Origin: Escherichia phage vb_EcoM-VR5
Length of the DNA: 64,000 nucleotides
Direction: 5' to 3' (one strand)
Sequence record: NC_028881.1
Shown here: positions 1 through 64,000 of the stretch, piece by piece
How the letters are laid out: each line of letters begins with the position of its first letter
Numbering within the stretch: the stretch's first letter is position 1
Program-made: the position numbers and the translations under genes
Notes under the pieces: generated by a model
The model's input: the letters and a program-made list of their open reading frames with translations, nothing else
Told to the model about the DNA's origin: nothing
Databases searched by the model: none

Positions 1-1
1 G

Positions 2-2212
2 TTAAGCCGCTTCCACGGCTTTCATGAATTTAACGATTTGAGCTACAGAAGCCTCGGTAATGGATGTTCCACGACGATACATATAGTCTGAAACTAAATG
101 GTAATCAGATTCAAACTGTACAGTCATTTTATCATTGTTGTTTGAAGCATTATTGGATAACGTATTGAACGTTGTGTTACAGATTTTCTTGATAACAGAA
201 AGTTTGTCATCAGTGATATACCCATGGAAATTCATATAACGGAATATATCATAGAAATTACTCAGACGAGTATACGCTTCAGACACCGGCTTATCGCTGA
301 AATACTTAGTCATAAACCCAAGCTCAGGGAACTTAGCAATGATTTCAAGATAATACCGGGCACGGGTATTGCTACCGATATAATCATCAATATCTACAGC
401 ATCTAATGCTTCAGCATAAGCTTCTAATGTGGCTTCCATCAGGCATTCGCACTGGCCCAACTTTTTAATCTTTTTGGCAATCTGAGGACGAATGATATGG
501 AATTCGGTAATACCTAACAAATTAGCCATACGAGTCATTGTAGTGGTGTTGATATCAAAGATACCATAAGCTTCATCCATTCCTAGGATATCAGAACGAC
601 TACCGAACAGCACATAACCTGAAATCTCTTCAGCTTCAGCCGCAGTCAAATACATTGTCTCTGTTTGCCAGCGCCCGTCTTTAATGAACCAACGATAAGC
701 ACTTGGTGTTTTAGGACGAGGTTCGGATGAACGAACAGTAACCGGAATCCATGGCTTAGCAATTTTATTCAGTTCCGAGACTTTATAAAAATGAATTGTA
801 TCACCTTTAAAAAGGGCTTTAACTTTTTCAAGTTGCTGCATTTGCAGCATTGAATTCGGGTCAACAAAAATAAGGTCTGTCCCGTATTTAGGAATATTAT
901 GCTCTTTAACAATTTTCTTGGCCGAAGCGCTGTTGTCCATTGCTAGCGCCCATAGACCTCGAACCAGAGGCACACGACCCTTTTCGTCATCATAAACAAC
1001 ATGGATTTCTTTCTTATTAATGCCTAATAAGCCACTAAGTCCTGCCACAGAAGAAGTATTACCACTTGACTTAATTCGTTTTAAACGCGGGTCCATACAA
1101 ACTTCGTAAACAACACCCAAATTAATAAGGTCGTTTTGAAGCGTATAACGTTGGTACAATTTCTCGTATGTTAATTTTTCAGTTGTGAACTGTTTAGTAA
1201 CACCTCTTTTAGAAAGGTATTCACGAGCACTATAGCCTAGGTTTGAAAGGTCGCGATAAACATGACGCGGATTATCAGATTCGACCCATTCCTGTGTATC
1301 GTTTTTAAAGACCACTGCATCTAGGGCTTCAATACGGGTTGCAATATTTTCCATAGTACGCTTATCAAGCGACAACGCTTCACGAGATGGAGCAATATCT
1401 AATGAACCCATAGGGAACTTAATATAAACTACATCATGACGAGTACGCATCCATGTGCCTTTGTTATAGGCGGAATCTAATGGATAAACAATACCACCAT
1501 AAACAGCATAAAGTCCTGAACGTTCAAAATCACCGTAGCCTGTATCAGTTACTGAATGGTAGTCTTCGAACTCAGGAAAATAATTAACTTCGGCCCCATC
1601 GACATCACCCAGTCCAATGAAAGGACGCATGATATAACGAATTTCAGTTTCAAACTTACGGAAATCTTCTTCATCAACAGGAACAGTGATTTCAATACCT
1701 GTTTTATCACCTGGCTGCATCGGTTCAACGAATGTAGGTTTAATCTGGGGACCATCACCATCCATATAAGCTACATAACCACGGACTTCACCGTTATGCC
1801 ATGAAGTAATATTAAACGTTTCTGTATAACTGAATGGAGATTTCGAACCAAGACCAAAGCCACCAATGAAATCGTTAGAAGCTGTTTTGGATGAAGCGAA
1901 ATAAGAGTTATACAAACCGGTTTCGTTTTCATCACCGCGAATCTGGAAATCACTCATACCCGGACCGAAGTCACGGCATACGAAACGTGGGTCAAGCTTA
2001 CCAGGAACCTGTACTTTCCAACGTTCTTTATTACCATTCAGAATATGGGCATCAATCATGTTGGTGATTAGTTCACGAACTACAGCACGTACCTTATTAC
2101 TATAAAGGTCTGATGACAAAATTTTAAAGACCTTAGGAGACGCCTGGATAGTAAAGCCTGTGGACTTAGAGCCGTTACCGATGATTTGTTCTTTTTCAGT
2201 TTCAATAATCAT
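2..2212 (-). CDS. rIIA: rIIA protein (C-terminal end runs past window start)
   Basis: 736-aa ORF open to window edge; N-terminal GHKL-ATPase-like region; sits immediately downstream of the topo II gene as in T4. Confidence 0.85.
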   Translation of the reverse strand: MIIETEKEQIIGNGSKSTGFTIQASPKVFKILSSDLYSNKVRAVVRELITNMIDAHILNGNKERWKVQVPGKLDPRFVCRDFGPGMSDFQIRGDENETGLYNSYFASSKTASNDFIGGFGLGSKSPFSYTETFNITSWHNGEVRGYVAYMDGDGPQIKPTFVEPMQPGDKTGIEITVPVDEEDFRKFETEIRYIMRPFIGLGDVDGAEVNYFPEFEDYHSVTDTGYGDFERSGLYAVYGGIVYPLDSAYNKGTWMRTRHDVVYIKFPMGSLDIAPSREALSLDKRTMENIATRIEALDAVVFKNDTQEWVESDNPRHVYRDLSNLGYSAREYLSKRGVTKQFTTEKLTYEKLYQRYTLQNDLINLGVVYEVCMDPRLKRIKSSGNTSSVAGLSGLLGINKKEIHVVYDDEKGRVPLVRGLWALAMDNSASAKKIVKEHNIPKYGTDLIFVDPNSMLQMQQLEKVKALFKGDTIHFYKVSELNKIAKPWIPVTVRSSEPRPKTPSAYRWFIKDGRWQTETMYLTAAEAEEISGYVLFGSRSDILGMDEAYGIFDINTTTMTRMANLLGITEFHIIRPQIAKKIKKLGQCECLMEATLEAYAEALDAVDIDDYIGSNTRARYYLEIIAKFPELGFMTKYFSDKPVSEAYTRLSNFYDIFRYMNFHGYITDDKLSVIKKICNTTFNTLSNNASNNNDKMTVQFESDYHLVSDYMYRRGTSITEASVAQIVKFMKAVEAA

Positions 2213-2219
2213 ATTTTTC

Positions 2220-2423
2220 TCAATTCAGATTACGTTTAAAAATATCTGCTACTTCAAGGAGCTCGTCCTTAGTAGCGATGTCGTTGAGTATTTTATACCG
2301 TATTTCCTTAAAGCGTTCTTTAAAATCTTCAGCCGCATTGATATCAAAAAATCTCTGGATTAGCCGGAATTCTTTGTGGACTGCTTTATCAAACAAATCA
2401 ATATTGACTTTAAAGTTTGTCAT
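2220..2423 (-). CDS. hypothetical protein (67 aa)
   Basis: ORF in tight minus-strand operon between topo gene and rIIA. Confidence 0.45.
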   Translation of the reverse strand: MTNFKVNIDLFDKAVHKEFRLIQRFFDINAAEDFKERFKEIRYKILNDIATKDELLEVADIFKRNLN

Positions 2424-2733
2424 TTTTAACTACCTCATGTTGAACATATTCTCTGGTAGAACCTAGTTCAGCCAGAATTCTTCTCATAGAACCCATTGTG
2501 CTTTTGTGCTCTCTGTGGCGATACATTATCTCTAAAACCTTTTCCTGGACAACAGGAGAGAGCGCCTGGTTATCTTTAATCTTTAAGGCAATAGATTTTA
2601 CAGCCTTGAGATATTCGAGACCCTTGCCGCTTGTAATCACTATTCCTTCATCTCTACAATTGCGAATTGCAGTCTCCATAAAAGACAAGGCCAAGTTGTC
2701 GGTGTTCACTATACTATTATCTTGCATAATCAT
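2410..2733 (-). CDS. hypothetical protein (107 aa)
   Basis: ORF with RBS AAGAGGTGA upstream of ATG; preceded by promoter-like and terminator-like elements. Confidence 0.6.
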   Translation of the reverse strand: MIMQDNSIVNTDNLALSFMETAIRNCRDEGIVITSGKGLEYLKAVKSIALKIKDNQALSPVVQEKVLEIMYRHREHKSTMGSMRRILAELGSTREYVQHEVVKNDKL

Positions 2734-2751
2734 ATTATCACCTCTTAGAGA

Positions 2752-2781
2752 ATCATATCACACTTTTAATCGGTTGTAAAC
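2752..2781 (-). promoter_or_regulatory. early-type sigma70 promoter (-35 GTTTAC, -10 TATGAT)
   Basis: motif upstream of ORF 2410-2733. Confidence 0.4.
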
Positions 2782-2805
2782 CCCGAAAAGGGCCTTGCGG
2801 CCCTT
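2782..2805 (-). terminator. rho-independent terminator (GNRA-loop hairpin + U tract)
   Basis: aagggcc-gcaa-ggccctt followed by TTTT on minus strand. Confidence 0.5.
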
Positions 2806-3011
2806 AATTAGTTGCTTGAATCGACTCTATAAACTTGACCACTGGTTTGGTAAACTTCGCCGTCCCACGTTTCAACTGTGATAGTAACGTACTCTGCAAA
2901 AAGAGGACGTGTATCTGTCCAGAGATAACCATATTCACCTGTGACGAGCGTAACCCAGTACTTTCTCATAAAGTCTCCTTTTATACGGCACTCATGTACC
3001 GTACGTATTTA

Positions 3012-4829
3012 TTACGACATCCAAGCCTTACGAAGCTGTGGGTCGTTTCCAAGGAGCATTTCGAACTGGTCTTTCCAATCTTCAGGTAATTGGACTACAT
3101 CAAATTTAGGGTCTTGAATCATTCGGCGGTATTCAGCTTTCTCAAGAGAACCGAGACCTTTGATATAACGAATAGAATGTTTAGGCAACTTATCCTTAGC
3201 TTCATTATAAGACGGAACATCATAGAACCATTCCTGTTCTTTACCAACCTGCGCAATAATTACCGGAGTTTTACAGAAACGAATTCGTCCCTGTTCGAAC
3301 AATTCAGGCCATTGGCTAAAGAAGGCTAATAACGAAGGATAAATCGAACCAGTACCATCCACATCAGCGTCAGTCATGATAGCGATATTATGATAGTTGG
3401 TTTTATTTGCAGGTTCGCCAATAATTAATCCTGTGATTGCACAGATATCAAATAGTTCCTTGTTCTTCATGATATCAGCAGCAGTCATACCCCAGGTATT
3501 CATAACCTTACCGCGTAATGGATAACCACCTTGGAGGTCTTTATTACGAACTTCAATGAAAGGACCCATTGCAGAATCACCTTCGGTTAAGAACAGAGTC
3601 GTATCAGCATCTTTGCCGTACATATTGGCTTTAATATGCTTATGGACCTTGGCTTTAGAAGCTTTCTTAGCAGCTTTAGTTTCGGCTGCCTTTTCAGCTG
3701 CTAATTTACGTGCTAAAGCGGCTTCGATAATAGGCATAATCAACCCATCAACTTTAAGAATAGCTTGAGCAATTTTCTTAGCATCAATTTGGATATGATT
3801 ACGAATCTCGCCAAATGGAGAGGTCAAACGTTCTTTAGTCTGGGAATCAAAACGCATATTGCTCATATCACGAATGAACATAACCATAGTAAGGCATTCT
3901 TTAACACGGGCCTTGGTTACTTCGATTCCACGATATTTCTTTTTAATACCTGGCAGAAGGTGCTCACAAATATCATCGAATACACATTCAACATGGTGGC
4001 CGCCATTCTTAGTATGGATATTGTTTACATACGTCAGTTGACGGAACCCGTCCGGAGAAGGAGTAAATGCCATCGAAACGTTATCAGTTTCTTGGATTAC
4101 AAAGTCTTCACCAAATTGCTTAGCATACTTTTTAAAGTTACCATCTACTTTTTTACCGTTAAAAGTAAATTGGATATCCGGATAAATTACGGCCAGTGTT
4201 TGAAGTCGGTCTAATGTAATATCCAGATAAATTTGTGACAGACTATTTTCTTCAAAATGATTAAAGTCTGGGGTGAATACAACCGAAGTACCTTTACCTT
4301 TAGATTTCTTGGTAGACCAACCTTTGTTTTCCATTCCATTGGAACAGTTAACTGTAATCTCATTCTCGCCATCAGAGGTGATGCCTGTGAACAAAACAGA
4401 GAAGATATTAGTTAAACTACTACCGACACCATTCATGCCGCCTGTCTTACGCTCTGCGTCATCTCCAAAGTTACCACCAGCCTTTGGAATAGTCCACGCA
4501 GCTACAGGGCCCGGAATCTGTTCACCGTTTTGATCGGTAACCATTGCTTGAGGAATACCACGGCCATTATCAGAAACTGAAACCTGGTTATTCTTAATTT
4601 GGACATCAATTTTATTTGCGAATTTAAAGCTTGTACGAATAGCTTCATCCACAGAGTTATCGATGATTTCGTCAATCAGTTTTACCAGCCCAGGAACATA
4701 GTTGACCTGAGTAAAATTACCGAACAGAAAACGTCCGTGAGCTTCATTAGCACTTGAACCGATATACATCCCACTACGTTTTTTGATATGTTCAATGTCG
4801 GACAGTACTTTAATTTCATTCTTAATCAT
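3012..4829 (-). CDS. 39: DNA topoisomerase II large subunit (GyrB-like; fused gene 39+60 form)
   Basis: 605-aa ORF; GHKL ATPase and TOPRIM-type motifs; RBS GAGGAAA; length fits fused 39/60 as in phages lacking the gene 60 bypass. Confidence 0.9.
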   Translation of the reverse strand: MIKNEIKVLSDIEHIKKRSGMYIGSSANEAHGRFLFGNFTQVNYVPGLVKLIDEIIDNSVDEAIRTSFKFANKIDVQIKNNQVSVSDNGRGIPQAMVTDQNGEQIPGPVAAWTIPKAGGNFGDDAERKTGGMNGVGSSLTNIFSVLFTGITSDGENEITVNCSNGMENKGWSTKKSKGKGTSVVFTPDFNHFEENSLSQIYLDITLDRLQTLAVIYPDIQFTFNGKKVDGNFKKYAKQFGEDFVIQETDNVSMAFTPSPDGFRQLTYVNNIHTKNGGHHVECVFDDICEHLLPGIKKKYRGIEVTKARVKECLTMVMFIRDMSNMRFDSQTKERLTSPFGEIRNHIQIDAKKIAQAILKVDGLIMPIIEAALARKLAAEKAAETKAAKKASKAKVHKHIKANMYGKDADTTLFLTEGDSAMGPFIEVRNKDLQGGYPLRGKVMNTWGMTAADIMKNKELFDICAITGLIIGEPANKTNYHNIAIMTDADVDGTGSIYPSLLAFFSQWPELFEQGRIRFCKTPVIIAQVGKEQEWFYDVPSYNEAKDKLPKHSIRYIKGLGSLEKAEYRRMIQDPKFDVVQLPEDWKDQFEMLLGNDPQLRKAWMS

Positions 4830-4853
4830 GTTATTTCCTCATGTAGTGGAAGA

Positions 4854-4880
4854 ATTATATCCCAAGCTATTAAAAGCAAA
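4854..4880 (-). promoter_or_regulatory. MotA-box middle promoter upstream of gene 39
   Basis: TTTGCTTTTA box, 11-nt spacer, -10 TATAAT. Confidence 0.5.
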
Positions 4881-4896
4881 AAGGGCCGAAGCCCTT
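4872..4896 (-). terminator. rho-independent terminator (UUCG-loop hairpin + U tract)
   Basis: aagggc-ttcg-gccctt + TTTTTGCTTTT. Confidence 0.6.
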
Positions 4897-5164
4897 ATTC
4901 AAATCGAATGGTGGAGTTTTTGAACAGTAGCCCAGAGCACACGGTACCTTTAACAGTTTTACCTGTAGGACCGACAGCAATGAATCCTGTACGTTGGAAG
5001 TCATCTTCAGAACACCCAAACAAACTATAACCGGTGATTTGGATTTGCTCAAAACCATTGGCATTCAAAACCTTAGTAGCATTATCAGCGTCAGTACACC
5101 CGACCAGCGAAAAAGCAAGAACCAGTGCAGCAATAGTACGATTTACGTATTTCATATTTCTCAC
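4895..5164 (-). CDS. putative lipoprotein (89 aa)
   Basis: signal peptide with lipobox LVGC. Confidence 0.6.
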   Translation of the reverse strand: MRNMKYVNRTIAALVLAFSLVGCTDADNATKVLNANGFEQIQITGYSLFGCSEDDFQRTGFIAVGPTGKTVKGTVCSGLLFKNSTIRFE

Positions 5165-5334
5165 TTAAGCAGGTCGTAGAACCCGCCGTTAACATGTTTA
5201 GGAGCAGAGACTAGCCGAACAGCCAGCCGATGGCAATCAGGACAAACATCATTATCTCTTTCAGAGATTTTCTTGATTTTTTCGTATTCTTTCGCACAGT
5301 CTTCAGATTGGCATTTGTAATCATAAAGTGGCAT
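5161..5334 (-). CDS. FmdB-type zinc-ribbon protein (57 aa)
   Basis: hand-translated small ORF MPLYDYKCQSEDC...CPDCHRL with CxxC...CxxC; RBS AAGGAA; not in >=60 aa track. Confidence 0.5.
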   Translation of the reverse strand: MPLYDYKCQSEDCAKEYEKIKKISERDNDVCPDCHRLAVRLVSAPKHVNGGFYDLLK

Positions 5335-5335
5335 A

Positions 5336-5731
5336 TTATTCCTTAAAGTGTGCTTTCAACATCTGGAAAACTGACCAGGCTTCTTCATTATTACTAATGG
5401 TGATTTTAGTCAATGGGAATGCAGTGATTTCTGGAGCTTCAGTTTCTTCATCGTCAGGTACACCATCTTCAGCCCATTCTTCATCACAGTCAACTTCGAC
5501 CATTTCGGTAAAGAATTTACGCTCAGTGGGATATAAAATCATGTCTTTATTATCGCCATAAGCTAGGTCTACGTTAGTCACATTACCTGCTGTGATAGTC
5601 CTTGGACAAAAACCTTCAGCTTCAATAATAGCATCCGCTATACCGCTATTGTTGATAACTCTACGACGGAATTCCGCTTCAGACACCTCATCTTTAAAAT
5701 AATACCACTTACCAACTTCAAATTTAGACAT
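5336..5731 (-). CDS. hypothetical protein (131 aa; start trimmed to ATG with RBS GGAAGGAGA)
   Basis: ORF; track N-terminus overlaps upstream gene, internal ATG at 5731 has strong RBS. Confidence 0.6.
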   Translation of the reverse strand: MSKFEVGKWYYFKDEVSEAEFRRRVINNSGIADAIIEAEGFCPRTITAGNVTNVDLAYGDNKDMILYPTERKFFTEMVEVDCDEEWAEDGVPDDEETEAPEITAFPLTKITISNNEEAWSVFQMLKAHFKE

Positions 5732-5942
5732 TGTAAGTCTCCTTCCAGAAGTCTGGACCAATTGAACTGATTTCACGGAACACACCGTAAATAGGATTTT
5801 TATCATCTTGATTTTCGTACACATAAACTGAAGTCAAGTGAGAGCGAGCATCAGAGTGTTCTTTCTGTACTACAACCAAATCTGGATTGAACAGAACGTC
5901 TTCAAATTCTTCACGGGTCGAGTTCACGGTAACTTTAGCCAT
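5724..5942 (-). CDS. hypothetical protein (72 aa)
   Basis: ORF with RBS GAGGAAA; promoter motif upstream. Confidence 0.55.
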   Translation of the reverse strand: MAKVTVNSTREEFEDVLFNPDLVVVQKEHSDARSHLTSVYVYENQDDKNPIYGVFREISSIGPDFWKETYNV

Positions 5943-5967
5943 TTTATTTTCCTCATCTACACTTGTT

Positions 5968-6009
5968 TTTGATAGGGTAATCTTATCACTACCCTATCTT
6001 GTTGTACAC
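5968..6009 (-). promoter_or_regulatory. early-promoter family member (variant)
   Basis: GTGTAC ... TAAGAT with gatagggta/taccctatc inverted repeat. Confidence 0.4.
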
Positions 6010-6022
6010 TACTTTTTAAACT

Positions 6023-6589
6023 TTACGCACGATGAATATTAGCATACTCAACAATAAAGCTTTCAGGAACTACCTTAAAGGTTCCAGTGAATACGATGTT
6101 ATAAAGCTTAACACCTTCTTCAACCCACTGGTCGGTGATGTAGCCAGACATGCTAGTAGTTTCGTAAGTACCAAACGGTTCATCAGTGTATTCAAAAGGC
6201 TTAGGAGAAACGAAAAAGACACCAGCACCTAATTTCCATTTAAAATCAACACCAACATGAGACAGGTCAATGGTTTCAACTTCTTGAGCCACTACACCAC
6301 GAATATCATTGCTTTCGCACACATACCCATCGTGTGATTCAACTTCTTCAACCACAGGAGCGACACGTCCAGTAAATTCAGTTGATTCTAGGAATTTAGC
6401 ACGAACGTAAGCAAATTGTGTTTCTGTCTGACCATTTTTAGGAATAATACGTACTTTTACTTCAGCGTTTTCAAGTCTGACACCTTCTTTAAGTTGAATA
6501 CTAACAACTTCAACTAAACAGCCTGCGGCTTTTGAACGAGATTGTTTGGATACGCGAACGATACCGCCGATATCTGAAATAGTAATCAT
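6023..6589 (-). CDS. hypothetical protein (188 aa), C-terminal domain paralogous to next gene
   Basis: ORF; C-terminus ITDQWVEEGVKLYNIVFTGTFKVVPESF resembles C-terminus of ORF 6663-7412. Confidence 0.65.
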   Translation of the reverse strand: MITISDIGGIVRVSKQSRSKAAGCLVEVVSIQLKEGVRLENAEVKVRIIPKNGQTETQFAYVRAKFLESTEFTGRVAPVVEEVESHDGYVCESNDIRGVVAQEVETIDLSHVGVDFKWKLGAGVFFVSPKPFEYTDEPFGTYETTSMSGYITDQWVEEGVKLYNIVFTGTFKVVPESFIVEYANIHRA

Positions 6590-6620
6590 AATTTTTCTCT
6601 CTTGGTTAAAGGTTTATTCT

Positions 6621-6660
6621 CCATGAGAGCCATTATAACATGGCTCTCGATAAAGTAAAC
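6621..6660 (-). promoter_or_regulatory. early promoter (-35 GTTTAC, 17 nt, -10 TATAAT)
   Basis: consensus hexamers; gagagccat/atggctctc inverted repeat around -10. Confidence 0.55.
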
Positions 6661-6662
6661 TA

Positions 6663-7412
6663 TTAGTTCAAAACATTCACAACTGCACTACGAGGTACTA
6701 CACTAAAATCACCAGCATGGACAACATTCAGAAGCTCAACGCCATCTTCAATCCATTGGTCTGTTACCCACCCACAGATAGGATTATCAAAAGGACGACG
6801 GACGCTTACTGGCTTACACAACAAATCGGTAGGGTCTTGTTCGACTTCGACTTCACGGAAAAGGCCGAATTCAGCTTCGTAAACCAGGATTTTCTCTATT
6901 TTGTTATTGTCTAAACGACGGCCGTGGATGACGTAAGATTTAGTAAACCAGTTACTTTTTGTAAAGTCTTCAACAATAAATTCGCCTTCGCCAAAAACAT
7001 CAGTCAGAGTTTTATGACCGGAAATCAAGGCATTAGTTTTAATTTCAGGTTCAACCAGTTTGTAGGTTTTGCCGATTTCAATAGCGATAGTCATAGTTGT
7101 TTCCTTAATTTCCAGTGGTTTAACAGGGCATACATAAGTGCTTACAACATCAAAATCGATAAGCTGCTTTGGAGCTAAACGAATAAAGGCAGCCATTTCT
7201 CGTTGCGACAATCGAATAGTATGTATATCCGGAACACCACATTCTTGAACTGTTACAGATTTAATATTATCAAGCTCATCAGGTCCAATAGAAAGAATAC
7301 GGAACTCGTTGCCTTTAGTCATCTTTTTAAGGAGGTCATAAGCTTGGTTGTAGAGCTTAAGTTCAGAGTACGGGGTAACGATGTATTTGGCATTCAGATC
7401 GAAAGTATTCAT
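6663..7412 (-). CDS. hypothetical protein (249 aa), C-terminal domain paralogous to previous gene
   Basis: ORF; C-terminus VTDQWIEDGVELLNVVHAGDFSVVPRSA. Confidence 0.65.
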   Translation of the reverse strand: MNTFDLNAKYIVTPYSELKLYNQAYDLLKKMTKGNEFRILSIGPDELDNIKSVTVQECGVPDIHTIRLSQREMAAFIRLAPKQLIDFDVVSTYVCPVKPLEIKETTMTIAIEIGKTYKLVEPEIKTNALISGHKTLTDVFGEGEFIVEDFTKSNWFTKSYVIHGRRLDNNKIEKILVYEAEFGLFREVEVEQDPTDLLCKPVSVRRPFDNPICGWVTDQWIEDGVELLNVVHAGDFSVVPRSAVVNVLN

Positions 7413-7918
7413 AATTGTCTCATTTCAATAAAATCTACGAGTTCAGCATGGGATTTGCGGAACATTACTTGGTGGTCACCAATGACAACCTCATCTTCAG
7501 GTATTTCGTAAACGGCAAGATAGAATCCTTTAGAAGATAATTCTTCTCGCTCTTCACGACTGAACCAGCGCATCATATCATACTCGCTGGCAAAAGCAAA
7601 ATGATAGAGATGAACAAACCAACTAGGTATATAGTTATCTACACCATTATAATCAGGGCGACCCCACTTAGTATTAATTGCTCTATTAGAATTCGCAACC
7701 AACAATTTATCTTGGGATGGTACCGGGATATTTTTAGTATTGCTATGGTGGTGTCTAAAATCAGGTTTATTATAACCCGCTTCTAATAACCATCCTTCAC
7801 TCCACTCGTCGAATAATCCGCTATATGGTGTTAACTGACGACTCGCCTGTCGGGTGATTGTGATACCGTTTCTGTCATCTAAAACACTGAATGATGATTC
7901 AACTCTATAAATTTTCAT
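7409..7918 (-). CDS. hypothetical protein (169 aa)
   Basis: ORF with promoter motif and RBS GAGGAGAA upstream; ATGA overlap with downstream gene. Confidence 0.65.
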   Translation of the reverse strand: MKIYRVESSFSVLDDRNGITITRQASRQLTPYSGLFDEWSEGWLLEAGYNKPDFRHHHSNTKNIPVPSQDKLLVANSNRAINTKWGRPDYNGVDNYIPSWFVHLYHFAFASEYDMMRWFSREEREELSSKGFYLAVYEIPEDEVVIGDHQVMFRKSHAELVDFIEMRQL

Positions 7919-7931
7919 TTTGTTCTCCTCA

Positions 7932-7972
7932 TGTTGATAGGGCTATAGTATCATGTCATGAGGAGAAGTAAA
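7932..7972 (-). promoter_or_regulatory. early promoter family member with SD/anti-SD inverted repeat
   Basis: GTTTAC...TGATACTATAGCCCTATCAAC; ttctcctcatg / catgaggagaa. Confidence 0.55.
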
Positions 7973-7977
7973 CACTT

Positions 7978-8652
7978 TTATCGATTTTTTACACTCAAAG
8001 GGTCTGGATTCTCAGGGACATCTTCCAGGCTTAAAGCGTATCGTTGGGCGTATTTAAGCATCAAGATATCCTTGGCACAGTCATGGATAGAGTCGTGAGC
8101 TACGAATCCTTTCAATGTTCCATTAGGCAGAGGACACATGCTTAATCCACGAGTCAACGAGTACGCTTCAATAGCAGTACGGATATCACGTTGGTTCCAG
8201 AATTTAACAGGTTCTAACTTAGAGGTATCGATTTCATTCTCAGGAACACCTTCAGAACGGTACGCATCACGGATTAGGTCGACCAAGATTGGAAAATCAA
8301 AGGACATTCCACGACACCACATCTGGGATTTCCATTGGTCTACTTCGTTTTTGCGACAGTATTCTAAGAAGTTACCAAGCCCAATAGAAGTAGACACATC
8401 AATTTCAGACGGAGCCAGGTTTTTACGTGCTTCAGGCCCTTGCTCTTTCCACCATTGGAGGGTGCTTTTAGAGAACAGACGTTTATCGCGCTGAGAAGCA
8501 AGGTCAAATTTAATACGAAGGCCGCGTTGAGTAAGCTCTTCAAATGATTCTACTACTTCTGGATTAGGGTCATAAGCAATTACGGCAAGGTCAATAACAG
8601 CTGCATTCTGGGTAGTAGCAAAGGTTTCAAAGTCAATAATTATATCTTTCAT
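7978..8652 (-). CDS. dexA: exonuclease A (DEDDh 3'-5' exonuclease)
   Basis: 224-aa ORF; N-terminal IIDFET motif; size and position as T4 dexA. Confidence 0.8.
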   Translation of the reverse strand: MKDIIIDFETFATTQNAAVIDLAVIAYDPNPEVVESFEELTQRGLRIKFDLASQRDKRLFSKSTLQWWKEQGPEARKNLAPSEIDVSTSIGLGNFLEYCRKNEVDQWKSQMWCRGMSFDFPILVDLIRDAYRSEGVPENEIDTSKLEPVKFWNQRDIRTAIEAYSLTRGLSMCPLPNGTLKGFVAHDSIHDCAKDILMLKYAQRYALSLEDVPENPDPLSVKNR

Positions 8653-8888
8653 TTAATGTACCTCATAAGGTCCCTGATTTGGCCAATGGTGTAGTCTTCA
8701 ATATAAACCGAAGAGATATTGTCGTCCATCAGATTTTGCACTGCAATAAAATCACTTTCAATCTCTTTAAGTGAATGCAAGACCTTATGGGCCTTGCCAC
8801 AGATATTTGTATCGTCCTGGTTGACCTTAATAATATATTCTGTTTCAAATTTCAACTTATAAAACTGGTCTTTAGTTACTTTAATCAT
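8649..8888 (-). CDS. hypothetical protein (79 aa; start at ATG with RBS GAGGAAA)
   Basis: ORF; trimmed start avoids overlap with dda. Confidence 0.5.
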   Translation of the reverse strand: MIKVTKDQFYKLKFETEYIIKVNQDDTNICGKAHKVLHSLKEIESDFIAVQNLMDDNISSVYIEDYTIGQIRDLMRYIK

Positions 8889-8895
8889 ATTTTCC

Positions 8896-10227
8896 TCAAA
8901 CGTAATAGGCATCAGTACGAGCACGAGTAATACTAACATAAGCTAGCTGTGAAGCTAAATTAACATCAGCCATGTGCATACATGGGGTATAGATGAAACT
9001 ATTCTGGACTGTGAGCCCCTGTGATTTATGAACAGTGCTCACTGGAAGAGCTCGAACCTTAGTAAACATTCTCTTAGCTTTCCAGAAATCAGCCCACTTA
9101 GGTTTCTTACCAGTTCCACGCATAGCCTTATACTCAGTAGCAACCTTAGCCAAGAAATAATGGAACTTCTCAACTGAAGCCTCATCGATAACCTTGATAT
9201 GCTCTACGTAATACTCGTCGTCTTCATCAATAGATTCAACCTGGAGGTCCCAGTAATTAACCATTTGGCGAGTGCCTACGTCCTTAGCAGACAAGAACAG
9301 TGAGGTGTGGTTCACATCCAGAATACGAACCATTTGACCGTTATTAAAAATGGTTTCAGAGAATTTCTTACCATCGTATTCAAGTTCCTTCATAAAAGGC
9401 TCTTGCATCACAAGGATTTCACCCTTGATATAAGGTACATCAGTTTCGTAAAGCTTTTTACGGATAATGCTATTAAGCTTTTCAACCGATTTATTTGTAT
9501 AAGCAAACATCCTGTTCTCAAACAGTGCATCTGCATCTTTTACGATGGAAAAATAATTCATCATAAAATCTTTTAAAGCGGTTTGGGATTTAAAACCATG
9601 AACACCATGACCTTCGAATACACAATCTCTAAACCAGCCGCCATTACGGATTTCGGTAGCAACCTCAATGATAGGAGCATTACTACGCATCACTTCAGTC
9701 AGATGTAGCTGTTTAATTTTAGGATGTGTAAAGAATGGAGACAACTGAGGGCTTCCATCACTTCCGGGTTCTACAGGTTGTAACTGTGCTCGGTCACCAA
9801 TTCCTAGTACAGTGCACCATGGTGGAACCGAAGCTTCAATAATCTTAAACAACTTACCGTCAATCATTGAGCCTTCATCAACAACTAGAACATTACATTT
9901 GCTCAAGTCAGGAGCTTCGCGTTGTTCGAAGATATCCTGGTCTTCATATGTAGTCGGGTTAATCTTTAAGATTCGATGAATTGTCGATGCTTCTTGGCCT
10001 GCGAGTTTAGACAATACCTTTTTGGCTGCATGTGTAGGCGCAGTCAAAATAACTCCGAGTTCGCCATTCTTGACCAGGTGGTCAAGAATAAATTTAGTAA
10101 GGGTTGTTTTACCTGTACCGGCAGGACCATTCAATGTAATCCATTCACCCTTACGTCGTTTAATAGCTTCAATGATTTCTTTAAAGGCCGTCCTCTGGCC
10201 AATGTTCAAGTCTTCAAATGTAATCAT
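8896..10227 (-). CDS. dda: Dda DNA helicase (SF1B)
   Basis: 443-aa ORF; Walker A GPAGTGKTT; N-terminus matches my recollection of T4 Dda. Confidence 0.9.
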   Translation of the reverse strand: MITFEDLNIGQRTAFKEIIEAIKRRKGEWITLNGPAGTGKTTLTKFILDHLVKNGELGVILTAPTHAAKKVLSKLAGQEASTIHRILKINPTTYEDQDIFEQREAPDLSKCNVLVVDEGSMIDGKLFKIIEASVPPWCTVLGIGDRAQLQPVEPGSDGSPQLSPFFTHPKIKQLHLTEVMRSNAPIIEVATEIRNGGWFRDCVFEGHGVHGFKSQTALKDFMMNYFSIVKDADALFENRMFAYTNKSVEKLNSIIRKKLYETDVPYIKGEILVMQEPFMKELEYDGKKFSETIFNNGQMVRILDVNHTSLFLSAKDVGTRQMVNYWDLQVESIDEDDEYYVEHIKVIDEASVEKFHYFLAKVATEYKAMRGTGKKPKWADFWKAKRMFTKVRALPVSTVHKSQGLTVQNSFIYTPCMHMADVNLASQLAYVSITRARTDAYYV

Positions 10228-10523
10228 GCCAATTTTACTCGCTTAACATTAACAGTATCTAAAACCAATTTAAGTTCTCTTGCGCGGTCTTCTGTAGGGA
10301 ACACCGTTTTGGATTCACGCTTATCAAACCACCATTTTCTTGGAATGTACAAAGTTTCAATACGTCCCATACTTAAATATCTTTTTGTAGTGTATGAATA
10401 GTTGGCAAGTTCATAATCCGCGGCAGCCTTTGTGGTATACAAGGTAACCTTCCCATCATACTCCAATGGATGTTCAAATCCATCCTTATCTTTGTAAACC
10501 AATACATAAGCGTAGTACATCAC
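10224..10523 (-). CDS. hypothetical protein (99 aa)
   Basis: ORF, ATGA-coupled to dda. Confidence 0.6.
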   Translation of the reverse strand: MMYYAYVLVYKDKDGFEHPLEYDGKVTLYTTKAAADYELANYSYTTKRYLSMGRIETLYIPRKWWFDKRESKTVFPTEDRARELKLVLDTVNVKRVKLA

Positions 10524-10524
10524 A

Positions 10525-11268
10525 TTAACCTCTAATCAGTTTAAAAATTGACGCGTTCAGTGGAAGACCTTTTTTCAACTTCAATTTGTCAATAAAAGAA
10601 AGGTGTTCTAAACGCTCCAGACCTTGAATAATTTTATCATACATATCGTAACGCGTTTCTGCTTCAGACAATTTAAACTTGGCACGCCAATCAGGCCCAC
10701 CAATTAAAGATTTAAGACCTTTTTCCATTATACCGATCGAAGCGTTAGAACCATGGATACGAGCTTTAACTGCGATAACAGAAGGAGTTTTATCGGTAGC
10801 TCCTGATTTAATAAGTTCCTTAAGACGATTTTCACGTTTCTTAAGACCTTTTTGAGTATCTTTGATATTTTTAATGATTTTACGAATTTTATAATAATTA
10901 TCAGGAGTAACTTTAAAACTATTTGGCATTTTAGAACCGCCTGAAATACGAACTGCTAAACGGGTCTGAGCACGTTTCAATTCATCAAGAGATAAATCGG
11001 CCCGTAAGCCGTTATACTTAACTTTAACCGGGATTACATTACCCTCGACATACCCTAGGTCATTATTGAATCGTTCGAACGAGACTTTATCAAGAGTTGA
11101 GTTCTCATCAAAACGTTCCCCGGAATAAGCACAGAATTCCTGTCTCAAAAGATTAGCGATATACTTGCTAGTCAGATTGAAATCCTTACCTCGGCGCTTA
11201 GCAGAAGTTTTGGTGTGCTCGCGGCGTTTGTAAACTTTTAACGCAAACTCTTCTTTTGATAAGTTCAT
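10525..11268 (-). CDS. hypothetical protein (247 aa), in the position of T4 srd
   Basis: ORF; size and synteny (dda ... modA) match T4 srd; no motif check possible. Confidence 0.6.
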   Translation of the reverse strand: MNLSKEEFALKVYKRREHTKTSAKRRGKDFNLTSKYIANLLRQEFCAYSGERFDENSTLDKVSFERFNNDLGYVEGNVIPVKVKYNGLRADLSLDELKRAQTRLAVRISGGSKMPNSFKVTPDNYYKIRKIIKNIKDTQKGLKKRENRLKELIKSGATDKTPSVIAVKARIHGSNASIGIMEKGLKSLIGGPDWRAKFKLSEAETRYDMYDKIIQGLERLEHLSFIDKLKLKKGLPLNASIFKLIRG

Positions 11269-11300
11269 GATATTTTTCTCATCTTACGGACGATTAGCTG

Positions 11301-11337
11301 ACAGGTCTATAGTATCACGTTACTCTATAAAGTAAAT
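11301..11337 (-). promoter_or_regulatory. early promoter family member
   Basis: TGATACTATAGACCTGTCAGC core. Confidence 0.45.
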
Positions 11338-11406
11338 ACTTTTTTGCTTTAAATTTTCAATGGTATAATGAATCAAGGACTTTGCCTTTCAATTAAACCA
11401 GGTAGT

Positions 11407-12021
11407 TCAGTAAGAAAGAACGGAAAGATTCCATAATGTATAATCCTGCCATCCATAAACACTCTCAATAGAGTCTACGCGTAGCGTAGTTCCCGCAGGG
11501 AACATCATCTCATCTTCATCGTTTACTAATTGTAAGTTTGTAGCGCGTGTTATTTCAGGAAATAATCCGTTGAACTCTTCAGGTGGGGCAGCACAAATCA
11601 TTTTAAAGATTGCTTCCTGGTAATCGAATGCAAAAGGTGCATCATTAATACAGAAAATATTTTTAGTTCCGTAAAAATTATATGAAGCAAAGTTACGGGC
11701 CACCTTAAAATCCTTTGAAAAGCTCATTACTCGGTCGAATTCAATTGTAGCACCAACACATCCTACCGATTCAAGGTATTTCAGCGTTTTCTTTGAAATA
11801 CCGCGATACAACTTATCAGGCACTACAGAAGTCAGATTCTTACGAATAATTTTGTTCAAAGTTTCTTGAATAGAATCCGGTTTATTTTCCATGCACTGCC
11901 ACAGGACGCTTTGTTCTTCGTCAGTAAAACGCTCATTAATTTCACCCTGAGCATTATCACGAAAATCATCACATACAATATTATCGTAGAACTCGTTCAT
12001 TTTATAAGTGGTGTATAACAT
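11407..12021 (-). CDS. modA: ADP-ribosyltransferase, ModA-like
   Basis: 204-aa ORF; R-S-ExE motifs (LYRGI, SFS, EDE); tandem paralog of next gene; RBS GAGGAG. Confidence 0.7.
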   Translation of the reverse strand: MLYTTYKMNEFYDNIVCDDFRDNAQGEINERFTDEEQSVLWQCMENKPDSIQETLNKIIRKNLTSVVPDKLYRGISKKTLKYLESVGCVGATIEFDRVMSFSKDFKVARNFASYNFYGTKNIFCINDAPFAFDYQEAIFKMICAAPPEEFNGLFPEITRATNLQLVNDEDEMMFPAGTTLRVDSIESVYGWQDYTLWNLSVLSY

Positions 12022-12034
12022 ATTATTCTCCTCA

Positions 12035-12076
12035 GTTGATAGAAAGATAGTAACACGAGCCTCCTTTCTCGTAAAC
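12035..12076 (-). promoter_or_regulatory. early promoter family member upstream of modA
   Basis: GTTTAC...TTACTATCTTTCTATCAAC. Confidence 0.5.
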
Positions 12077-12645
12077 TAAAAATCCAACATTTTTAAATGA
12101 ATTGTTTTGTACTCGATTTCGTATGGGTCTCTTTTGATAGTTTCGATTTCTACAATCTCGAACCGTGATAGACTAGAGACCATGAATTCACATTCAGTTT
12201 CAACCATATCATAGAGGTCAATACGGGTTTCATCTATTTCAAGCCCATCCACGTTCCCTGCAAGAACAAGGTCAATAGCGTGATTATAGTAGTCAAAAAT
12301 GAAAGGTGCATTCCTGAGACTTAAGATGGTTTTGGTCCCGTACTCCCAAGCCCCTGCGAACTGACGAGCTTGGGAATATTGAGTACTAAAAGAAGTGACC
12401 CGACCTGGAGACCACTGACACCCAACAGAAAGAACTTCAAGTTGTTCAAGTTCTCTAGGGGTAATCCCACGATAAAGCTCTACCGGAACTGCTGAAGTAA
12501 CATGCTTACGAACTAGTTTGTCTAGGTCGTAATGGAAGTTAGGGTCTTTTTTGGCATCTAGACATTTTTCTAAGATGGCCTGTTCTGATTTTGAGAATTT
12601 GGAATTGATTCTGTCTTGATAAAGACATTTTTGCTCGATGTTCAT
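12076..12645 (-). CDS. modB: ADP-ribosyltransferase, ModB-like
   Basis: 189-aa ORF; LYRGI, SFS, ETECE motifs; RBS GGAGG. Confidence 0.7.
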   Translation of the reverse strand: MNIEQKCLYQDRINSKFSKSEQAILEKCLDAKKDPNFHYDLDKLVRKHVTSAVPVELYRGITPRELEQLEVLSVGCQWSPGRVTSFSTQYSQARQFAGAWEYGTKTILSLRNAPFIFDYYNHAIDLVLAGNVDGLEIDETRIDLYDMVETECEFMVSSLSRFEIVEIETIKRDPYEIEYKTIHLKMLDF

Positions 12646-12654
12646 ATGACCTCC

Positions 12655-12699
12655 GGTGATTTAGAGGTCATTATAACATGAAGAGAAGGGATGTAAAAC
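12655..12699 (-). promoter_or_regulatory. early promoter variant upstream of modB
   Basis: -10 TATAAT followed by GACCTCTAAATCAC. Confidence 0.45.
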
Positions 12700-12888
12700 T
12701 TATTTTACCCAAGGTGCCCAGGGTGGAGGGTCTTGATAGTAAGAAGCAAGGTCGCTCAGGACCTCTTTAGGCAACTTAAAACCGTGCTTCTGTATAATCA
12801 TATCAAGTTCATTAACAAGGTCAATAGGCGGCTCCTGAGTTGTTTCAGGCTCAGGGTCCGGGATGACAAACATATCAAATAAATCCAT
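12700..12888 (-). CDS. hypothetical protein (62 aa)
   Basis: ORF in operon. Confidence 0.5.
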   Translation of the reverse strand: MDLFDMFVIPDPEPETTQEPPIDLVNELDMIIQKHGFKLPKEVLSDLASYYQDPPPWAPWVK

Positions 12889-13379
12889 TAGTAACCACCG
12901 ATAGGACCATAACCGTACATACGACCTCGTAGCTTAGCATCGCGAATAGCTTCTTCAGTAGGTGTAAAGCGCAAACCTATATCAAAGTGTTTCCAAATCT
13001 GACATTCTACTTCCGTAAGGTCTTCGATGGTAGAAATCAAATACGTACGGCCTTTAAGTCGTTCATTAGACATTCTATCAGTATCTTTATAGAAAATATC
13101 CATTGTTCCTTCGGCAAACGCGTCTGCTGGATAACGATACCCTTTGATATGCAACGCTTGAGACACACTAAAAGGACAGCCCTCAGCTACAGCAACGTTT
13201 TTGTTATGATACGCCTTCATCATGATGTTTTCTGGTAGCTTAATAGCCTTTAACCTTTTTTCCAAATCAGCAATAGAATTCATACCGTTGTCAACAAAGA
13301 TAAGACACGCCGTAGCATCATAAGGTCGTGTTTGGCCTGATGAATCACGTACATGGAATTCGAGTTCATAGACTTTCAT
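12888..13379 (-). CDS. hypothetical protein (163 aa; T4 mrh region)
   Basis: ORF with RBS GAGGAAA. Confidence 0.6.
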
Positions 13380-13533
13380 TATGTTTTCCTCTTCTTAGTT
13401 TACCTACTAAAGGGCCATCCGGAATTTTATTTTCCTGGATGTATTTCTCGTTTTCTTCCATCATTTTACTGCCAATTTTAAGAAGCAAATCCAGCGCCTC
13501 TTTAGCATGTGCTTCAGCTTCTTCAGTAGTCAT
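13366..13533 (-). CDS. small hypothetical protein (55 aa)
   Basis: hand-translated [18 protein letters not shown]...; ATGA overlap with upstream ORF stop; SD GGGGA. Confidence 0.4.
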
Positions 13534-13733
13534 GATTTATCCCCATAGATATCACGCATCAACTTAAGGGTGGAACGTTCAATACGTTTTTCGCGTTCAG
13601 CTTGAATACCATTAGCAGCCCATTCTTCAGCTTCGTTCTGCATTTCTTTGTTTACTTGGTCAACCCAACCATCGTCGATATACATACCACTCGGACGGTC
13701 TAACCAATCTTTAAGCCATGATAAAGGTTTCAT
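13530..13733 (-). CDS. hypothetical protein (67 aa)
   Basis: ORF. Confidence 0.5.
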
Positions 13734-14074
13734 TAATCACACGAGCCTGACGAAGAGTCACAGCTTCCTGAATCGTAAGAGGAATAAGATGAATCACCGG
13801 TCCATGAACTAGCGACAATTGCCGTAGTCACGATGGTAGAAGTATCCAAATCACTTCGGTTTCGCCGTTCATCTAAACGCATCCGTTCTAGACGCTCTTT
13901 TAATTTTTCTGAATTCAATGGAAGAGCATCATGCCCACGAACCCAGTCAGTAGGGCGAATAACTTCTTCCATCATACCATCGCCCATATAGACGTATTCC
14001 TTTTTAGGCGTGTTGATAGGAACCATACCTTGACCTGGGCTGGAAGCAAATAACTCTTTGAGCCACTTAAACAT
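13733..14074 (-). CDS. hypothetical protein (113 aa)
   Basis: ORF. Confidence 0.55.
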   Translation of the reverse strand: MFKWLKELFASSPGQGMVPINTPKKEYVYMGDGMMEEVIRPTDWVRGHDALPLNSEKLKERLERMRLDERRNRSDLDTSTIVTTAIVASSWTGDSSYSSYDSGSCDSSSGSCD

Positions 14075-14292
14075 TATAAGAACCCTCTTACAAATGCAAC
14101 TTTAAGATGTGGTTCGTCTTCGAAATCACTACGGATTTCAGCATTAAACTCAACAGAACCGTCAGCGTGCATCATGAACGAATGCACAACAACTTCAGCA
14201 TACCATAGTTGAAGACCATATTTCTGTATAACCTGACGAGCAATAACTTCATCTAGACCTTTATTAGGTTTAATCCAACGATTTAACATCAT
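14074..14292 (-). CDS. hypothetical protein (72 aa; ATG start with RBS GAGGAG)
   Basis: ORF; track start is a GTG extension. Confidence 0.5.
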   Translation of the reverse strand: MMLNRWIKPNKGLDEVIARQVIQKYGLQLWYAEVVVHSFMMHADGSVEFNAEIRSDFEDEPHLKVAFVRGFL

Positions 14293-14300
14293 GTTCTCCT

Positions 14301-14345
14301 CTATAAGATAAGACCATCTTAACACAGTCTACTAAGAAAGTAAAC
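14301..14345 (-). promoter_or_regulatory. early promoter family member
   Basis: GTTTAC, 18 nt, TAAGAT. Confidence 0.45.
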
Positions 14346-14349
14346 CAGT

Positions 14350-14380
14350 AAAACGAAAAAAGGAATCCCGAAGGATTCCT
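14350..14380 (-). terminator. rho-independent terminator downstream of soc
   Basis: aggaatcc-ttcg-ggattcct + TTTTTTCGTTTT. Confidence 0.65.
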
Positions 14381-14385
14381 TATAA

Positions 14386-14619
14386 TTAAACAATATCAGT
14401 AGGCGTAAACATTGCCTCGTTTTTGGTCTTCCAGTCAGCAGCATCAGTCACTACAGTTGAGTAGGCCGCTACCGCCGAAGGGAAAGTCTGATAATGAGCA
14501 TTAGCAATACGATGTGCATTAGAATAGATTTCAAACGGAACAGAAACCTCGGTACCTTTAACTTCTTTACCTACACCAGCTGCATGCGTGAAGGTTTTAA
14601 TATTAACGAAACCACCCAT
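14386..14619 (-). CDS. soc: small outer capsid protein
   Basis: 77-aa ORF; GFVNIKTF...HYQTFPS..AAYSTV matches my recollection of T4 Soc; TATAAATA late promoter upstream; terminator downstream. Confidence 0.85.
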   Translation of the reverse strand: MGGFVNIKTFTHAAGVGKEVKGTEVSVPFEIYSNAHRIANAHYQTFPSAVAAYSTVVTDAADWKTKNEAMFTPTDIV

Positions 14620-14650
14620 AATAAACTCCTTTGTTGTTTAATTACAGGTG

Positions 14651-14658
14651 TATTTATA
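14651..14658 (-). promoter_or_regulatory. late promoter TATAAATA upstream of soc
   Basis: exact TATAAATA on minus strand about 30 nt before soc ATG. Confidence 0.5.
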
Positions 14659-14661
14659 TCA

Positions 14662-15183
14662 TTAATAACCTCGGTCCTGACGAGCAAAGTTCTCGGCATT
14701 TTTCAGGTAATACAGTTTAAAGATTTCTTCAGCAGTAAGTCCAAGACCCTGGAACATGTTCAGAACGAAATGGAGAATATCAATCATTTCAAATTTAATT
14801 TCGAGCTGGTCTTCAGGAGAGAGTTCGTCGATACGACGATTACGGAATTCAGCATGCTGAGCTTTCCAAGGCTTCCAGCAACTTGAAGCAGCTTTCTCAC
14901 CATTGCTCATACCACCAAGAGAAGTCAGAAGTTCACGGAATTCATCATCAATATAATCTTTCTGATTACGCAGCCAATCAACAACTTCACCTGCAGTAGC
15001 CAAATCATCAGGGTGACGGTTATATTCAGGTTTATCTTTAGCCAAACGGACCTGTAAAGATTTCTGCATATCAAGCATAACCTGCAGTGGGTCTTTATCT
15101 TCGTGAATCAAGGCATTAAAATAAGCTTCCTCAGCTTTATCAACGCCAGCAATCAAACCACTACACTCATTAAAATGTGCCAT
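14662..15183 (-). CDS. 56: dCTP pyrophosphatase (gp56, MazG-like)
   Basis: 173-aa ORF; size and position as T4 gene 56; RBS AGGAAA. Confidence 0.8.
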   Translation of the reverse strand: MAHFNECSGLIAGVDKAEEAYFNALIHEDKDPLQVMLDMQKSLQVRLAKDKPEYNRHPDDLATAGEVVDWLRNQKDYIDDEFRELLTSLGGMSNGEKAASSCWKPWKAQHAEFRNRRIDELSPEDQLEIKFEMIDILHFVLNMFQGLGLTAEEIFKLYYLKNAENFARQDRGY

Positions 15184-15187
15184 TATA

Positions 15188-15844
15188 TTATTTCCTATTA
15201 AAGTTTTCTATCATTCGTCGATAACAAATATCAGGATATCCATTATCGACAGCTATTTTATTAAATTTGGTGCGTTTAGGTTTATTATTATAAACCCATA
15301 ATTCATAAAGCGCATCATAACTATCCCATATTTCTCCTCGCCTAGGATTTGGTAAACCGTATCGAGGTGAATTTTTACCGCTAAATCTTCCTTTTCGAGC
15401 TTTACTCATATTAGCCTTGGCTTCATCGGATATAATTTTATCTTTATGAGCTAGACGCATTTTGGCTTTAGTTTCTTCTGGGGTCTTTTTGCCTTTAATC
15501 CATGACGGCTTGCCATATCTAGGATTATTTTCACCTGTAACTAATAGTGAATTATTTTCCCTTAATGATGCTATAGTTCTGCTAGTTAATTTAACTCCTT
15601 TATTATATCTCATTAAATTAACGGCATGATGCAGACCTTTTACTTCAGGATACATTTTTGTTAAAAGCCTATGGGCTATAAAGTGCTCTCTTGGTAATAA
15701 AGCCACCAAATTATTTTTATCATCGGAACCATTCATACATTTGGGTACAATATGGTGTTCTTCTGTATAATATGGTAAGGACCGCTTGGTACCTCTTAAT
15801 TTTCCATTAGATATTAATTCATTGTATATTTTTTCATAGTTCAT
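15188..15844 (-). CDS. HNH homing endonuclease (freestanding, Mob-like) with NUMOD-type C-terminal DNA-binding repeats
   Basis: 218-aa ORF; HNH motif EEHHIVPKCMNG...NLVALLPREHFIAH; AT-rich; no SD upstream. Confidence 0.8.
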   Translation of the reverse strand: MNYEKIYNELISNGKLRGTKRSLPYYTEEHHIVPKCMNGSDDKNNLVALLPREHFIAHRLLTKMYPEVKGLHHAVNLMRYNKGVKLTSRTIASLRENNSLLVTGENNPRYGKPSWIKGKKTPEETKAKMRLAHKDKIISDEAKANMSKARKGRFSGKNSPRYGLPNPRRGEIWDSYDALYELWVYNNKPKRTKFNKIAVDNGYPDICYRRMIENFNRK

Positions 15845-15904
15845 GGGATAATTATAAACTGTTTAGATTAAAGCGAATAAATATTAATTTAACAGGAGGA
15901 TAAC

Positions 15905-16105
15905 ATGGGCAGTATTTTTTATCAAATCTGGAAATTGGCCGAAAAGAAAGACAAGAAAATGATGTTAGGTTTTCTTGCGCTAGACGTATTCCTTTGGAAT
16001 CTTTTAGTAGTCCCTGTAGCCGCTAGCCAAGGTGTAGTTTTACCAGCGGTTACAATGGAGCACGTGTTAAGCATAATTGGATTCTTTAGCGGAATTCCTG
16101 CCTAA
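15905..16105 (+). CDS. small hydrophobic membrane protein (66 aa), only plus-strand gene with expression signals
   Basis: ORF with strong SD AGGAGG 5 nt before ATG; late-promoter-like GAATAAATA upstream; convergent with gene 61. Confidence 0.5.
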   Translation: MGSIFYQIWKLAEKKDKKMMLGFLALDVFLWNLLVVPVAASQGVVLPAVTMEHVLSIIGFFSGIPA

Positions 16106-17130
16106 ATCTTGGAATATTTTGAAAGTCGCATTTTTGCCATTAAACCTTGTGCGATATTCTCTTTCATATAAGAAAGGACATCGTTTATATTGGCTTTATC
16201 TTTCATAACCATATCATTTATATCTTTAGAAGGCCATGGAGCCTTGTCCCAGAATAGAACCCTTTCACCGGCATCAACTAGACGTTGCATACGCTTAATT
16301 GTGTCAGGATGACGGGGTTCATTGTCCATTACCCATGCTCTTGTTTCTTTACATGGAACTATTGATAAGTCTAACGACCCACCAGTAATTGCTATTGCAT
16401 TAGGTACAAATAATGAATCTATAGGACCTTCCATTACCCACACCAACTGGCGTTCATCTATCGTATCCATTCCATATATTTTTGTAGCTTGGTCGTGAGC
16501 TTTAATTGTAATATATTTTTGCGGGGCATCTTTACGTAAAGCTCGACCCTGAAAGCTTTCAATTTGTTTATCCTTATTAAAAATAGGAATAACCAAACGA
16601 GGCTCAGGTATTTCTTTAGAATAGGTTCCTGGATTCACTGAGTTAACCAGCGCCGGCCACTCTTTCGTAAACCATAGTCTATTCCATTTGTTTTCGGGGA
16701 TGCATCGCAGAGTTACATATTTGATAATAGGATGGTCTTTAGGCATTCTATCTAATCGTTCACAGAAATTAAGCTTTTCGATGACAGGCATCTTAGCTTT
16801 AATTTTTTCAGATATCTCCACCTTAGGTGTAGCTTGTCTCCCGAACGATTGCTCTTTATGTTTCTCAAGAATATATTCTCGATATAAATCTGGCTCATAT
16901 TCGTATAGATACTTCTTAATTCCTGCTGAATAGTCACAATTAAAACAATGCAACATAATAGAACCATCGTTAGCCGGGTAAGCCCAAAATCGAGCTTTGT
17001 TCTCATCTTTTTGTGAGTCACCACATACACGACAACGACAGTTTAATTTAAAATCACTACCGGTTACTTGTCTGAATTTAGGTTGGTAATTCAAGGCACG
17101 TACAGCAAATTCTTTATCGACATATGACAT
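16102..17130 (-). CDS. 61: DNA primase (gp61)
   Basis: 342-aa ORF; zinc-binding CxxC...CxxC and TOPRIM region; length as T4 gp61. Confidence 0.9.
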   Translation of the reverse strand: MSYVDKEFAVRALNYQPKFRQVTGSDFKLNCRCRVCGDSQKDENKARFWAYPANDGSIMLHCFNCDYSAGIKKYLYEYEPDLYREYILEKHKEQSFGRQATPKVEISEKIKAKMPVIEKLNFCERLDRMPKDHPIIKYVTLRCIPENKWNRLWFTKEWPALVNSVNPGTYSKEIPEPRLVIPIFNKDKQIESFQGRALRKDAPQKYITIKAHDQATKIYGMDTIDERQLVWVMEGPIDSLFVPNAIAITGGSLDLSIVPCKETRAWVMDNEPRHPDTIKRMQRLVDAGERVLFWDKAPWPSKDINDMVMKDKANINDVLSYMKENIAQGLMAKMRLSKYSKI

Positions 17131-17141
17131 TATTTTTCCTT

Positions 17142-17168
17142 GGGCTCTAAATTAATAGAGCCATTATA
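17142..17168 (-). promoter_or_regulatory. extended -10 promoter (TGATATAAT) with adjacent hairpin upstream of gene 61
   Basis: -10 plus ggctcta/tagagcc stem. Confidence 0.4.
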
Positions 17169-17330
17169 TCATTCGTTTTTGGATTTTTCTTTACGCTTTT
17201 TAGATGGGATTTGTTCAGGCCCTTTGTTGACGACTGCGCCTGAGGTAGTTCCGGAGGCAATATTAGATGGATTTCCACCCGCATCACCGGCGACCATATC
17301 TTCGTTCACGAACTCTTTATATGTTTTCAT
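17169..17330 (-). CDS. small late protein with internal-protein-like capsid targeting sequence (53 aa)
   Basis: hand-translated MKTYKEFVNEDMVAGDAGGNPSN...KKRKEKSKNE; N-terminus like ipII/ipIII MKTY(Q/K)EFI; perfect TATAAATA plus SD AGGAG upstream. Confidence 0.55.
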   Translation of the reverse strand: MKTYKEFVNEDMVAGDAGGNPSNIASGTTSGAVVNKGPEQIPSKKRKEKSKNE

Positions 17331-17343
17331 AGGCTCCTGGCCT

Positions 17344-17351
17344 TATTTATA
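17344..17351 (-). promoter_or_regulatory. late promoter TATAAATA upstream of CTS small ORF
   Basis: exact TATAAATA followed by SD AGGAG and ATG. Confidence 0.5.
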
Positions 17352-17538
17352 TTACAAAGATTGCTTTGTCACCATTTGCATCAGTGACTTCATAAGTATC
17401 TTCGTGGTACAGTGGGATAATCCAAGTTACACCGTCACAGGCTATAACATGGATAGCTTCTTGGTCTTTTGATACGATTTCATATTCTTCGAACAGTTCG
17501 AATACAGAAATCTTAGAGCCCGTACACATTGCAGTCAT
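17347..17538 (-). CDS. hypothetical protein (63 aa)
   Basis: ORF. Confidence 0.45.
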   Translation of the reverse strand: MTAMCTGSKISVFELFEEYEIVSKDQEAIHVIACDGVTWIIPLYHEDTYEVTDANGDKAIFVI

Positions 17539-17734
17539 ATTGTTCCCTTCTTTTAATCAGATGACGGTGGGCCTTTTTAAGCTTACGAATCTGTCTTTTA
17601 GTAGGACGCGCAACGTAAGCTTGTGTAGTTACTCGTCCGAAAACTCCATACTTGGGAGACGGAGTATCAATGAAGACTTCCCATTGACAAGAGTAACCGT
17701 ATATTGCTTTAGAGAATTGAGTTAAGACAAACAT
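17513..17734 (-). CDS. hypothetical protein (73 aa)
   Basis: ORF. Confidence 0.5.
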   Translation of the reverse strand: MFVLTQFSKAIYGYSCQWEVFIDTPSPKYGVFGRVTTQAYVARPTKRQIRKLKKAHRHLIKRREQYDCNVYGL

Positions 17735-17735
17735 A

Positions 17736-18182
17736 TCAACCTCGGTTCATAAAGGCATTAAAAATCTGGTCGTCAATTGAATAAACTGGAGCTTCAAGAA
17801 TTTTCAAAAGACTGTTTTTGATGTACTTGCTAGGGATACCCATATTAACGACATCATTATTCAATTTATTGTCTGGATTGATGTCTTTAAATTCAAACCC
17901 TTCAAACTCAACCTTGTCAGGAATACCATCAGCGAAAAAATAAACCAATTGATGCATTGTATTGCATGAAAATAATTTAGACCTCACTGCAATAAGTTCT
18001 TGCCAGTGGTTTAATTCTCTATTAAGAAGTTTATGAGCAAATACAATCCTATCATCGCTATCAACAATAAAATAGCCTAGGTATTGATGGTCGTCGCTCC
18101 AATACATCCTGTATGCCTGGGCATTTGGATTTTTACAACGAAGCTTTTTAATAATCAAAGTTCTGTTAATCATTTTATTCAC
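17736..18182 (-). CDS. hypothetical protein (148 aa)
   Basis: ORF. Confidence 0.6.
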   Translation of the reverse strand: MNKMINRTLIIKKLRCKNPNAQAYRMYWSDDHQYLGYFIVDSDDRIVFAHKLLNRELNHWQELIAVRSKLFSCNTMHQLVYFFADGIPDKVEFEGFEFKDINPDNKLNNDVVNMGIPSKYIKNSLLKILEAPVYSIDDQIFNAFMNRG

Positions 18183-18468
18183 CTGTCACCTCTTTAACAA
18201 TATTTTTGTTATCGAAATTGGCATCGCAGTACAGAACATAGTTATACTGCATAACACCACCGGATGCCAATTGGTCGGATACTTCTTTAACCATATCAGG
18301 ACGGTCGCGTTTAGTGATATTCATGATATCAGCGTAAATCTGATGTTCAACTGATTCTTGGTCTGCAGTCATTGACCATTCACAAAGGTCTTTATCCATT
18401 CCAGCCGTAACTGGAGCCGTACCACATGATGCTACTGTAAGGATTGCTGCGATTAATAACTTTTTCAT
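18175..18468 (-). CDS. sp: periplasmic protein, Spackle-like
   Basis: 97-aa ORF with signal peptide/lipobox ASCG; size and position between 61 and 41 as T4 sp. Confidence 0.5.
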   Translation of the reverse strand: MKKLLIAAILTVASCGTAPVTAGMDKDLCEWSMTADQESVEHQIYADIMNITKRDRPDMVKEVSDQLASGGVMQYNYVLYCDANFDNKNIVKEVTGE

Positions 18469-18484
18469 TTTTAACTCCTCATGT

Positions 18485-18526
18485 TTTGATAGGTCTATAG
18501 TATCTCAACCATAGACCGTTGTAAAC
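18485..18526 (-). promoter_or_regulatory. early promoter family member
   Basis: GTTTAC...GATACTATAGACCTATCAAAAC. Confidence 0.55.
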
Positions 18527-18527
18527 C

Positions 18528-18767
18528 TTATTTTAAAGAATCTTCCAAATAAATTTTACGGAATTTACGTTTTGTCTGACGAATCTGACGCTTAGTAGGC
18601 TTCACAGGAAATTCGAAGAACTCCACGTATTCTTGTTCATAATCACCATTGCTGACTGAAAGAACCAGTTCCCAGTTGTTTACGGTACGTTGGATAAATT
18701 CCTGGTGCTTACCGAAAGATTTATTCCAAAAAGAACTAGGAGTCGGTTTCATTAATACAATATTCAT
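18528..18767 (-). CDS. hypothetical protein (79 aa)
   Basis: ORF. Confidence 0.5.
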   Translation of the reverse strand: MNIVLMKPTPSSFWNKSFGKHQEFIQRTVNNWELVLSVSNGDYEQEYVEFFEFPVKPTKRQIRQTKRKFRKIYLEDSLK

Positions 18768-18768
18768 T

Positions 18769-18888
18769 TTATTCCTCGTCTTCGTATTCGCTGTCGCAGT
18801 CTAAACAGGTTGCGTTGTCCCAAGCATCAAATACTGCCTGTTCTTCACATACAGAACAACCACATACTACACATTCAAACTCTTCCAT
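18769..18888 (-). CDS. small Cys-rich protein (39 aa)
   Basis: hand-translated MEEFECVVCGCSVCEEQ...CLDCDSEYEDEE; RBS GAGGAAA. Confidence 0.4.
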   Translation of the reverse strand: MEEFECVVCGCSVCEEQAVFDAWDNATCLDCDSEYEDEE

Positions 18889-19092
18889 TTAGATTTCCTC
18901 AATGCGGGCATCATATTCAAAAACTTTATTGTCATTAACAAAGGCTTTCACCAGCGCATTATTCACTTCTGCATACTGCACTGTAACCCATTCAATCATA
19001 TTTTTGTCACTAACATCCAGCGCAGTTTCTTTGGTAAACATATTACCATTTTCAAACCAACCAATAAACACTACGTTCTCTAATTTATACAT
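18889..19092 (-). CDS. hypothetical protein (67 aa; in the position of T4 dmd/61.x)
   Basis: ORF immediately upstream-region of gene 41 cluster. Confidence 0.5.
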   Translation of the reverse strand: MYKLENVVFIGWFENGNMFTKETALDVSDKNMIEWVTVQYAEVNNALVKAFVNDNKVFEYDARIEEI

Positions 19093-19410
19093 TTAGATTT
19101 CCTCACAGAAGGCCCATTCAGCGTGGTAAACCGTAGCGCCTTTAGTATCATTTAAACAAACCACATCTACCGGAGCAATTACACGATAAAGACGAGGTTC
19201 TCCTCCCACTGAACGAGCAGCTCGTCCAGCATAAATCTTAGCCAAACCAATATCTTCAGTAAAGAACACACGATTCAGGTTTTTCTTACGACCAGTTTCA
19301 GACAGAACTCCTGTTTCCTCAGGAGGACAAAGCACATTACCAATATTAGCAACACTACAACTTCCGTGATAATACACTTTATATTCTGCTTTACAGTCGA
19401 TGGTTTTCAT
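19093..19410 (-). CDS. hypothetical protein (105 aa; ATG start)
   Basis: ORF; RBS GGAGAA; promoter motif upstream. Confidence 0.55.
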   Translation of the reverse strand: MKTIDCKAEYKVYYHGSCSVANIGNVLCPPEETGVLSETGRKKNLNRVFFTEDIGLAKIYAGRAARSVGGEPRLYRVIAPVDVVCLNDTKGATVYHAEWAFCEEI

Positions 19411-19422
19411 TTTGTTCTCCAA

Positions 19423-19463
19423 GTTGATAGGTCTATAGTATCATGCTTACAGGAGAAGTAAAC
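19423..19463 (-). promoter_or_regulatory. early promoter family member
   Basis: GTTTAC...TGATACTATAGACCTATCAAC. Confidence 0.55.
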
Positions 19464-19466
19464 CCT

Positions 19467-19494
19467 TAAAACAAAAAAGGAGCCGAAGCTCCTT
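19467..19494 (-). terminator. rho-independent terminator downstream of gene 41
   Basis: aaggagc-ttcg-gctcctt + TTTTTTGTTTT. Confidence 0.6.
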
Positions 19495-20923
19495 AAAATT
19501 TGATAGATGCTGCTAAATCGTCCAAATCACTTCTATTAACACGCGTCTGCCGATTGACCTCGGCTTGGCGATTCATTTCACCTGTAGCCTCACGAACGGT
19601 GTTCACTGGACCTGGATTGCTATCGTCTTCAACTTCATACCAACGTTGGTTACCTTTCTTAACACCAATCTTAAATTTGTTGTAGTAGCTCTTATCGCCA
19701 TAACGAGATTTAAGCTGTTTGACCATCTGCATACCCATCTGAGCAAACTCTTCTGTCTCGACTACGCCTAACATAAAGTCAGCAGTATGAGCAATACCAA
19801 AGGATTCAGCAATATCAGCCATATCAATTTCGGCTGCAACGTTAGCACCGCGAGTAGTCTGGGCTGCAGTCCACAACAATAATTTCTTCTCTACTGCAAG
19901 GCCACGTAGTTCTTCTGCAACCATCTTAATTAAACCATAACTGTTTTCAGAGAAAACTTTCGTACGGGATGAAGCACAGATAGCCAAGTAGTCAACGATA
20001 ACGACCTGCGGAACAAAGTTTTGTTTCAGTTTGTATTCGTTTAATAATGCACGGAATGTATCAGCATTCGCGCCGCCAGTAGGATACTGTTTAATCTTTA
20101 AACGACCTAAAGTAGCAGTTGAACGCCACTTATCCATCTTAGCTTTATATTCAGGCCATGAGACATGTCCATCATCAATATCATCCAGTGATACATCTAG
20201 AAGGTTGGCATCGATACGCTTAGCACATACTTCCTCAGCCATCTCCATGGAGATATAAAGAACATCGTAACCGGATTGAAGGTAATCAGCAGCCAATGAA
20301 CATAGCCCAAGAGACTTACCTACGTTTGTTCCTGCCAACAATACGTTTTCAGTACCAAACTCTGCTCCACCCTTAGTAATCTTATTCAGAATATTAAGTC
20401 GGAATGGAATTTTACGGGCTTTGTCTGAATAACTTTTAAAACGTTCTTCATAGTCATCCATCCAATCATGGCCCAACTCTGAATCGAAACAAATCGATAA
20501 TGCATCACGCATGATATCTGGGATAGCACCAATACCTGGGAGTTTTCTATTTTGTTGCTCAACCGGAAGGTCGGCATTAGTTTGGATTTCAATGATTTTT
20601 GAAGTAGCATTATACATCGCTGCCTTCTGAACATATTTCTCTGTCTCTTTAACCAACCATTCTTGGTCTTCAGGGCCAGCGTTCAGTGAACTTAAAAGCT
20701 CTTTAGCTCCTTGGTGTTCAACTTCAGAAATTGTACTGTTATCTAATGCAATACCTAAGGCATTCTTAGAAGGCACTGCATTATATTCGGTAACATGTTT
20801 TTTGATTTCTTTGAAAAGGGTCTTTGCAGGACCCTGGTCAAAATAAGAATCATTCATATAAGGCCAGACCTTAGTGAAATAATCACTATTGCCTAGCAGT
20901 TGAGCCAAAATAGTTTCTACCAC
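19493..20923 (-). CDS. 41: replicative DNA helicase (gp41, DnaB-like); GTG start
   Basis: DnaB-family Walker motifs; N-terminus MVETIL aligns with recalled T4 MVEIIL when third GTG is used; SD AAGAGG 8 nt upstream. Confidence 0.88.
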   Translation of the reverse strand: MVETILAQLLGNSDYFTKVWPYMNDSYFDQGPAKTLFKEIKKHVTEYNAVPSKNALGIALDNSTISEVEHQGAKELLSSLNAGPEDQEWLVKETEKYVQKAAMYNATSKIIEIQTNADLPVEQQNRKLPGIGAIPDIMRDALSICFDSELGHDWMDDYEERFKSYSDKARKIPFRLNILNKITKGGAEFGTENVLLAGTNVGKSLGLCSLAADYLQSGYDVLYISMEMAEEVCAKRIDANLLDVSLDDIDDGHVSWPEYKAKMDKWRSTATLGRLKIKQYPTGGANADTFRALLNEYKLKQNFVPQVVIVDYLAICASSRTKVFSENSYGLIKMVAEELRGLAVEKKLLLWTAAQTTRGANVAAEIDMADIAESFGIAHTADFMLGVVETEEFAQMGMQMVKQLKSRYGDKSYYNKFKIGVKKGNQRWYEVEDDSNPGPVNTVREATGEMNRQAEVNRQTRVNRSDLDDLAASIKF

Positions 20924-21246
20924 TTCCACCACCTCTTAGATTTAATTTTATCCAGTTCTTCTTGTATTTGCATTGTAACACATTTTTCTACATGAAGCGC
21001 TAGCTCTTCTTTTCGGTCTTCGGAAGGTGTTCCGAAATCAACCGACACTTTTCCATCTTTCTCAATAACAATATTCATCACATAAACGATGTGAGCAGTG
21101 CCATCGGGTAAAGTAAGCATAATTTCCTGCTTAACAGAACCCATTGACTTACGGATTATATCTAATGATTTCTCATAATACAGAGGGTCATAGTGACCCT
21201 CTTCAGTATCTTTAACAAAATTATCTAAATCAGATAAATCAGTCAT
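20917..21246 (-). CDS. hypothetical protein in the position of T4 gene 40
   Basis: 109-aa ORF between uvsX and 41. Confidence 0.55.
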   Translation of the reverse strand: MTDLSDLDNFVKDTEEGHYDPLYYEKSLDIIRKSMGSVKQEIMLTLPDGTAHIVYVMNIVIEKDGKVSVDFGTPSEDRKEELALHVEKCVTMQIQEELDKIKSKRWWKW

Positions 21247-22411
21247 TTAAATCCATCTCTTCTAAATCGTTTTCGATATCAGCAGCGCTTTGAGCGTCCC
21301 CACTCAATTTAACTGCAACGTTCTTAGAGACTCGAGAGTTAATAAGGTCGTTCACCGCATCGTCAACTTCTTTAATAGAATTAATTGCACCAAGCTTATA
21401 CTTATTCTCGATTGCTGCACGGAACGGAGCATGTTTAAACAGTGGTCCCCAGAACTCGACACAATCAGTAGCTTTAGCGCGCCATGATTTTTCTTCTTGA
21501 ACCATTTCACCTGTGGTTTCGTCAAGAAATGCACGATTATACCAGCCAGCTTTAGGTTTGACGACAAAACCAATTTCAGTGGCCATTTCAAGCAGACCAC
21601 TAAACGGATCGATACCACCTTCAAAGTTCACGGTAATTGGGAACGTTGATTTCTCTTTAACCGTACGAGATTTCTCTGCTTTCAAGGTGAAGTCATAACC
21701 GGTGAGCTCAGTACCATCTTTAACCTGGCGTTTAGAAATAAAGAACACGGTAGAAGCAGAATACAGAATACCAGTACCACCACCCATAATCTCTTTAGGA
21801 TACATTCCACCAATTTCCATAGCCGTGTGGTTAATTGCTACGCAAGGGATATCCTTGATGGTCAGATATGGGGTAACGATACGGAACAAAGATTTCAGAG
21901 ACTTAGCACGAGTCATATCACCTACAACTTTCTCGTTCAAAGCATCTTCGGTTTCTTTCTTAGAAGCTGTGTTACCAATGGAGTCGATAAATATAATAAC
22001 CTTTTCGCCACGGGTAATTTCTTCTAATTGGTTAGTCATGTCAACCTTCAGTTGTTCGACTGACTGGATTGGTGTGTGGACCACACGTTCCAGGTCAACA
22101 CCCATTGAACGGAAATAAGATTCTGAAGCACCAAACTCAGAGTCATAGAACAAACAAATTGCGTCTGGATATTTCTTCATATACGCCGCGACCATAGTTA
22201 ATCCAAACAGAGTTTTAAAGTGTTTAGATGGAGCAGCAAAGATTGTCAAACCTGATTGCAAGCCTGCATTCAACGCACCGCCTAATGCAATATTAAGCAT
22301 AGGAATACGAGTAGGAACTTCATCACGCCCATTAAACAATTTGGATTTGGTCAGGTCGGCGGTCATTTTAGAAGTAGAAGCTTTAATCAAACGGGATTTT
22401 AAATCAGACAT
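21239..22411 (-). CDS. uvsX: UvsX recombinase (RecA-like)
   Basis: 390-aa ORF; RecA fold; T4 UvsX is 391 aa. Confidence 0.9.
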   Translation of the reverse strand: MSDLKSRLIKASTSKMTADLTKSKLFNGRDEVPTRIPMLNIALGGALNAGLQSGLTIFAAPSKHFKTLFGLTMVAAYMKKYPDAICLFYDSEFGASESYFRSMGVDLERVVHTPIQSVEQLKVDMTNQLEEITRGEKVIIFIDSIGNTASKKETEDALNEKVVGDMTRAKSLKSLFRIVTPYLTIKDIPCVAINHTAMEIGGMYPKEIMGGGTGILYSASTVFFISKRQVKDGTELTGYDFTLKAEKSRTVKEKSTFPITVNFEGGIDPFSGLLEMATEIGFVVKPKAGWYNRAFLDETTGEMVQEEKSWRAKATDCVEFWGPLFKHAPFRAAIENKYKLGAINSIKEVDDAVNDLINSRVSKNVAVKLSGDAQSAADIENDLEEMDLND

Positions 22412-22454
22412 TATATTTTTCCATAGGCATCATTATATTTTACTCACGTTTTAA

Positions 22455-22480
22455 GATAGGGTAATTATATCACTTCACAA
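22455..22480 (-). promoter_or_regulatory. extended -10 promoter upstream of uvsX
   Basis: TGATATAAT followed by TACCCTATC. Confidence 0.4.
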
Positions 22481-22488
22481 TTACAGCA

Positions 22489-23382
22489 TTAAAGGACCAC
22501 GTCCTCATAACGTGGCATTTCGTACTCGGAATGAATATGGGCACCAAAATAAATGAATTCAGCCAAACCAGGATGGAATACTAAACCCGGGTTCTCATGA
22601 TAAATGATATGTGGTCTTGATTTCAGAATCTGGTAATATTCAACCTTACTCGGTTTGAATTTAATAATCTCTACATCAGGACGATAGTCTCCACGTTTAA
22701 ATGAATCGTTGGGGTCGGTGATATAGAGTCGAGCACCTTCAGCCGCAGCTCGGTCTACAACTCGTTCGAATTGATAGCATTTATCAGAGATACGAAATGG
22801 GTGAAAAATACCATCAATTTTAATAGGCGCTAGACCATCAGAGTAACGCTCAATTACTGCCGGATTAATTACCTTTTGGTCTACAAAAATCTTATCAGAG
22901 GATGCACCTCGTGACACCAGGACGTCTTTCTGGCATTGATTCAGGACTGTAGTATAAATCGAACGTTCGACTGAAGAAACATCAATATCAATAAACTCGT
23001 CGATATAATAACGAGGAACTTCAGGGTCCATTGTGATATTAAAGTTGAATTGTACAGTCTGGGCACCATCATAACCTGTGATATCAGTTACCAACCCTGA
23101 GCAGTCGTAGTATTCGATTAATGAATCGACTACGAACTCGTTTTCAGACCAGAAATGTTTACGGGTTTCATAAGCATTTTCTTTATACCAAAGTGGCACA
23201 AAATTCAGTTCAGGGAATAACTCGATGCACTGATTGATATCGCTCGAATTTCTAGGATAAGCCAGATAATCACCTGGCCGAGCACGGTTTAAATGGAGTT
23301 GAAAATTGCCGTCCTTAAGGACAGCATATTCACCCGTTTCGTAACTACGCATACTGAAAATAGGAACGATAAACAGACTCAT
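22489..23382 (-). CDS. unknown protein occupying the T4 beta-glucosyltransferase slot; candidate DNA-sugar transferase
   Basis: 297-aa ORF; no resemblance to recalled T4 beta-gt; ATGA-coupled to hydroxymethylase gene. Confidence 0.7.
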   Translation of the reverse strand: MSLFIVPIFSMRSYETGEYAVLKDGNFQLHLNRARPGDYLAYPRNSSDINQCIELFPELNFVPLWYKENAYETRKHFWSENEFVVDSLIEYYDCSGLVTDITGYDGAQTVQFNFNITMDPEVPRYYIDEFIDIDVSSVERSIYTTVLNQCQKDVLVSRGASSDKIFVDQKVINPAVIERYSDGLAPIKIDGIFHPFRISDKCYQFERVVDRAAAEGARLYITDPNDSFKRGDYRPDVEIIKFKPSKVEYYQILKSRPHIIYHENPGLVFHPGLAEFIYFGAHIHSEYEMPRYEDVVL

Positions 23383-24077
23383 TTCAGAAAACCTCGGACG
23401 TAGTCAAAATCACGTTCAAATACGTGTGCACTAACCATGGTGTGAGAATACGTACCCAAACCAACACCACACTGCTCTGCAATAAAGGCCATCAGTTTAC
23501 CCTGCAGATAGAAATCAAGCTGCATAACAACGGCACAGTTCTGTGAACGCATATGGGTATGTGCATACAAACGACCGTCACGAATGTAATACGTCACCGA
23601 ATCAGTACAAGGATATTCTAGGGATTCGTCAGAATCAAGGAGAGCTTGGTCTTGTTCTTGGAGAATCTGGAACACAACTCTTCGCGAGTTAGGCTTTTCT
23701 TTAAGCTCTTTAAGTAGGGCTGGGAGCTGGGCCACAATTCGAGGTCCATAGAAAGTGTTGAAGTTTGCAGGCAATACGTCACTTTTCGGCTTATCAATGA
23801 ACTTAGCAACATTAGGGTATTCCTTAAATGCTTCGGAGGCATCAGTACCACCGGAAATCATAAACTTCCAAAAGGATTCAGCGTATTCATAACTAATACG
23901 ATTGATGCGTGGGTCGGTGAACTTGAACGTGCTAGCATCAAGAACTTCTACTGAAGCCGAACCGACTTCATAACAACGGCCGATACGAGAATCTACTGCA
24001 AACTGCGGAGCTTCAAGGATTTCTTCGTTCATTTGTTTAAATGCATTTTCAAAACTAACAGCGGTAATGTGTTTCAT
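23379..24077 (-). CDS. 42: deoxycytidylate hydroxymethylase-like enzyme (thymidylate synthase fold)
   Basis: 232-aa ORF; PNSRR, PCTD nucleophile and Asp 31 residues after Cys align with T4 gp42 NPDSRR, MCTNT, D179; overall divergent. Confidence 0.7.
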   Translation of the reverse strand: MKHITAVSFENAFKQMNEEILEAPQFAVDSRIGRCYEVGSASVEVLDASTFKFTDPRINRISYEYAESFWKFMISGGTDASEAFKEYPNVAKFIDKPKSDVLPANFNTFYGPRIVAQLPALLKELKEKPNSRRVVFQILQEQDQALLDSDESLEYPCTDSVTYYIRDGRLYAHTHMRSQNCAVVMQLDFYLQGKLMAFIAEQCGVGLGTYSHTMVSAHVFERDFDYVRGFLK

Positions 24078-24610
24078 TTATTCACCTTATTTTCAATATA
24101 TTCATTCAGACGTTTTAATTCTACCATATCAACATTAAGCAAATTATTATGGCCGTCATGATTTAAGATTTTAAACACGTTTTCAAAACATGTTTCGTAT
24201 TGTCTGACAGTTAGGTTGAACTCATCTTTAGTTAATTTAATAAGGTCGTCTTCGAAGTCTTCGTCTAACGGATTACGAGTTAAAATAACCTCGATAATGT
24301 TAAATTCAGATTTGAACCCTTTCCAATCTTCCAGTTCTACATAAGGGTCCATTTCACCACGAAGGAATCCCGAGTAAACAATATTACTAGGATACCCACG
24401 GTCTAAGATATAGACAAAATTTGGGTCTAAAAACTTATACAGAGTTTCAACTAGAGCCTTATCATTATCAGTTCCTAATGAAATACATTTGCCATTAATC
24501 TTTTTAGGAAAATCAATAAGGCGGTATTTCTTATCGGATAACAGATTTTTAATTAAAGTAGACTTCCCGGAATTATCCGGGCCGTCTATAACAATGATTT
24601 TTGGATTCAT
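24074..24610 (-). CDS. P-loop nucleotide kinase, thymidylate-kinase-like
   Basis: 178-aa ORF; Walker A IVIDGPDNSGKST; DRGY-type motif YILDRGYPSNIVYSG. Confidence 0.7.
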   Translation of the reverse strand: MNPKIIVIDGPDNSGKSTLIKNLLSDKKYRLIDFPKKINGKCISLGTDNDKALVETLYKFLDPNFVYILDRGYPSNIVYSGFLRGEMDPYVELEDWKGFKSEFNIIEVILTRNPLDEDFEDDLIKLTKDEFNLTVRQYETCFENVFKILNHDGHNNLLNVDMVELKRLNEYIENKVNK

Positions 24611-24990
24611 GGATGATAGGCCTTATAACTATCAAGAGTTCCTTCACGAACCATTTCTTTAAAGTGGTCGGGCCGGATTGCTCGGTCATCGATGATAAAA
24701 GTATAACTCGGCTTGTGTGTAAGCAAATTGTGATATTTCAATCCAATTTTTTCAAGGTTCTTAACCAATGCCGGAACTACTTCAACCAATATTCGGCCAG
24801 GGCCACATGAAGTCATACCACGGGCGGTGAACAATGTAATCTCACACCCTTCATCATAAAGCTTGTTAATCATGGACACCATTTCAGTGTCCGGTTTAAA
24901 GTTTTCATAATCACGGTCATGATTCCAAATCGTGATTGTGTTATCGATATCAAAACATAAATGCGGCTTATTTTCTACTCGATGCGACAT
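24607..24990 (-). CDS. HAD-superfamily phosphatase
   Basis: motif I CFDIDNTIT, motif II TLFTAR, motif IV FIIDDRA; start set at ATG overlapping upstream stop (TAATG). Confidence 0.65.
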   Translation of the reverse strand: MSHRVENKPHLCFDIDNTITIWNHDRDYENFKPDTEMVSMINKLYDEGCEITLFTARGMTSCGPGRILVEVVPALVKNLEKIGLKYHNLLTHKPSYTFIIDDRAIRPDHFKEMVREGTLDSYKAYHP

Positions 24991-26663
24991 TAAATTTTCT
25001 TCCATTGTTTGTGGAGTTCAGTAGAACCTGTAGGTTTATATTTTACACCAGTTTCCTGGTCAAGCAAAACCCACTTATCAGGACAACGAGTAATAATTTG
25101 TGCCGTAATAGGGTCACGAACTTCATCAACGAATTCACCTGTAATAAGCTTACGCTTACGAGGGTGCCGCTTCAGCAGCACACTCAGTTGGTACAAACCG
25201 TTGTAATATGCGCCAAGAGCTTTCAGAGGATTATTCTTAAAGTAACCTGCTAGCGCCATCCAAATAACAGCAATCCAGAGCTTGTGCTTAAATGTACACA
25301 TCGGAATATCGTCTAAAGGCATGACCTTTTCAATATCAACGAATACACGAGTTCCATTACGGGTTAAGCCACCCCATAGAGGGTCTGAGTTAAATTTATC
25401 ATAGCCATCGATAGAATAAAGCACCTTAGCTTCGTCATAAATCGCGGGGCCTTTAGAACTATTACCGAAATAACCACGTGGGTCGATGATTTTAATATCA
25501 CCTTCGTCCGACAGCATAATATTACTGTAGTGCGGGTCGCCATGAATAAGTTGATACGGTTCTTTATGTTCAGACAGAATTTCTAGTGCATGACGAAGAA
25601 GTTTTTCAGGGTCTCCTACCTTGAAGTCGTTAACATGGGTGATGCCCTGTGGAGAAAAGCCTTCAATCAATCCAGCAATAGAAGCATTACGAATCAGGAC
25701 CTTGTCCAATACTTCTTTCTTAACATCAGAATACCATTGCTCATCAGATGGGTTATCGATAGTTCCACCAAATGAACGTAATGCACTAATGACCTTATAA
25801 ACCATGAGCACTTTAGTTTCTTTAGACATAAACCGGTAGGCATCTGCCATGGTGCGACCAAAGATACGTTCCATTTTAATGAATTCACCTGGCGCAAAGT
25901 CTACAATGCTCGGAACGAATTCAGAATCAATAGAATTATACCAATTGATTTCTTTAGATTGAATTTCTTTACCTAATTCGTTGGTTGGTACTTTAATAGC
26001 CAGATTCTCAGTGAATTCTAATTTATTAAATTCACGATTAATTTCAGAATCTTCATGGGCCTTGGCCAGCTTCAGTTTATCACCAACATCAACTACAAAG
26101 TCCAGCTTACGTTCAGACAAATAAACCATTGAATCCAGGTTATCCGCAAGGTCTTCACCATAATTAGAACGGTCGAATCCTGTCCAATTCGCCACCTGAT
26201 ACAAACCAACTACACCGCCACCTGTACCAATTTCACGTAAGTACGGTTCTTCAAATGTAAACCGACAATCGGTCCCATAGGTATAACAGTAGTCGTTATC
26301 CCACTCAACTTTATGGCCTTCAGGAATTATGTCACACCAGTTAAATAGAACGTTATGCCCAATAATATCTTCAGCAATGCAATCGATAGCATGGGCCGAA
26401 CCGTTAGCAACATCCACATTACGAATAGTGAACTTGGGCTTATCGCCTGTAATCATATTAATCGATTTAATATAGCCTTTAACGAGGTCGTTAAATTTAC
26501 TGTGAATAACCAGAATAATTTCATCTGATTGGTTACTATACAAATCATACAAATGCTTTAATACCGTATGTTGTTTATAGTTAACCAATACCTTAGGGAT
26601 TTCATTAGTAATTGGATACAACCGTGAGCCAAGACCTGCGCCTAAAATAACAACCTTTTTCAT
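24990..26663 (-). CDS. bifunctional sugar-phosphate nucleotidyltransferase / APH-ChoK-like kinase
   Basis: N-terminal GAGLGSRLYPIT (NTP-transferase signature); C-terminal HGDPHYSNIML and IIDPRG (Brenner-type kinase motifs); RBS GAGGAA before ATG 26663. Confidence 0.75.
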   Translation of the reverse strand: MKKVVILGAGLGSRLYPITNEIPKVLVNYKQHTVLKHLYDLYSNQSDEIILVIHSKFNDLVKGYIKSINMITGDKPKFTIRNVDVANGSAHAIDCIAEDIIGHNVLFNWCDIIPEGHKVEWDNDYCYTYGTDCRFTFEEPYLREIGTGGGVVGLYQVANWTGFDRSNYGEDLADNLDSMVYLSERKLDFVVDVGDKLKLAKAHEDSEINREFNKLEFTENLAIKVPTNELGKEIQSKEINWYNSIDSEFVPSIVDFAPGEFIKMERIFGRTMADAYRFMSKETKVLMVYKVISALRSFGGTIDNPSDEQWYSDVKKEVLDKVLIRNASIAGLIEGFSPQGITHVNDFKVGDPEKLLRHALEILSEHKEPYQLIHGDPHYSNIMLSDEGDIKIIDPRGYFGNSSKGPAIYDEAKVLYSIDGYDKFNSDPLWGGLTRNGTRVFVDIEKVMPLDDIPMCTFKHKLWIAVIWMALAGYFKNNPLKALGAYYNGLYQLSVLLKRHPRKRKLITGEFVDEVRDPITAQIITRCPDKWVLLDQETGVKYKPTGSTELHKQWKKI

Positions 26664-26723
26664 TATCTGTTCCTCAAGTGAATGTAGGTACATTATACAC
26701 TATTTTTAATAAATTTCTATTGC

Positions 26724-27224
26724 TTAAATCTTATCTTTACCGTATTCCATGCATTGTTCTACTGCAGCGGGCACTTTGGTCTTAAGCTTATTGATTTGTT
26801 TCTTATAATCACGGGCCTTATCAAAGCTTTCGGTTTCTAGCATTTCGTAATAACGAGCTTCATGGATAGAAACCTGCAGATTGATATGGTTTACACACAT
26901 AGCATACAGTTTCTGCTTTTTGTACAAATCATCTTGTCGCTTCATTTCTGCCTGGTGTTTGGCTAGTACCGCTTCTCGCTTAGACTCTTGTTCACGTTGG
27001 AATTCTATTTCACGAGCCGCATATTTACCGCAGTTATTTCCGCATTGGTTGTTAGCACGAGTATAAGTAATGCCTGAACCTGCACGGAACTTAACTTCAC
27101 CATCATACTGCTTCTGTTCAGCAGCAATACGAGCTTTACCTACTTCATCAGCCGTAACAACTTCACCGTATTGGACCGCACAACCAGAGAGTAATAATGA
27201 CGCTGCGATAATTAGCTTTTTCAT
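26724..27224 (-). CDS. putative lipoprotein (166 aa)
   Basis: signal peptide with lipobox LLSGC. Confidence 0.6.
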   Translation of the reverse strand: MKKLIIAASLLLSGCAVQYGEVVTADEVGKARIAAEQKQYDGEVKFRAGSGITYTRANNQCGNNCGKYAAREIEFQREQESKREAVLAKHQAEMKRQDDLYKKQKLYAMCVNHINLQVSIHEARYYEMLETESFDKARDYKKQINKLKTKVPAAVEQCMEYGKDKI

Positions 27225-27370
27225 GATGGTTCCTTAATTAAAACATTCAAATTTGATTTGTAAGATTAACATTACCCAAGCCAAGATAAGAGTTGGAATC
27301 ATTGGTGGGACTGTCACTGCAAAATAAACAGTCATTAACACAAATATGAGTAAGAGTAAACCGGTTATAA

Positions 27371-27607
27371 TCATTGTTTAACCACGATAATCTGTGCGTT
27401 TGTTTTACGTTCGGCTGCGATAGACCAAATCAGTGCAACCACCCACCCAATCATCGTCCAACCTAACAGAAGGTTAAGCACAAAAATTCCACCATTGCTT
27501 CGAGTACCACGTAGTAATGCGATAATCCATGGTAAGAAATAACCGATGAACATAACAGCAAGAGAACCAATACCAAACACACCAGCACCGACGATTAAAG
27601 CTTCCAT
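27371..27607 (-). CDS. two-TM membrane protein, Imm-like
   Basis: 78-aa hydrophobic ORF adjacent to gene 43 as T4 imm. Confidence 0.5.
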   Translation of the reverse strand: MEALIVGAGVFGIGSLAVMFIGYFLPWIIALLRGTRSNGGIFVLNLLLGWTMIGWVVALIWSIAAERKTNAQIIVVKQ

Positions 27608-27671
27608 TGTAATTTCCTCTTAAGTAGTTGATAGGAAGGATAATACCACGTTCCATGTGGTATGTAAACAA

Positions 27672-30383
27672 TTAAAAGTCGAACATGTCAAATAACGTTG
27701 CTTTTTTCTCGTAGTCGATTTTAGCAGACTCAGTAAAACCGGTCAGAGGTTTGATAAAGGTCTTTTGGAACAATACGTTGTAGTCCATCCAACGGAGAAC
27801 TTGGTCGCGAATCTGAACTGGAAGCTCAATACCTGACGGCCAGGCCATACAAGCTTCACCAAACGGGTTACCTTCTTTAAGTGGCAGTACATATACCTTT
27901 TCACCATCAACGATACGAGGCATAGTCAAATCACCTGCAGATGCACGCATGTAAGCTAAGCAACCTTTGATGTGGTATGGACATTTAGAACCAGGGAACC
28001 CGCCTTCATTATATTTCTCAATGTTGTTAGCACTTGATACTGCAGCAATGCTTACATAGTCCAGTTCGTTGAATTCTTTATTAAACTGTTTGAAATATTC
28101 TTGCAAAGAAGCCTCGCCTTCTTGAAGCATACGACGGATACATTCTTTCAGAGCTTTCTGAACAGCTTTAGGTGTACTTGATTTCTGGGTTTCGAGACCC
28201 ATGATTTTCAAGTGAGGTTCGGCATAACGGGTGCCTTCCATGTCCCAAACGTTCAGTGCATAACGTTTCTTACCAGTCCAGAATCCACCAAGACCTTTAG
28301 AACCGAGTGGTGGGCCTGCGATAGCTTCTCGGTCCATGAACATCAAGTGTTCTTTATTATTAAGGTATTCAGCTAATTCGCGGAAGGCCTTATCTATAGC
28401 AGGTTCCATACGTTCAGATGCAAACTTACTTAAGAAGTCGACCCAATGGTTGGTATCACGGAATTTATCTTCACCTACTTTATCGATGATTGCATCAGCT
28501 TTAACATAGATGGAGTCCGTATCTCCATAGAGCACGAATTTCTGGTTTTCAGTCTTACACACTCTATTCAGATATTCGTTAACCTTACGTTCAATCCATT
28601 GGAGGGCCATTTGACCAAACAATGTGATTGCTGTAGCGTTACGCAAGTCATAGTAACGGAACCATACGTTACCAAGTGCACCATAAAGGGAGTTGATAAG
28701 CAACTTACGGTTAATCTGAGCGGTGTTACCTGCTACTTCAGTACGTTCGGCTTTGAACAACATTTCTCTTAAAGAAGGCGCTGACAACGATTTAATCTGA
28801 GATTTGATTTCTTCAGAGAAGTCAAATCGATAGTCGATATCCAGTGGACTATCAACAGACAGATTAGGATTTTCTAATGCTTCTTTAATTAACTCACCGT
28901 TACGTTGGGCTGCAAGCATATAACCTTTATGTTCTTTACGTTGTAAGAACACCTTCGTGATTTCTGTAGGAATCACACCATCGCGGTCTTTAAAATACAT
29001 CATGCCGTTAGGAGAGCAACTGTAGGTATCGCTAGGACGCGGAGCAGTTCCGGCAATATATTCATGTATCGGCGCATTAGCGAATGTCCCTGCGATGGTC
29101 TCTGGGCTAATATTCACTTGTCGAATGATACTCGGGTATAGAGATGTAAGGTCGAAACTCATTACATATTTGTAGGCATTAGGAATCGGTTCCTTAACGA
29201 AAGCACCAGGATAAGGTTGAACCATATGCGACCTAGCCTGAGGAATTACCTTACCCTGTTCTTTAAGACTGTTAAAAATGATAGCGTCCCAAGTCTTAAT
29301 AGGGCTGAACACCGACTGAATCTGCATCTTGGCATAGTAACCCATGTCTAGACTCAGAAGAATGAACTGGCGCTTCATATCAATCTGCACAACACGATAT
29401 ACGTCGATAATGTTATAGGAAATATATCGTTGGTGGTTAGTCTCACGTAATTTAGAGATCGGACCATCGTATTTCAACTTACCTACTTTCAATTCATATT
29501 CAGAAACATAATCCAGAGAATAAGATGGTTGGTTGGTAAAGCTGAATTTTTTATAAAGGTCGATATAGTCCAGAACCGAGATACCGAACAGTGTAATGAT
29601 TTCACGAGCACCATACATGTTCTCGATAACTTTAACACGAGTCTTACGATGTGGGCTTAATCGCTTAGCGGTGTTCTCACCAAACAGATTTTTCAGACGG
29701 TTATAAACGTACGGCACGTCAAATGATTCAACGTTCCAACCAGTCAAAATCACAGGAGTTTTCTGTTGCCAGAAGTTTAGGTATTCAAGCATCATTTCTT
29801 CTTCAGAATTAAACGGAAGATAAACGATTTTGTCAATGATTTCCTGTGGAACTTCGTCGCCGCCTTCGTCTTGGAGTTTCTCAGCGATTTTAATCGACCA
29901 CTCTTCGACCGTACCATAAGGTGAAACTAAAAGGTCAAATACATAGAATTTATCGTCAATCGAGTCGTAGTGAGTAATGGCATCGATAGGATGTTTAGCC
30001 TGGGCTGGTTCAGGGAATCCGTCAGGAGATGTTACCTCGATGTCGAAGTTAGCAATACGAATCTTAGAAGAATCATACTTGATTTCTTTACGATAGGTAT
30101 CAGACAAATATGCTAATTTATAGTCGTCCATACCAAGGGCTTCAAGTCCCATATCGTCCATGCGCTTCATCCACTGGGATGCATCCCGCATAGAATTAAA
30201 TTCTTTCTTAATACAACCTTTACCGTAGATGTCAATATATTTTACGGCTTGTTCTGGGTTGGCATGCATAAACATCGTAGGCTTGTAAGGAACTTCACGA
30301 CTACGTTCTTTGCCATTTTTATCGATGTATCGTTCGAGAATATTATCACCGATTTGTTCGACTGTCAAATAGAATTCTTGCAT
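27672..30383 (-). CDS. 43: DNA polymerase (family B, gp43)
   Basis: start at MQEFYLTVEQIG (track ORF has N-terminal extension); exo motif FDIEV, pol motif YGDTDS; strongly resembles RB69 gp43 from memory. Confidence 0.92.
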   Translation of the reverse strand: MQEFYLTVEQIGDNILERYIDKNGKERSREVPYKPTMFMHANPEQAVKYIDIYGKGCIKKEFNSMRDASQWMKRMDDMGLEALGMDDYKLAYLSDTYRKEIKYDSSKIRIANFDIEVTSPDGFPEPAQAKHPIDAITHYDSIDDKFYVFDLLVSPYGTVEEWSIKIAEKLQDEGGDEVPQEIIDKIVYLPFNSEEEMMLEYLNFWQQKTPVILTGWNVESFDVPYVYNRLKNLFGENTAKRLSPHRKTRVKVIENMYGAREIITLFGISVLDYIDLYKKFSFTNQPSYSLDYVSEYELKVGKLKYDGPISKLRETNHQRYISYNIIDVYRVVQIDMKRQFILLSLDMGYYAKMQIQSVFSPIKTWDAIIFNSLKEQGKVIPQARSHMVQPYPGAFVKEPIPNAYKYVMSFDLTSLYPSIIRQVNISPETIAGTFANAPIHEYIAGTAPRPSDTYSCSPNGMMYFKDRDGVIPTEITKVFLQRKEHKGYMLAAQRNGELIKEALENPNLSVDSPLDIDYRFDFSEEIKSQIKSLSAPSLREMLFKAERTEVAGNTAQINRKLLINSLYGALGNVWFRYYDLRNATAITLFGQMALQWIERKVNEYLNRVCKTENQKFVLYGDTDSIYVKADAIIDKVGEDKFRDTNHWVDFLSKFASERMEPAIDKAFRELAEYLNNKEHLMFMDREAIAGPPLGSKGLGGFWTGKKRYALNVWDMEGTRYAEPHLKIMGLETQKSSTPKAVQKALKECIRRMLQEGEASLQEYFKQFNKEFNELDYVSIAAVSSANNIEKYNEGGFPGSKCPYHIKGCLAYMRASAGDLTMPRIVDGEKVYVLPLKEGNPFGEACMAWPSGIELPVQIRDQVLRWMDYNVLFQKTFIKPLTGFTESAKIDYEKKATLFDMFDF

Positions 30384-30440
30384 TTCATTTCCTTTATAGA
30401 CGAGTGATTGTCTTTTGTTTGTTGGTGAATCATTATACTC

Positions 30441-30461
30441 CAAAAAGGGACCGAAGTCCCT
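30441..30461 (-). terminator. terminator-like hairpin between regA and gene 43
   Basis: gggac-ttcg-gtccc + TTTTT, followed by TATAAT. Confidence 0.45.
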
Positions 30462-30471
30462 TTGCTTTATC

Positions 30472-30834
30472 TCAATTACCAATCGTATATTTGGACAACA
30501 ATTCCCAGTCATTTTTCTGTTTAAAGGAAATGACACGGAAGTTATTAGTGATTTCAAACAATTCAGAATCGTCTACAATATCAATAAGTCCCCAATCCTT
30601 AAGAAGCTGGGCGATAGAATCGCGACGTTGGTAGTCTTCACCATCTATATCTACCTGGCGACCATCCATACGCAACATCTCTTTAAAGTGGACAATATAA
30701 TACCGTCCTTGCTTTTGCAAAATGTGACAGGATTGATATAGTTTCTTTTCTTTATTATTAGCGATACCCATACGAGTTAGGGTCTCTTTCACTTTCAAGA
30801 AGTCTTCAGGTTGCTTCAGAGTAATTTCAATCAT
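30472..30834 (-). CDS. regA: translational repressor RegA
   Basis: 120-aa ORF; near-identical to my recollection of T4 RegA (MIEITLK...NNFRVISFKQK). Confidence 0.9.
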   Translation of the reverse strand: MIEITLKQPEDFLKVKETLTRMGIANNKEKKLYQSCHILQKQGRYYIVHFKEMLRMDGRQVDIDGEDYQRRDSIAQLLKDWGLIDIVDDSELFEITNNFRVISFKQKNDWELLSKYTIGN

Positions 30835-30840
30835 TTTAAT

Positions 30841-31413
30841 TTACCATTCCAATGCTTTCTTTTTCAAGTCTTTTTGTTCTTTCACATTTTTGGTTACGGA
30901 TTTCAGGAACTCATCTGTAACCAACCCTTTCATCTTCTTAAGCATTGCCGGAAGATGGCCTTTAATTTTATAGGTCTCGAGATAACGATAAGCGTCATCA
31001 TTATTAATTGAATGGTATTTCATCAATAAACGAGTAATAAAAACTACGCTAACTTCATCATCATGGGCCTTAGCCCATTTACCAAATCTCTTACCCTTAG
31101 GAACCGCATGTAAAAGATAATTGAAGTGACTTTGGTCATCAAGTTTAAGACAGTTAACCATTGCGGCTTGCATAATACAATCTACATGTTGACTCAAACT
31201 ATTATTGAGCCAAAATTGATTATAGTTTTCTGATTGAGCCAAGTTACGTTGTTTCTTACCATACGTGATATCGTTCATAATGGCAAACAATTCGTTTTCA
31301 GCCTTTTCTTTAAATGAATCGGCTAAGGCTTGAATAGCAGCGTCGTTACGTTGTTTCCAAGCAACTTCATGTTCATTCAGTTCAACGTCATCATCAAAAA
31401 GACTTATAGCCAT
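30841..31413 (-). CDS. 62: clamp loader small subunit (gp62)
   Basis: 190-aa ORF between regA and 44. Confidence 0.8.
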   Translation of the reverse strand: MAISLFDDDVELNEHEVAWKQRNDAAIQALADSFKEKAENELFAIMNDITYGKKQRNLAQSENYNQFWLNNSLSQHVDCIMQAAMVNCLKLDDQSHFNYLLHAVPKGKRFGKWAKAHDDEVSVVFITRLLMKYHSINNDDAYRYLETYKIKGHLPAMLKKMKGLVTDEFLKSVTKNVKEQKDLKKKALEW

Positions 31414-32363
31414 TGGAGCTCCAGAGCAAGTTGGATGAACAGATAAGTCATGTGAATTTCCGGGTTAGCCGCAATACCGTGGTATTGGTTATTTTCACCG
31501 ACTATTTCATACATTCTAACAATGCTTGGCCCAGGCAATTTACCATAGAGTTCGTTAGCCAATGACATGATAAAGTTGGCGTAATCATTGACATGACGCG
31601 GAGCTAATGCACGGAGTTCTTTAAAGTTTTTATCTTTCAGTGCCGCCACTACTTCATCGATAGGCGAATTAGTATTCATTACAATACTCAAAATGCCTGT
31701 ATCGATTTTACCACTTGATGAATAACGGTCTAGTTGGTTAACTGTTTTACGGAAGTCAGGGAAGTTTTGTTTAACTAAAGCAGCAATAACTTTAAGGTCT
31801 TCGACTTCGATATTTTCATTTTTACAAATTGCTACGGCACGATGAATCATTTCTTTCATCATGGTCGTTTGGTCAGCTGGAGTGGCTTCACCAAATTTAA
31901 TTACACGACAACGGGATTGAAGTGGGCCGATGATACCATCAATATTGTTTGCTGTAATAATTACAGAACAGTTTGAGGAATAGGCCTCTAAGAACGAACG
32001 AAGGTGGCGTTGAGCTTCGGCAACACCTGCACGGTCAAATTCATCAATAACAATTACTTTACGCTTACCTTCGATAGATTTGGAAGATGCAAAACGAGTA
32101 AGTTCATTACGAACGAAATCAATACGGCAGTCAGAACCATTAACAAACAGCATGTCTGAATTTGTATCAGCACACAGTGCTTTAGCTACGGTAGTTTTAC
32201 CTGTACCCGGTGAAGCAGAGACTAGGATAATGTTAGGGATTAGGCCCTTATTAACAATAGCTTGGAGAGTTTCTTTATCATGGGCGGGTAGAATACATTC
32301 AGATAAAGTACCTGGACGATATTTCTGTTCCCACATGAATTCATTATTATTTACTGTAAGCAT
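31404..32363 (-). CDS. 44: clamp loader large subunit (gp44, AAA+)
   Basis: 319-aa ORF; Walker A SPGTGKTT; RBS GAGGAAA. Confidence 0.9.
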   Translation of the reverse strand: MLTVNNNEFMWEQKYRPGTLSECILPAHDKETLQAIVNKGLIPNIILVSASPGTGKTTVAKALCADTNSDMLFVNGSDCRIDFVRNELTRFASSKSIEGKRKVIVIDEFDRAGVAEAQRHLRSFLEAYSSNCSVIITANNIDGIIGPLQSRCRVIKFGEATPADQTTMMKEMIHRAVAICKNENIEVEDLKVIAALVKQNFPDFRKTVNQLDRYSSSGKIDTGILSIVMNTNSPIDEVVAALKDKNFKELRALAPRHVNDYANFIMSLANELYGKLPGPSIVRMYEIVGENNQYHGIAANPEIHMTYLFIQLALELQWL

Positions 32364-32389
32364 ATTAATTTCCTCAGGTTTGTTTTTAC

Positions 32390-32418
32390 ATTATACTCCA
32401 AGGGAGGAATTTCCTCCC
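32390..32418 (-). promoter_or_regulatory. hairpin plus -10 TATAAT upstream of gene 44
   Basis: gggagga/tcctccc stem then GGAGTATAAT. Confidence 0.35.
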
Positions 32419-32424
32419 TATGCT

Positions 32425-33123
32425 TTAGAACGAGTGGCTTGAGCCTGCTTCCATGGCTAATACATAAGAAGCCTGTGCGCCTTCAAATTTAGCGGCGAAT
32501 CGAGCATCTTGGCCTTCACCGCGCGCCCATAACAACACATGATAATCAGCTGGCATCATTTTCATATTAGTTTTGTTAATGATGAACTTAAAGTCAGGAC
32601 CGTCATGATCGGCTACTACCAAAGAATACAGTGGACGAGTTAATTCTTTATCGTCGACTTGTTTATAACCGTTGATAACAATTTTACCGTCGTCTACGGT
32701 GATTGCAAATGTATCAATACTCAATCCGGAAGATACTCGCATCAGTTGCTGATAATCTTCAGCTTTCAGATCGAAAATAACTTCAGCTACAGGGAACGGG
32801 ATAGCTTTGCTTGGGAATGCGATTGTGCTTGGGTCGGCAATAGGCCACTTAATTGTTGAACGTTGGTCTTTAATAATTAAGGTGGTTTGGTCTTCACTTA
32901 CCGAAACTTCAGCACTTTCTGACACCAAAGACAGAATACTTAAGAAGCCATTCAGGTCATAGATTGCAGCTTCGATATCAAAGGTATCACTTACAGTAGC
33001 TTCACCATAACTTGCACCGGTAACAGATCGAGTCAGAATGGTGTTGCCAGGTTTAAGCATAATGCCAGGGTTAATACCGGAGAAGTTTTTAAGAATGTTA
33101 AGAGTATCTTTAGAGAATTTCAT
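32425..33123 (-). CDS. 45: sliding clamp (gp45)
   Basis: 232-aa ORF; N-terminus similar to recalled T4 gp45. Confidence 0.88.
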   Translation of the reverse strand: MKFSKDTLNILKNFSGINPGIMLKPGNTILTRSVTGASYGEATVSDTFDIEAAIYDLNGFLSILSLVSESAEVSVSEDQTTLIIKDQRSTIKWPIADPSTIAFPSKAIPFPVAEVIFDLKAEDYQQLMRVSSGLSIDTFAITVDDGKIVINGYKQVDDKELTRPLYSLVVADHDGPDFKFIINKTNMKMMPADYHVLLWARGEGQDARFAAKFEGAQASYVLAMEAGSSHSF

Positions 33124-33146
33124 AATGTTTCCTTTTCAAGTCAAAA

Positions 33147-33560
33147 TTAAGCAATAACGATCATTTGTTTGCGAATGGATTCAGGCAGAGATTCAATATA
33201 CTCTGGAATTTGTGAAGCAACAATACCACCGGCTTCAAGCAGTTGTTCGTCAAAATCTACACAATAATCATCTTCGAGACGTTCAGAACCATCACGGTCG
33301 ATAACCAGTTTAGCACCTGCAGCCAGTGAGTCATTATAATGGCGGCGCATAATTTCTACCCACTTATCGGATACGTCGTTATCAATGATGCCGTAGAGCA
33401 TGAACTTAGTTTCTTGTGGAAGAGACTGCAGACGACGTGCAGAGTCGGTATCAATGTTCAGTACCCATGATTTGCGGATACGGTTTTGGTTATGCGGATT
33501 GGAATCGGTACGGATGGTTTTAACTTGGATATCTTTAACAGTAATAGTGTTAGCAAACAT
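33147..33560 (-). CDS. rpbA: RNA polymerase-binding protein RpbA-like (start uncertain)
   Basis: ORF in rpbA position; MotA-box middle promoter upstream; candidate starts at 33560 or 33575. Confidence 0.5.
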   Translation of the reverse strand: MFANTITVKDIQVKTIRTDSNPHNQNRIRKSWVLNIDTDSARRLQSLPQETKFMLYGIIDNDVSDKWVEIMRRHYNDSLAAGAKLVIDRDGSERLEDDYCVDFDEQLLEAGGIVASQIPEYIESLPESIRKQMIVIA

Positions 33561-33590
33561 AATATTTTCTCTCATTTGGTTGGTAGATGT

Positions 33591-33614
33591 ATTATAAATC
33601 AATATTTTAAAGCA
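33591..33614 (-). promoter_or_regulatory. MotA-box middle promoter upstream of rpbA
   Basis: TGCTTTA box, 11-nt spacer, TGATTTATAAT. Confidence 0.45.
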
Positions 33615-33622
33615 CTTAACGA

Positions 33623-33814
33623 TTAATCAAAGTATTCATAAACGAACCATGCCGGATTTCTATTTGACATGATTTTATCATATTCTGACTTAAAAGCATT
33701 TCGGAGATAATCTTCAGTAACAAGATGTTCGTCTCCAGAGAAGTTGTTAACTAAAACGTATCTCTTTATTTCTGGGACGGCCAACAAATGCTGGCCTGTT
33801 ATAAAATCACTCAT
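33623..33814 (-). CDS. hypothetical protein (63 aa)
   Basis: ORF, ATGA-coupled to gene 46. Confidence 0.5.
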   Translation of the reverse strand: MSDFITGQHLLAVPEIKRYVLVNNFSGDEHLVTEDYLRNAFKSEYDKIMSNRNPAWFVYEYFD

Positions 33815-35493
33815 TCCATCACCGTGAATCGTCCAACTTTCTTCATCTGAAGATGTTGGCCGTAAGCTTGTGGGTCATGGTCTCGGTGAGAGATAATGAA
33901 CACGTTCGTATCTTCAAGGCTATTCAAGATGGTTGCAATGCTCTTAACGCCTTCAGAGTCAGTTGCACTATCAAACACCTCATCAAGAATTAGTGTAGAT
34001 ATATTAACACCGGATACCTTAGAAGCAATATCACGCCATGTAAAAAGAAGTGCGATATCAATACGTGCTTTCTCACCCTGTGAAAATGAAGCGTAACTAA
34101 AGTCTTCACGTCCACGTGATTTAATCGTCTCATTGAACTCTTCGTCAAGTGTAAAGACGTAGTCGGCTTCCATAATCTTCAAATAAGAATTTATCTGCTT
34201 ATTAAAGATTGGAATGTATTTCTTAATAATGGAACCTTTAATACCGGTATCCTTCAACATTTCTGTTAGAATTCCACGATGATATTTTTCCATTACTAAG
34301 GATGATTTGGTAGAGACGATTTTATCAAGCTCTGCTTGAAGCGTAGCAATCTCTTCGGTATTACTTACGAACTCAGCTGCCGCTTGGTCAATTAATAGCT
34401 TAACCTTTTTAGCTTTCTCTACAGCAGTAACAGCTTGTTGTTTATGGGTAGCTATCTGGGATTTAATAGCCAACGCTTTATTGCGTTGTTCGGTTACTTG
34501 GTCTTTAATGAGCTTGAGTTCTTGGTATTGCTCATTAATCTTATCTAAAGATTTTTGAAGCTCAAAGTTTTTATCCTTAATTTTAGTAAGGATGTTTCCG
34601 TGCTCTTCTAACCCTTGCATACACGTAGGGCAGTGACCACCTGTTTCATAAAGCTTAACCACCTTTGTAAAGGTAGCCATATCATTTTTGATTGCAAATC
34701 CTTTATTACTCAGGTCACTCATGGAGTCGCTAGGGTCATCATCCACGATGACATTGAGTAATTCATCAGTTAGTTTTTCTATGTTGCTCTTGGCAGTCCT
34801 GGCTTCTTTAACTAGCTCGTCATACATTAACTGTAGCCGTGCTGCATTTTCGCCTGACAATTTACGTTGACGTTCTTCGTTGTCATTATAAATTTTAATT
34901 TGTTGGGTAATAGAATCTTGTTTAACGTCTATTACTTGGATTTGGCTATTGGTCTCGCGAATCAAAGATTTGTTCAACTTATCCATATCCGCTAATACGG
35001 AAACCTCTAAGAGATCTTCGACGAGTTTTCTTCTTGCAGGAGTGGATAGGCCCATAAAAGGGGTATATCCAGCTGTGCCGAGTACGACAATCTGTTTGAA
35101 GCTTGCATAGGACATTCCGATAAGCTGTTCAAATTCTGCTTGGAAGTCTTTACTGCTGGCAGATTCATTAAGACGTTCACCGCCACAAGAGATTTCAAAA
35201 ACATTGGGTTTTTGCCCACGTTTGATATAGTATTCTTTGCCATCGTATTCCATCCACAATTCGACCAAAAGGTCTTTTTTATTACTCGAGTTAATCAACT
35301 GGCCTTTCTTAACGTCACGAAAAGGCTTACCAAACAAAGCAAATGTAACGGCTTCAAGGAATGTTGATTTCCCTGCACCATTTTTACCAGTGACTAAGGT
35401 CTTTTGGACCTTGTCAAGTTCTACAGTAATAGCCTGCTGCCCTACCGACATAATATTTTTATACGTTACTTTCTTTAACTTAAAAGTCTTCAT
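33811..35493 (-). CDS. 46: recombination endonuclease subunit gp46 (Rad50/SbcC-like)
   Basis: 560 aa from MKTFKL; Walker A GKNGAGKST, Walker B LILDEVFD; near-identical to recalled T4 gp46. Confidence 0.9.
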   Translation of the reverse strand: MKTFKLKKVTYKNIMSVGQQAITVELDKVQKTLVTGKNGAGKSTFLEAVTFALFGKPFRDVKKGQLINSSNKKDLLVELWMEYDGKEYYIKRGQKPNVFEISCGGERLNESASSKDFQAEFEQLIGMSYASFKQIVVLGTAGYTPFMGLSTPARRKLVEDLLEVSVLADMDKLNKSLIRETNSQIQVIDVKQDSITQQIKIYNDNEERQRKLSGENAARLQLMYDELVKEARTAKSNIEKLTDELLNVIVDDDPSDSMSDLSNKGFAIKNDMATFTKVVKLYETGGHCPTCMQGLEEHGNILTKIKDKNFELQKSLDKINEQYQELKLIKDQVTEQRNKALAIKSQIATHKQQAVTAVEKAKKVKLLIDQAAAEFVSNTEEIATLQAELDKIVSTKSSLVMEKYHRGILTEMLKDTGIKGSIIKKYIPIFNKQINSYLKIMEADYVFTLDEEFNETIKSRGREDFSYASFSQGEKARIDIALLFTWRDIASKVSGVNISTLILDEVFDSATDSEGVKSIATILNSLEDTNVFIISHRDHDPQAYGQHLQMKKVGRFTVME

Positions 35494-35743
35494 CGTTATA
35501 AGCATCCTTGATGCATGATTCGGCCATGTGGATTAATGTTTCTGGAGTATCATCTTCCATTACATTAAAACTAAATTCTACAGCCCAATCGGTAGCAACA
35601 TAAACTTTAATAAGCTCGTTGGTATCACGAGTGCTCACAGCTTCAAACCAGAACTTAATAATGTTCGTTTGGTTATCGTCATCGACAACCAGGCAGTCAT
35701 GTTCAAGCTCAAGGCCTGATTTTTTGAATTCATCTAAAGTCAT
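35480..35743 (-). CDS. hypothetical protein (87 aa)
   Basis: ORF between 47 and 46. Confidence 0.5.
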   Translation of the reverse strand: MTLDEFKKSGLELEHDCLVVDDDNQTNIIKFWFEAVSTRDTNELIKVYVATDWAVEFSFNVMEDDTPETLIHMAESCIKDAYNDEDF

Positions 35744-36762
35744 CGTGTAACCTCATTATAAAGTTGGGCAGCCATAGTCTTAAGGGCTTTAAGGTCATCT
35801 TCAGTATGGCCATCAGGAAGAGCATCGATATAATCATACATCATATCCAAGAGCGACTTAACTTCGTCTTCCTCTTCAGAATCATCAATATCAACGCTGT
35901 TATCTACCTTAGACACAATACGTAAAGAGTGGACCACCTTTTCAAGTTCAGATTCAAACTTAGTAAGCCCGTCATCGATTTTATCGACTATAACACGAAC
36001 TGCAATATTTGTAAAATCTTTGTAATCGATGGTTGCATTAGGATAATGAATCTTACGATGCCAACAGGTTTCATTGATAACAAAATCCATTTTATGGGTT
36101 TCAGTATCGAAAATCCAGAAACCGCGAGGGTCGTTCTCATCGCCTGCAGTAAGGGTCCATGGAGTACCGATGTACTTAACGTTTGCGGCATCAGAAATAG
36201 TATGGAAGTGGCCAGACCAAACTTGCTTATACTTTTTAAGGAAATCAGGTTCTAAACCGTGAGATTTCATTCCTTTATAGAAATAGAACCCATTTAATTC
36301 CCAGTGACCAATACAGAAATCTGCTGTAGTATTTTTGATATGTTCCATGATATCAGTCGTGTTTTCTTCACACATCCACGGAATCAAATCAATTTCGGTG
36401 CCATCAAAGTTTACTGTTGTAGGTTTCTCGATAACCTTGATATGGTCATATTTACCGAGAACTTCAGAAGCGGCATTCGGCGTTAAGGTATTTTTGTAGT
36501 GCATATCATGATTACCAACAACGGTATACATGGTAATGCCATTAGCTTTAAGCAAATCAGAGATTTCGCGAGCGAATTCCATACACTTATGGGTAATTGC
36601 TTTACGAACGTCAAAGATATCACCGTATTGAATCCATACAGTAATGCCATTTGCTTTAGAATAATCAATAGCGTCTTGGATACCTTGGCGTTGGATATTT
36701 TGTACCCACACATCATCGGCTTTCACTCCAAGGTGCCAGTCACCTGTGTTTAATATTTTCAT
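35740..36762 (-). CDS. 47: recombination endonuclease subunit gp47 (Mre11/SbcD-like)
   Basis: start at MKILNTGDWHLG (phosphoesterase motif); track ORF has 66-aa upstream extension. Confidence 0.85.
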   Translation of the reverse strand: MKILNTGDWHLGVKADDVWVQNIQRQGIQDAIDYSKANGITVWIQYGDIFDVRKAITHKCMEFAREISDLLKANGITMYTVVGNHDMHYKNTLTPNAASEVLGKYDHIKVIEKPTTVNFDGTEIDLIPWMCEENTTDIMEHIKNTTADFCIGHWELNGFYFYKGMKSHGLEPDFLKKYKQVWSGHFHTISDAANVKYIGTPWTLTAGDENDPRGFWIFDTETHKMDFVINETCWHRKIHYPNATIDYKDFTNIAVRVIVDKIDDGLTKFESELEKVVHSLRIVSKVDNSVDIDDSEEEDEVKSLLDMMYDYIDALPDGHTEDDLKALKTMAAQLYNEVTR

Positions 36763-36902
36763 AAGCCAAGCACCGTTATCGCAATGCAAAATAAAATTAT
36801 TGAAATGAACCCGTCTGGAGTGGAAAAGAATCCTATCCAACAAGCTCGTGTGAATGTGTAGAATGCCATGAATAACACGACATATCCTAAAAATAATTCC
36901 AT
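36759..36902 (-). CDS. small hydrophobic peptide (47 aa), translationally coupled to gene 47
   Basis: hand-translated MELFLGYVVLFMAFYTF...; RBS GAGGAGAA; stop overlaps gene 47 ATG (ATGA). Confidence 0.45.
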   Translation of the reverse strand: MELFLGYVVLFMAFYTFTRACWIGFFSTPDGFISIILFCIAITVLGL

Positions 36903-36922
36903 ATGTTCTCCTCAGTTGGTTC

Positions 36923-36949
36923 ATTTTATCATCCCGAATATAAAGCAAA
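36923..36949 (-). promoter_or_regulatory. MotA-box middle promoter upstream of 47.1-like ORF / gene 47
   Basis: TTTGCTTTA box, 12 nt, -10 TAAAAT. Confidence 0.45.
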
Positions 36950-36970
36950 AAAGGAAGCACTAGGCTTCCT
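36941..36970 (-). terminator. rho-independent terminator upstream of gene 47 region
   Basis: aggaagc-ctag-tgcttcct + TTTTTTGCTTT. Confidence 0.55.
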
Positions 36971-37133
36971 TTCCAATTAATACACCGTACAGAGGTTCAC
37001 GATTAGACGTGAACTTGATGGGTTTATAGGTAATAGTACCTTCATTTTCTGCTTTAATACGAGCGGCTTCAAATTGAAGCATCATCTCATTTTTGTCAGA
37101 TTTAATCTTATCAAAATCCGTCGAACTCGTCAT
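36960..37133 (-). CDS. small hypothetical protein (57 aa)
   Basis: hand-translated MTSSTDFDKIKSDKNEMML...; SD AAGGGG; stop overlaps terminator hairpin. Confidence 0.35.
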   Translation of the reverse strand: MTSSTDFDKIKSDKNEMMLQFEAARIKAENEGTITYKPIKFTSNREPLYGVLIGKEA

Positions 37134-37375
37134 TCATATGACCCCTTAAAAATCTGGATGTTCGTCATTCATTAGCCAGCCGTCCATGTTATCATCGCTG
37201 CCACCACTTCTTAAGTTGATGAGAATCCACCCAAACCTTGGCTACAGGCTCAATCTGAAAAATTCCATCAGATAACCTGCCTACCATTTTGTATTCGGTT
37301 TCAGACTGCTTAATACAGATATTACCGTACGAACGAAGTCTGAAAGCGGCTCCAATAAGAAGCCGTTTAAAGGGT

Positions 37376-37687
37376 TTATTTACTAGCGCCATTGATAATT
37401 TCCCAAATCTGTTTACGTGTAGTTTCCCACATAACTCTAACGATTTCATCGGTAGTCGGTTGTCGGTAAATACCACGCAATTTAATTATAGCATATTTGT
37501 AAGCTTCGAAATTGTTTTCGAGAACAGCACCCTGTGCATGTTTATTAAGACGTGTAATTTCACGAGCATTCTTTTTAAGGATTTTAGCAGCCTGTGAATC
37601 GGCTTCTTTAGCATTGTTCTCTTCTAAACGCTTCTGAGCTTCTTCAATCTGCTTATCAGTCAATTGAGAAATGTCGGTGCTTTGCAT
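37376..37687 (-). CDS. hypothetical protein (103 aa)
   Basis: ORF with RBS AAGGA. Confidence 0.55.
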   Translation of the reverse strand: MQSTDISQLTDKQIEEAQKRLEENNAKEADSQAAKILKKNAREITRLNKHAQGAVLENNFEAYKYAIIKLRGIYRQPTTDEIVRVMWETTRKQIWEIINGASK

Positions 37688-37688
37688 A

Positions 37689-37952
37689 TTAATCCTTGTA
37701 ATTCAATTTTATATAAAAATCTTCGTCAGTAACGTGATAGTTATAAGTTAATGTTCCTTTTTCAGTTTTAATTTCTACCGAATCGGGGTGTTTTGGGTCT
37801 ATTACAATAGGAAGTTTGGCAATATCCTTAAGATACATTTTAAGAACATAAGGAATTGCCGAATACTCTCCATCTACTTCTTCTAAAAGGCCTACCAGGT
37901 TAATCTTGAGTTCCATATAAAAAATCCAGCTCACCAACTTTAGATTCAGCAC
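37689..37952 (-). CDS. hypothetical protein (87 aa)
   Basis: ORF. Confidence 0.5.
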
Positions 37953-38457
37953 TCTTATCAGACCCTGGCGCTTTAACTAAAGAGGTTTCATACTGAGTCA
38001 TTTTGTCGTAAATATCCTGGATAAAAGTTTCATCTGCGATACCTACCATGTCGTCGTCATTAGCGTCATAAACGTTATGGACGAAGTAGCTATATTTCTT
38101 TGCCATTTCTTTACGTTCTTTCTTGATACGCTGAACAAAGGCATTAAAACAAGCCATAGTGATATATGCATGTGGGTTGTCGTATTTTGTTTCGTCGAAG
38201 TTGTGAAGACCTTTAATAGAAGCTTCGATTCCATCAGCAATCATTTCTTGCTTCCAGGATTGGGTATATCCGGAGAAGTTAAAACGTTTACTTAGGCCTT
38301 CAGCAATGAGCATAATAGCCAAGCCGATAACGTCGTTCTGACGAACTATTTTATTAGGGTCGGTATTTTCTCGGAGCTCTGTTTTCCACTGGGTAATGGC
38401 TTTCAGAAGCTCCTTATTATTTACATAGTTATTTTTAGTCAGTTTAATTTCGGTCAT
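37900..38457 (-). CDS. 55: late sigma factor gp55
   Basis: 185-aa ORF; long stretches match my recollection of T4 gp55 ([44 protein letters not shown]). Confidence 0.9.
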
Positions 38458-38480
38458 TGTTACCTCAGATAACTCAAATC

Positions 38481-38520
38481 ATAGGTCTATTATATCATAG
38501 TATTTGGAGACCCGTTTAAA
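38481..38520 (-). promoter_or_regulatory. extended -10 promoter upstream of gene 55
   Basis: TGATATAAT followed by AGACCTATG. Confidence 0.4.
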
Positions 38521-38523
38521 GCA

Positions 38524-38787
38524 TCAACGGAGTAAGCAATAAGCCTGAAATACTGTTTCAAGGATTTGTGTGAACTCAGAATAAGAAATTGTATCAGTGC
38601 ATCCGTGTTCAGACATGTATCCGCAAAATTCTTTAAAAAGACCCGGATATTCACGATGGTTGTATTTGGAGATGTGAGACTTCCATACTAAAGAAGTCTC
38701 GCCACAAACAAACTCTACATCCATACAGTTATCTATTAAGAAAAATCCGAGACCTTCGTAAGCGAGGGTGCTAGATATAGGTTTCAT
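38524..38787 (-). CDS. hypothetical protein (87 aa)
   Basis: ORF. Confidence 0.55.
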   Translation of the reverse strand: MKPISSTLAYEGLGFFLIDNCMDVEFVCGETSLVWKSHISKYNHREYPGLFKEFCGYMSEHGCTDTISYSEFTQILETVFQAYCLLR

Positions 38788-39056
38788 TGTAGGAATCGGG
38801 CTCCTTCTAGTGCATCATCAAGGTTATCAAACTCATCAACGTAATCAATACCACCAACTTCATCCTTTGCATACAGCCAGTACTGTTTAAATTCATATTC
38901 GATAATAAAGTGGTCGCCTTCGATTTGAAGTACGCCAGCATCATTTTCACATACGGTATAACCAACCAGTCGAATGTCGTTCAAGAGTTCGTTTTTCATA
39001 GTAATTGTTTCCAGGTTCTTCTCGTAATTAGAGAGTTTAATTTTAGGTAAAGTCAT
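38784..39056 (-). CDS. hypothetical protein (90 aa)
   Basis: ORF, ATGA-coupled. Confidence 0.55.
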   Translation of the reverse strand: MTLPKIKLSNYEKNLETITMKNELLNDIRLVGYTVCENDAGVLQIEGDHFIIEYEFKQYWLYAKDEVGGIDYVDEFDNLDDALEGARFLQ

Positions 39057-39382
39057 TTCGCAGCCTTAACAATTTTCAGGTCAACGAATTTTTTCTTACG
39101 TTGGTTTTTCATACGTCGAATAGTTTTATCTGTGATTTCACCCGGGTGCCAAGCTTTAGATTCAACACCAAAGGCAGCAACATCAAACTCGTCAAGGATA
39201 TATTGAACCAGGATTTCACGAATACCGTTATGACCGATTTTTTGGTCTTTAGAGCGCATGATTGGTAACAGTTCAGCAACCCATTGGTCAAGAATCTGAG
39301 GAGTTACAAAGCCAGTTTTCATCAGTTCGTTAACTTTATCGAAAGCGAAAGAGTTCAGTACGTTTTTGATTGCTTGTGACAT
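39053..39382 (-). CDS. hypothetical protein (109 aa)
   Basis: ORF, RBS GAGGAAA. Confidence 0.55.
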   Translation of the reverse strand: MSQAIKNVLNSFAFDKVNELMKTGFVTPQILDQWVAELLPIMRSKDQKIGHNGIREILVQYILDEFDVAAFGVESKAWHPGEITDKTIRRMKNQRKKKFVDLKIVKAAK

Positions 39383-39453
39383 AATAATTTCCTCAGTTTA
39401 TTAAAATTTATAATCCGTAGGACCATTATACTCTGGTCCCAAGAGTTTGTAAA

Positions 39454-39654
39454 CTATTTTTGTGCTAATGCACCTTTCCAGCCTTCATACATCATTCCGG
39501 CTGAAAGTAACAAAGCGCCTGAACAGCTTGAGTGTTTGTGATTCCAAAACCAATTCAGAAAAACTTCGTCATCAATACCTTGAGCTATCATATTTTCAAA
39601 GAACTGACGACGAGCTTCGGCAATACGTTGTGACAGTAAAGATTGTGGATTCAT
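39454..39654 (-). CDS. hypothetical protein (66 aa; start at ATG with RBS GAGGAAA)
   Basis: ORF. Confidence 0.5.
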   Translation of the reverse strand: MNPQSLLSQRIAEARRQFFENMIAQGIDDEVFLNWFWNHKHSSCSGALLLSAGMMYEGWKGALAQK

Positions 39655-39661
39655 ATTTTCC

Positions 39662-39955
39662 TCAGCTATAACGATAACATTCGTTTGATTTACGTTTTGC
39701 AACTCGATGAGAAGTATTGTAATCAGGTTCATCGTCGTTGTAAACATCTTTTTTCAGCTTTCTCACTTCTTTACGAAGCTGACGATTCATTTCATTCTTA
39801 ACTTCGGAATCAACACCACCCATACGTTTCCACTTATCAGAACGGAAGATATTCTCTTCAACTTGTTCCTGACTTACACCGTCCGGTGCTTTACGACGTC
39901 CTGAATAACAAAAATCTTTTACAGACAATTCTTTACGACGAATAGTTTTACCCAT
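39662..39955 (-). CDS. hypothetical basic protein (97 aa)
   Basis: ORF. Confidence 0.5.
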   Translation of the reverse strand: MGKTIRRKELSVKDFCYSGRRKAPDGVSQEQVEENIFRSDKWKRMGGVDSEVKNEMNRQLRKEVRKLKKDVYNDDEPDYNTSHRVAKRKSNECYRYS

Positions 39956-39957
39956 AG

Positions 39958-40212
39958 TTACCTCAGCAGTTTGTATCCAATAAGATTTTTGATATACTGA
40001 ATATCTTTGATATCCAAATCCAACTTAAGGTCTTTCAGACGTTCAGCCAGAGTAAGAAATGTTACTCGCTTCCAATTTTTAACAGGGCAGCAATAAGTCT
40101 TAGGCCCATTTGCAATTTCAATATTTTTATCTGTGATGGTGAGAAAAATCAGGCGCTCATCATCAAGGTTCAGGGTGATGACATTTTTCATTGCATGTAA
40201 TTTCAGGCTCAT
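39958..40212 (-). CDS. hypothetical protein (84 aa)
   Basis: ORF. Confidence 0.5.
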   Translation of the reverse strand: MSLKLHAMKNVITLNLDDERLIFLTITDKNIEIANGPKTYCCPVKNWKRVTFLTLAERLKDLKLDLDIKDIQYIKNLIGYKLLR

Positions 40213-40391
40213 GATTTAATTTCCTTTGCTACTGAACAAAACACAGAGCGGTCACACACCATCAACGGGGCATCAGGCCAATTCAAAGGTTGATACCAGA
40301 CATCCAGACTTGATACTTTAGTTACTTGAACAGGATAGCCGTTTACTGAAAAATACTGGTCAACTTTAATTTCTTTATCTTGAATAGTCAT
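40209..40391 (-). CDS. hypothetical protein (60 aa)
   Basis: ORF with promoter motif upstream. Confidence 0.5.
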   Translation of the reverse strand: MTIQDKEIKVDQYFSVNGYPVQVTKVSSLDVWYQPLNWPDAPLMVCDRSVFCSVAKEIKS

Positions 40392-40407
40392 AATGTTCTC
40401 CTCATGT

Positions 40408-40449
40408 GTTGATAGGATAGACTATAACACACAAGGAGAGGAAGTAAAC
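40408..40449 (-). promoter_or_regulatory. early promoter family member
   Basis: GTTTAC ... TATAGTCTATCCTATCAAC. Confidence 0.5.
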
Positions 40450-40450
40450 A

Positions 40451-40768
40451 CTAATCTTCAATTAAATCTCGGTCATAACCAAGTTCAATCAAAAGTGTCT
40501 TAAAAGAAGGAATATTTTCTATTTTCTTATTATCAACAAAGATAACAGGATAACGTATAGCTAAGCTCTTGAAGCCGGCACGTTTGGCCAATGATACTAT
40601 AAGAGGCTTGTCATATACTGCACCTGACGGCGTCTGGTTAATCACAGGATAGAAAGTATATTGAATGGAAAGGGAATTTAGGAGCGATAGAACTGCAATG
40701 CACCCTGGACAGCGCATGACTGTCTCAGGGATACCGTAGATTTCGATTTTAGTTGACTTTTGGTCCAC
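40451..40768 (-). CDS. glutaredoxin-like redoxin (CPGC active site); GTG start
   Basis: IEIYG...CPGC...YPVIFVD glutaredoxin-fold motifs; SD AAGGAG 9 nt before GTG; track ORF N-terminus is an extension. Confidence 0.5.
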   Translation of the reverse strand: MDQKSTKIEIYGIPETVMRCPGCIAVLSLLNSLSIQYTFYPVINQTPSGAVYDKPLIVSLAKRAGFKSLAIRYPVIFVDNKKIENIPSFKTLLIELGYDRDLIED

Positions 40769-41048
40769 AGGAAATAACTCCTTGGTAGTCCCAAGTTTTG
40801 ATAACTTCTTCATCATCAATGGTTTTATACGGGACATAAACCTGAATAAGGAAACCGGTGTCATCGAAAGAGAAATAAACCGTTGGTTTGATTCCATGAA
40901 TCTCAGATAGAGCATAGATATCTTTAAGGTCTTCTTCTTTATCAGCAAAGAATTCCGGGTTAAGGTCGCAGTCATGGAAGTACCAGTCATCACCGAACTT
41001 GTCCCATTCGGTCCAATTGGTAGCTACATATTCTTCGAAACGTTTCAT
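40749..41048 (-). CDS. hypothetical acidic protein (99 aa)
   Basis: ORF, ATGA-coupled to upstream gene. Confidence 0.55.
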   Translation of the reverse strand: MKRFEEYVATNWTEWDKFGDDWYFHDCDLNPEFFADKEEDLKDIYALSEIHGIKPTVYFSFDDTGFLIQVYVPYKTIDDEEVIKTWDYQGVISCGPKVN

Positions 41049-41260
41049 TCTTTCACCTTCAGCATTTTTGCGATAACACTATGAATAGCCTGGATACGTT
41101 TGTTGAACTCAGACTCTTCAAGACCCTTTTCAGTACTCAGCCATCCGATGATAACAAACAGCAATCCGAACGGAATAGCCAGGATTAAAAGGCACACGAT
41201 AAACAAGACCAGTGTAATGTTAGCCAGAATATCAGAAGCAGCATTACGAAAATTATTCAT
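41045..41260 (-). CDS. small membrane protein (71 aa)
   Basis: hydrophobic ORF. Confidence 0.55.
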   Translation of the reverse strand: MNNFRNAASDILANITLVLFIVCLLILAIPFGLLFVIIGWLSTEKGLEESEFNKRIQAIHSVIAKMLKVKE

Positions 41261-41385
41261 AGGATAACCCAGGTATTATTGACAACAAATAACCATAGAG
41301 CTGGATACTCTACACCCATACGACGGATAATATCATTCATAGCTTCAGTTAGAGCATAGAACGTGTAACCATAAAAATTAATCAT
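41257..41385 (-). CDS. small hypothetical protein (42 aa)
   Basis: hand-translated MINFYGYTFYALTEAMNDIIRRMGVEYP...; ATGA overlaps with gene 49 stop and next ORF start. Confidence 0.35.
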   Translation of the reverse strand: MINFYGYTFYALTEAMNDIIRRMGVEYPALWLFVVNNTWVIL

Positions 41386-41855
41386 TTAAGCGATTTCCTC
41401 AGTTGTTTTTTAAATGAATCAACCATTTGTTTCTTAGTGTCGGATTCATTATAAGTCATTCCATGTGAAAGCATTTCAGCAATCATTTCTTCCTTACCTA
41501 ATCTACTGAACTCTTTGGTTTTATCAGGAACGAAATTCGGGTGGATATTATTTTCAGTGTAATCGGTTTTCAGATAGACTAGCAAATTCTCTAACCATTC
41601 GAGGTAGTCAACGTTTTGACCTTTCAAACCAGAACGGTTGAACTTATGCTTCATTTGTCCCTCTGCAGCATTGCACAGGTTACATAGTAAACCACGAACC
41701 TTACCAGCTTTTGGCCCGTTCAATTCATGGTCGTGGTCAAGGTGGTTACTTTGAACATCAGGGTTTAATTCACGTTTACAAATCAAACACTTACCATCCT
41801 GTGCATCATAAAGTTTTTGTTTTTCTTCTTTGTATAATTTGCCAGTCAACAACAT
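41382..41855 (-). CDS. 49: endonuclease VII (Holliday junction resolvase, gp49)
   Basis: 157-aa ORF near-identical to recalled T4 endo VII (MLLTGKLYKEEKQK...CLIC...HLDHDH). Confidence 0.92.
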   Translation of the reverse strand: MLLTGKLYKEEKQKLYDAQDGKCLICKRELNPDVQSNHLDHDHELNGPKAGKVRGLLCNLCNAAEGQMKHKFNRSGLKGQNVDYLEWLENLLVYLKTDYTENNIHPNFVPDKTKEFSRLGKEEMIAEMLSHGMTYNESDTKKQMVDSFKKQLRKSLK

Positions 41856-41860
41856 AATAA

Positions 41861-41885
41861 ACCCTTACCTGTATTAGATAAGGGT
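41861..41885 (-). promoter_or_regulatory. hairpin overlapping translation initiation region of gene 49
   Basis: accctta-(11 nt)-taagggt stem next to AATAAATA element. Confidence 0.4.
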
Positions 41886-42066
41886 ATTTATTAAATATTA
41901 TAAAACGAGCGATGCAACCGTTTAAATTGTCGAATCATCTTTTTAGTAGGATGAGTATATAATCCTACGCAGGTGACCATAAACCGGTCAGTAGGACTTC
42001 CTTTGATAAGAAGTTTCCAGACCTTACCACCATTTAACTTTTCGGTATAGACTAATACAGTTTTCA

Positions 42067-42240
42067 TTAGAACGCCTTATCAGAAAAGCGAAGTTGAGCT
42101 TCAAGCCAATGGATATAATCAGCCGCGGCAAAAATTAAATCAGATTCTTCATCAGATAACTTACGGGAATCCGACAGCTCGTAAAGAGAATGTTCAATCA
42201 GACGACCTTTATGTCGGCCAACTTCAATTTTGGTACTCAT
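42067..42240 (-). CDS. small hypothetical protein (57 aa)
   Basis: hand-translated ORF with SD ACGGAG; low certainty. Confidence 0.3.
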   Translation of the reverse strand: MSTKIEVGRHKGRLIEHSLYELSDSRKLSDEESDLIFAAADYIHWLEAQLRFSDKAF

Positions 42241-42356
42241 ACCCAAACTCCGTATCGATTAATTCATTGTTTGAAGGTTCATTATACTCTATTTCGGAAT
42301 CGTTGTAAACCGGTTCCTCTGGCTCGGTAGTTTCCCACCGAGCGACATACCATGGC

Positions 42357-42665
42357 TTAACGGTCACACCACCAACTACTTACTTCAAAATCGGGTTCAC
42401 CGTCTTCCCAGAACCAGGGGCCAACCGGATGCCAATCGCCATGCTTATCTTCTTCATATTCTTCAGATTCAAGTCCAACGTATTGCCATTGGACTTCATA
42501 AGCAATGTCGCCGATTACAACAGTGTTCTCGCCATACGGGTTAGCCACAACAAAGTCAATACCTTCTGCTTTAGCCAACCAAACCATGTATTCATATAGC
42601 TTATATTCTAGGTCATCTTCGGTACCGTCACCTAGAAAAATGGTCTGTTCGTTTAATTCAATCAT
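42357..42665 (-). CDS. hypothetical acidic protein (102 aa)
   Basis: ORF. Confidence 0.55.
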   Translation of the reverse strand: MIELNEQTIFLGDGTEDDLEYKLYEYMVWLAKAEGIDFVVANPYGENTVVIGDIAYEVQWQYVGLESEEYEEDKHGDWHPVGPWFWEDGEPDFEVSSWWCDR

Positions 42666-42850
42666 AATTCCACCATAAATTCAAATAGCTGGTCACGTAC
42701 ACAAGTATCAGTCCAACCCCATTCGTTGGCTTCTTCTTTTAACCAATCCGGGAGATTTGCCAATACGATTTCTTTACTAGGCGCAGGAGTATCAAACTCT
42801 CTTGCAAACTCTCTTGCGCAGGTTTCATAAGCTGTATCAAATTCGGTCAT
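42662..42850 (-). CDS. hypothetical protein (62 aa)
   Basis: ORF, ATGA-coupled. Confidence 0.5.
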   Translation of the reverse strand: MTEFDTAYETCAREFAREFDTPAPSKEIVLANLPDWLKEEANEWGWTDTCVRDQLFEFMVEL

Positions 42851-43014
42851 TTAAAGTTCCAGAATGAAGCACCAACCAGAAATAAAGGCCAACAAATCAT
42901 AGACGTCAGCCACCAACAAAAATCACCTACACCGAAATCATCTAATTTAGCTAGGGTCTTAGCATAACCAATACCGATGATAATATACAAAACACCCAAC
43001 ATTAATTCAATCAT
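42847..43014 (-). CDS. small membrane peptide (55 aa)
   Basis: hand-translated MIELMLGVLYIIIGIGYAK...; ATG overlaps nrdC stop, stop overlaps next ATG. Confidence 0.4.
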   Translation of the reverse strand: MIELMLGVLYIIIGIGYAKTLAKLDDFGVGDFCWWLTSMICWPLFLVGASFWNFK

Positions 43015-43274
43015 TTGAAATATTCTCGCAGTTCAGTGAATCCACCAATATGACTTCCGTCAGGAGCAAACACTTGTGGCATAGTCAAGCCAATTTGGGA
43101 TTCGCGACCAAGTTTAGCCAGGAGTTGAGCAATCTTCTCATCATCAAACACGCCTTTTTCTGGCATAACGTTCACGAACTCGTAAGGTTGTTTCTTAACA
43201 TCCAAAAAACGTTTAGCATTATCACAGAAAACACAACGATGAATATTTGAATCATAACCATAAATTTTAAACAT
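43011..43274 (-). CDS. nrdC: thioredoxin (NrdC)
   Basis: 87-aa ORF; CVFC active site; near-identical to recalled T4 NrdC. Confidence 0.88.
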   Translation of the reverse strand: MFKIYGYDSNIHRCVFCDNAKRFLDVKKQPYEFVNVMPEKGVFDDEKIAQLLAKLGRESQIGLTMPQVFAPDGSHIGGFTELREYFK

Positions 43275-43275
43275 T

Positions 43276-43512
43276 TTAAATTCCTAATACTTGTTTGAAG
43301 GTCTCAGTATAATCAGGGTATTGACCGGTTTGTTCTTTATGTTTGTCCATAATATCATAAACTTCTGAACGCACATTATTATACGAGCGAGTTAAAGCGG
43401 ATTTCAATACTGAATAACTATCCGGAAATTTACCGTGTTCTTTATAATAGGCCAGAGTTAATTCACGGACCGCCTTATCAGCAGTCTCAAGATATTCTTT
43501 ACGCTTTGCCAT
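43276..43512 (-). CDS. hypothetical protein (78 aa; trimmed start)
   Basis: ORF. Confidence 0.45.
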
Positions 43513-43810
43513 TTTCGTCTCGCTCAAATTTGTGTTTACAATGACGGCATTTATAACGAAGATTGCTAGTCTGCCAATGCACCAGTTGGACCTGTTCAGT
43601 TCCGCATTCCGGACAGTTAGGAACATTCTTGGAAGCTTGTTCACGACGACTAACCATAGCCATCACAGCATCCCAATTAACAGGGCTATAATCATCGCAC
43701 CCATGAATTTTTCCAATCAATTCAACTTCATCGTCCTCGGCTTCTTTAATAAATTTCAATAAACCTGTATTAGAGGCTGCAGCAATATCTTCTCTTAAAC
43801 GATTTTTCAT
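43499..43810 (-). CDS. zinc-ribbon protein (103 aa)
   Basis: CPECG...CRHCKH. Confidence 0.55.
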
Positions 43811-44814
43811 TTCAGCAGCTCCAGAGCGTGTTCAAGACGGTCTAAACGATTAGTGGACTCTTCCCAAAGTTTCTTAGCAGCAGTATATTGTCCAGTCAGT
43901 TTTTTGTTAATAGCAAGGGCGTCTTTATATGCTTTTTCCAGAGCAATTATTTCCGGCAACTTGGATTTAGTAATTGGTGTAGGGGCCATGATAGGGCTAT
44001 TCAAGTCATTAATCAAGTCTTCTAATGTAGCAGGCTCTTTATCAGTGTTCACAATTTCCTCACATTTTTCTTGGTAAATTTCGGCGTCAGTTTTTGGAAC
44101 AGCACATTTGATTTCGCGAACTTTTACTAGGACTTCATATCCTTTCCAGCCTAAGGTGCGTTTGATTTCTTGAGTCTCATATTTCTCTACCGTATCCATC
44201 AGGGCTAAAGCCTGTTCGACGGTATTCAGAGTTTCATAAGAAATATCTTGGTACTTTACAACTTCCGCTTCATCTTTAGGTTTCCGGTTTGGTGACCAGA
44301 TAATAGAAATAAGCACCCTTCCTTTATAAGCATTTGTTTTAATCATGCAATTCGCCAATGGGTGGATAGTACGACCGTCACCGGCAACTACAGTTTTAGT
44401 GGCTGCTTTGAGAATTAATGCAGAGTTAGCCTTAAATTCGGCGGCCCAACGTTGTGGAAATAGGGTACTAAGGTCCATACCTTTAATTTTGATATACCCT
44501 TTTAAAACATCACCAAACCATTTGTAGTTAACATGAGCCGGACTACGATATTTCTCTTTGCCAAAGTCGGAAAGGAGGTCCTTATTGACCAAGCGTGAAA
44601 GCAGTCGAGACCCTTTAAAAGTTTCAGTGATATCAGAAATAAACAAACGGCCCGCAATCTTTTCGATTTCAGATTTAAAACACCGTGACAAATCTTCATC
44701 AATTTGGTCAACCCATTTACTGATATTAGAAACTATTACCTCATACGGCGTTAATGGAGGCGTAGTGGTAGTAATATACGCAGTGAAGGCTTTGATATAT
44801 TCGTTACGTGACAT
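43807..44814 (-). CDS. hypothetical protein (335 aa)
   Basis: ORF from ATG with RBS GAGGAGAA; promoter motif upstream. Confidence 0.65.
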   Translation of the reverse strand: MSRNEYIKAFTAYITTTTPPLTPYEVIVSNISKWVDQIDEDLSRCFKSEIEKIAGRLFISDITETFKGSRLLSRLVNKDLLSDFGKEKYRSPAHVNYKWFGDVLKGYIKIKGMDLSTLFPQRWAAEFKANSALILKAATKTVVAGDGRTIHPLANCMIKTNAYKGRVLISIIWSPNRKPKDEAEVVKYQDISYETLNTVEQALALMDTVEKYETQEIKRTLGWKGYEVLVKVREIKCAVPKTDAEIYQEKCEEIVNTDKEPATLEDLINDLNSPIMAPTPITKSKLPEIIALEKAYKDALAINKKLTGQYTAAKKLWEESTNRLDRLEHALELLK

Positions 44815-44834
44815 GATATTCTCCTCAGTAGATT

Positions 44835-44871
44835 TAGAAAGATTATACTCCATCCGTCCTTGGATGTAAAC
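44835..44871 (-). promoter_or_regulatory. early promoter (-35 GTTTAC, -10 TATAAT)
   Basis: consensus hexamers 18 nt apart. Confidence 0.5.
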
Positions 44872-44872
44872 A

Positions 44873-45742
44873 CTATTTTAGAGCTTTTACTGCAGCGCGA
44901 AGCTTGTCACGCTGGATTTCCATATTCTTGATGCGAATCAATACGTCTTGAATACTCTTTTTCTCATCTTCGATCTGACCGTTTAAACGGTGGATTGATT
45001 CCTGGATGTAGTCCTCATGATACTTCTCGATAGGTTTCATCGTAGGGTTAGTAACAACCATAGAATTATCAGGTGTAATTTTCCAATGATACGGTTTGGA
45101 ATTGAATGGACTAGGCACCGCGGTGGTTTTGAATTTGTCATAGGCTGCATACTGGCCTACACTGTCACATGATACTGCAGAGATACGACGTTCCATTTGT
45201 GGTTCCTTTTGTTGGGATTGATAAGGGGCATAAGACAAAAGATATTGTCGAGTTAGTTTAACTCTGATATACACGGCATCGGCTCGCCCGGAACAATCAG
45301 CATATTCATCGGTTGTAACTTTATATGATTCTACTGCCTTAATACGAGTCATTGCCTCTCTGAATAAGGTTTCGAATGCTTCACGAAGGGCCTTATTACC
45401 TTTTGAGGTAGGACGGAAACGAACTTGGATACCGTCAGCCAGAATATTAATGACTAAGTTACGAGGGGTAAAATTAATATTCTTGATATTAACAGGAACC
45501 GTAACAATGCGCCCTGCTGTAGACAAAAGGTCTTTGATATTAGCTCGTAATGTTGCAGCAAATAAATGAGCAGGGCTACGGCAGTAATCATTCAAAGAAG
45601 AGATATAAGTTCCTTTACGACCTACGCCATAAGTATAACTACCATTACAAATATAGCCAAAGTCAGCTAGCCGGTCAATAGCGATACGACGAGTCGTGTC
45701 ATGGTCATATATAGAGTATTCTTTACGTGTTTTAATGTTCAT
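44873..45742 (-). CDS. hypothetical protein (289 aa) with C-terminal coiled coil
   Basis: ORF; start set at ATG adjacent to upstream stop. Confidence 0.6.
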   Translation of the reverse strand: MNIKTRKEYSIYDHDTTRRIAIDRLADFGYICNGSYTYGVGRKGTYISSLNDYCRSPAHLFAATLRANIKDLLSTAGRIVTVPVNIKNINFTPRNLVINILADGIQVRFRPTSKGNKALREAFETLFREAMTRIKAVESYKVTTDEYADCSGRADAVYIRVKLTRQYLLSYAPYQSQQKEPQMERRISAVSCDSVGQYAAYDKFKTTAVPSPFNSKPYHWKITPDNSMVVTNPTMKPIEKYHEDYIQESIHRLNGQIEDEKKSIQDVLIRIKNMEIQRDKLRAAVKALK

Positions 45743-45743
45743 A

Positions 45744-45959
45744 TTAAAGTCCAAATAATTTTTCATAGAGTTTAGCGAATGGCCACAGCACGACCATAAC
45801 TGCACAAACAAACCAAAGCAAAGGCCATACTAGTGTAATGAATACTGCATCATAACTTGACTCAATTTCGACCGGATTCCAATCACCGGATTTATGAATA
45901 AAGACGGCCGTTATGAATCCTAATACAAAATAAAGGAAAATAAAACCTAAGATTTCCAT
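45744..45959 (-). CDS. small membrane protein (71 aa)
   Basis: hydrophobic ORF. Confidence 0.55.
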   Translation of the reverse strand: MEILGFIFLYFVLGFITAVFIHKSGDWNPVEIESSYDAVFITLVWPLLWFVCAVMVVLWPFAKLYEKLFGL

Positions 45960-45961
45960 AA

Positions 45962-46807
45962 TTAATCCTTAAGAAGATTTAGAATATCAAGATATTTTTG
46001 ACGTTCGGCCTTGGCTTTAGCATTCAGACCGGAAAGTCGGAAAATCTCATCGTCTTGGCGCTGGATTTCAACATTCAAGCAAGTAATCAAATTAGTAAAA
46101 TACTCAAGCTGGGTTTGGTGTTTCTCATTGCTACGCACTGGTACAGGTTCCGCTTTAGGAGCTTGTTCTGAATGATTCTTAACTTCATTGCCTGGCCTAA
46201 TAAGTTTAATACGCCAACCTGTATTGGTATGAACATTATCGAAGGTAAGAATACCACTACGTTCAAGTTCGGTCAACGCCAATCGGAGATGGAATTTCCA
46301 GTTGTCGTATTGACATCCACTAAAAGTGGAAGTAAGATACTCGTTTTCATTACCTGGTTGGTTAACAATATTAAAGATAATCCAATCACCAGAGCCATTG
46401 GTCTTAAATGGCATTTGCTTATCTTGGCCTGAAGCCATACGAGCACCAAGTGCTAGTAAACGACGTTGGTTGGTACGAAGGTCTTTAACAACTTCATCAA
46501 ATGTCATCGCCGGGATTAAACGACCATAGAGGTCATAGCCTTTGTTATAATTTTTAAGAATAATTTTGGCGTTAGCACGAGACAACATACCTGCCCTGTG
46601 AAGAGATTTCATGACTCGGTCTTCTAACGTAAACAAACCTTTAGTCTTGTCAAAGATTTTAGTGAATTCATCTACAGCAATACAAACTTCAAACTTTTCC
46701 CACATCATGGCCAAAACCTTTTCAACCACTTCTTTATTCAGTGGAATACGACCAAATTTAATAACTTTTTTAACTTCAGAACGAATTTGATTAATTGCCT
46801 GTGACAT
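45962..46807 (-). CDS. hypothetical protein (281 aa)
   Basis: ORF with RBS GAGGAAA. Confidence 0.65.
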   Translation of the reverse strand: MSQAINQIRSEVKKVIKFGRIPLNKEVVEKVLAMMWEKFEVCIAVDEFTKIFDKTKGLFTLEDRVMKSLHRAGMLSRANAKIILKNYNKGYDLYGRLIPAMTFDEVVKDLRTNQRRLLALGARMASGQDKQMPFKTNGSGDWIIFNIVNQPGNENEYLTSTFSGCQYDNWKFHLRLALTELERSGILTFDNVHTNTGWRIKLIRPGNEVKNHSEQAPKAEPVPVRSNEKHQTQLEYFTNLITCLNVEIQRQDDEIFRLSGLNAKAKAERQKYLDILNLLKD

Positions 46808-46870
46808 AATAATTTCCTCAGTAAGTAATTAAGAACCTAGAACCATTATACCATCCTTGGTATAAAGCGT

Positions 46871-47395
46871 TTATGCGAGAACCGTCTTTAAACGCTCTTC
46901 AAATTTCTGAAGCAGAGCTTGGCGTTCAGCTCGTTGTGATTTGTACTGCTCGATACGTCCTGAAGTGAGGGCGTACTGTTCGTTTACTGATTCCCGCATA
47001 AATTCAGGAATTTCTTTACAAGCTTTGATTTCGTCAAACTTATCAATAACCGCTTGTTCCTCGGCAATCAGATTATCGAAATAAGCGATATCTGATTTAA
47101 CGTTTGCCAGGTCAGATTCGGTAGGCATTAAACGTTTGTTACGTTCAGATTGATAAGCTTGGTTGGTTTCACGACTCCAGTGAAGAGTACGTTTTTTGTT
47201 AGTATTTTTATAGAGCTCTACAATACCTACTGAATCGATGATAGCAATCCAGTTCCAACGGCTTTTGTAAATCTCTCCTCCAGATACGGTAATCTCATTT
47301 CCACAAGCAACATCGTTAAAGAACTTGCTTTGTTTTTCAGATTTAAAATTACCGTTATTAAAATTAATCAGTGAAAAAATATCTTTAGCGTTCAT
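46871..47395 (-). CDS. hypothetical protein (174 aa)
   Basis: ORF; promoter motif and RBS GGAGG upstream. Confidence 0.6.
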   Translation of the reverse strand: MNAKDIFSLINFNNGNFKSEKQSKFFNDVACGNEITVSGGEIYKSRWNWIAIIDSVGIVELYKNTNKKRTLHWSRETNQAYQSERNKRLMPTESDLANVKSDIAYFDNLIAEEQAVIDKFDEIKACKEIPEFMRESVNEQYALTSGRIEQYKSQRAERQALLQKFEERLKTVLA

Positions 47396-47409
47396 GTTAA
47401 CCTCCAGTA

Positions 47410-47450
47410 GTTGATAGGTCTATAGTATCATTCCTACTGGAGATGTAAAC
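47410..47450 (-). promoter_or_regulatory. early promoter family member with SD/anti-SD inverted repeat
   Basis: cctccagtag / ctactggag flanking TGATACTATAGACCTATCAAC. Confidence 0.55.
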
Positions 47451-47452
47451 AA

Positions 47453-47794
47453 CTAATAGAAACTTTTTTCGCCGGCTTGTCCACTAAACCAGGCTGATTG
47501 GGTATTAGGTTTCCGTTGTTGCTCAATACGGGTACGATATTCTTTTCTTATGGCACAGAGGTCATCCTGGAAGTCGGCTGCCAACTTTACCTGCTTGCGG
47601 TCTAGATTTATTAAGGCCTGAGTCTTAGCTGCCAAGGCCAGTCTCTTGTAGTCTCCTTCTTCACAATCGGTTTTATAAACTCTACTAGCGTATCCATCGA
47701 TAAATTCTTTATCATAGTCTTTGATAGACTGTTCCATGGCATTAGAGTACTTCAACTCTGCTTTTATAAGGTCATAACTAAATTGTTCAAACAT
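47453..47794 (-). CDS. hypothetical protein (113 aa)
   Basis: ORF. Confidence 0.55.
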   Translation of the reverse strand: MFEQFSYDLIKAELKYSNAMEQSIKDYDKEFIDGYASRVYKTDCEEGDYKRLALAAKTQALINLDRKQVKLAADFQDDLCAIRKEYRTRIEQQRKPNTQSAWFSGQAGEKSFY

Positions 47795-47803
47795 AATTTA
47801 CCT

Positions 47804-48784
47804 TTATTTCAGAAGTGTAACTTCGGCAATTTCAGACCAATCATTAGAATCAGTAGCAATGAAATCAGCCAAATAGAGGGCGGTACGCAATGAAACATTA
47901 CGCAAACGTAATACATTAGCCTTCATCCATGAGAGTGCCTGGTAAGTCTGAGCGTCAGTCAGACCACGTTTCTGCATCATATCTGTAGACAGAATAACAT
48001 CTTCAACACGAACCATAATCTCTTCGTTAGAGTGAACACCGAGGTCTAAGTAAACTGAACGTGATACTAAAGCCTGAAGGTGTGGAGCAAGTTTAGTACC
48101 ACGTTCCAATTCACGGTCAATATCAACGTTAGTGATGAATACGATGGTGCCTTCAAACTCGAATTCTTTATCGATATTTTTATCATCGAGATAAGAACTT
48201 GAAGTGCTCCAACATACCTTACGTTTCTCACCGGTGTCCAATGCCGCTTTCAGAAGATTCAGAATATCCATATCAGAGAATACATCAACATCATCGATAA
48301 GAAGAACACTATTAGGGCCGCGGTTATTCCAAAGCTGCTCGTAAAGACCGATTCCACTAATCTTTCCGTTGATTGATTTATATTCGATAGTTTCATTTTC
48401 GTGGGCATTCTGTAATGCTTTATCCAATGAATATGTTTTACCAATACCTGCGGCACCAGAGATGATAAGGGAACGAATTTTACCATCGATGATTCCATTA
48501 GTCATCATGTTCATTACTTTAAAACGTTTGTTGATGCGGTGTTTCATTTCGTCCTGGGATTCAGTTACGACTGCAGGGGTTTCAACACCTTCAGTTTCGA
48601 TATCAGATTTGAACACCCATACACCACGCTCTACACCATCAATCTGAACAAAGACCTTACCATCGCCGAGGTGGGCTTCTGATTCATGAATTTTATTAGG
48701 GAACCAGGTTTTACCTGAACTCATGAACGTACCGGAGATTTCGTTACCGCGGTAGATGCCTTTGTTGATTTTGATAGTTAACAT
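47804..48784 (-). CDS. P-loop ATPase (AAA-like)
   Basis: Walker A ISGAAGIGKTY, Walker B VLLIDDVDVF; ATG start with RBS AAGGA. Confidence 0.7.
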   Translation of the reverse strand: MLTIKINKGIYRGNEISGTFMSSGKTWFPNKIHESEAHLGDGKVFVQIDGVERGVWVFKSDIETEGVETPAVVTESQDEMKHRINKRFKVMNMMTNGIIDGKIRSLIISGAAGIGKTYSLDKALQNAHENETIEYKSINGKISGIGLYEQLWNNRGPNSVLLIDDVDVFSDMDILNLLKAALDTGEKRKVCWSTSSSYLDDKNIDKEFEFEGTIVFITNVDIDRELERGTKLAPHLQALVSRSVYLDLGVHSNEEIMVRVEDVILSTDMMQKRGLTDAQTYQALSWMKANVLRLRNVSLRTALYLADFIATDSNDWSEIAEVTLLK

Positions 48785-48806
48785 TTTATTATCCTTCACT
48801 CATTTG

Positions 48807-48848
48807 TTTTGATAGGTCTATCTTAACACGATTAATCAGGTTGTAAAC
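48807..48848 (-). promoter_or_regulatory. early promoter family member
   Basis: GTTTAC, 17 nt, TAAGAT, AGACCTATCAAAAC. Confidence 0.5.
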
Positions 48849-48865
48849 ATTTTTTTGCACTAAAC

Positions 48866-48891
48866 CCAAAAAAGGAACCCGAAGGTTCCTT
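48866..48891 (-). terminator. rho-independent terminator
   Basis: aaggaacc-ttcg-ggttcctt + TTTTTT. Confidence 0.6.
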
Positions 48892-48895
48892 AATA

Positions 48896-49906
48896 TTATC
48901 GATAATAGGCGTTGTGGTTTTCTAGATAAACCTCTTCAACAAATTTGTCCCAGAACTTCATATCTACCTTATCAGGCATACCGTTCTTGGCCGCCCAGAC
49001 GGCATTGGTTTCGACTTCATCGACGATTGCTTCAAGTTCAGCTTGTACATCTTTAAAAGCGTGTAGGCCTTGTTTGATTTCAAGGATAAATGGAGCCGTA
49101 CGTAAAGGATATTGGAGATCGCCTGTTTGATAGATTTCCTTTAACTGATATCCAGCGCGATAAGCATGACTCAGCGCTTTCCAATCAATACCTTCGTTAG
49201 CTTCAGCCTTACGAGCACGTTCGCCGTATTCAGCATCCAGTTTGTTCAGAGATTGCTTAAGCTCGATTAATGACAAAGTAGTTTGGTATTTACGTCCTAA
49301 GACAGTATAGAACGTTTGTGGGCCGGTTTTCTCATGGTTATGAAATACCCATTCACAGAATTCGTTCTCTGGAAGTCGATGCTTAATATCTTCAACTTTA
49401 GTACGACGATGTTTAGTCGAACCATCTTCTTGGTAGTCAACCCACTGTTCAGGAATCTGGTTAACAATTGACAGTACACCACGTAATGCAGCTAAACGAG
49501 AACCCTTAACACCATACTTAGAAGCTTGCTTACGGACGTACCCTAAATAGGCTTTCATGTTAGTCGTATAGAACCGAGAACGGTTGTCTTGGATAAATTT
49601 CCATACATCAGGTAAATCAGATTTGACCACTAGTTCAGGCGGGGTGTGGATCATATCCAGAGCTACAGTTTCACCTTCAGCAGCCAGTTTAAAGAAATAT
49701 TTCAGGCTGTAAAGCTCATGGTCAACATCGTCTTTAGTGTTTTTAGAAGCTGTGTTATTCGTGTTCAAGTTGGTATGGTTCATTGCCGTACCTAACAGAA
49801 TGTCACGCGCTGCAGGAACAAAGATTTCCTTAAAATCGACATCAGATTCCGGAGTACTTGTTCCATAAAGATGGCTACCGAAGTAGCCCTTCATAACTGT
49901 TCTCAT
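48896..49906 (-). CDS. nucleotidyltransferase-fold protein
   Basis: GS-x10-DxD signature (GSHLYGTSTPESDVD) typical of Pol-beta-type NTases. Confidence 0.6.
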   Translation of the reverse strand: MRTVMKGYFGSHLYGTSTPESDVDFKEIFVPAARDILLGTAMNHTNLNTNNTASKNTKDDVDHELYSLKYFFKLAAEGETVALDMIHTPPELVVKSDLPDVWKFIQDNRSRFYTTNMKAYLGYVRKQASKYGVKGSRLAALRGVLSIVNQIPEQWVDYQEDGSTKHRRTKVEDIKHRLPENEFCEWVFHNHEKTGPQTFYTVLGRKYQTTLSLIELKQSLNKLDAEYGERARKAEANEGIDWKALSHAYRAGYQLKEIYQTGDLQYPLRTAPFILEIKQGLHAFKDVQAELEAIVDEVETNAVWAAKNGMPDKVDMKFWDKFVEEVYLENHNAYYR

Positions 49907-50355
49907 TTCTTCGCCTCAAAATGGATTACCGGACACATCTTAGATTTACGAGCTTTGATATATTGAATGAAAACGTTTTCTTTAGTTTCTAGGCCTTCAC
50001 GCTCAGCTTTAATTCGTTCCCATTCCTTTTCTTCTTTATGTGTATCGTACCAGGACCATAAATTCATTAGACCATACATTAAACCAAATGCTACCGCCAG
50101 AATAAGAGATAATGTAGCTAGTCCTAAAATAAACCCTAACCCTAAACCAACAGGAATACTTAATACAAAGAACTGGTCCAATACACCAGCACCTGCAACA
50201 GTTAAGGCGAAGATTGTACTACCAATAAAAACTGCACAAACAAAACAAGCCCATACAATTTTCCAGAAGTAAGCACACAAAGAGTGTGGTCGAGAATGAC
50301 GGTCATAAAAACGGTCGTGGAAACGAGCGTGCCAAGAGTTCGTATTGATAATCAT
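49903..50355 (-). CDS. membrane protein (150 aa)
   Basis: multiple hydrophobic segments. Confidence 0.6.
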   Translation of the reverse strand: MIINTNSWHARFHDRFYDRHSRPHSLCAYFWKIVWACFVCAVFIGSTIFALTVAGAGVLDQFFVLSIPVGLGLGFILGLATLSLILAVAFGLMYGLMNLWSWYDTHKEEKEWERIKAEREGLETKENVFIQYIKARKSKMCPVIHFEAKK

Positions 50356-50365
50356 AATATTTTCC

Positions 50366-50920
50366 TTAAGGGTTCATAGTTGGGATAATAGTGTTCAGGT
50401 ATTTTACCAGAACTTTTAATTCGTCTTTAGTGAATACTACTTCAGCTTCACCATCGTGGGTCTGGATGATAGATAACATATCACGACCCTCGTGTTGATG
50501 GACACTGAATTCAGTATTATAATCGCCTTCTTCATCACCTTCAAAGGTTTCGCTTGAATGTATAATAGCATCACAACCAGGAATTTTCCACTCGAGCTCA
50601 GGTACACACTCTTCTTGGAACAGTTTAAAAATTTTCTCTAAAAATTCTGAACGGTTTTTAATGGATAAACAAGCCCATTCGGTTTCCAGATTAAAGCCAC
50701 TTTCACCTCGATACAACCAAGCCATAACTTCATCGTTAATTTTAAAGACACGATTATGAGTTTGAATATACTGCTCTGCATCAATAACAGACAACTCATA
50801 CAGGTTCTGAATATCTTGAATGGTCAAAACTACTGTATCATCTTCTTGTTTAAGCACGATTGCATTATCAATTACATCGGCAGTCAGGTCACCAAACAAT
50901 TCAGCTGTTTCAATAATCAT
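50366..50920 (-). CDS. hypothetical acidic protein (184 aa)
   Basis: ORF. Confidence 0.6.
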   Translation of the reverse strand: MIIETAELFGDLTADVIDNAIVLKQEDDTVVLTIQDIQNLYELSVIDAEQYIQTHNRVFKINDEVMAWLYRGESGFNLETEWACLSIKNRSEFLEKIFKLFQEECVPELEWKIPGCDAIIHSSETFEGDEEGDYNTEFSVHQHEGRDMLSIIQTHDGEAEVVFTKDELKVLVKYLNTIIPTMNP

Positions 50921-50930
50921 TTTCTGTTCC

Positions 50931-51113
50931 TCATTTCACATTTTGTTTAATAAATTTTAATAATTCTTTAAGAGCTTTATCTTCTTCTTTGGAAAGCCTA
51001 GTACAATCATCAACCGAGTAATGGCGGCAAAATGCTGTTTCGAATCTAGCAACTGTATCTGCATAGGCCTCGATAAGCTCTTCAAGCTTTAAGTGCTTTT
51101 CTTTAGTTTTCAT
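50931..51113 (-). CDS. hypothetical protein (60 aa)
   Basis: ORF. Confidence 0.45.
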   Translation of the reverse strand: MKTKEKHLKLEELIEAYADTVARFETAFCRHYSVDDCTRLSKEEDKALKELLKFIKQNVK

Positions 51114-51116
51114 AAA

Positions 51117-51326
51117 TCACCGGTTATGTTTTAAAATACTATAAAGCTCTTCAACTTGGCTCGCATCCAGATAAATGACCTCGTCATCTTGTTCCAGGAC
51201 AATCCCACCCTTAACAATATTCCACTCTACTACTTCAACAGTCATATCATCACCGGAACCTGCTAATGTTTCAGGCTCTAAAGCAATAACGCCATTTTCA
51301 GAATTACCACTTGGATCGTATAACAT
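51117..51326 (-). CDS. hypothetical protein (69 aa; trimmed start)
   Basis: ATG with RBS GAGGAAA. Confidence 0.5.
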   Translation of the reverse strand: MLYDPSGNSENGVIALEPETLAGSGDDMTVEVVEWNIVKGGIVLEQDDEVIYLDASQVEELYSILKHNR

Positions 51327-51417
51327 TACAGTTTCCTCGCTAACCATGAAAAGAATAAACCAATTAAAACAGGCCCTACAACCATTGTTAACCAAGCCCA
51401 AGGTTCAAGATAGTAAA

Positions 51418-51675
51418 TCATCTCATGCTCCTATGCCAACAGTTACGTGGCTCACGTTTAAAAATTTCATCATGCATCGCTTGACAACCAACACAATATA
51501 TCACACCCTTTATAGCTTGGCGTCGTGCTTCAGGAATTTTTTCATCGCAGTCAAAACAATATTCAGCGGATTCACGTTCAACAGCTACTTGCTTACGAGC
51601 GTGTACTATAGCGGCCTGGACGACCGCTTCCATTTCGAGCTGTTCGGCTCCGTCCTTAGCAAATCCAACAGCCAT
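51418..51675 (-). CDS. TraR/DksA-type C4 zinc-finger protein
   Basis: CFDC-x17-CVGC. Confidence 0.6.
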   Translation of the reverse strand: MAVGFAKDGAEQLEMEAVVQAAIVHARKQVAVERESAEYCFDCDEKIPEARRQAIKGVIYCVGCQAMHDEIFKREPRNCWHRSMR

Positions 51676-51857
51676 TATGCTTTCAACTCATTAAGATACT
51701 CAACCAAGGCTGCTTTAGAGTTAGCCAAATCTCGTTTACACTGTTCTATCCCAGAATATGAATAGCCTTCGCAATGTTCTACTGCAATATCATAAGAATC
51801 GCGTTCAATAGCAGTAGCGAGTTTAATAATTTTTTCAATCTGTTCAGCGGTTAACAT
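51675..51857 (-). CDS. hypothetical protein (60 aa)
   Basis: ORF. Confidence 0.45.
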   Translation of the reverse strand: MLTAEQIEKIIKLATAIERDSYDIAVEHCEGYSYSGIEQCKRDLANSKAALVEYLNELKA

Positions 51858-51861
51858 AATA

Positions 51862-52098
51862 TCACCAGTATTTGTTGATGGTAGAAATTAATTCTTGGGC
51901 CTGAGTAGTCTTCAGCTTGCACCCACATCCATTTAATGTATCTTTAAGGAGCCATGGCTCCTTGAGCTCGTCCTTTTCTAGGCGAATTCTGTATCCTCGG
52001 TAATCAGCAAAGATACTTCGGTCATCAAATATCTTAATCTCAAGGAGACGGTTATTGATTTCGTATTCCAACGAAACCGTAGTACTTGTAAGTTTCAT
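51862..52098 (-). CDS. hypothetical protein (78 aa)
   Basis: ORF with promoter motif and RBS upstream. Confidence 0.55.
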   Translation of the reverse strand: MKLTSTTVSLEYEINNRLLEIKIFDDRSIFADYRGYRIRLEKDELKEPWLLKDTLNGCGCKLKTTQAQELISTINKYW

Positions 52099-52115
52099 AA
52101 TGTTCTCCTCATTAG

Positions 52116-52155
52116 TTGATAAGTCTATAGTATCATGTTCCTAGAGGATGTAAAC
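52116..52155 (-). promoter_or_regulatory. early promoter family member
   Basis: GTTTAC...TGATACTATAGACTTATCAAC. Confidence 0.55.
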
Positions 52156-52162
52156 ACCTAAA

Positions 52163-52191
52163 CGAAAAAAGGTCCCACCGAAGTGAGACCT
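52163..52191 (-). terminator. rho-independent terminator
   Basis: ggtctcac-ttcg-gtgggacc (one mismatch) + TTTTTT. Confidence 0.5.
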
Positions 52192-52195
52192 TTGA

Positions 52196-52582
52196 TTATT
52201 CTAACGTTAACAAATACTTAGTTTGGTAAAAGACACCAGTGATGTCGTCCAAAGTCGATTGGATGGCCTTAGGAAGATTTTTGTAGATTTTATCAGATGC
52301 TTTAATAAGTTCATCAAGAAAATCTATAGGGTCTTTAGGCAGTTCTGAAGCAGACGGCAGTGATGCTTTATATTCTTTACCACTAAATCCTAGATACTGC
52401 TCACTGAACTGGTCTAGTGGTCCTTGAACTTCCGTATAATAGAAGTCGTATGCTTTGTGTCTTGCATAGCTTTTGGTTTCCAAATGGGCTGACTTAAAAT
52501 AGGCTAAAGAAACCAACAGCCAGCCAATATAAGAATCTACTTCAGTCCCTCGACTAAGTACGAAATCATTGAATTTCATCAT
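52196..52582 (-). CDS. hypothetical protein (128 aa)
   Basis: ORF followed by terminator. Confidence 0.55.
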   Translation of the reverse strand: MMKFNDFVLSRGTEVDSYIGWLLVSLAYFKSAHLETKSYARHKAYDFYYTEVQGPLDQFSEQYLGFSGKEYKASLPSASELPKDPIDFLDELIKASDKIYKNLPKAIQSTLDDITGVFYQTKYLLTLE

Positions 52583-52859
52583 CTACCTTCATTAGTTTAG
52601 CGTATCGTTCTCCGACCGCCCGACCTTCAATCGAGCAAGACTCTATTGTATTGCAATTTGAAAGTTTCCAAGAAGCAGTTACATAAGCCCAGTAGTCTTC
52701 AGAGGCCTTTACGCTAGGTTTACTCATTTGCGCATAAACTGGCATCGCACTACTAGCAAAGGCATCCATCAATTTAGGATCAGATTTGTTTGCTAGTGAA
52801 ACTGATGGGCTTAAACATCCGATCATAAGGATACAAGCCACTGTACGGAAAATACCCAT
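52566..52859 (-). CDS. secreted protein (97 aa)
   Basis: signal peptide. Confidence 0.5.
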   Translation of the reverse strand: MGIFRTVACILMIGCLSPSVSLANKSDPKLMDAFASSAMPVYAQMSKPSVKASEDYWAYVTASWKLSNCNTIESCSIEGRAVGERYAKLMKVDDEIQ

Positions 52860-52951
52860 ACAAAAGTCCTTTGTTATTTTATACGAATTTGCCTTTCGGC
52901 CTTAACCGATAGCGTTTCCAAAAGCAAAAGCTCTATGGTTAGTAATTGTAT

Positions 52952-53230
52952 TTATAGCTTTTTAAGCTTACTACAATAAGCATAAAATACATCGTTAAAA
53001 TTTTCAGAAACCCATCCACGCTGTATAGGCGAAGTAATTGAAAGCAGATAATGTGCTTTAATTAGCTCCATCCCATTTTTATTAGGGCATTCTTTATTAT
53101 TAGCATTATACGTCGCTGCTACAACCTCTATCTCTCTTTTGTAAGCCGTATCATCCATGATAGGCAAAAGAACAATATAAGAAATAGCCACAGCTACCGC
53201 TAGAATTAAAATCTTTGAATTTAGGCCCAT
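52952..53230 (-). CDS. membrane-anchored protein in the position of T4 rI
   Basis: 92-aa ORF with N-terminal hydrophobic anchor, adjacent to tk. Confidence 0.45.
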   Translation of the reverse strand: MGLNSKILILAVAVAISYIVLLPIMDDTAYKREIEVVAATYNANNKECPNKNGMELIKAHYLLSITSPIQRGWVSENFNDVFYAYCSKLKKL

Positions 53231-53237
53231 AGTACCC

Positions 53238-53810
53238 TCAACTCGTTATTTCTATCCAATGCTTCCTGCATAATGACACGTAAGAATCGTTGCCACCTAT
53301 AGAAACTTGGTCGCCATCCTTAATTGCGATACCATTTTGGATACGAGCTGTCATAGTAGCCTTACGTCCACAATGGCACACACCTTTGTACTCAACGAGT
53401 TTATCTGCTGTAGCTAATAATTCAGCAGAGCCAGGAAACAGTTTACCCTGAAAATCAGTTCTTAGACCGTAACACATGACCGGTATATTATAATTATCTA
53501 CTATCTTTGCCAATTGTTTTATTTGCAAAGGTTCTAAGAACTGTGCTTCATCCACAAATACGCAGTGGATATCTTTTTGAGATTCAGCCCAACGATAGAA
53601 CTCGTATAGGTCCATGTCTGGAGTCACTGCATTAGCCTCTTGGCTAATCCCTATACGAGACGAAATTCTATGGCTTGATTCTCTATTATCTATCGCAGGC
53701 TTTAAAAGGAGTACACCCATACCACGTTCTTTATAGTTATGGGCAGCCGTTAGCAATGAAGAGGTCTTCCCAGAATTCATCGCCGCATAGTGAAACATCA
53801 AACTTGCCAT
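53238..53810 (-). CDS. tk: thymidine kinase
   Basis: 190-aa ORF; P-loop AAMNSGKTS; C-terminal Cys cluster. Confidence 0.88.
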   Translation of the reverse strand: MASLMFHYAAMNSGKTSSLLTAAHNYKERGMGVLLLKPAIDNRESSHRISSRIGISQEANAVTPDMDLYEFYRWAESQKDIHCVFVDEAQFLEPLQIKQLAKIVDNYNIPVMCYGLRTDFQGKLFPGSAELLATADKLVEYKGVCHCGRKATMTARIQNGIAIKDGDQVSIGGNDSYVSLCRKHWIEITS

Positions 53811-54535
53811 TTAGATACAATTCCTCTATAAGAACAATCGGGATAACCTTTACTCAAGGCTATCTTTTTAAACATATACGCCGAGGGTTTATTAGATTCT
53901 TCCCATAGTATTTTCAATTCATCATAATATTTCCAAGTCTCATTTCTAATAGGAGAAGGTTTTCCTTTCATTGCGCCCTGTTTACCAAACATAGGATTCT
54001 TTTCACCCTTTTTAGAATCGCTCATGTTTTTAATAGTAGCACATGAATGCTTAAAGCCTTTTAATTTTTTAGAAGCGAGACCTATTTTAGCCTTATGTTC
54101 ATCCGTAAATCCTATTCTATTCGAATAGTGGTTTGCGCCTTTATTAGAAGTGGTATATTTAGAAGCTTCTATTCTCGCAGCACTCCATTTAACTCCTTTT
54201 TTGGACCTGGACATTTTACATTTAGTTAGCAATGATAACTTAGTTCCTTTCTTTTTGCCGCGTCCGCCATCGGCAAAATTTAAAGAATGCTTTCCATATT
54301 TTAATTTAGCTTTTTCTACTAAAGGAACTTCAGCATCGTAAGCTTCATCTTCAGTTTCAAAGAATTTTAATATACGGGTTTTATAAGGGTGCTTTTTGCA
54401 AATATTTTTAACAACAGTGCCACTTCCAAAATACCCATCAGAAAGATTATCAGTAGAATGTTTTCCTACGTAATAATATTTTGCCTTGAGGGTTTTTATT
54501 ACAGTTAAATAATTATAATGGAATTCCTTTACCAT
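53798..54535 (-). CDS. GIY-YIG homing endonuclease (Seg-like) with NUMOD-type C-terminal domain
   Basis: YYYVGKHS...GYFGSG N-terminal motif; C-terminus similar to HNH endonuclease at 15188-15844; RBS AAGAAGG. Confidence 0.75.
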   Translation of the reverse strand: MVKEFHYNYLTVIKTLKAKYYYVGKHSTDNLSDGYFGSGTVVKNICKKHPYKTRILKFFETEDEAYDAEVPLVEKAKLKYGKHSLNFADGGRGKKKGTKLSLLTKCKMSRSKKGVKWSAARIEASKYTTSNKGANHYSNRIGFTDEHKAKIGLASKKLKGFKHSCATIKNMSDSKKGEKNPMFGKQGAMKGKPSPIRNETWKYYDELKILWEESNKPSAYMFKKIALSKGYPDCSYRGIVSKWQV

Positions 54536-54544
54536 ATTACCTTC

Positions 54545-54727
54545 TTAAAGCGTATTCACGTAAGCAATTAATTCGTTTTCTTTCTCATCAAACTGTTCGG
54601 CGATTTTTTCGTAATCTTCAGCACTCACAGGACCCCATTCATCGTATGATTGCATTCCAGAATTCTCTTCTAGAAGCTCATGGATAAGCTCAAACAATTT
54701 ATCTTTTTGTTCTTTACTTAGGCTCAT
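54545..54727 (-). CDS. hypothetical acidic protein (60 aa)
   Basis: ORF. Confidence 0.45.
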   Translation of the reverse strand: MSLSKEQKDKLFELIHELLEENSGMQSYDEWGPVSAEDYEKIAEQFDEKENELIAYVNTL

Positions 54728-55169
54728 AATCTACCACCACTAAATTAATATCAGGAGTAAACAAATTAATCAATTGATAAACCTTGTCCCAATCACCGCC
54801 AGCAATACCACAGCCAATGCGAGGAATATAAATTCTCGGTTTAAACAAAAGACCCTTTGCAGTACGGTTTAATTCTATCATACAGTTTACTAAAGCACCA
54901 TAATCAAGATTAGGACCTGGTTCATATTGGGTATAAAGATTATAGCAAATTTGCCCATTATTGCCTGTGGCTTGAGTAAATGTTCCAAGTTTTGCAGAAT
55001 CACCCAAATAAGTGGCTTCTCTATCAATGGCAAGAATAGGTGAATAAGCCTTAGCCAATTGACCTGCTACGCCCGAACCCATAGTATGAAAACAGTTACA
55101 CCCATGAGCAACGTTATTACCTTGAAGAAACAGGGCGACGATATCGCCCTTAATATAATCAATAATCAT
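54714..55169 (-). CDS. macro-domain-like protein (putative ADP-ribose binding/hydrolase)
   Basis: GDI...GCNCFHTMGSGVAGQLA resembles macrodomain NAAN/GGGV region; tentative. Confidence 0.5.
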   Translation of the reverse strand: MIIDYIKGDIVALFLQGNNVAHGCNCFHTMGSGVAGQLAKAYSPILAIDREATYLGDSAKLGTFTQATGNNGQICYNLYTQYEPGPNLDYGALVNCMIELNRTAKGLLFKPRIYIPRIGCGIAGGDWDKVYQLINLFTPDINLVVVDYEPK

Positions 55170-55522
55170 TTAGAGTTTAGTCCTCGGTTGTAAGAGTCAA
55201 CGAGTCTGTCTACCATAGACGCGCACATTTCTTTATACTTTTTATCAGATGGAACACATTCAGTAACGTTTAGACGTTGCTCGTATCTTTTAGAAAGAGT
55301 TTTCTCTTTCATTCGACGATGCTCGACGTCATTCTGCCCATCTTTAAAAGCAGCTGTTATTTTTGAACTGAATTCAATAACACATTCAGTATTACTTGGA
55401 TGACAATAATCTTTTGCTGTACGGGTAGCATACTCGACAATTGAATTATTGGTATCATCAACCTGTGACGCTAATACTCCCGGAGCAATCAACATAAGCG
55501 CTATAGTCATCTGTTTAATCAT
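55166..55522 (-). CDS. secreted Cys-containing protein (118 aa)
   Basis: signal peptide. Confidence 0.55.
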   Translation of the reverse strand: MIKQMTIALMLIAPGVLASQVDDTNNSIVEYATRTAKDYCHPSNTECVIEFSSKITAAFKDGQNDVEHRRMKEKTLSKRYEQRLNVTECVPSDKKYKEMCASMVDRLVDSYNRGLNSK

Positions 55523-56062
55523 TTAATATACCGCCTCAAACATCTTTTTAGATTTTAGGTAATTGGCCTTTTCTAGAACTTCCGAAGCATATTTACTACC
55601 TGCTTTGGCATTCCAGCCCGCATTATAAGAAGCAATCGCTTTTCTCAGGTCACCTTTGTGAACATTAATCCAATACGACAGTTCAATGTAGGCCCAAGAG
55701 GCACTGTTCTGTCGGTTTTGGACCATACGAATTATTTCTTTATCCGACATCTTCCAACCTACCTGTTTAACACGACTTCTTAACGTAGGCAAGTAATTTT
55801 GGAACATGCCATAAGCATGGTGCTTATCTTTATTTAAACCTTGATTAATCCCAGCAGATGATTCCTGCCATAATAATCCGGCCATTATATATCCTAATCC
55901 TTTTTGATTAGGGGTTTCTTTGAACTTTCCCGACTTTTGGTATTGTTCACCGAAAGCATACGCGTAATGTAAATTATCGAGTTGTTCATTACTGAAAGTA
56001 GGCTCTACGCTATAGGCAGACATACTAACTGTCAATAGTAAAGTGGCTAATACTTTTTTCAT
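55523..56062 (-). CDS. periplasmic lytic transglycosylase (SLT domain)
   Basis: signal peptide; LWQESS, GMFQ, YNAG motifs. Confidence 0.65.
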   Translation of the reverse strand: MKKVLATLLLTVSMSAYSVEPTFSNEQLDNLHYAYAFGEQYQKSGKFKETPNQKGLGYIMAGLLWQESSAGINQGLNKDKHHAYGMFQNYLPTLRSRVKQVGWKMSDKEIIRMVQNRQNSASWAYIELSYWINVHKGDLRKAIASYNAGWNAKAGSKYASEVLEKANYLKSKKMFEAVY

Positions 56063-56074
56063 GAGACCTCATTA

Positions 56075-56533
56075 TTAAAGATAGATTACTTTCGTGCTAG
56101 TTTTACCTTCTAAACGTTTAGAGTTAACAAATGCCATACGACATTTTAATGAATATCCTTTATCAGGATGTTTACGATCTACAGTCATACCTAACCATAA
56201 GGTTTTATCGGTAATCTCGAGACGCAGTGGACGATACACTTTACCTGGGACAATTTCAGATTCTACATCAGGCAGAGGTTCCTGGATTAAAAATTCATGG
56301 ATTTCTTTAACATGGTTATGGAGTTGCTTGAATAAAGCAAAAACGTATTTTTCGTCAATTTCACGTTGGATAGCACGGTCCAATAGGTGATTAGAGTACT
56401 TAATAAAGAAAGCTGGGACTCCACTCTTAATGGCGGCTTTTTTGATGGATGTATTCAGTTCACGAAATTCGGTTTCGAACTGACGACGTAATTTGTTGCG
56501 GCGGATGAATACTTCTGAATTAATTTCTGACAT
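56075..56533 (-). CDS. regB: endoribonuclease RegB-like
   Basis: 152-aa ORF; N-terminus EVFIRRNKLRR resembles recalled T4 RegB; position relative to denV. Confidence 0.6.
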   Translation of the reverse strand: MSEINSEVFIRRNKLRRQFETEFRELNTSIKKAAIKSGVPAFFIKYSNHLLDRAIQREIDEKYVFALFKQLHNHVKEIHEFLIQEPLPDVESEIVPGKVYRPLRLEITDKTLWLGMTVDRKHPDKGYSLKCRMAFVNSKRLEGKTSTKVIYL

Positions 56534-56548
56534 TTTGTTTCTCCTGTA

Positions 56549-56589
56549 GTTGATAGGTTTATAGTATCATGCCTACAGGAGATGTAAAC
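56549..56589 (-). promoter_or_regulatory. early promoter family member with SD/anti-SD inverted repeat (upstream of regB)
   Basis: tctcctgtag / ctacaggaga flanking TGATACTATAAACCTATCAAC. Confidence 0.55.
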
Positions 56590-56593
56590 TGCT

Positions 56594-56803
56594 TTATTCT
56601 TGGAATGGTGTGAGTTTTCCAGCTATCGAACAAATTTCTACCATTGCAGGATAAAACTCTTTCACTTGTTCAAGGCGCTGGACAGCGTACCGCATTTCGC
56701 CTTCTTCAAGACAAGCCACTTGGTCATCGAGCAAATATTTGTGGTAACCAGTACAGGCTTCACTAATGATACGTTGGAATTCTTGCAAACTTTCAATTTT
56801 CAC
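56594..56803 (-). CDS. hypothetical protein (69 aa)
   Basis: ORF. Confidence 0.5.
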   Translation of the reverse strand: MKIESLQEFQRIISEACTGYHKYLLDDQVACLEEGEMRYAVQRLEQVKEFYPAMVEICSIAGKLTPFQE

Positions 56804-57066
56804 TAGTATTTTTCCTCAGGTCGAAATACTGCACGACATGCCCACATGCTGGCTTCTTTTAGATGTTGCTTAGCATACTTAAGAGCCTGCACTGCATCCA
56901 TATCTTCTTTGGTTTGTTGCTCGGTTTCATTTTCTTTAAAGATATATGCTTCTTCAATCAGAGCATCAAACATCAATCCAAGACGGACTTCTGCATCTTT
57001 AATAGCGTTCACTTTACCGATTTTATCGTCGGTATGTGGCTTGTAACCTTTGATATCTTCAATCAT
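56803..57066 (-). CDS. hypothetical protein (87 aa)
   Basis: ORF. Confidence 0.5.
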   Translation of the reverse strand: MIEDIKGYKPHTDDKIGKVNAIKDAEVRLGLMFDALIEEAYIFKENETEQQTKEDMDAVQALKYAKQHLKEASMWACRAVFRPEEKY

Positions 57067-57320
57067 TTCACTTCCTCACCTGTTGCAATATCATATTCAA
57101 CTAAACGAAGACCATCTGTCCACCCTTGAACAGAGATATAGGTGGTCGGGTAAACCAGTTCTTTACCATTCCACTGACCGCCGTCCCAAACTTCTAGAAA
57201 GCTTTGTTCGCCTGGTCCATTAAACCATTCAACGAATCTTTTCAAGGCTGCATCAGAGCCTTCGATCGTCAGTTTAGACATATTTTTTCCAGTCATTAAC
57301 CATACGAACCTCTTGGTCAT
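57063..57320 (-). CDS. hypothetical protein (85 aa)
   Basis: ORF. Confidence 0.5.
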   Translation of the reverse strand: MTKRFVWLMTGKNMSKLTIEGSDAALKRFVEWFNGPGEQSFLEVWDGGQWNGKELVYPTTYISVQGWTDGLRLVEYDIATGEEVK

Positions 57321-57570
57321 ATGTCAGGAGGCTACGAGTTATAATACCCTTACACGGTCCTGAGATGAACTCGAGAGTGAAGTAAGGAACCTGTTTCATT
57401 AATCGGATACTTGGAGCATGGCATCTAAAACGAGAGCCCGTAAAGGGCCCTGACATGAACACGTATTCTAATGGGTAGAAATAAGCATATTCAAAATTTA
57501 TAGTAAGGTCTTCTCTTCGAACCTTACGTGAGAAATAGCAGAACTCAAAAAGCTCTTCATCAGTCATCAT
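57274..57570 (-). CDS. hypothetical protein (98 aa)
   Basis: ORF. Confidence 0.5.
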   Translation of the reverse strand: MMTDEELFEFCYFSRKVRREDLTINFEYAYFYPLEYVFMSGPFTGSRFRCHAPSIRLMKQVPYFTLEFISGPCKGIITRSLLTYDQEVRMVNDWKKYV

Positions 57571-58094
57571 TGCATTCCTATCACAAAGAACAAGGGCAGA
57601 GGTTTATTACCTTGGCACATAAATTTATTCATCATTACCTGGTAAGCTTCATAGAACTTATCCATCGCTGGAAGTCGCATAGGCTCTTCGATAATAATCA
57701 ATAATCGAGTAACAGATAATCCACGATACTTATGGAAGTTATCTTCGTCTAAAAATGAACGAACGGTATCATAGGCGATAAATCCAGGGCGTTCTACTTG
57801 AAGATGTGGTTGTGCCTTAGAAACCTGTTTTATTACATTACAGATTTCTCGTGAGCGATGTGAAGAACTTGACATAACAATAACATCATTACCCTTAGAG
57901 ACCCAATCAGCTGCGAACTGGGCAAGGGCACTTGTTTTACCTGTTTGACGACCGCCATCAAGCCTAAGAGTACCAAACTCTTGCATTCTTGAAGTGGGTT
58001 CATACCAGGTGTATTGGTCTGAGTCTAAACGTTCAATGGCGCGTTCAGCGAAGGCGTGCATTAAGGTTAGATAAATTGGAGTTAAAAATTTCAT
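57567..58094 (-). CDS. P-loop NTPase (175 aa)
   Basis: Walker A GGRQTGKTS. Confidence 0.6.
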   Translation of the reverse strand: MKFLTPIYLTLMHAFAERAIERLDSDQYTWYEPTSRMQEFGTLRLDGGRQTGKTSALAQFAADWVSKGNDVIVMSSSSHRSREICNVIKQVSKAQPHLQVERPGFIAYDTVRSFLDEDNFHKYRGLSVTRLLIIIEEPMRLPAMDKFYEAYQVMMNKFMCQGNKPLPLFFVIGMQ

Positions 58095-58226
58095 AGTTGT
58101 CTCTTAGTAGGGGCCATTCCTTGGCACATAATTCATCCCTTTCTGCATTTACCCATTACCGCACTTGGGCTCGACCTTATTACAGGTTGGTGGGAGTCCC
58201 TCAGTATTGAGGTCCAGGTTGCTCCC

Positions 58227-58643
58227 TTATGCATAAATCGCCTTACTGTAATATTTATACCAGGTAGGGCGTTGTGCAATTTTTTCGTCTAAACGGGCCT
58301 GTGATATAACGATAGAAGCTTCATGGGGGATATAATCACCACGGAATTCCTGAGGAATATCACTAATATCCTGGACTGTAGTATCCTTGATATTAAACCC
58401 ACGTTTTAGACATTCGTCTATAAGCTCAATTTGACGTTTACGTAAGAACTCGAGCTTATCGTAAAAGAATGTAACATGACCTGTGCCAAGGATAAAAGTA
58501 GGACTGATTTTAAAATCACGAACCCGTTTACCATTAGCAACATGCTTACGAACTGCACCAAAAACACGTGGTAATTCACGATATTCGGCCATTAAGTGTT
58601 GGTCAGCCAATTCAGATACTAAAGTAAGGTTGATACGAGTCAT
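58227..58643 (-). CDS. denV: endonuclease V (pyrimidine dimer DNA glycosylase)
   Basis: 138-aa ORF, same length as T4 DenV; N-terminus MTRINLTLV. Confidence 0.88.
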
Positions 58644-58658
58644 TTTAATCTCCTGTAG

Positions 58659-58698
58659 TTGATAGGTCTATAGTATCATACCTACAGGAGATGTAAAC
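58659..58698 (-). promoter_or_regulatory. early promoter family member with SD/anti-SD inverted repeat (upstream of denV)
   Basis: atctcctgtag / ctacaggagat flanking TGATACTATAGACCTATCAAC. Confidence 0.55.
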
Positions 58699-58707
58699 TA
58701 CTATGAA

Positions 58708-59007
58708 CTAGAAAGAACCAGAGCCTTTAATTGTGTTCTGGCGTCCTTTATTTTCTACTTCAGAGTGGTCGATTTCGTAAGCTTGTGCTACACCAAAGGA
58801 TTTTTTAATTTTGGCCAACGACCCTTTAGAAATAACAATGTTAAAGGTATTGCCTTTAGAAAAATCTACCAAATCTACAGTAACGCCGTTATTGGTTAAA
58901 CTATTAACAATAGCATCAACATATTGTTGGTCTAAAGTTCCCTGAACGCCGATTTGAAAAGCTTTAGGTGCTTTAGCTTCAGTGATAAATTCTTGATATG
59001 TTTTCAT
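58708..59007 (-). CDS. ipII: internal protein II
   Basis: 99-aa ORF with N-terminal capsid targeting sequence MKTYQEFITEA. Confidence 0.7.
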   Translation of the reverse strand: MKTYQEFITEAKAPKAFQIGVQGTLDQQYVDAIVNSLTNNGVTVDLVDFSKGNTFNIVISKGSLAKIKKSFGVAQAYEIDHSEVENKGRQNTIKGSGSF

Positions 59008-59140
59008 TTCAAATCCTAGCTGGTTTTAATTAAAAGCCATTCCGTGGCTCATTAGTTAAGGTTAATCCCTTCCTGCAGTACCTGTTCGAGTGCTCGGGCC
59101 CTCCTCATAGAGGTTAGACCCTGTTAGACTTTATTAGGAA

Positions 59141-59710
59141 TTAACGGGCTGCATTAGCAACAGCGTAAGCGTACTGAATATTAGCGTCTTTAAACTTACC
59201 TTTAGAGGTATCTATTTCTGCCTTAAAGCCGCCTTTAGTCATAACATCGGCAAATTCTTTACGGAAAGCCATTGCATCAAGACCTTTCCATGATGATTTA
59301 TGCTTGGCAAATTCAAGACCTGCGAAGTTGACAGCTTTAGCCAATTTATTATCAATAGCCCATTTACCGGCTTTAGGCACAAACTTCGGGCCCTTCTGTT
59401 TAGAGAACAGTTTTAAATTCCAGCGGCGAAGGTCCGAATCAGCTTTAACAAATTCGGAGTCTAAATTACTAGCAACAACATCGTCAATATGAGCGAATTT
59501 AAGTCCGTCAACTTCAATATTTAGGTCGTTACGCCAGCGAAGTCCTTCCCAGGCGAAAGCTTTAAAGTCAGAAGCTTTTGTAGCTAAGTACCGTTCAATA
59601 GGAGCTGTTTTAGCGTCAAAACCGTTTCCTCGGTAGGTCCACTCATCTTTGTTAATGCCTTGGGCTTTTCCTACAGAAGCTTCGGCGATAAATTCTTTAT
59701 ATGTTTTCAT
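59141..59710 (-). CDS. ipIII: internal protein III
   Basis: 189-aa ORF with MKTYKEFIAEA capsid targeting sequence. Confidence 0.7.
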   Translation of the reverse strand: MKTYKEFIAEASVGKAQGINKDEWTYRGNGFDAKTAPIERYLATKASDFKAFAWEGLRWRNDLNIEVDGLKFAHIDDVVASNLDSEFVKADSDLRRWNLKLFSKQKGPKFVPKAGKWAIDNKLAKAVNFAGLEFAKHKSSWKGLDAMAFRKEFADVMTKGGFKAEIDTSKGKFKDANIQYAYAVANAAR

Positions 59711-59754
59711 GTGTTTCCTTTAAATATTTTAATTAGCGATTTGACTGTTTAAGT

Positions 59755-59794
59755 AACTGTGAATATAGTATCATGACCACAGATCAAAGTAAAC
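59755..59794 (-). promoter_or_regulatory. early promoter family member upstream of ipIII
   Basis: GTTTAC ... TGATACTATATTCAC. Confidence 0.5.
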
Positions 59795-59798
59795 AAAT

Positions 59799-60293
59799 TT
59801 ATAGATTTTTATACGCGTCCCAAGTGCCAGTTCTAAACGTTGCAATGACTCGCTTAGCTCGGTTGGGGGTCTGTTTGTACCAACGAGATTGCGCTAGGTT
59901 AACTGCGGCCTCATCCCAACGTTTTTGTTGGAGCATACGAAGAGAGTTAGTAAATCCTGCTACACCAGCTTCACCCATTTGGAAGACCATATTAATTAGT
60001 GCGCAACGACGAACTTCGTCAAGCACATCATAAACAGGTTTCAATTTAGGATTACGCAAAATAGCCCTACGAGCATTTTCCACTGAACGATTAAAGAGTT
60101 GTTCTGCTTCAGTCATTGTAATACGACCATTACAAACTCGACCCATAAGTTTATCAAGTTCAGCACGAGCAACATCTTTAGAAGGATTCTTGGTTATCAA
60201 TTGGCCGATGCCAATAGTCCAATAACCTTCGGTGTCTTTATAAAGATTTAAATCAAGACCTTCGTCTTGACGTAACATATCAAAAATATCCAT
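59799..60293 (-). CDS. e: lysozyme (endolysin, T4 e)
   Basis: 164-aa ORF; catalytic-region motifs of T4 lysozyme ([11 protein letters not shown], ...[10 protein letters not shown]...[10 protein letters not shown]). Confidence 0.92.
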
Positions 60294-60319
60294 AATACCT
60301 CCTGAGTATAGGAGGTATT
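60294..60319 (-). promoter_or_regulatory. SD-sequestering hairpin upstream of lysozyme gene e
   Basis: aatacctcc-(8 nt)-ggaggtatt perfect 9-bp stem containing GGAGG immediately before ATG; AATAAATA late-promoter-like element abuts it. Confidence 0.55.
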
Positions 60320-60327
60320 TATTATTC

Positions 60328-60777
60328 TTAGAACATTGAGCTCAGAACCTTATACATCGACTGGCCCATGACATATTCCCATTGTGGACGTTTAATCAAG
60401 GCGAAAGCATCGAACTCAGGAATACTACGACCGTCAGGGAACGTATGATAAGCCGTACATTTGCAATTCTTGAACTGCTCGTGTTCCACAGGCACAGTAT
60501 ATAAGAACAGGTGTAGATTCTTATTGCTGGAATATTTGAACTCACCTAGGTCTTTCAGGAACGCAGGGTCATATGCAGTGAATCCAATCTCTTCTTCGGT
60601 TTCACGCATAGCAGCTTGGATAGGCTCTTCACCTGATTCAACATGACCTTTAGGAATGTCCCATTTATGACGCATATTCTCTGGATTACGAGAACCTGTT
60701 ACACGACCCATGACTAGTTCTTTATCAACGGTCATGAACAAAATACCAGCGGATAATTCTTTAACTTTCTTACTCAT
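60328..60777 (-). CDS. nudE: Nudix hydrolase (NudE-like); start uncertain
   Basis: Nudix box [23 protein letters not shown]; start set at MSKKVKE. Confidence 0.65.
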
Positions 60778-61006
60778 AATCACGTTCCCAAGATTTTTTA
60801 AAGATTTCGGCCATAATAATTTCAATGCGTGTTTCTGTTGAAGGAGATTCACTATCAGAAGTTTGAACTCTGTATTCAGAAATCGGGCGTAACAAGTCCA
60901 GGTCAATTTCTAAATCATCTTTGATTTCAACTTCAGGCGTACCTTTATCATAGGAATACAGGTAAGAATCACATGACTCTGATTTAATATAAATTGCAAT
61001 ACTCAT
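60770..61006 (-). CDS. hypothetical protein (78 aa)
   Basis: ORF. Confidence 0.45.
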   Translation of the reverse strand: MSIAIYIKSESCDSYLYSYDKGTPEVEIKDDLEIDLDLLRPISEYRVQTSDSESPSTETRIEIIMAEIFKKSWERDYE

Positions 61007-61596
61007 TTACGACATTCCTCAATAAAATCATTTAAGTTCTTTTTAGTTTTACCTTCGTCATAAAGACGTTGTTGACGACGTAAACGCCATGGCATTTCAA
61101 TAGCCAGACACCAGATACTTAAGGCAACGCCTGCGGTAAAAAGGTTCATTAACCCGGCGCCAATAATGGTTCGTTCTAACGCATCATTCCAGTTTACATC
61201 AATTAAAAACGAGCTCAGCACTAGCATCGGAAGTAAAGTAATAAGATATGCCACTACATATCGTCCAAACGTAAGCCATTCGGTATCAATGAGCTTTGCC
61301 TTTCCATCTTGGAAGCAAATATACTTATCGTCAGTGCGAGTAATTTTCTTTGCAGGTTGCCAGCCATTTACAATATAACCCATTTTATATTCCTCAATTA
61401 AAAGCTCTTTCATATGACGGTTACAATGCGACCAATCTACTGTACTAGCTGCAATTCCTTCATCACCATCATCAAGATTTCGCCAGGACTTTTTAATAAC
61501 CATATTTTCACCGCTTGGTACAATGATTCCGGCGTTTTCAGAACGACGGACGAAGTTCACATCTAGGCCCATACATCCGGGTTCATAAAGAGCCAT
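61003..61596 (-). CDS. hypothetical membrane-associated protein (197 aa)
   Basis: ORF with hydrophobic segments. Confidence 0.55.
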   Translation of the reverse strand: MALYEPGCMGLDVNFVRRSENAGIIVPSGENMVIKKSWRNLDDGDEGIAASTVDWSHCNRHMKELLIEEYKMGYIVNGWQPAKKITRTDDKYICFQDGKAKLIDTEWLTFGRYVVAYLITLLPMLVLSSFLIDVNWNDALERTIIGAGLMNLFTAGVALSIWCLAIEMPWRLRRQQRLYDEGKTKKNLNDFIEECRK

Positions 61597-62282
61597 TACC
61601 AGCCCTCCATAGGGAATTCAAGATAAACTTGAGCATTGACACGGATTTCATTGGTAATATTTTTAACACGGTCAGTGTTACGAGATACACGTCCAAACCA
61701 GCGCCATCCATTACTTACCGTACGAGAACCGGTATGCCAGGTTTGCCAATCAAACTGCAAGAGTGTACGGTCTGGAGCTTCCCACTGTTCCAATTCACCT
61801 GATTCAATTTTAGCCAAGACTTCTTTGTGCCATTGGCGATAAATCAATTCACCTTCCGGGATTTCACTAAAGGTAGCTTCACCGGTAGCAAAATGGGTAG
61901 GACACACATCAGCGTTAACAAGACCAAGAATGTGTTCAGACAAATAGCGAGGATTGTCATAATCAGGTTGTCCTGCAGTAATAAAATGTTGGCCTGTTGG
62001 AATAGGTGGACGAGGAACATCGTCATGGTGATAACCTGGGATAGCCGGATACCAGCCTGGCATCAACATATGCACACGCGAATCAAACACTACTTGGTCA
62101 TTGTTCCAATCATCAGGCAAGTTCATAATAAAAGAGCGTGTAATACGGTCACCGTTATTATAAGCAAATTCTAAACTACAGTTGAAGAACATCGGTTCGT
62201 TCTTGATTTTATCATTAGAAATACCGCCAGCAAAACCACCTACTGCACGAGCTTGACTATTAAAAGTTTTAGGACCGTTCAT
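61596..62282 (-). CDS. hypothetical protein (228 aa; ATG with RBS GAGGAAA)
   Basis: ORF. Confidence 0.55.
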   Translation of the reverse strand: MNGPKTFNSQARAVGGFAGGISNDKIKNEPMFFNCSLEFAYNNGDRITRSFIMNLPDDWNNDQVVFDSRVHMLMPGWYPAIPGYHHDDVPRPPIPTGQHFITAGQPDYDNPRYLSEHILGLVNADVCPTHFATGEATFSEIPEGELIYRQWHKEVLAKIESGELEQWEAPDRTLLQFDWQTWHTGSRTVSNGWRWFGRVSRNTDRVKNITNEIRVNAQVYLEFPMEGW

Positions 62283-62295
62283 AATATTTTCCTCA

Positions 62296-62520
62296 TTACT
62301 TTTTATTGAAAAAGTACATTTTACCTTTAGGAGATAAAGATACACGAAGCGCGTTACCGATACCAACTGAACATTTAACCAGGTCAGCAGATTTCAATTC
62401 ACCAAACGCTTGACGAAGGTCACCATCACGAGTGTTAACCATCAGGCATTTAGCACCAGCTGCACGAACTTCGTTTAACATGTTGATTGCGTTAGTAGAA
62501 AGTTTCATTTTATTCTCCAT
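62296..62520 (-). CDS. hypothetical protein (74 aa)
   Basis: ORF downstream of promoter motif. Confidence 0.45.
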   Translation of the reverse strand: MENKMKLSTNAINMLNEVRAAGAKCLMVNTRDGDLRQAFGELKSADLVKCSVGIGNALRVSLSPKGKMYFFNKK

Positions 62521-62534
62521 TTCACTCTGTTGTT

Positions 62535-62574
62535 TTGATAGGTCTATAGTATCACACCTATAGACCTTGTACAC
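62535..62574 (-). promoter_or_regulatory. early promoter family member (variant -35 GTGTAC)
   Basis: ggtctatag / ctatagacc inverted repeat around TGATACTATAGACCTATCAAAAC. Confidence 0.5.
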
Positions 62575-62586
62575 TGTTTTATGCAA

Positions 62587-63546
62587 TTATTTTTCGAAAG
62601 GTCGAATTAAATGATGATTGTCTTGGAATCGCTTGATGTAATCATTTTCACCTAAAGCCTTATACATATTCACTACAGCTTGATAGTTTTCCCACGCGTA
62701 TTCGCGGAACCACCCGGAAGTGATAGAGGTGCACACTTTCTCAAGAGCCATATAGAAACTTGTGGCCGCTGGGATATTGAAGTCATTAGGAACCTGTGAA
62801 CGTTCTAGGGCCAGGACACAAGTTTCTTCGTATACGCCGGCCAGTTTAATAGCTTCAGGCAAAGCTTCAAACTTCTCACGAGAGGTCATGACTTCAGACC
62901 CATCTTTCATATAAAAGGTATACGCTGGACGTCCGGCCAGGGCCACAGCTTCATGGATAGAGTCGTGGTCTAATGTATAAATGATATCATTAAAGAATGA
63001 AGATTTGTTAACGTCTAGTTTAGGGTGAGAATAGCTCAACGTTTCTTTCTGACGTTGCAGCATGATTTCTCGGAGCTCTTCGTTCAGGGTTACACCCTTA
63101 TTACGAAGGTATTTGATATGGGACATCGTCTTCAAAAAGAACGGGTTGTTCTTCAAATAACGGTGGCTCATTTTGATAGCTAGACAGATATCAGGTGTAG
63201 CCCAATAGAAACCTGTCATACGATCTTTCTTAATATGATTTTCAGCATATTTCAGAAGACGATAGCTTGAGGTGAAGTCTTCATCTTGAAGCTCATCAGT
63301 GATTTCTCGTACGTTAGTCAAAGCGCGAACGATATAAGCTTCAAAATAGGTTTCTTTACCGTTGTGCATACATTTGAAAGCCTGAACATCAGGGTTATCT
63401 ACGTGTACATGGGCACCGAACATCTGCGCTTTAAAGTTATTCCATGAACCCTGGTCGGCAATGAAATCCCAATCAGAATTTTCGATATATTTACTTTCAA
63501 TTAATCCGGCATGGTGCAGGGCCCGAGAGCCAATAACTAACATCAT
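62587..63546 (-). CDS. hypothetical protein (319 aa; ATG with RBS GAGGAAA)
   Basis: ORF. Confidence 0.6.
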   Translation of the reverse strand: MMLVIGSRALHHAGLIESKYIENSDWDFIADQGSWNNFKAQMFGAHVHVDNPDVQAFKCMHNGKETYFEAYIVRALTNVREITDELQDEDFTSSYRLLKYAENHIKKDRMTGFYWATPDICLAIKMSHRYLKNNPFFLKTMSHIKYLRNKGVTLNEELREIMLQRQKETLSYSHPKLDVNKSSFFNDIIYTLDHDSIHEAVALAGRPAYTFYMKDGSEVMTSREKFEALPEAIKLAGVYEETCVLALERSQVPNDFNIPAATSFYMALEKVCTSITSGWFREYAWENYQAVVNMYKALGENDYIKRFQDNHHLIRPFEK

Positions 63547-63565
63547 AATATTTTCCTCAGTAAAC

Positions 63566-63805
63566 TTAAATTTCTGCAACGTAATCGTTATGCAATTCCC
63601 ACATATCGTCAGAATTACTCTTCACGATAGGAATTATCTCATTAGAGATTTCTTCTGCATAAGGGTCATTGATACAATGAGCCTCTTCAAAACGAACACC
63701 GTAATCAGACTTCTTATAGGCAAACCCATAAATCTTTTTAAACTTGGTCCGACTAATGCGCGCCGGCTCATCAGATTTATCAGACAACGGAGAGTAATAC
63801 CACAT
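63566..63805 (-). CDS. hypothetical protein (79 aa)
   Basis: ORF with promoter-like motif upstream. Confidence 0.5.
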   Translation of the reverse strand: MWYYSPLSDKSDEPARISRTKFKKIYGFAYKKSDYGVRFEEAHCINDPYAEEISNEIIPIVKSNSDDMWELHNDYVAEI

Positions 63806-63822
63806 AATGTTCTCCTCATGTT

Positions 63823-63862
63823 TGTGTATGGTAATAGTACCACAGTTTTCTAGAGTTGTACA
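63823..63862 (-). promoter_or_regulatory. early-type promoter (TGTACA, 17 nt, TGGTACTAT)
   Basis: hexamers at canonical spacing upstream of ORF 63566-63805. Confidence 0.4.
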
Positions 63863-64000
63863 TCACTTCTGCAATATTCTAAAAATAATTTATTGTTGTC
63901 AACTGTATCCCAACGTCGCCAAGATGGATTCCAGACCAAAGCGTTGTCACCACAATCATTGAGCTTAAAATGGTCATAGTACATAGCTATATGTCTAGTC

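What the first reader, a model, noticed from the sequence alone, without database searches (positions are those of the whole stretch)
24990..26663. Bifunctional nucleotidyltransferase / APH-fold kinase fusion in a phage replication-gene cluster
A single 557-aa ORF joins an N-terminal G-x-G-x-R-L-x-P-x-T nucleotidyltransferase domain to a C-terminal kinase with Brenner-type HGDxxxxN and IIDxxG motifs. This arrangement resembles two-step kinase-plus-pyrophosphorylase activation pathways (for example MurNAc salvage or choline activation) and is unexpected between genes 42 and 43 of a T-even phage.
Basis: seen in the sequence. Interest (0 to 1): 0.7.

Follow-up and report, generated by a model that had tools for sequence, protein, structure and literature searches.

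The report
Phage UDP-arabinose-making enzyme (AfhE homolog)
This gene encodes a two-domain enzyme that most likely makes the activated sugar (UDP-arabinose) a T4-like phage attaches to its DNA cytosines to escape bacterial defences; the enzyme family and pathway were already described in related phages, so the finding is correct but not new.

Summary
A 557-codon minus-strand gene (24990-26663) fuses an N-terminal sugar-1-phosphate nucleotidyltransferase to a C-terminal APH/choline-kinase-fold kinase. Pfam hits, invariant catalytic residues and a confident AlphaFold model all support this.

The window is a Dhakavirus (JS98/JS10 group), and the gene is JS98 gp042, annotated 'RB69 orf052c-like'. 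It aligns end to end, at 43% identity, with AfhE of coliphage HY126. AfhE is reported to be a bifunctional D-arabinose-5-phosphate 1-kinase and UDP-arabinose pyrophosphorylase.

The neighbouring genes match the rest of the published pathway for arabinosyl-5-hydroxycytosine DNA:
- a HAD phosphatase (AfhF, 62% identity to HY126);
- a nucleotide kinase;
- the 297-aa DNA arabinosyltransferase (66%).

The gene is not out of place, because it sits in the DNA-modification island.

The family is already published (Thomas 2018; He 2026 and Mahler 2025, both known here only as cited by Lee 2026; Lee 2026), and Dhakaviruses are named there as carriers of the 5-hydroxycytosine pathway.

One small residual point: Dhakaviruses lack the phage arabinose-5-phosphate isomerase and the second transferase. 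This suggests they depend on the host for arabinose 5-phosphate and add a single arabinose. Neither inference was tested.

The parts
24990..26663 (-). AfhE-like bifunctional gene (557 aa): sugar-phosphate kinase plus NDP-sugar pyrophosphorylase
   Evidence: ORF. Pfam NTP_transferase and APH. 43% identity over the full length to HY126 XAN60479. AF2 model with pLDDT 91.4. Fold matches.
26049..26663 (-). N-terminal nucleotidyltransferase domain (about aa 1-205). The GxGxR signature at aa 10-19 corresponds to nt 26607-26636.
   Evidence: Pfam PF00483. Foldseek matches to RmlA, MurU 4y7t (TMt 0.66), HddC 5xhw and IPCT 2xme. Invariant G10, R14, K24, D111, D192 and D195 in 35 homologs.
25164..26036 (-). 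C-terminal APH/choline-kinase-fold kinase domain (about aa 210-500). HGDPHYSN corresponds to nt 25521-25544 and IIDPRG to nt 25473-25490.
   Evidence: Pfam PF01636. Foldseek matches to APH(2'') 3tdv and 3ham and to choline/ethanolamine kinase 3dxq. Invariant K224, E238, H374, G375, D376, N381 and D394.
24993..25163 (-). Conserved C-terminal tail (aa 501-557), with short strands and lower model confidence. Its role is unknown.
   Evidence: Block pLDDT of 71-88. Aligned with HY126 through to the last residue.
26664..26719 (-). Upstream region with a GAGGA ribosome-binding site and a TAGAAA-16-TATAAT promoter-like site
   Evidence: Sequence. Consensus scan scores 10 of 12, but such sites are no more frequent here than in shuffled sequence.
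24607..24990 (-). AfhF-like HAD phosphatase. It probably starts at ATG 24990, which overlaps the AfhE stop as TAATG; an alternative ATG lies at 25005.
   Evidence: 62% identity to HY126 XAN60478. E 2e-53 to PDB 9iqw. Overlap read directly from the sequence. HY126 has the same 1-nt overlap.
24074..24610 (-). P-loop nucleotide kinase (RB69 gp45-like), presumed to be the 5-hydroxy-dCMP kinase
   Evidence: 36% identity to HY126 XAN60473. JS98 annotation 'RB69 orf045c-like'. Thymidylate-kinase fold reported for RB69 gp45.
23379..24077 (-).
   Evidence: E 6e-127 and about 83% identity to PDB 9iqu/9iqc/9ir2, which are the HY126 protein. The MRSQNCAVVMQLDF segment, which contains the diagnostic Asp169-to-Asn position, is identical to HY126.
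22489..23382 (-). 297-aa first DNA arabinosyltransferase (homolog of RB69 gp46:47)
   Evidence: 66% identity to HY126 XAN60474. Found in 349 phage records whose tallies by organism name closely match those of the AfhE-like gene. Role proposed in PMC13326640.

Best explanation
The gene encodes a Dhakavirus ortholog of AfhE, the enzyme that supplies the sugar donor for arabinosyl-5-hydroxycytosine DNA. The proposed pathway has three steps. First, the C-terminal APH-fold kinase phosphorylates D-arabinose 5-phosphate at C1, giving arabinofuranose 1,5-bisphosphate. Second, the HAD phosphatase encoded by the next gene, whose start codon overlaps the AfhE stop codon, removes the 5-phosphate. Third, the N-terminal MurU/RmlA-like domain condenses arabinofuranose 1-phosphate with UTP to give UDP-arabinofuranose. 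The adjacent 297-aa glycosyltransferase then transfers arabinose onto 5-hydroxycytosine in phage DNA. That base is made as 5-hydroxy-dCMP by the neighbouring thymidylate-synthase homolog and phosphorylated by the neighbouring P-loop kinase. What is shown here: the domain folds, the conserved catalytic residues, full-length homology to AfhE, and one-to-one correspondence of the neighbouring genes. What is inferred by homology: the substrate (arabinose 5-phosphate), the nucleotide (UTP) and the order of steps. Because this phage has no arabinose-5-phosphate isomerase, the arabinose 5-phosphate would have to come from the host (KdsD or GutQ); this too is an inference.
For: Fold and motifs:
- Pfam NTP_transferase and APH both score above their curated cut-offs.
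- The AF2 model has pLDDT 91.4 and pTM 0.87.
- Foldseek against the PDB returns two families only: sugar-1-phosphate nucleotidyltransferases (MurU, RmlA, HddC) and APH(2'')/choline kinases.
- The invariant residues are the expected catalytic ones: GxGxR, K24, D111 and D192/D195 in the N half; K224, E238, HGD, N381 and D394 in the C half.

Homology to characterised or studied members:
- 43% identity across all 557 residues to HY126 XAN60479 and 41-44% to RB69 gp52/gp53.
[quoted passage not shown] 2026, as cited in PMC13326640).

Gene context:
- HAD phosphatase 62%, glycosyltransferase 66%, hydroxylase about 83% and nucleotide kinase 36% identical to the HY126 cluster genes.
- Two of these neighbours match solved structures of HY126 proteins. 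The hydroxylase matches 9iqu, shown to be the HY126 protein. The phosphatase matches 9iqw, whose sequence agrees with the HY126 gene.
- The AfhE stop and AfhF start overlap as TAATG, and HY126 has the same overlap.

Independent support from gene fusions and co-occurrence:
- Metagenomic proteins of 922-946 aa fuse HAD, SIS isomerase and nucleotidyltransferase domains, plus a region homologous to this protein's kinase half, in one chain. One of them lies beside several glycosyltransferase genes.
- The 297-aa transferase is found in nearly the same phage groups as the AfhE-like gene.

Literature:
- Dhakaviruses are named among the genera for which conserved 5-hydroxycytosine synthesis is inferred from synteny (PMC13326640).
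- The Thanatos homolog TH1_060 (44% identical) is essential for phage propagation (PMC12838424).
Against: - Identity to the only biochemically characterised member is 43%, low enough that sugar or nucleotide specificity could differ.
- The primary biochemical paper (He et al. 2026, Nat Chem Biol) is not held in the library. I know its results only through the citing paper.
- None of my searches found chemical analysis of Dhakavirus DNA.
- The phage lacks the arabinose-5-phosphate isomerase present in RB69, HY126 and DLP3.
- Purified Thanatos TH1_060 made no NDP-xylose from xylose-1-phosphate with any of five NTPs. This fits strict arabinofuranose specificity but gives no positive support.
Confidence: 0.8

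Rival explanations
1. Same enzyme and same product, but a different order of steps. The HAD phosphatase first removes the phosphate from arabinose 5-phosphate to give free arabinose. The kinase domain then phosphorylates free arabinose at C1, and the N-terminal domain makes UDP-arabinose.
For: This is the scheme written in Table 1 of PMC13326640 for RB69 gp51 and gp52:53 and for DLP3 gp81 and gp82. Anomeric kinases of free sugars with the APH fold are known (AmgK and NahK; from my own knowledge). APH-type and choline kinases are the fold matches found here.
Against: The text of the same paper adopts the bisphosphate route on the basis of the HY126 biochemistry. The HAD protein's structural matches include heptose-1,7-bisphosphate 7-phosphatase, which fits a bisphosphate substrate.
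Confidence: 0.08
2. The Dhakavirus enzyme activates a different sugar, or uses a different nucleotide carrier, than the Mosigvirus enzyme. The DNA of this phage group would then carry a 5-hydroxycytosine glycoside other than arabinose.
For: AfhE is one of the two most diverged cluster genes relative to HY126 (43%, against 62-83% for the phosphatase, transferase and hydroxylase; the nucleotide kinase is at 36%). The cluster lacks the arabinose-5-phosphate isomerase and RB69 gp50. Other sugars on 5-hydroxycytosine exist, for example in RL38J1.
Against: The transferase that must accept the donor is 66% identical to the HY126 one, and the phosphatase that handles the intermediate is 62% identical. 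E. coli makes arabinose 5-phosphate itself for Kdo synthesis (established knowledge), so a phage isomerase is dispensable. The family is about 42-47% identical across genera that were all reported to carry arabinosyl-5-hydroxycytosine, such as Serratia phage 92A1 (47% to this protein) and RB69.
Confidence: 0.08
3. The enzyme is a LicA/LicC-like or AmgK/MurU-like pathway (choline or MurNAc activation) that acts on the host envelope and has nothing to do with DNA.
For: LicC (1jyk) is the best sequence match in the PDB for the N terminus (E 0.001). MurU and a choline/ethanolamine kinase appear among the fold matches.
Against: Those matches are at 11-20% identity and show only a shared fold. The gene is embedded in, and co-inherited with, a DNA-modification cluster whose members match characterised HY126 and RB69 proteins at 36-83%.
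Confidence: 0.01
4. The long ORF is an assembly or sequencing artefact that joins two separate genes.
For: The RB69 GenBank record shows two ORFs, 052c and 053c.
Against: The RB69 split was shown to be a one-base sequencing error. 365 of 366 phage records encode the full-length protein. HY126 and JS98 annotate a single CDS. The model folds as one confident chain.
Confidence: 0.005

Closest known systems
AfhE of Escherichia phage HY126 (XAN60479), equivalent to RB69 gp52:53 (ORF53_52c) and DLP3 gp82
   Same: Same two-domain architecture and nearly the same length (557 against 562 aa). Alignable end to end at 43% identity. Same catalytic motifs. Same downstream partner, the AfhF phosphatase, with the same 1-nt stop/start overlap. 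Same genomic island between uvsX and gene 43.
   Different: Only 43% identical. The Dhakavirus cluster lacks the phage arabinose-5-phosphate isomerase, the gp49 and gp50 genes and the gp3-type second transferase. The nucleotide-kinase gene sits at a different place in the cluster.
ADP-heptose pathway: GmhA (SIS isomerase), HldE (bifunctional kinase/adenylyltransferase) and GmhB (HAD phosphatase)
   Same: The pathway logic is the same: ketose phosphate to aldose phosphate, then a 1-kinase, then removal of the distal phosphate by a HAD enzyme, then nucleotidyl transfer, with kinase and transferase fused in one protein. This comparison rests on established knowledge. The phosphatase's structural match to heptose-1,7-bisphosphate 7-phosphatase is reported, and HddC appears among my fold matches.
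   Different: The folds differ. The HldE kinase is ribokinase-like and its transferase is cytidylyltransferase-like (from my own knowledge), whereas here the kinase has the APH/protein-kinase-like fold and the transferase the RmlA/MurU fold. The domain order is also reversed.
AmgK/MurU (MurNAc salvage) and LicA/LicC (choline activation)
   Same: The fold pairing is the same: an APH/choline-kinase-type kinase with a minimal RmlA-like nucleotidyltransferase. The kinase-then-pyrophosphorylase logic is also the same.
   Different: In those systems the two activities are separate proteins, the pathway has two steps with no intervening phosphatase, the substrates are different, and sequence identity is only 11-20%.
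T4 beta-glucosyltransferase and gene 42 module
   Same: It occupies the same genomic slot (uvsX to gene 43) and has the same biological purpose, glycosylating a modified cytosine in phage DNA.
   Different: T4 uses UDP-glucose supplied by the host and needs no sugar-activation enzyme. It makes 5-hydroxymethyl-dCMP with a folate-dependent enzyme. The homolog here matches the flavin-bearing 5-hydroxy-dCMP synthase instead.

Membership tests
AfhE family (phage bifunctional arabinose-5-phosphate 1-kinase / UDP-arabinose pyrophosphorylase) | Full-length sequence homology to a characterised member (HY126 AfhE) | tested here: met
   BLASTP gives 43% identity over aa 1-557 against 1-562, E 2e-144. tblastn against RB69 gp53 and gp52 gives 44% and 41%.
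AfhE family (phage bifunctional arabinose-5-phosphate 1-kinase / UDP-arabinose pyrophosphorylase) | N-terminal sugar-1-phosphate nucleotidyltransferase fold with an intact GxGxR(L) loop and metal-binding aspartates | tested here: met
   PF00483 scores 33.9 bits against a cut-off of 21.2. Fold matches to MurU, RmlA and HddC. G10, R14, K24, D111, D192 and D195 are invariant in 35 homologs.
AfhE family (phage bifunctional arabinose-5-phosphate 1-kinase / UDP-arabinose pyrophosphorylase) | C-terminal APH/protein-kinase-like fold with an HGDxxxxN catalytic loop and a DxG-type metal-binding Asp | tested here: met
   PF01636 scores 25.2 bits against a cut-off of 23.2. Fold matches to 3tdv, 3ham and 3dxq. 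K224, E238, H374, G375, D376, N381 and D394 are invariant.
AfhE family (phage bifunctional arabinose-5-phosphate 1-kinase / UDP-arabinose pyrophosphorylase) | Genomic association with the AfhF-type HAD phosphatase, the 5-hydroxy-dCMP synthase and the DNA arabinosyltransferase | tested here: met
   All three are adjacent in the window and are 62%, about 83% and 66% identical to the HY126 proteins. Co-occurrence across phage records holds.
AfhE family (phage bifunctional arabinose-5-phosphate 1-kinase / UDP-arabinose pyrophosphorylase) | Enzymatic activities: ATP-dependent C1 phosphorylation of D-arabinose 5-phosphate, and UTP plus arabinofuranose 1-phosphate giving UDP-arabinofuranose | not testable with these tools
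   Biochemistry is reported only for HY126 (He et al. 2026, via PMC13326640), and the primary paper is not held.
AfhE family (phage bifunctional arabinose-5-phosphate 1-kinase / UDP-arabinose pyrophosphorylase) | Phage-encoded arabinose-5-phosphate isomerase that supplies the substrate (present in RB69, HY126 and DLP3) | tested here: not met
   tblastn finds no homolog of RB69 gp55 in the window (best E 1.7). The tallies by organism name indicate that no Dhakavirus record carries one. This is an accessory feature of the pathway, not of the enzyme, and host KdsD or GutQ can supply arabinose 5-phosphate (inference).
Arabinosyl-5-hydroxycytosine DNA-modification system | Thymidylate-synthase homolog carrying the 5-hydroxy-dCMP-synthase signature (Asn at the E. 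coli ThyA Asp169 position) | tested here: met
   The segment HMRSQNCAVVMQLDF is identical to that of the HY126 enzyme in PDB 9iqu. An ungapped register places N180 at ThyA D169 and D188 at N177, whereas the gapped pairwise alignment is ambiguous. The signature is defined in PMC13326640.
Arabinosyl-5-hydroxycytosine DNA-modification system | Arabinosylated 5-hydroxy-dC actually present in virion DNA | not testable with these tools
   The literature searches found no chemical analysis of any Dhakavirus.
AmgK/MurU or LicA/LicC two-enzyme activation systems | Orthology-level sequence similarity and a matching substrate context (cell-wall recycling or choline decoration genes nearby) | tested here: not met
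   Similarity is at fold level only, 11-20% identity, and the neighbouring genes are DNA-modification genes.

The most novel reading that the evidence does not exclude
The Dhakavirus enzyme is 43% identical to HY126 AfhE and sits in a pared-down cluster with no phage arabinose-5-phosphate isomerase, no gp50 and only one transferase. It might therefore have a different sugar or nucleotide specificity, so that JS98-type phages would carry a 5-hydroxycytosine glycoside that has not yet been described, rather than arabinose.
Probability: 0.08. Interest if true: 0.5.

Novelty: already known. Interest (0 to 1): 0.15.

Why it matters
The enzyme makes the donor sugar for a cytosine hypermodification that protects T4-like phage DNA from restriction enzymes and CRISPR-Cas and makes it a target for type IV restriction systems. 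This is relevant to phage therapy, phage engineering and sequencing of such phages. The enzyme family, its pathway and its occurrence across Straboviridae have already been published (2018, 2025, 2026). This window therefore adds only a confirmation in a Dhakavirus. It also adds one modest testable point: this genus seems to run a minimal version of the pathway, with host-supplied arabinose 5-phosphate and a single transferase, which predicts mono-arabinosylated DNA.

Tried and rejected
- Looked for a solved AfhE structure by sequence. None is in the PDB copy (best E 0.001, to LicC), although the HY126 hydroxylase and HAD phosphatase are there.
- Tried to read He et al. 2026 and Mahler et al. 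2025 directly. Neither is held, so their results are cited second-hand.
- Tried to run a local tblastn with RB69 loci fetched by accession. Those loci were not exported to the scripting machine, so I pasted translated sequences instead.
- The 297-aa transferase has no Pfam hit and no sequence match in the PDB. Its assignment rests on homology to RB69 gp46:47 and the HY126 gene.
- The promoter and terminator scan gave nothing above the shuffled expectation.
I relied instead on the segment being identical to the HY126 enzyme.
- Searched for experimental data on JS98 or Dhakavirus DNA chemistry and found none.
- Rejected the fusion-artefact, choline and MurNAc readings (see the rival explanations).
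Full report

Yes. The minus strand carries one uninterrupted ORF. It runs 24990-26693 from the first ATG (567 aa) or 24990-26663 from MKKVVILGAG (557 aa).

The 26663 start is the likely true one:
- A GAGGA ribosome-binding site lies 8 nt upstream, and the upstream ATG is embedded in a TATAATG -10-like element.
- The orthologous JS98 CDS is annotated from the same codon.

Pfam places NTP_transferase at aa 13-110 (33.9 bits, cut-off 21.2) and APH at aa 357-427 (25.2 bits, cut-off 23.2).

**2. What phage is this, and which gene?**

At the DNA level the gene is 93-96.5% identical to about 50 Dhakavirus genomes, including JS98, JS10, IME08 and ESCO10. It is JS98 gp042, annotated 'hypothetical protein, RB69 orf052c-like'.

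On the minus strand the local gene order is:
- gene 43 (DNA polymerase), then imm, then a 166-aa lipoprotein;
- this gene;
- a 132-aa HAD protein;
- a 178-aa P-loop kinase;
- a 232-aa thymidylate-synthase homolog;
- a 297-aa protein;
- uvsX, gene 40 and gene 41.

**3. Fold and catalytic residues**

An alignment of 35 homologs, 30-81% identical to the query, has these invariant residues:
- G10, R14, K24, D111, D192 and D195 in the N half;
- K224, E238, H374, G375, D376, N381 and D394 in the C half.

These are the nucleotidyltransferase signature loop and metal ligands, and the kinase ATP-binding lysine/glutamate pair, catalytic loop and metal-binding aspartate.

AlphaFold2 run on that alignment gives a confident model (mean pLDDT 91.4, pTM 0.87). 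Foldseek against the PDB returns two families:
- sugar-1-phosphate nucleotidyltransferases, including RmlA, MurU 4y7t (TMt 0.66), HddC 5xhw and IPCT 2xme;
- APH(2'') 3tdv and 3ham, and choline/ethanolamine kinase 3dxq (TMt 0.51-0.56).

The fusion is genuine. Of 366 phage records with a homolog, 365 cover at least 80% of the protein in a single piece. The split RB69 ORFs 052c and 053c were traced to a one-base sequencing error (PMC6024577).

**4. What is it? Evidence from the literature**

- Thomas et al. 2018 proposed RB69 ORF53_52c as a candidate for UDP-arabinose synthesis.
- Lee et al. 2026 (PMC13326640) showed that RB69 and DLP3 DNA carry mono- and poly-arabinosylated 5-hydroxycytosine, and that the thymidylate-synthase homolog makes 5-hydroxy-dCMP. 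They modelled gp52:53 as a MurU-like N domain plus an APH-like C domain.
- Lee et al. report, citing He et al. [quoted passage not shown] AfhF, a HAD phosphatase, converts arabinofuranose 1,5-bisphosphate into the 1-phosphate between the two AfhE steps.
- They list Dhakaviruses among the genera for which conserved 5-hydroxycytosine synthesis is inferred from synteny.
- In Shewanella phage Thanatos, the homolog TH1_060 (44% identical to this protein) is essential for phage propagation (PMC12838424).

**5. Linking the window to the characterised system**

I identified HY126 as PP658200.1 by searching the phage collection with the sequence of PDB entry 9iqu, which gave a 100% match.

Identity of each window protein to its HY126 counterpart:

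| Window protein | Identity to HY126 |
|---|---|
| AfhE homolog (full length, E 2e-144) | 43% |
| HAD phosphatase (also E 2e-53 to PDB 9iqw) | 62% |
| 297-aa transferase | 66% |
| P-loop kinase | 36% |
| Thymidylate-synthase homolog (E 6e-127 to 9iqu) | about 83% |

The thymidylate-synthase homolog scores only E 5e-6 against T4 gp42 (1b49). Its segment containing the diagnostic Asp169-to-Asn position is identical to the HY126 enzyme.

The AfhE stop codon overlaps the phosphatase start codon as TAATG, and HY126 has the same 1-nt overlap. This arrangement suggests translational coupling, but that was not tested.

**6. Independent support from fusions and co-occurrence**

Metagenomic proteins of 922-946 aa (P0069, P0078, P0094) combine HAD, SIS-isomerase and nucleotidyltransferase domains with a region homologous to this protein's kinase half, all in one chain. 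That amounts to every step from ribulose 5-phosphate to the NDP-sugar. One of these proteins lies next to several glycosyltransferase genes.

The 297-aa protein is found in 349 phage records. Its tallies by organism name match those of the AfhE-like gene: Escherichia 175 and 175, Acinetobacter 57 and 57, Shigella 15 and 15, Proteus 7 and 7, Klebsiella 26 and 25.

**7. Most likely mechanism**

- Arabinose 5-phosphate is phosphorylated at C1 by the C-terminal kinase domain.
- The 5-phosphate is removed by the HAD phosphatase encoded downstream.
- The N-terminal domain then adds UMP from UTP to give UDP-arabinofuranose.
- The 297-aa transferase puts arabinose on 5-hydroxycytosine in DNA.

The folds, catalytic residues, homology and gene context are shown here. 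The substrate, the nucleotide and the order of steps are inferred from the HY126 work, which I could read only second-hand. The logic mirrors the ADP-heptose pathway (GmhA, HldE, GmhB), but with different folds.

**8. How this cluster differs from the described ones**

The window has no homolog of the RB69 arabinose-5-phosphate isomerase gp55, of gp50, or of the second transferase gp3.

Across the phage collection:
- the isomerase is found in 276 records;
- gp3 is found in 212 records;
- the AfhE-like gene is found in 366 records.

The Escherichia tally is 137 for the isomerase and 137 for gp3, against 175 for the AfhE-like gene. The difference of 38 equals the number of Escherichia records among the near-identical (Dhakavirus-type) DNA matches to this gene. 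The 'Enterobacteria' tallies also fit for both genes (8 minus 5 is 3). The Shigella tally fits for the isomerase (15 minus 1 is 14), while gp3 has 13.

So Dhakaviruses as a group appear to lack both genes. This is an inference from counts, not a genome-by-genome check. It suggests reliance on host KdsD or GutQ for arabinose 5-phosphate, and a single arabinose per cytosine. I found no chemical data on Dhakavirus DNA.

**9. Verdict**

The gene is a member of a published, biochemically characterised family, in a genus already listed as carrying the pathway. The finding is ordinary, and its interest is low. A small residual possibility, about 8%, is that the diverged Dhakavirus enzyme activates a different sugar.

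Noticed in passing
window 26724-27224 (-): A 166-aa ORF with a lipoprotein signal (MKKLIIAASLLLSGC) occupies the slot between the AfhE-like gene and imm, roughly where RB69 and HY126 carry the arabinose-5-phosphate isomerase next to gene 43. It is JS98 orf43, has no significant Pfam hit, and its function is unknown.
   Followed up: no
window 22489-27224, compared with L002 (RB69) and L004 (HY126): The Dhakavirus modification cluster is a reduced version. It has no arabinose-5-phosphate isomerase, no gp49 or gp50, and no gp3-type second transferase. The tallies by organism name suggest this holds for all Dhakavirus records, and that the Klebsiella (Marfa-like) and Proteus relatives also lack the isomerase and the gp3-type transferase. 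This predicts dependence on host arabinose 5-phosphate and mono-arabinosylation.
   Followed up: partly
window 22489-26663 compared with L004: Divergence from HY126 is very uneven across the cluster: hydroxylase about 83%, transferase 66%, phosphatase 62%, AfhE 43%, nucleotide kinase 36%. The kinase gene also sits at a different position, between the phosphatase and the hydroxylase here but next to uvsX in RB69 and HY126. This may reflect modular exchange or different constraints.
   Followed up: no
P0069, P0078, P0094; L005 8001-10775: Metagenomic proteins of 922-946 aa fuse HAD, SIS and nucleotidyltransferase domains with a region homologous to this protein's kinase half. One lies beside GT11, GT2, GT25 and GT1-type glycosyltransferase genes. 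This suggests a cellular NDP-pentose pathway for glycan synthesis from which the phage genes may derive.
   Followed up: partly
It is a close homolog (E 6e-127) of the HY126 5-hydroxy-dCMP synthase, whose structures are PDB 9iqu, 9iqc and 9ir2.
   Followed up: yes
window 24988-24992 (-): The stop codon of the AfhE-like gene overlaps the start codon of the HAD phosphatase as TAATG, and HY126 has the same overlap. The mechanical ORF list instead starts the HAD ORF at an upstream in-frame ATG (25005).
   Followed up: partly
window 27672-30557 (-): The mechanical ORF for the DNA polymerase (gene 43) begins at a TTG and is 961 aa long, but the JS98 gp43 CDS spans 2712 nt (about 903 aa). The real start is probably the ATG of MQEFYLTVEQ, about 58 codons downstream.
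   Followed up: no
literature: PMC12838424 (Shewanella phage Thanatos): That paper assigns UDP-xylose pyrophosphorylase activity to TH1_063, a 300-aa protein that by its size and numbering probably lies next to the thymidylate-synthase homolog TH1_062. It found no activity for the AfhE homolog TH1_060 on xylose-1-phosphate. This sits awkwardly with the AfhE model and may need re-examination using arabinofuranose substrates.
   Followed up: no

What the first reader, a model, noticed from the sequence alone, without database searches (positions are those of the whole stretch)
38524..41381. Gene 55 to gene 49 interval holds only small ORFs and a GTG-initiated glutaredoxin-like gene
As I recall, T4 carries the anaerobic ribonucleotide reductase genes nrdD/nrdG in this interval. 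Here about 3 kb encodes only proteins under 110 aa, including a CPGC glutaredoxin-like protein whose only plausible start is a GTG with SD AAGGAG that overlaps the preceding gene by 19 nt.
Basis: partly seen in the sequence, partly recalled or inferred. Interest (0 to 1): 0.4.

Follow-up and report, generated by a model that had tools for sequence, protein, structure and literature searches.

The report
JS98-type phage lacks anaerobic reductase genes
This is the normal gene 55–gene 49 region of a JS98-like (Dhakavirus) T-even phage: this lineage cleanly lacks the anaerobic ribonucleotide reductase genes nrdD/nrdG but keeps the small redoxin NrdH, whose GTG start is the same as in T4, so the finding is correct but ordinary.

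Summary
Window 38524..41381 (minus strand) holds 11 tightly packed genes of 42–109 aa (95% coding) between late sigma factor gene 55 and endonuclease VII gene 49. There is no nrdD or nrdG.

The window is a Dhakavirus, 94% identical to phage ESCO10 and 90% to JS98. At least 59 phage records show the same arrangement. tblastn with T4 and RB69 NrdD/NrdG finds nothing in the window, in essentially all of JS98 (a 920-bp gap inside gene 46 was not fetched), or in the complete ESCO10 genome. A published survey already lists JS98, JS10, IME08 and VR7 as class I RNR only.

The absence is scarless. In RB69 a 2277-bp nrdD–nrdG block lies between two ATGA stop/start overlaps. The window has a single ATGA, joining gene 49 to a 42-aa ORF (phrog_3350) whose homologue follows nrdG in RB69.

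The CPGC protein is the T4 NrdH orthologue (60% identity). Its GTG start is ancestral: in T4 and VR7 that GTG is the only possible start. Residues upstream of the internal ATG are invariant and form strand β1 of a glutaredoxin fold, whose best structural match is T4 glutaredoxin.

Verdict: already known, low interest.

The parts
37900..38457 (-). gene 55, late-transcription sigma factor (left anchor of the interval)
   Evidence: 185-aa ORF. Annotated gp55 in JS98 and dhaeg at the homologous place.
38524..38787 (-). RB69 ORF072c-like small gene (87 aa, DUF7200)
   Evidence: Pfam PF23830 E 4.5e-32; phrog_1822; JS98 annotation.
38784..39056 (-). 55.1 homologue (90 aa; could instead start at the ATG at 38999, giving 71 aa as annotated in JS98)
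   Evidence: tblastn with T4 55.1, E 2.8e-19; Pfam DUF5495 on residues 20-88.
39053..39382 (-). 55.2 homologue (109 aa, the largest protein of the interval)
   Evidence: 66% identity to T4 55.2; Pfam DUF7570.
39425..39453 (-). sigma-70-like promoter match (TTTACA-17-TATAAT, 11/12) in the 55.3/55.2 gap
   Evidence: This is a consensus match only; the total number of promoter-like sites in the region is not above the shuffled expectation.
39454..39654 (-). 55.3 homologue (66 aa)
   Evidence: 71% identity to T4 55.3; Pfam DUF5490.
39655..39661 (-). site where gene 55.4 is missing relative to T4, JS98, ESCO10 and VR7
   Evidence: No tblastn hit for T4 55.4 in the window, but hits in JS98 and ESCO10. 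126 bp are absent. In ESCO10 the missing segment is flanked by ATGAAT repeats.
39662..39955 (-). 55.5 homologue (97 aa)
   Evidence: 75% identity to T4 55.5; Pfam DUF5499.
39958..40212 (-). RB69 ORF079c-like gene (84 aa, DUF7290)
   Evidence: Pfam PF23962 E 1.4e-41; JS98 annotation.
40209..40391 (-). 55.6 homologue (60 aa)
   Evidence: 54% identity to T4 55.6; phrog_2283.
40421..40448 (-). sigma-70-like promoter match (TTTACT-16-TATAGT, with TG) in the nrdH/55.6 gap
   Evidence: consensus match only.
40451..40768 (-). nrdH orthologue: 105-aa glutaredoxin-fold protein with a CPGC motif, starting at GTG
   Evidence: 60% identity to T4 NrdH over residues 2-102, E 1e-37. phrog_22 'thioredoxin domain' E 1.3e-13. 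AlphaFold model pLDDT 90. Best PDB fold match is T4 glutaredoxin 1ABA/1AAZ. Start-codon analysis.
40778..40783 (-). Shine-Dalgarno AAGGAG, 9 nt upstream of the nrdH GTG
   Evidence: Sequence read directly. The upstream 20-25 nt are identical in JS98, dhaeg and ESCO10 and near-identical in VR7 and RB69.
40749..41048 (-). RB69 ORF082c-like gene (99 aa, phrog_2749); its last 20 nt overlap the nrdH start
   Evidence: phrog_2749 E 3.9e-49. No Pfam or NCBIfam family and no CxxC motif. Present in RB69, JS98 and VR7; absent from T4.
41045..41260 (-). 55.8 homologue (71 aa, predicted membrane protein)
   Evidence: 42% identity to T4 55.8; phrog_1930.
41257..41385 (-). 42-aa ORF (phrog_3350); it occupies the place between 55.8 and gene 49 where other T-even phages have nrdG-nrdD upstream of it
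   Evidence: phrog_3350 E 4e-22. tblastn finds it in only 58 records, all appearing to be Dhakavirus or Gaprivervirus. A homologous unannotated 37-aa ORF lies between nrdG and 55.8 in RB69, phrog_3350 E 2.5e-25.
41382..41385 (-). ATGA junction: gene 49 stop overlapping the start of the 42-aa ORF; the point where the nrdD-nrdG block is absent
   Evidence: Joining RB69's two ATGA junctions in silico (removing 2277 bp) reproduces the shape of the window and VR7 junction, TTAAATGATTAA.
41382..41855 (-). gene 49, endonuclease VII (right anchor of the interval)
   Evidence: 88% identity to T4 gp49 over 157 aa, E 7e-95.
43011..43274 (-). nrdC (T4 glutaredoxin/'thioredoxin') homologue, the second small redoxin nearby
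   Evidence: ORF; weak glutaredoxin-family hits in NCBIfam; annotated NrdC at the homologous position in JS98.

Best explanation
The window comes from a JS98-like T-even phage (genus Dhakavirus, Straboviridae). The gene 55-gene 49 interval is the conserved T-even block of small early/middle genes: 55.1-55.8 plus three RB69-type ORFs. It lacks the class III (anaerobic) ribonucleotide reductase genes nrdD and nrdG, as does the whole Dhakavirus/Gaprivervirus lineage. The most likely history is one clean loss of the nrdD-nrdG block in the common ancestor of those two genera. The endpoints sit at the two ATGA stop/start overlaps that flank the block in relatives, so gene 49 became directly coupled to the small phrog_3350 ORF that used to follow nrdG. 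These phages would then make deoxynucleotides with their own class Ia NrdAB (present in JS98) and, without oxygen, would depend on the host enzyme. The CPGC protein is the orthologue of T4 NrdH. It is a glutaredoxin-fold dithiol protein translated from a GTG behind a strong Shine-Dalgarno sequence inside the end of the upstream gene, exactly as in T4, RB69 and VR7. Shown here: the absence of nrdD/nrdG, the synteny, the junction anatomy, the orthology, the position of the start and the predicted fold. Inferred: the direction of the event (loss, not gain), the recombination mechanism, reliance on host NrdDG, and the redox function of NrdH.
For: Identity of the phage: 94.2% nucleotide identity to ESCO10 over 61.4 kb and about 90% to JS98. 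59 records cover at least 80% of the 55-to-49 query in one collinear match. JS98, dhaeg and VR7 annotations show the same gene order.

Absence of nrdD/nrdG: T4 and RB69 carry them between 55.8 and 49. tblastn with the T4 and RB69 proteins gives no hit at E<=1 in the window, in the fetched JS98 sequence (all but 920 bp inside gene 46), or in the complete ESCO10 genome. JS98 annotation lists only nrdA/nrdB. Dwivedi et al. 2013 Table S1 lists JS98, JS10, IME08 and VR7 as class I only.

Junction: RB69's nrdD-nrdG block is 2277 bp between two ATGA overlaps. Deleting it in silico gives ...TTTAAAATGATTAAATTG..., against ...GCTTAAATGATTAATTTT... in the window and VR7. The ORF downstream of the junction is homologous in both (phrog_3350).

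Loss rather than gain: NrdG occurs in 2272 phage records, including T4-like phages of Escherichia, Klebsiella, Serratia, Enterobacter and Vibrio and the Krischvirus Phi1.

NrdH: 60% identity to T4 NrdH. In T4 and VR7 the GTG is the only ATG/GTG/TTG in the ORF upstream of the conserved core, and in RB69 the only nearby one. E9, Y11, G12, I13, P14 and V17 are invariant in 26 homologues, while M18, the alternative start, is not conserved. The AlphaFold model (pLDDT 90) places strand beta1 at residues 8-12 and the CPGC motif at the N-terminus of helix 1. The best Foldseek hit in the PDB is T4 glutaredoxin, TM 0.83-0.84, rmsd 2.0-2.3 A.
Against: Only 64 kb of this particular phage is available. Absence of nrdD/nrdG from the rest of its genome is inferred from relatives that are 90-94% identical, not observed. 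The direction of the event rests on parsimony across genera, without a rooted tree. The microhomology at the junction is only 4 bp (ATGA), which is weak evidence for a specific recombination mechanism. NrdH falls below Pfam's glutaredoxin gathering score (18.5 against 22.9 bits) and has no sequence-level match in the PDB. No expression or activity data were available.
Confidence: 0.92

Rival explanations
1. nrdD/nrdG are not lost but moved: this phage carries them elsewhere in its roughly 170-kb genome, outside the window.
For: Only 64 kb of the genome can be seen. T-even genomes do shuffle modules.
Against: ESCO10 in full (94% identical) and essentially all of JS98 have no NrdD/NrdG similarity anywhere (tblastn E<=1). 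A published table lists four relatives as class I only. The window itself has none.
Confidence: 0.02
2. The short arrangement is ancestral, and the nrdD-nrdG block was inserted in the T4/RB69-type lineages. The difference would then be a gain there, not a loss here.
For: The block has clean cassette-like borders. In T4 it is associated with mobile elements: mobC and the nrdD intron with I-TevII. Class III RNR genes are widely transferred among phages.
Against: nrdG is present in many T4-like genera, including the distant Krischvirus Phi1 and Vibrio phages. It sits at the same locus in T4 and RB69. RB69 has the block without any mobile element. Absence is confined to the 58 records that carry the long form of the phrog_3350 ORF next to gene 49, apart from independent losses reported in Acinetobacter phages.
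Confidence: 0.06
3. NrdH starts at the internal ATG (40717; 88 aa beginning MRCPGC), as in the original JS98 annotation, and the GTG is not used.
For: JS98 record EF469154 annotates nrdH as 267 nt. ATG is the commoner start codon.
Against: There is no Shine-Dalgarno sequence before that ATG (upstream ...CCCTGAGACAGTC). Met18 is replaced by G, W, S or H in homologues, and T4, VR7 and RB69 have no ATG there. Six invariant residues and strand beta1 of the fold lie upstream of it. The VR7, dhaeg and ESCO10 records annotate the 105-aa form.
Confidence: 0.02

Closest known systems
Escherichia phages JS98, JS10, IME08 and ESCO10 (genus Dhakavirus), gene 55-gene 49 region
   Same: Same gene order and content: ORF072c-like, 55.1-55.3, 55.5, ORF079c-like, 55.6, nrdH, ORF082c-like, 55.8, small ORF, 49. 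No nrdD/nrdG. 90-95% nucleotide identity.
   Different: The window lacks gene 55.4, which is present in JS98, ESCO10, dhaeg and VR7. It is not identical to any record in the collection; the best match is 94%.
Phage T4 (Tequatrovirus), 55-49 region
   Same: Homologues of 55.1, 55.2, 55.3, 55.5, 55.6, nrdH, 55.8 and 49 in the same order. nrdH starts at GTG behind a Shine-Dalgarno sequence.
   Different: T4 has nrdG, mobC, and nrdD with a group I intron and I-TevII (3.9 kb) between 55.8 and 49. T4 lacks the three RB69-type ORFs. Its copy of the small phrog_3350 ORF is broken by a 1-nt deletion.
Phage RB69 (Mosigvirus), 55-49 region
   Same: Same set of small genes, including ORF072c, ORF079c and ORF082c. 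nrdH overlaps ORF082c and starts at GTG. A phrog_3350 ORF lies upstream of 55.8.
   Different: RB69 carries an uninterrupted nrdD-nrdG block of 2277 bp between the two ATGA junctions.
T4 glutaredoxin ('T4 thioredoxin', NrdC; PDB 1ABA/1AAZ)
   Same: Same glutaredoxin fold, with a CxxC motif at the start of helix 1. It is the best Foldseek match of the NrdH model: TM 0.83-0.84 normalised to the target, rmsd 2.0-2.3 A.
   Different: Only 17-18% identical. NrdH is 18 residues longer, with a predicted extra beta-hairpin (residues 43-52) and a conserved C-terminal D-x-D-L-I-E-D tail. NrdC is a separate gene at 43011..43274.
Bacterial NrdH-redoxin (E. coli NrdH; NCBIfam TIGR02194)
   Same: Shares the name, the small size and a glutaredoxin-like fold with two cysteines.
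   Different: No match to TIGR02194 even at E<=1. The phage protein therefore carries the name without being a demonstrable member of that family.

Membership tests
T-even phage NrdH orthologue group (T4 nrdH) | Full-length sequence similarity to T4 NrdH | tested here: met
   60% identity over T4 residues 2-102, E 1e-37. 1337 phage records align over at least 80% of the protein.
T-even phage NrdH orthologue group (T4 nrdH) | Conserved position between 55.6 and 55.8 | tested here: met
   Same position in T4, RB69, JS98 and VR7.
T-even phage NrdH orthologue group (T4 nrdH) | R-C-x-G-C motif and GTG initiation behind a Shine-Dalgarno sequence | tested here: met
   C20, G22 and C23 are invariant. 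GTG with AAGGAG or AAGGAA upstream in the window, JS98, dhaeg, ESCO10, VR7, RB69 and T4.
Glutaredoxin/thioredoxin fold | beta-alpha-beta-alpha-beta-beta-alpha topology, CxxC at the N-terminus of helix 1, proline before strand beta3 | tested here: met
   Model with pLDDT 90: E8-12, H21-32, E38-41, H54-64, E75-78, E81-83, H86-95. CPGC at residues 20-23. P74 invariant. Top PDB fold matches are all glutaredoxins.
Glutaredoxin (Pfam PF00462) | Score above Pfam's gathering threshold | tested here: not met
   18.5 bits against a cut-off of 22.9, E 0.0024. Two homologues do carry a precomputed PF00462 hit.
Glutaredoxin/thioredoxin (function) | Thiol-disulfide oxidoreductase activity, and electron donation to a ribonucleotide reductase | not testable with these tools
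Bacterial NrdH-redoxin (NCBIfam TIGR02194) | Match to the family model | tested here: not met
   No hit at E<=1.
Class III (anaerobic) ribonucleotide reductase system NrdD/NrdG | Presence of a glycyl-radical reductase gene (nrdD) and a radical-SAM activase gene (nrdG) | tested here: not met
   No tblastn hit with T4 or RB69 NrdD/NrdG in the window, in JS98 or in ESCO10.
Genus Dhakavirus (JS98-like T-even phages) | High nucleotide identity and collinearity with JS98 and other members | tested here: met
   94% to ESCO10 and about 90% to JS98, with 96-98% of a 24-kb query covered.

The most novel reading that the evidence does not exclude
The most novel reading still open has two parts. First, NrdH is kept intact in two genera that lost NrdD/NrdG, which suggests it is not a dedicated partner of the anaerobic reductase, although reviews group it with that enzyme. 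It would instead serve the class Ia NrdAB enzyme or another thiol-dependent step. Second, gene blocks in T-even phages may be lost without scars by recombination between the short ATGA/ATGAAT start-codon junctions. Both the nrdD-nrdG absence and the 55.4 absence in this window have such borders.
Probability: 0.35. Interest if true: 0.25.

Novelty: already known. Interest (0 to 1): 0.08.

Why it matters
It matters little beyond annotation. The result confirms that JS98-type coliphages, some of which are used in phage-therapy cocktails, carry no anaerobic ribonucleotide reductase. They must therefore rely on their aerobic enzyme or on the host's class III enzyme in the anoxic gut. It also shows that the 88-aa NrdH in the JS98 reference record is probably truncated at the N-terminus. 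Finally, it gives two clean examples of scarless gene-block loss at translationally coupled junctions.

Tried and rejected
- **Remnants of nrdD/nrdG at the junction.** I searched with tblastn and short-word blastn against T4 and RB69. Nothing of nrdD or nrdG remains. The only similarity belongs to the small phrog_3350 ORF.
- **Is the 42-aa ORF a decayed fragment of nrdD or nrdG?** Rejected. It matches a conserved phage family and has an intact homologue downstream of nrdG in RB69.
- **The original JS98 papers.** PMC532421 is not held in the library. The Petrov 2010 and Sullivan 2010 reviews do not state the RNR status of JS98. The Dwivedi 2013 supplement does.
- **Literature on T4 NrdH function.** One search found nothing.
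- **Sequence search of NrdH against the PDB.** No hits. NCBIfam gave only noise.
- **The 'glutaredoxin' label on the ORF082c-like gene in the dhaeg record.** Not supported: no CxxC motif and no Pfam or NCBIfam family.
- **T4 late promoter motif TATAAATA.** None in the interval.
- **A 5-bp hairpin (40795..40781) overlapping the nrdH Shine-Dalgarno sequence**. Too short to distinguish from chance, and T4's upstream sequence shows no obvious equivalent; not pursued.
Full report
**What is in the interval.** All genes in window 36000..44000 run on the minus strand. Gene 55 is 37900..38457. Gene 49 is 41382..41855 and is 88% identical to T4 endonuclease VII. Between them lie eleven ORFs of 87, 90, 109, 66, 97, 84, 60, 105, 99, 71 and 42 aa. 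They cover 95% of 38524..41381. Most are joined by 4-nt ATGA-type overlaps. Base composition is flat at 36-40% G+C, with no sign of foreign DNA.

**Which genome this is.** Megablast against 50,697 phage records gives T-even phages of the genus Dhakavirus as the best matches. ESCO10 is 95% identical over the interval, and JS98, JS10, WG01, QL01, dhaeg and others are about 90% identical. 59 records cover at least 80% of the 4-kb query in one collinear match. Over the whole window, ESCO10 aligns along 61.4 kb at 94.2% identity. No record is identical. The JS98, dhaeg and VR7 annotations give the same gene order: RB69 ORF072c-like, 55.1, 55.2, 55.3, 55.4, 55.5, ORF079c-like, 55.6, nrdH, ORF082c-like, 55.8, a 126-bp ORF, then 49. 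Pfam and PHROGs place nearly every window ORF in a family of T4-like small proteins of unknown function.

**The missing nrdD/nrdG.**
T4 has nrdH, 55.8, nrdG, mobC, nrdD (with intron and I-TevII) and then 49. RB69 has nrdH, ORF082c, 55.8, nrdG, nrdD and 49, with no mobile elements.
- tblastn with T4 NrdG, both T4 NrdD exons, and RB69 NrdD/NrdG finds nothing in the window.
- I assembled the JS98 genome from five fetched pieces, leaving only a 920-bp gap inside gene 46, and the whole ESCO10 genome (171,100 bp). Neither contains any NrdD/NrdG similarity at E<=1.
- JS98 is annotated with only the aerobic nrdA/nrdB.
- The supplementary table of Dwivedi et al. 2013 (PMC3653736) lists JS98, JS10, IME08 and VR7 as 'nrdB-nrdA, class I' only.

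The absence is thus a known property of the lineage, not a rearrangement.

**Anatomy of the absence.**
- The 42-aa ORF at 41257..41385 belongs to phrog_3350.
- By tblastn it occurs in only 58 records, all appearing to be Dhakavirus or Gaprivervirus, and always next to gene 49.
- RB69 has an unannotated 37-aa ORF, MIKLNYIMDTINDMIFHFGPEFYSQYSLVLINVWLIN, between nrdG and 55.8. It matches the same PHROG at E 2.5e-25. T4's copy is broken by a 1-nt deletion in a run of T.
- In RB69 the gene 49 stop overlaps the nrdD start (ATGA), and the nrdG stop overlaps the start of this small ORF (ATGA). The two overlaps are 2277 bp apart.
- In the window and in VR7 there is one ATGA, where the gene 49 stop overlaps the small ORF's start.
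- Joining RB69's two junctions in silico gives TTTAAAATGATTAAATTG. The window reads GCTTAAATGATTAATTTT.

So the nrdD-nrdG block is absent without a scar, and translational coupling is preserved.

**Direction of the event.** NrdG is found in 2272 phage records, including T4-like phages of many host genera and the distant Krischvirus Phi1. Loss in the common ancestor of Dhakavirus and Gaprivervirus is therefore the parsimonious reading. This is inference, not a tree-based result.

**The redoxin and its start codon.**
- The 105-aa product of 40451..40768 is 60% identical to T4 NrdH.
- In T4 the nrdH frame opens only three codons before the annotated GTG and contains no other ATG, GTG or TTG. In VR7 it opens two codons before the homologous GTG. 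In both, GTG is the only possible start.
- In RB69, JS98, dhaeg, ESCO10 and the window, the same GTG follows CCAAGGA(G/A) at an 8-9-nt spacing.
- In an alignment of 26 homologues (52-94% identity), E9, Y11, G12, I13, P14 and V17 are invariant. Met18, the alternative start used in the JS98 record, varies among M, G, W, S and H.
- An AlphaFold model built on that alignment has mean pLDDT 90.1. It places strand beta1 at residues 8-12, CPGC at the N-terminus of helix 21-32, and the invariant P74 before strand 75-78.
- Foldseek against the PDB returns T4 glutaredoxin (1ABA, 1AAZ) as the best match: TM 0.83-0.84 normalised to the target and rmsd 2.0-2.3 A. Other glutaredoxins follow.
- Upstream in-frame ATGs (40813, 40816 and further) lack a Shine-Dalgarno sequence and lie within the preceding gene.

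The overlap with the upstream gene is 20 nt including its stop codon.

**Family membership of NrdH.** By sequence the protein falls just below Pfam's glutaredoxin threshold (18.5 against 22.9 bits). It does not match NCBIfam's bacterial NrdH model and has no sequence match in the PDB. It is a glutaredoxin-fold protein and the T4 NrdH orthologue. It is not a demonstrable member of the bacterial NrdH-redoxin family.

**Function.** NrdH is intact, with all invariant positions, in lineages that have no NrdD/NrdG. This argues that it is not tied exclusively to the anaerobic enzyme, although the Petrov 2010 review groups it there. What it actually reduces cannot be decided with these tools.

**Verdict.** Both describe the standard, already documented architecture of JS98-type phages. 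Nothing here is new in kind.

Noticed in passing
L008 (RB69 NC_004928) 6372..6485, minus strand; L003 (T4 NC_000866) ATG at 6454, minus strand: RB69 has an unannotated 37-aa ORF (phrog_3350, E 2.5e-25) between nrdG and 55.8, overlapping the nrdG stop by ATGA. The T4 reference sequence has the same ORF broken by a 1-nt deletion in a T run (TTTT in T4, TTTTT in RB69). That stretch is annotated as intergenic in both records.
   Followed up: partly
window 39655..39661 (between 55.5 and 55.3): Gene 55.4 (43 aa) is absent from this phage but present in T4, RB69, JS98, ESCO10, dhaeg and VR7. 126 bp are missing. In ESCO10 the missing segment is flanked by ...AAATATGAAT and ...TTTAAATGAAT, so this is a second scarless deletion at start-codon repeats.
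   Followed up: partly
L001 (JS98 EF469154) 5669..5935: The JS98 reference annotation starts nrdH at the internal ATG (88 aa, MRCPGC...). That cuts off 17 residues, including six invariant ones and strand beta1. VR7, dhaeg and ESCO10 annotate the 105-aa GTG form.
   Followed up: yes
L010-L013 (ESCO10 OM386655), whole record: Product names in this GenBank record do not fit the genes. For example, the nrdH CDS is labelled 'double-stranded DNA binding protein', a 294-nt CDS is labelled 'inhibitor of prohead protease', and the DNA polymerase-sized CDS is 'hypothetical'. The names appear to have been assigned in reversed order relative to the coordinates.
   Followed up: no
L002 (dhaeg MN850609) 4708..5004; window 40749..41048: The ORF082c-like gene upstream of nrdH is labelled 'glutaredoxin' in dhaeg. 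It has no CxxC motif and no Pfam or NCBIfam match, only phrog_2749 of unknown function. The label is probably carried over from the overlapping nrdH.
   Followed up: partly
window 15188..15844, minus strand: A 218-aa ORF resembles the T4 MobC HNH homing endonuclease (31% identity over 137 aa, E 2.6e-14). By rough coordinate correspondence it sits about where JS98 has a 290-bp gap between genes 56 and 61. JS98 has no significant MobC-like hit; ESCO10 has three.
   Followed up: no
L008 (RB69) 5590..5862: RB69 NrdH is only 90 aa. It ends ...NDKKQRYCRV instead of the conserved ...FK..LI.LGYD.D.IED tail, which suggests a frameshift or truncation near its C-terminus in that record.
   Followed up: no
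window 40781..40795, minus strand: A 5-bp hairpin, CTTGG-GACTA-CCAAG, whose 3' arm overlaps the first bases of the nrdH Shine-Dalgarno sequence AAGGAG. It is too short to distinguish from chance.
   Followed up: no

What the first reader, a model, noticed from the sequence alone, without database searches (positions are those of the whole stretch)
53798..54535. GIY-YIG endonuclease next to tk shares its C-terminal domain with the distant HNH endonuclease
The 245-aa Seg-like protein overlaps the start of tk. Its C-terminal about 90 residues (NPMFGK..., ...KILWEESNKPSAYMFKKIALSKGYPDCSYRG) resemble the C-terminus of the HNH enzyme at 15188-15844 (NPRYGK..., ...YELWVYNNKPKRTKFNKIAVDNGYPDICYRR). 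This points to shuffling of DNA-binding modules between two nuclease families in one genome.
Basis: seen in the sequence. Interest (0 to 1): 0.5.

Follow-up and report, generated by a model that had tools for sequence, protein, structure and literature searches.

The report
Two phage homing endonucleases share one tail
Two selfish DNA-cutting genes in this T4-like phage use unrelated cutting domains but the same kind of C-terminal, probably DNA-gripping, module; this mix-and-match design is old, widespread and also seen in phage T4 itself, so the case is real but ordinary.

Summary
ORF 53798-54535(-), 245 aa, has a GIY-YIG nuclease domain and overlaps tk by 13 nt. ORF 15188-15844(-), 218 aa, has an HNH nuclease domain. 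Their C-terminal regions align over about 140 residues (32% identity, E=5e-16). The last ~50 residues carry most of the signal (43% identity, z=19 against shuffles). The N-terminal domains are unrelated.

The window is a JS98-like Dhakavirus. Both genes are free-standing homing-endonuclease cassettes that are present or absent independently in close relatives. One sits just upstream of tk, the other just upstream of gene 56.

The shared region is NUMOD3 repeats plus a ~50-aa three-helix tail that has no Pfam model. A tail profile finds 111 sequence clusters; I kept 107 proteins: 45 GIY-YIG, 38 HNH, 24 unclassified or fragmentary. Some carry 2-3 tandem tails. T4 SegA, SegF (GIY-YIG) and MobD (HNH) also have it.

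The two window proteins are full-length homologues of SegA and MobD. They are not each other's nearest tail relatives and show no DNA-level similarity. So modules were exchanged between nuclease families, but long ago and not in this genome. This is a new member of a known kind, of low to moderate interest.

The parts
53798..54535 (-). Free-standing GIY-YIG (Seg-type) homing endonuclease gene, 245 aa
54260..54535 (-). GIY-YIG catalytic domain (aa 1-92)
53960..54244 (-). Linker with NUMOD3-type repeats (aa 98-192)
   Evidence: Pfam NUMOD3 2.1e-10 at aa 160-185. Short helices at lower pLDDT. Aligns with the HNH protein's NUMOD3 region, z=6.7.
53801..53959 (-). C-terminal ~50-aa three-helix tail module (aa 193-245), which also encodes tk's Shine-Dalgarno and start codon
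   Evidence: 43% identical to the HNH tail, z=19. pLDDT 93-97, helices at 199-213, 219-228 and 237-244. No Pfam hit even at E<=10. Codons TAT AGA GGA (Y-R-G) supply the SD, and AAA TGG (K-W) contains tk's ATG.
53796..54531 (.). Segment present here but replaced by 11 bp in the 98%-identical phage ESCO10 (the mobile cassette)
   Evidence: blastn and alignments. Flanks are 97-100% identical to ESCO10 right up to the junctions.
53238..53810 (-). tk (thymidine kinase), the gene directly downstream and the likely target gene
   Evidence: Pfam TK 1.2e-56. Codons 2-5 differ between seg+ Dhakavirus alleles (ASLM) and the seg- ESCO10 allele (AQLY).
15188..15844 (-). Free-standing HNH (Mob-type, MobD-like) homing endonuclease gene, 218 aa
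   Evidence: ORF. BLASTP to T4 MobD full length 5e-36, MobE 1.5e-27, MobB 3.5e-25. PHROG 655 1.2e-55. Pfam HNH E=0.004 and NUMOD3 2e-6.
15191..15355 (-). C-terminal tail module of the HNH protein (aa 164-218)
   Evidence: 87% identical to the tail of P0003 and 53-57% to tails on both GIY-YIG and HNH proteins.
15197..15846 (.). Segment present here but replaced by 25 bp in phage JS98 (the HNH cassette), immediately upstream of gene 56
   Evidence: An ortholog sits at the same 61/56 locus in Tequatrovirus G50 (79% identity).
14662..15183 (-). Gene 56 (dCTPase/dUTPase), directly downstream of the HNH cassette
   Evidence: Annotation of relatives. Pfam dUTPase_2.

Best explanation
Both genes are free-standing homing-endonuclease cassettes of a T4-type (Dhakavirus) phage. 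Each has an N-terminal nuclease domain: GIY-YIG in the gene next to tk, HNH in the gene next to gene 56. Each nuclease is fused to the same kind of extended 'beads-on-a-string' region, made of NUMOD3 repeats followed by a ~50-residue three-helix, helix-turn-helix-like tail. The inferred mechanism is as follows. The C-terminal region anchors the enzyme on a long, specific site near the start of the downstream nucleotide-metabolism gene in phages that lack the cassette. The nuclease then cuts or nicks nearby, and recombinational repair during co-infection copies the cassette in. The tail is an old, promiscuous module found on many GIY-YIG and HNH endonucleases, including T4 SegA, SegF and MobD. 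The resemblance between the two proteins therefore reflects ancient module exchange between endonuclease families. It does not reflect a recombination event within this genome.
Confidence: 0.8

Rival explanations
1. Recent recombination within this phage lineage moved the DNA-binding region from one endonuclease gene to the other. This is the literal reading of 'shuffling in one genome'.
For: The two genes are the only homing-endonuclease genes in the window, and both carry the module. The alignment is collinear over about 140 residues, starting right after each nuclease domain.
Against: Protein identity is only 32% and there is no significant nucleotide similarity. Each protein is full-length homologous to T4 SegA or MobD, which already have the composite architecture. 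The tk-locus Seg orthologs in three genera already carry the tail. Each tail has closer relatives in other proteins.
Confidence: 0.03
2. The similarity is compositional or chance: lysine-rich repeats of NUMOD3 type without true homology of the tail.
For: Both proteins are Lys/Arg-rich, and NUMOD3 repeats are short and generic.
Against: Composition-preserving shuffles give z=19 for the tail alone, 0 of 2000. A tail-only profile retrieves a coherent family with conserved W, L-x2-LW, KP, F-x2-IA, GYPD and Y-x2-MV-x2-F positions.
Confidence: 0.01
3. The tail is homologous but is not a sequence-specific DNA-binding module. It might instead be a protein-interaction or regulatory domain, for example one that recruits phage recombination or replication proteins or restrains the nuclease. 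Target choice would then reside in the NUMOD3 region or the nuclease domain.
For: No confident structural or profile match to a known DNA-binding domain. The two empty insertion sites share no DNA motif. Tandem copies and tail-only ORFs exist.
Confidence: 0.12

Closest known systems
Phage T4 SegA (GIY-YIG free-standing homing endonuclease, uvsX/beta-gt locus)
   Same: Collinear over the full length with the window's 245-aa protein (30% identity over 240 aa, E=4e-16). Same architecture of Seg-type GIY-YIG, NUMOD3 and tail (tail E=6e-17).
   Different: Different locus and presumably a different target: tk here, uvsX for SegA (PMC2988022). Only about 30% identical.
Phage T4 MobD (HNH free-standing endonuclease, nrdC.11/mobD.1 locus; activity not determined)
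   Same: Full-length homologue of the window's 218-aa protein (35% identity over 248 aa, E=5e-36). It has the strongest T4 match to the tail profile (2e-22).
   Different: MobD's linker has no Pfam NUMOD3, whereas the window protein has NUMOD3 repeats. The locus also differs: upstream of gene 56 here.
Phage T4 SegF ('hybrid' endonuclease between 56 and soc, cuts gene 56)
   Same: A GIY-YIG domain fused to a divergent copy of the same tail (E=2e-7). The T4 review draws it as a hybrid of the two families (PMC2988022). It flanks gene 56, as the window's HNH gene does.
   Different: It lies on the other side of gene 56 and uses the other nuclease family. Its tail is much more divergent, with no direct BLAST hit to the window proteins' tails.
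I-TevI (GIY-YIG) and I-HmuI (HNH) intron endonucleases with a C-terminal helix-turn-helix; NUMOD modules of Sitbon and Pietrokovski 2003 (the I-HmuI structure and that citation are from my own knowledge)
   Same: Same design principle: a nuclease domain, an extended linker with a minor-groove helix (NUMOD3), and a small C-terminal helical DNA-binding module. Modules are shared across nuclease families (PMC2988022; PMC1564403).
   Different: The tail matches neither Pfam I-TevI_DNA-bd nor NUMOD1 and is not related by hhalign (probability 0.1-10%). There is no zinc finger. The genes are free-standing rather than intron-encoded.

Membership tests
GIY-YIG homing endonucleases (T4 Seg type) | GIY-YIG catalytic fold | tested here: met
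GIY-YIG homing endonucleases (T4 Seg type) | Conserved motif residues (GIY Tyr, YIG Tyr/Gly, catalytic Glu, Asn) | tested here: met
   Y9, G24, E69 and N86 are invariant and Y22 nearly invariant in 18 relatives. The equivalent of I-TevI Arg27 was not identified.
GIY-YIG homing endonucleases (T4 Seg type) | Sequence homology to characterised Seg proteins | tested here: met
   BLASTP to T4 SegA 4e-16, SegC 3e-15, SegB 8e-13, SegE 2e-12, SegF 6e-11 and SegD 6e-10.
GIY-YIG homing endonucleases (T4 Seg type) | Free-standing gene with sporadic presence or absence at a fixed intergenic site | tested here: met
   Absent from the 98%-identical ESCO10 with precise junctions. Only 2 of 521 phage records matching the locus cover at least 80% of the 3-kb query, which spans the cassette. 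Orthologs lie at tk in two other genera.
GIY-YIG homing endonucleases (T4 Seg type) | Site-specific double-strand cleavage of the cassette-free allele and homing in crosses | not testable with these tools
   Needs purified protein and phage crosses.
HNH homing endonucleases (T4 Mob type) | HNH (beta-beta-alpha-metal) motif | tested here: met
   The sequence HHIVPKCMNGSDDKNNLVALLPREHFIAH is visible in the ORF. Pfam HNH is sub-threshold (E=0.004, 17.7 bits against a 21.4 cut-off). Full-length or N-terminal BLASTP to T4 MobD, MobE, MobB, MobC and MobA. PHROG 655 1.2e-55. No structure was predicted for this protein.
HNH homing endonucleases (T4 Mob type) | Free-standing gene with sporadic presence or absence at a fixed intergenic site | tested here: met
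   Absent from JS98 with precise junctions. 8 of 686 matching records cover at least 80% of the 2.9-kb query, which spans the cassette. An ortholog lies at the same 61/56 site in Tequatrovirus G50.
HNH homing endonucleases (T4 Mob type) | Site-specific nicking or cleavage and preferential inheritance | not testable with these tools
   Needs experiments.
NUMOD3-containing DNA-binding regions | Match to Pfam NUMOD3 above the curated cut-off | tested here: met
   Seg protein 40.8 bits and HNH protein 28.0 bits, against a 20.4-bit cut-off.
NUMOD1 / I-TevI C-terminal helix-turn-helix (considered for the tail) | Sequence or profile match to NUMOD1 or I-TevI_DNA-bd | tested here: not met
   The tails alone hit no Pfam family at E<=10, while I-TevI hits I-TevI_DNA-bd at 3e-32. 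hhalign of the 121-tail profile against I-TevI and a T4 NUMOD1 set gives probability 0.1-10%.
Helix-turn-helix DNA-binding folds (considered for the tail) | Significant structural similarity to a solved HTH domain | tested here: inconclusive

The most novel reading that the evidence does not exclude
The ~50-residue tail is an uncatalogued, independently mobile DNA-recognition module of T4-like phage homing endonucleases. Its consensus is R-K-x3-W-x2-YDELYxLW-x2-N-x-KP-x4-FRKIAV-x2-GYPD-x-SY-x2-MV-x2-F. It occurs on GIY-YIG and HNH nucleases, including one HNH_3-type protein, in one to at least three tandem copies, and as tail-only ORFs. Its variable helix-3 surface would encode target specificity. 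On this reading, target switching in these elements would proceed mainly by swapping or duplicating this module.
Probability: 0.3. Interest if true: 0.4.

Novelty: new member of a known kind. Interest (0 to 1): 0.25.

Why it matters
It adds a clean natural example of one DNA-binding module class on two different nuclease scaffolds within one phage genome, in two independently mobile cassettes with empty-site relatives available for comparison. More usefully, it delimits a ~50-aa tail domain that no Pfam model covers. That domain is shared by T4 SegA, SegF and MobD and by more than 100 sequence clusters. Defining it would improve annotation of phage endonucleases, many of which are currently 'hypothetical protein'. 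It could also supply compact DNA-targeting modules for engineered nucleases of the Tev-fusion type. It does not change the current picture of how homing endonucleases evolve.

Tried and rejected
1. A word-indexed homologue search with the tail-only alignment returned nothing because the query was too short. Repeating it with the C-terminal halves gave only 25 hits, about 8 of them with the tail. The exhaustive profile search was needed.

2. Sequence search of the PDB with both full proteins found no meaningful relatives.

3. Foldseek of the tail model against the PDB found nothing significant.

4. hhalign of the tail profile against the I-TevI C-terminus and a small T4 NUMOD1 alignment was negative, so I do not file the tail under NUMOD1.

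5. I looked for a DNA motif shared by the two empty insertion sites, as might be expected if homologous tails read similar DNA. The local alignment was no better than shuffles (294 and 443 of 1000 shuffles reached the observed score).

6. DNA-level similarity between the two genes was not significant, which rejects recent gene conversion.

7. Promoter and terminator scans of the Seg cassette showed no enrichment (5 promoter-like sites against 4.8 expected, 0 terminators), and there is no T4 late-promoter box inside the cassette. It looks like a promoter-less cassette.

8. The SegF paper (PMC155333) and the T4 genome review (PMC150520) are not held. The literature statement that SegF is a Seg/Mob hybrid therefore rests on one figure legend plus my memory. 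One literature search returned only irrelevant hits.

9. NCBIfam had no informative match.

Full report
**What is at the coordinates**

ORF 53798-54535 on the minus strand encodes 245 aa. Its last 13 nt overlap the next ORF, 53238-53810. That ORF is thymidine kinase (Pfam TK, E=1.2e-56). ORF 15188-15844 on the minus strand encodes 218 aa and ends 4 nt before gene 56, at 14662-15183.

The window is a JS98-like T4-type phage of the genus Dhakavirus. Its closest record is phage ESCO10, about 98% identical.

**Checking the observation**

BLASTP aligns residues 106-244 of the 245-aa protein with residues 75-216 of the 218-aa protein, at 32% identity and E=5e-16. I scored three segments separately against 2000 composition-preserving shuffles:

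| Segment | Result |
|---|---|
| Last ~50 residues | score 113 against 23+/-5; z=19; 0 of 2000 shuffles reach it |
| Middle (NUMOD3) part | z=6.7; 1 of 2000 |
| N-terminal domains | z=0.3, unrelated |

The shared region is about 140 residues rather than about 90, and most of the signal lies in a ~50-residue tail that is 43% identical.

These are the only two homing-endonuclease genes in the window, and the only two copies of the tail.

**What the two proteins are**

The 245-aa protein:
- It matches T4 SegA over its whole length (30% identity over 240 aa, E=4e-16), and SegB-F in the N-terminal domain.
- Pfam finds NUMOD3 (2e-10) but only a sub-threshold GIY-YIG match.
- The expected Tyr, Gly, Glu and Asn positions are invariant among relatives.

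The 218-aa protein:
- It matches T4 MobD over its whole length (35% identity, E=5e-36), and MobE, MobB, MobC and MobA in the HNH domain.
- It has NUMOD3 repeats and PHROG 655 'homing endonuclease' at 1e-55.

**Both are mobile cassettes**

Compared with ESCO10, the window carries 53796-54531 where ESCO10 has 11 bp. The flanks are 97-100% identical up to the junctions. Compared with JS98, the window carries 15197-15846 where JS98 has 25 bp.

All four presence/absence combinations exist among close relatives, so the two elements move independently:

| Phage | Seg cassette | HNH cassette |
|---|---|---|
| ESCO10 | absent | present |
| IME540 | present | absent |
| ABTNLS3 | present | present |
| JS98 | absent | absent |

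Orthologs of the Seg gene sit at the same place, overlapping tk, in Klebsiella Jiaodavirus phages (61%) and Citrobacter phage Moon (52%). An ortholog of the HNH gene, 79% identical, sits between primase gene 61 and gene 56 in a Tequatrovirus.

Both genes have 33% G+C, against 39% for the window. No promoter or terminator signal stands out in the Seg cassette.

The Seg cassette has taken over the former tk ribosome-binding site and ATG. Its own 3' end supplies a new site for tk. Codons TAT-AGA-GGA (Y-R-G of the tail's last helix) form the Shine-Dalgarno sequence. Codons AAA-TGG (K-W) contain tk's ATG. The stop codon overlaps a second in-frame ATG (TGATG).

**What the shared tail is**

- No Pfam model matches the tail, even at E<=10. 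This holds for T4 MobD, SegA and SegF as well. No Pfam family is common to the 107 tail-bearing proteins.
- A 7-sequence tail profile, searched exhaustively against 1.84 billion representative proteins, found 111 clusters at E<=0.001 and 35 at E<=1e-10.
- After dropping repetitive false positives I kept 107 proteins. I classified their N-termini with profiles iterated from the window's two nuclease domains. The result was 45 GIY-YIG type, 38 HNH type and 24 unclassified, mostly short fragments. One unclassified protein (P0075) looks like the single Pfam HNH_3 hit, judging by its sequence.
- Pfam independently detects both nuclease classes, and NUMOD3 in 33 of the 107.
- Twenty proteins carry two or three tandem tails.
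- One tail-only ORF lies directly after a GIY-YIG + NUMOD3 + tail ORF, next to a gene 39 homologue. It is probably a split gene.
- In T4 itself the profile hits MobD (2e-22), SegA (6e-17) and SegF (2e-7).

**When the sharing arose**

- The two coding regions have no significant nucleotide similarity. The tails are 57% identical at the DNA level.
- The Seg tail's nearest relatives are other GIY-YIG proteins. The HNH tail's nearest relatives outside its own cluster include both GIY-YIG and HNH proteins at 53-57%.
- On a neighbour-joining tree of 96 tails, nuclease class needs 26 changes, against 31.4+/-2.4 for shuffled labels. The nearest neighbour has the same class in only 58 of 96 cases. The alignment is short, so this is only suggestive of many exchanges.
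- The SegA-like and MobD-like full-length architectures exist in T4 and across several genera. The composites therefore predate this genome.

**Comparison with what is known**

The T4 review states that the DNA-binding regions of both phage endonuclease families are beads-on-a-string arrays of small modules. It draws segF as a 'hybrid endonuclease' (PMC2988022). A GIY-YIG phylogenomic survey lists 'different patterns of NUMODs' as the C-terminal regions of homing endonucleases (PMC1564403). Domain shuffling among phage homing endonuclease genes is described for other families (PMC10448857). Another paper describes Mob C-terminal domains as specific to each protein (PMC2790892). So the cross-family tail may be under-appreciated, but the principle is established.

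**Mechanism**

The following steps are inferred, not shown. The NUMOD3-plus-tail region binds a long site near the 5' end of tk (or of gene 56) in cassette-free phages. The nuclease then cuts nearby, and repair copies the cassette in.

Codons 2-5 of tk differ between the Dhakavirus seg+ alleles and the seg- ESCO10 allele. Moon keeps the seg- version, however, so this may reflect the overlapping reading frame rather than immunity to cleavage. The two empty sites share no DNA motif.

**Verdict**

This is a new member of a known kind, with one modest extra: a widespread tail domain that has no Pfam model.

Noticed in passing
window 54723/54724: Relative to ESCO10, IME540 and ABTNLS3, the window lacks about 204 bp that encode a 70-aa ORF. 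The gap lies between the DUF7438 ORF (54545-54727) and the macro-domain ORF (54714-55169), just upstream of the Seg cassette.
   Followed up: partly
window 53798-53830: The last helix of the Seg tail is dual-coded with tk's translation start. Codons TAT AGA GGA (Y-R-G) form tk's Shine-Dalgarno sequence, codons AAA TGG contain tk's ATG, and the Seg stop overlaps a second in-frame ATG (TGATG). The original tk ribosome-binding site and ATG now start the Seg gene.
   Followed up: yes
window 15188-15844 compared with L014:1021-1671: The HNH ortholog in Tequatrovirus G50 is 61% identical in the nuclease domain but 84-88% identical in the NUMOD3 and tail parts. The neighbouring gp56 is 84% identical. 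The cutting domain has diverged more than the DNA-binding part, or has been exchanged.
   Followed up: partly
L011:3363-4606: A 201-aa ORF (P0053) contains two or three tail copies and no nuclease domain. It directly follows, with a 4-nt overlap, a 213-aa GIY-YIG + NUMOD3 + tail ORF next to a gene 39 homologue. It is probably a split multi-tail endonuclease. Other tail-only ORFs (P0047, 52 aa; P0037, 121 aa) were not examined.
   Followed up: partly
window 15140-15183 (5' end of gene 56): Codons 7-9 of gene 56 differ as a block between HNH-bearing phages (window and IME08: AGT GGT TTG) and the HNH-free JS98 (TCT CAA CTG). This could mark the target or immunity site of the HNH enzyme.
   Followed up: no
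window 14662-15844 compared with T4 15606-16785 (L008): Gene 56 is flanked by an endonuclease gene in both phages, but on opposite sides and from different families. T4 has GIY-YIG segF between 56 and soc. This phage has a MobD-like HNH gene between 61 and 56. Both carry the same class of tail.
   Followed up: partly
window 53798-54535 and 15188-15844: Both endonuclease genes have 33% G+C, against 39% for the whole window.
   Followed up: no
window 51175-51765 (+): A 196-aa ORF lies on the plus strand in a region where every other ORF of at least 150 aa is on the minus strand. It has no Pfam match at E<=0.001.
   Followed up: no
L001:3760-4183 (phage IME540): IME540 carries a further annotated 'homing endonuclease' just beyond vs.1, where the window and ESCO10 have none. 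Phage vB_EcoM_FB has a tail-profile hit in a similar region.
   Followed up: no
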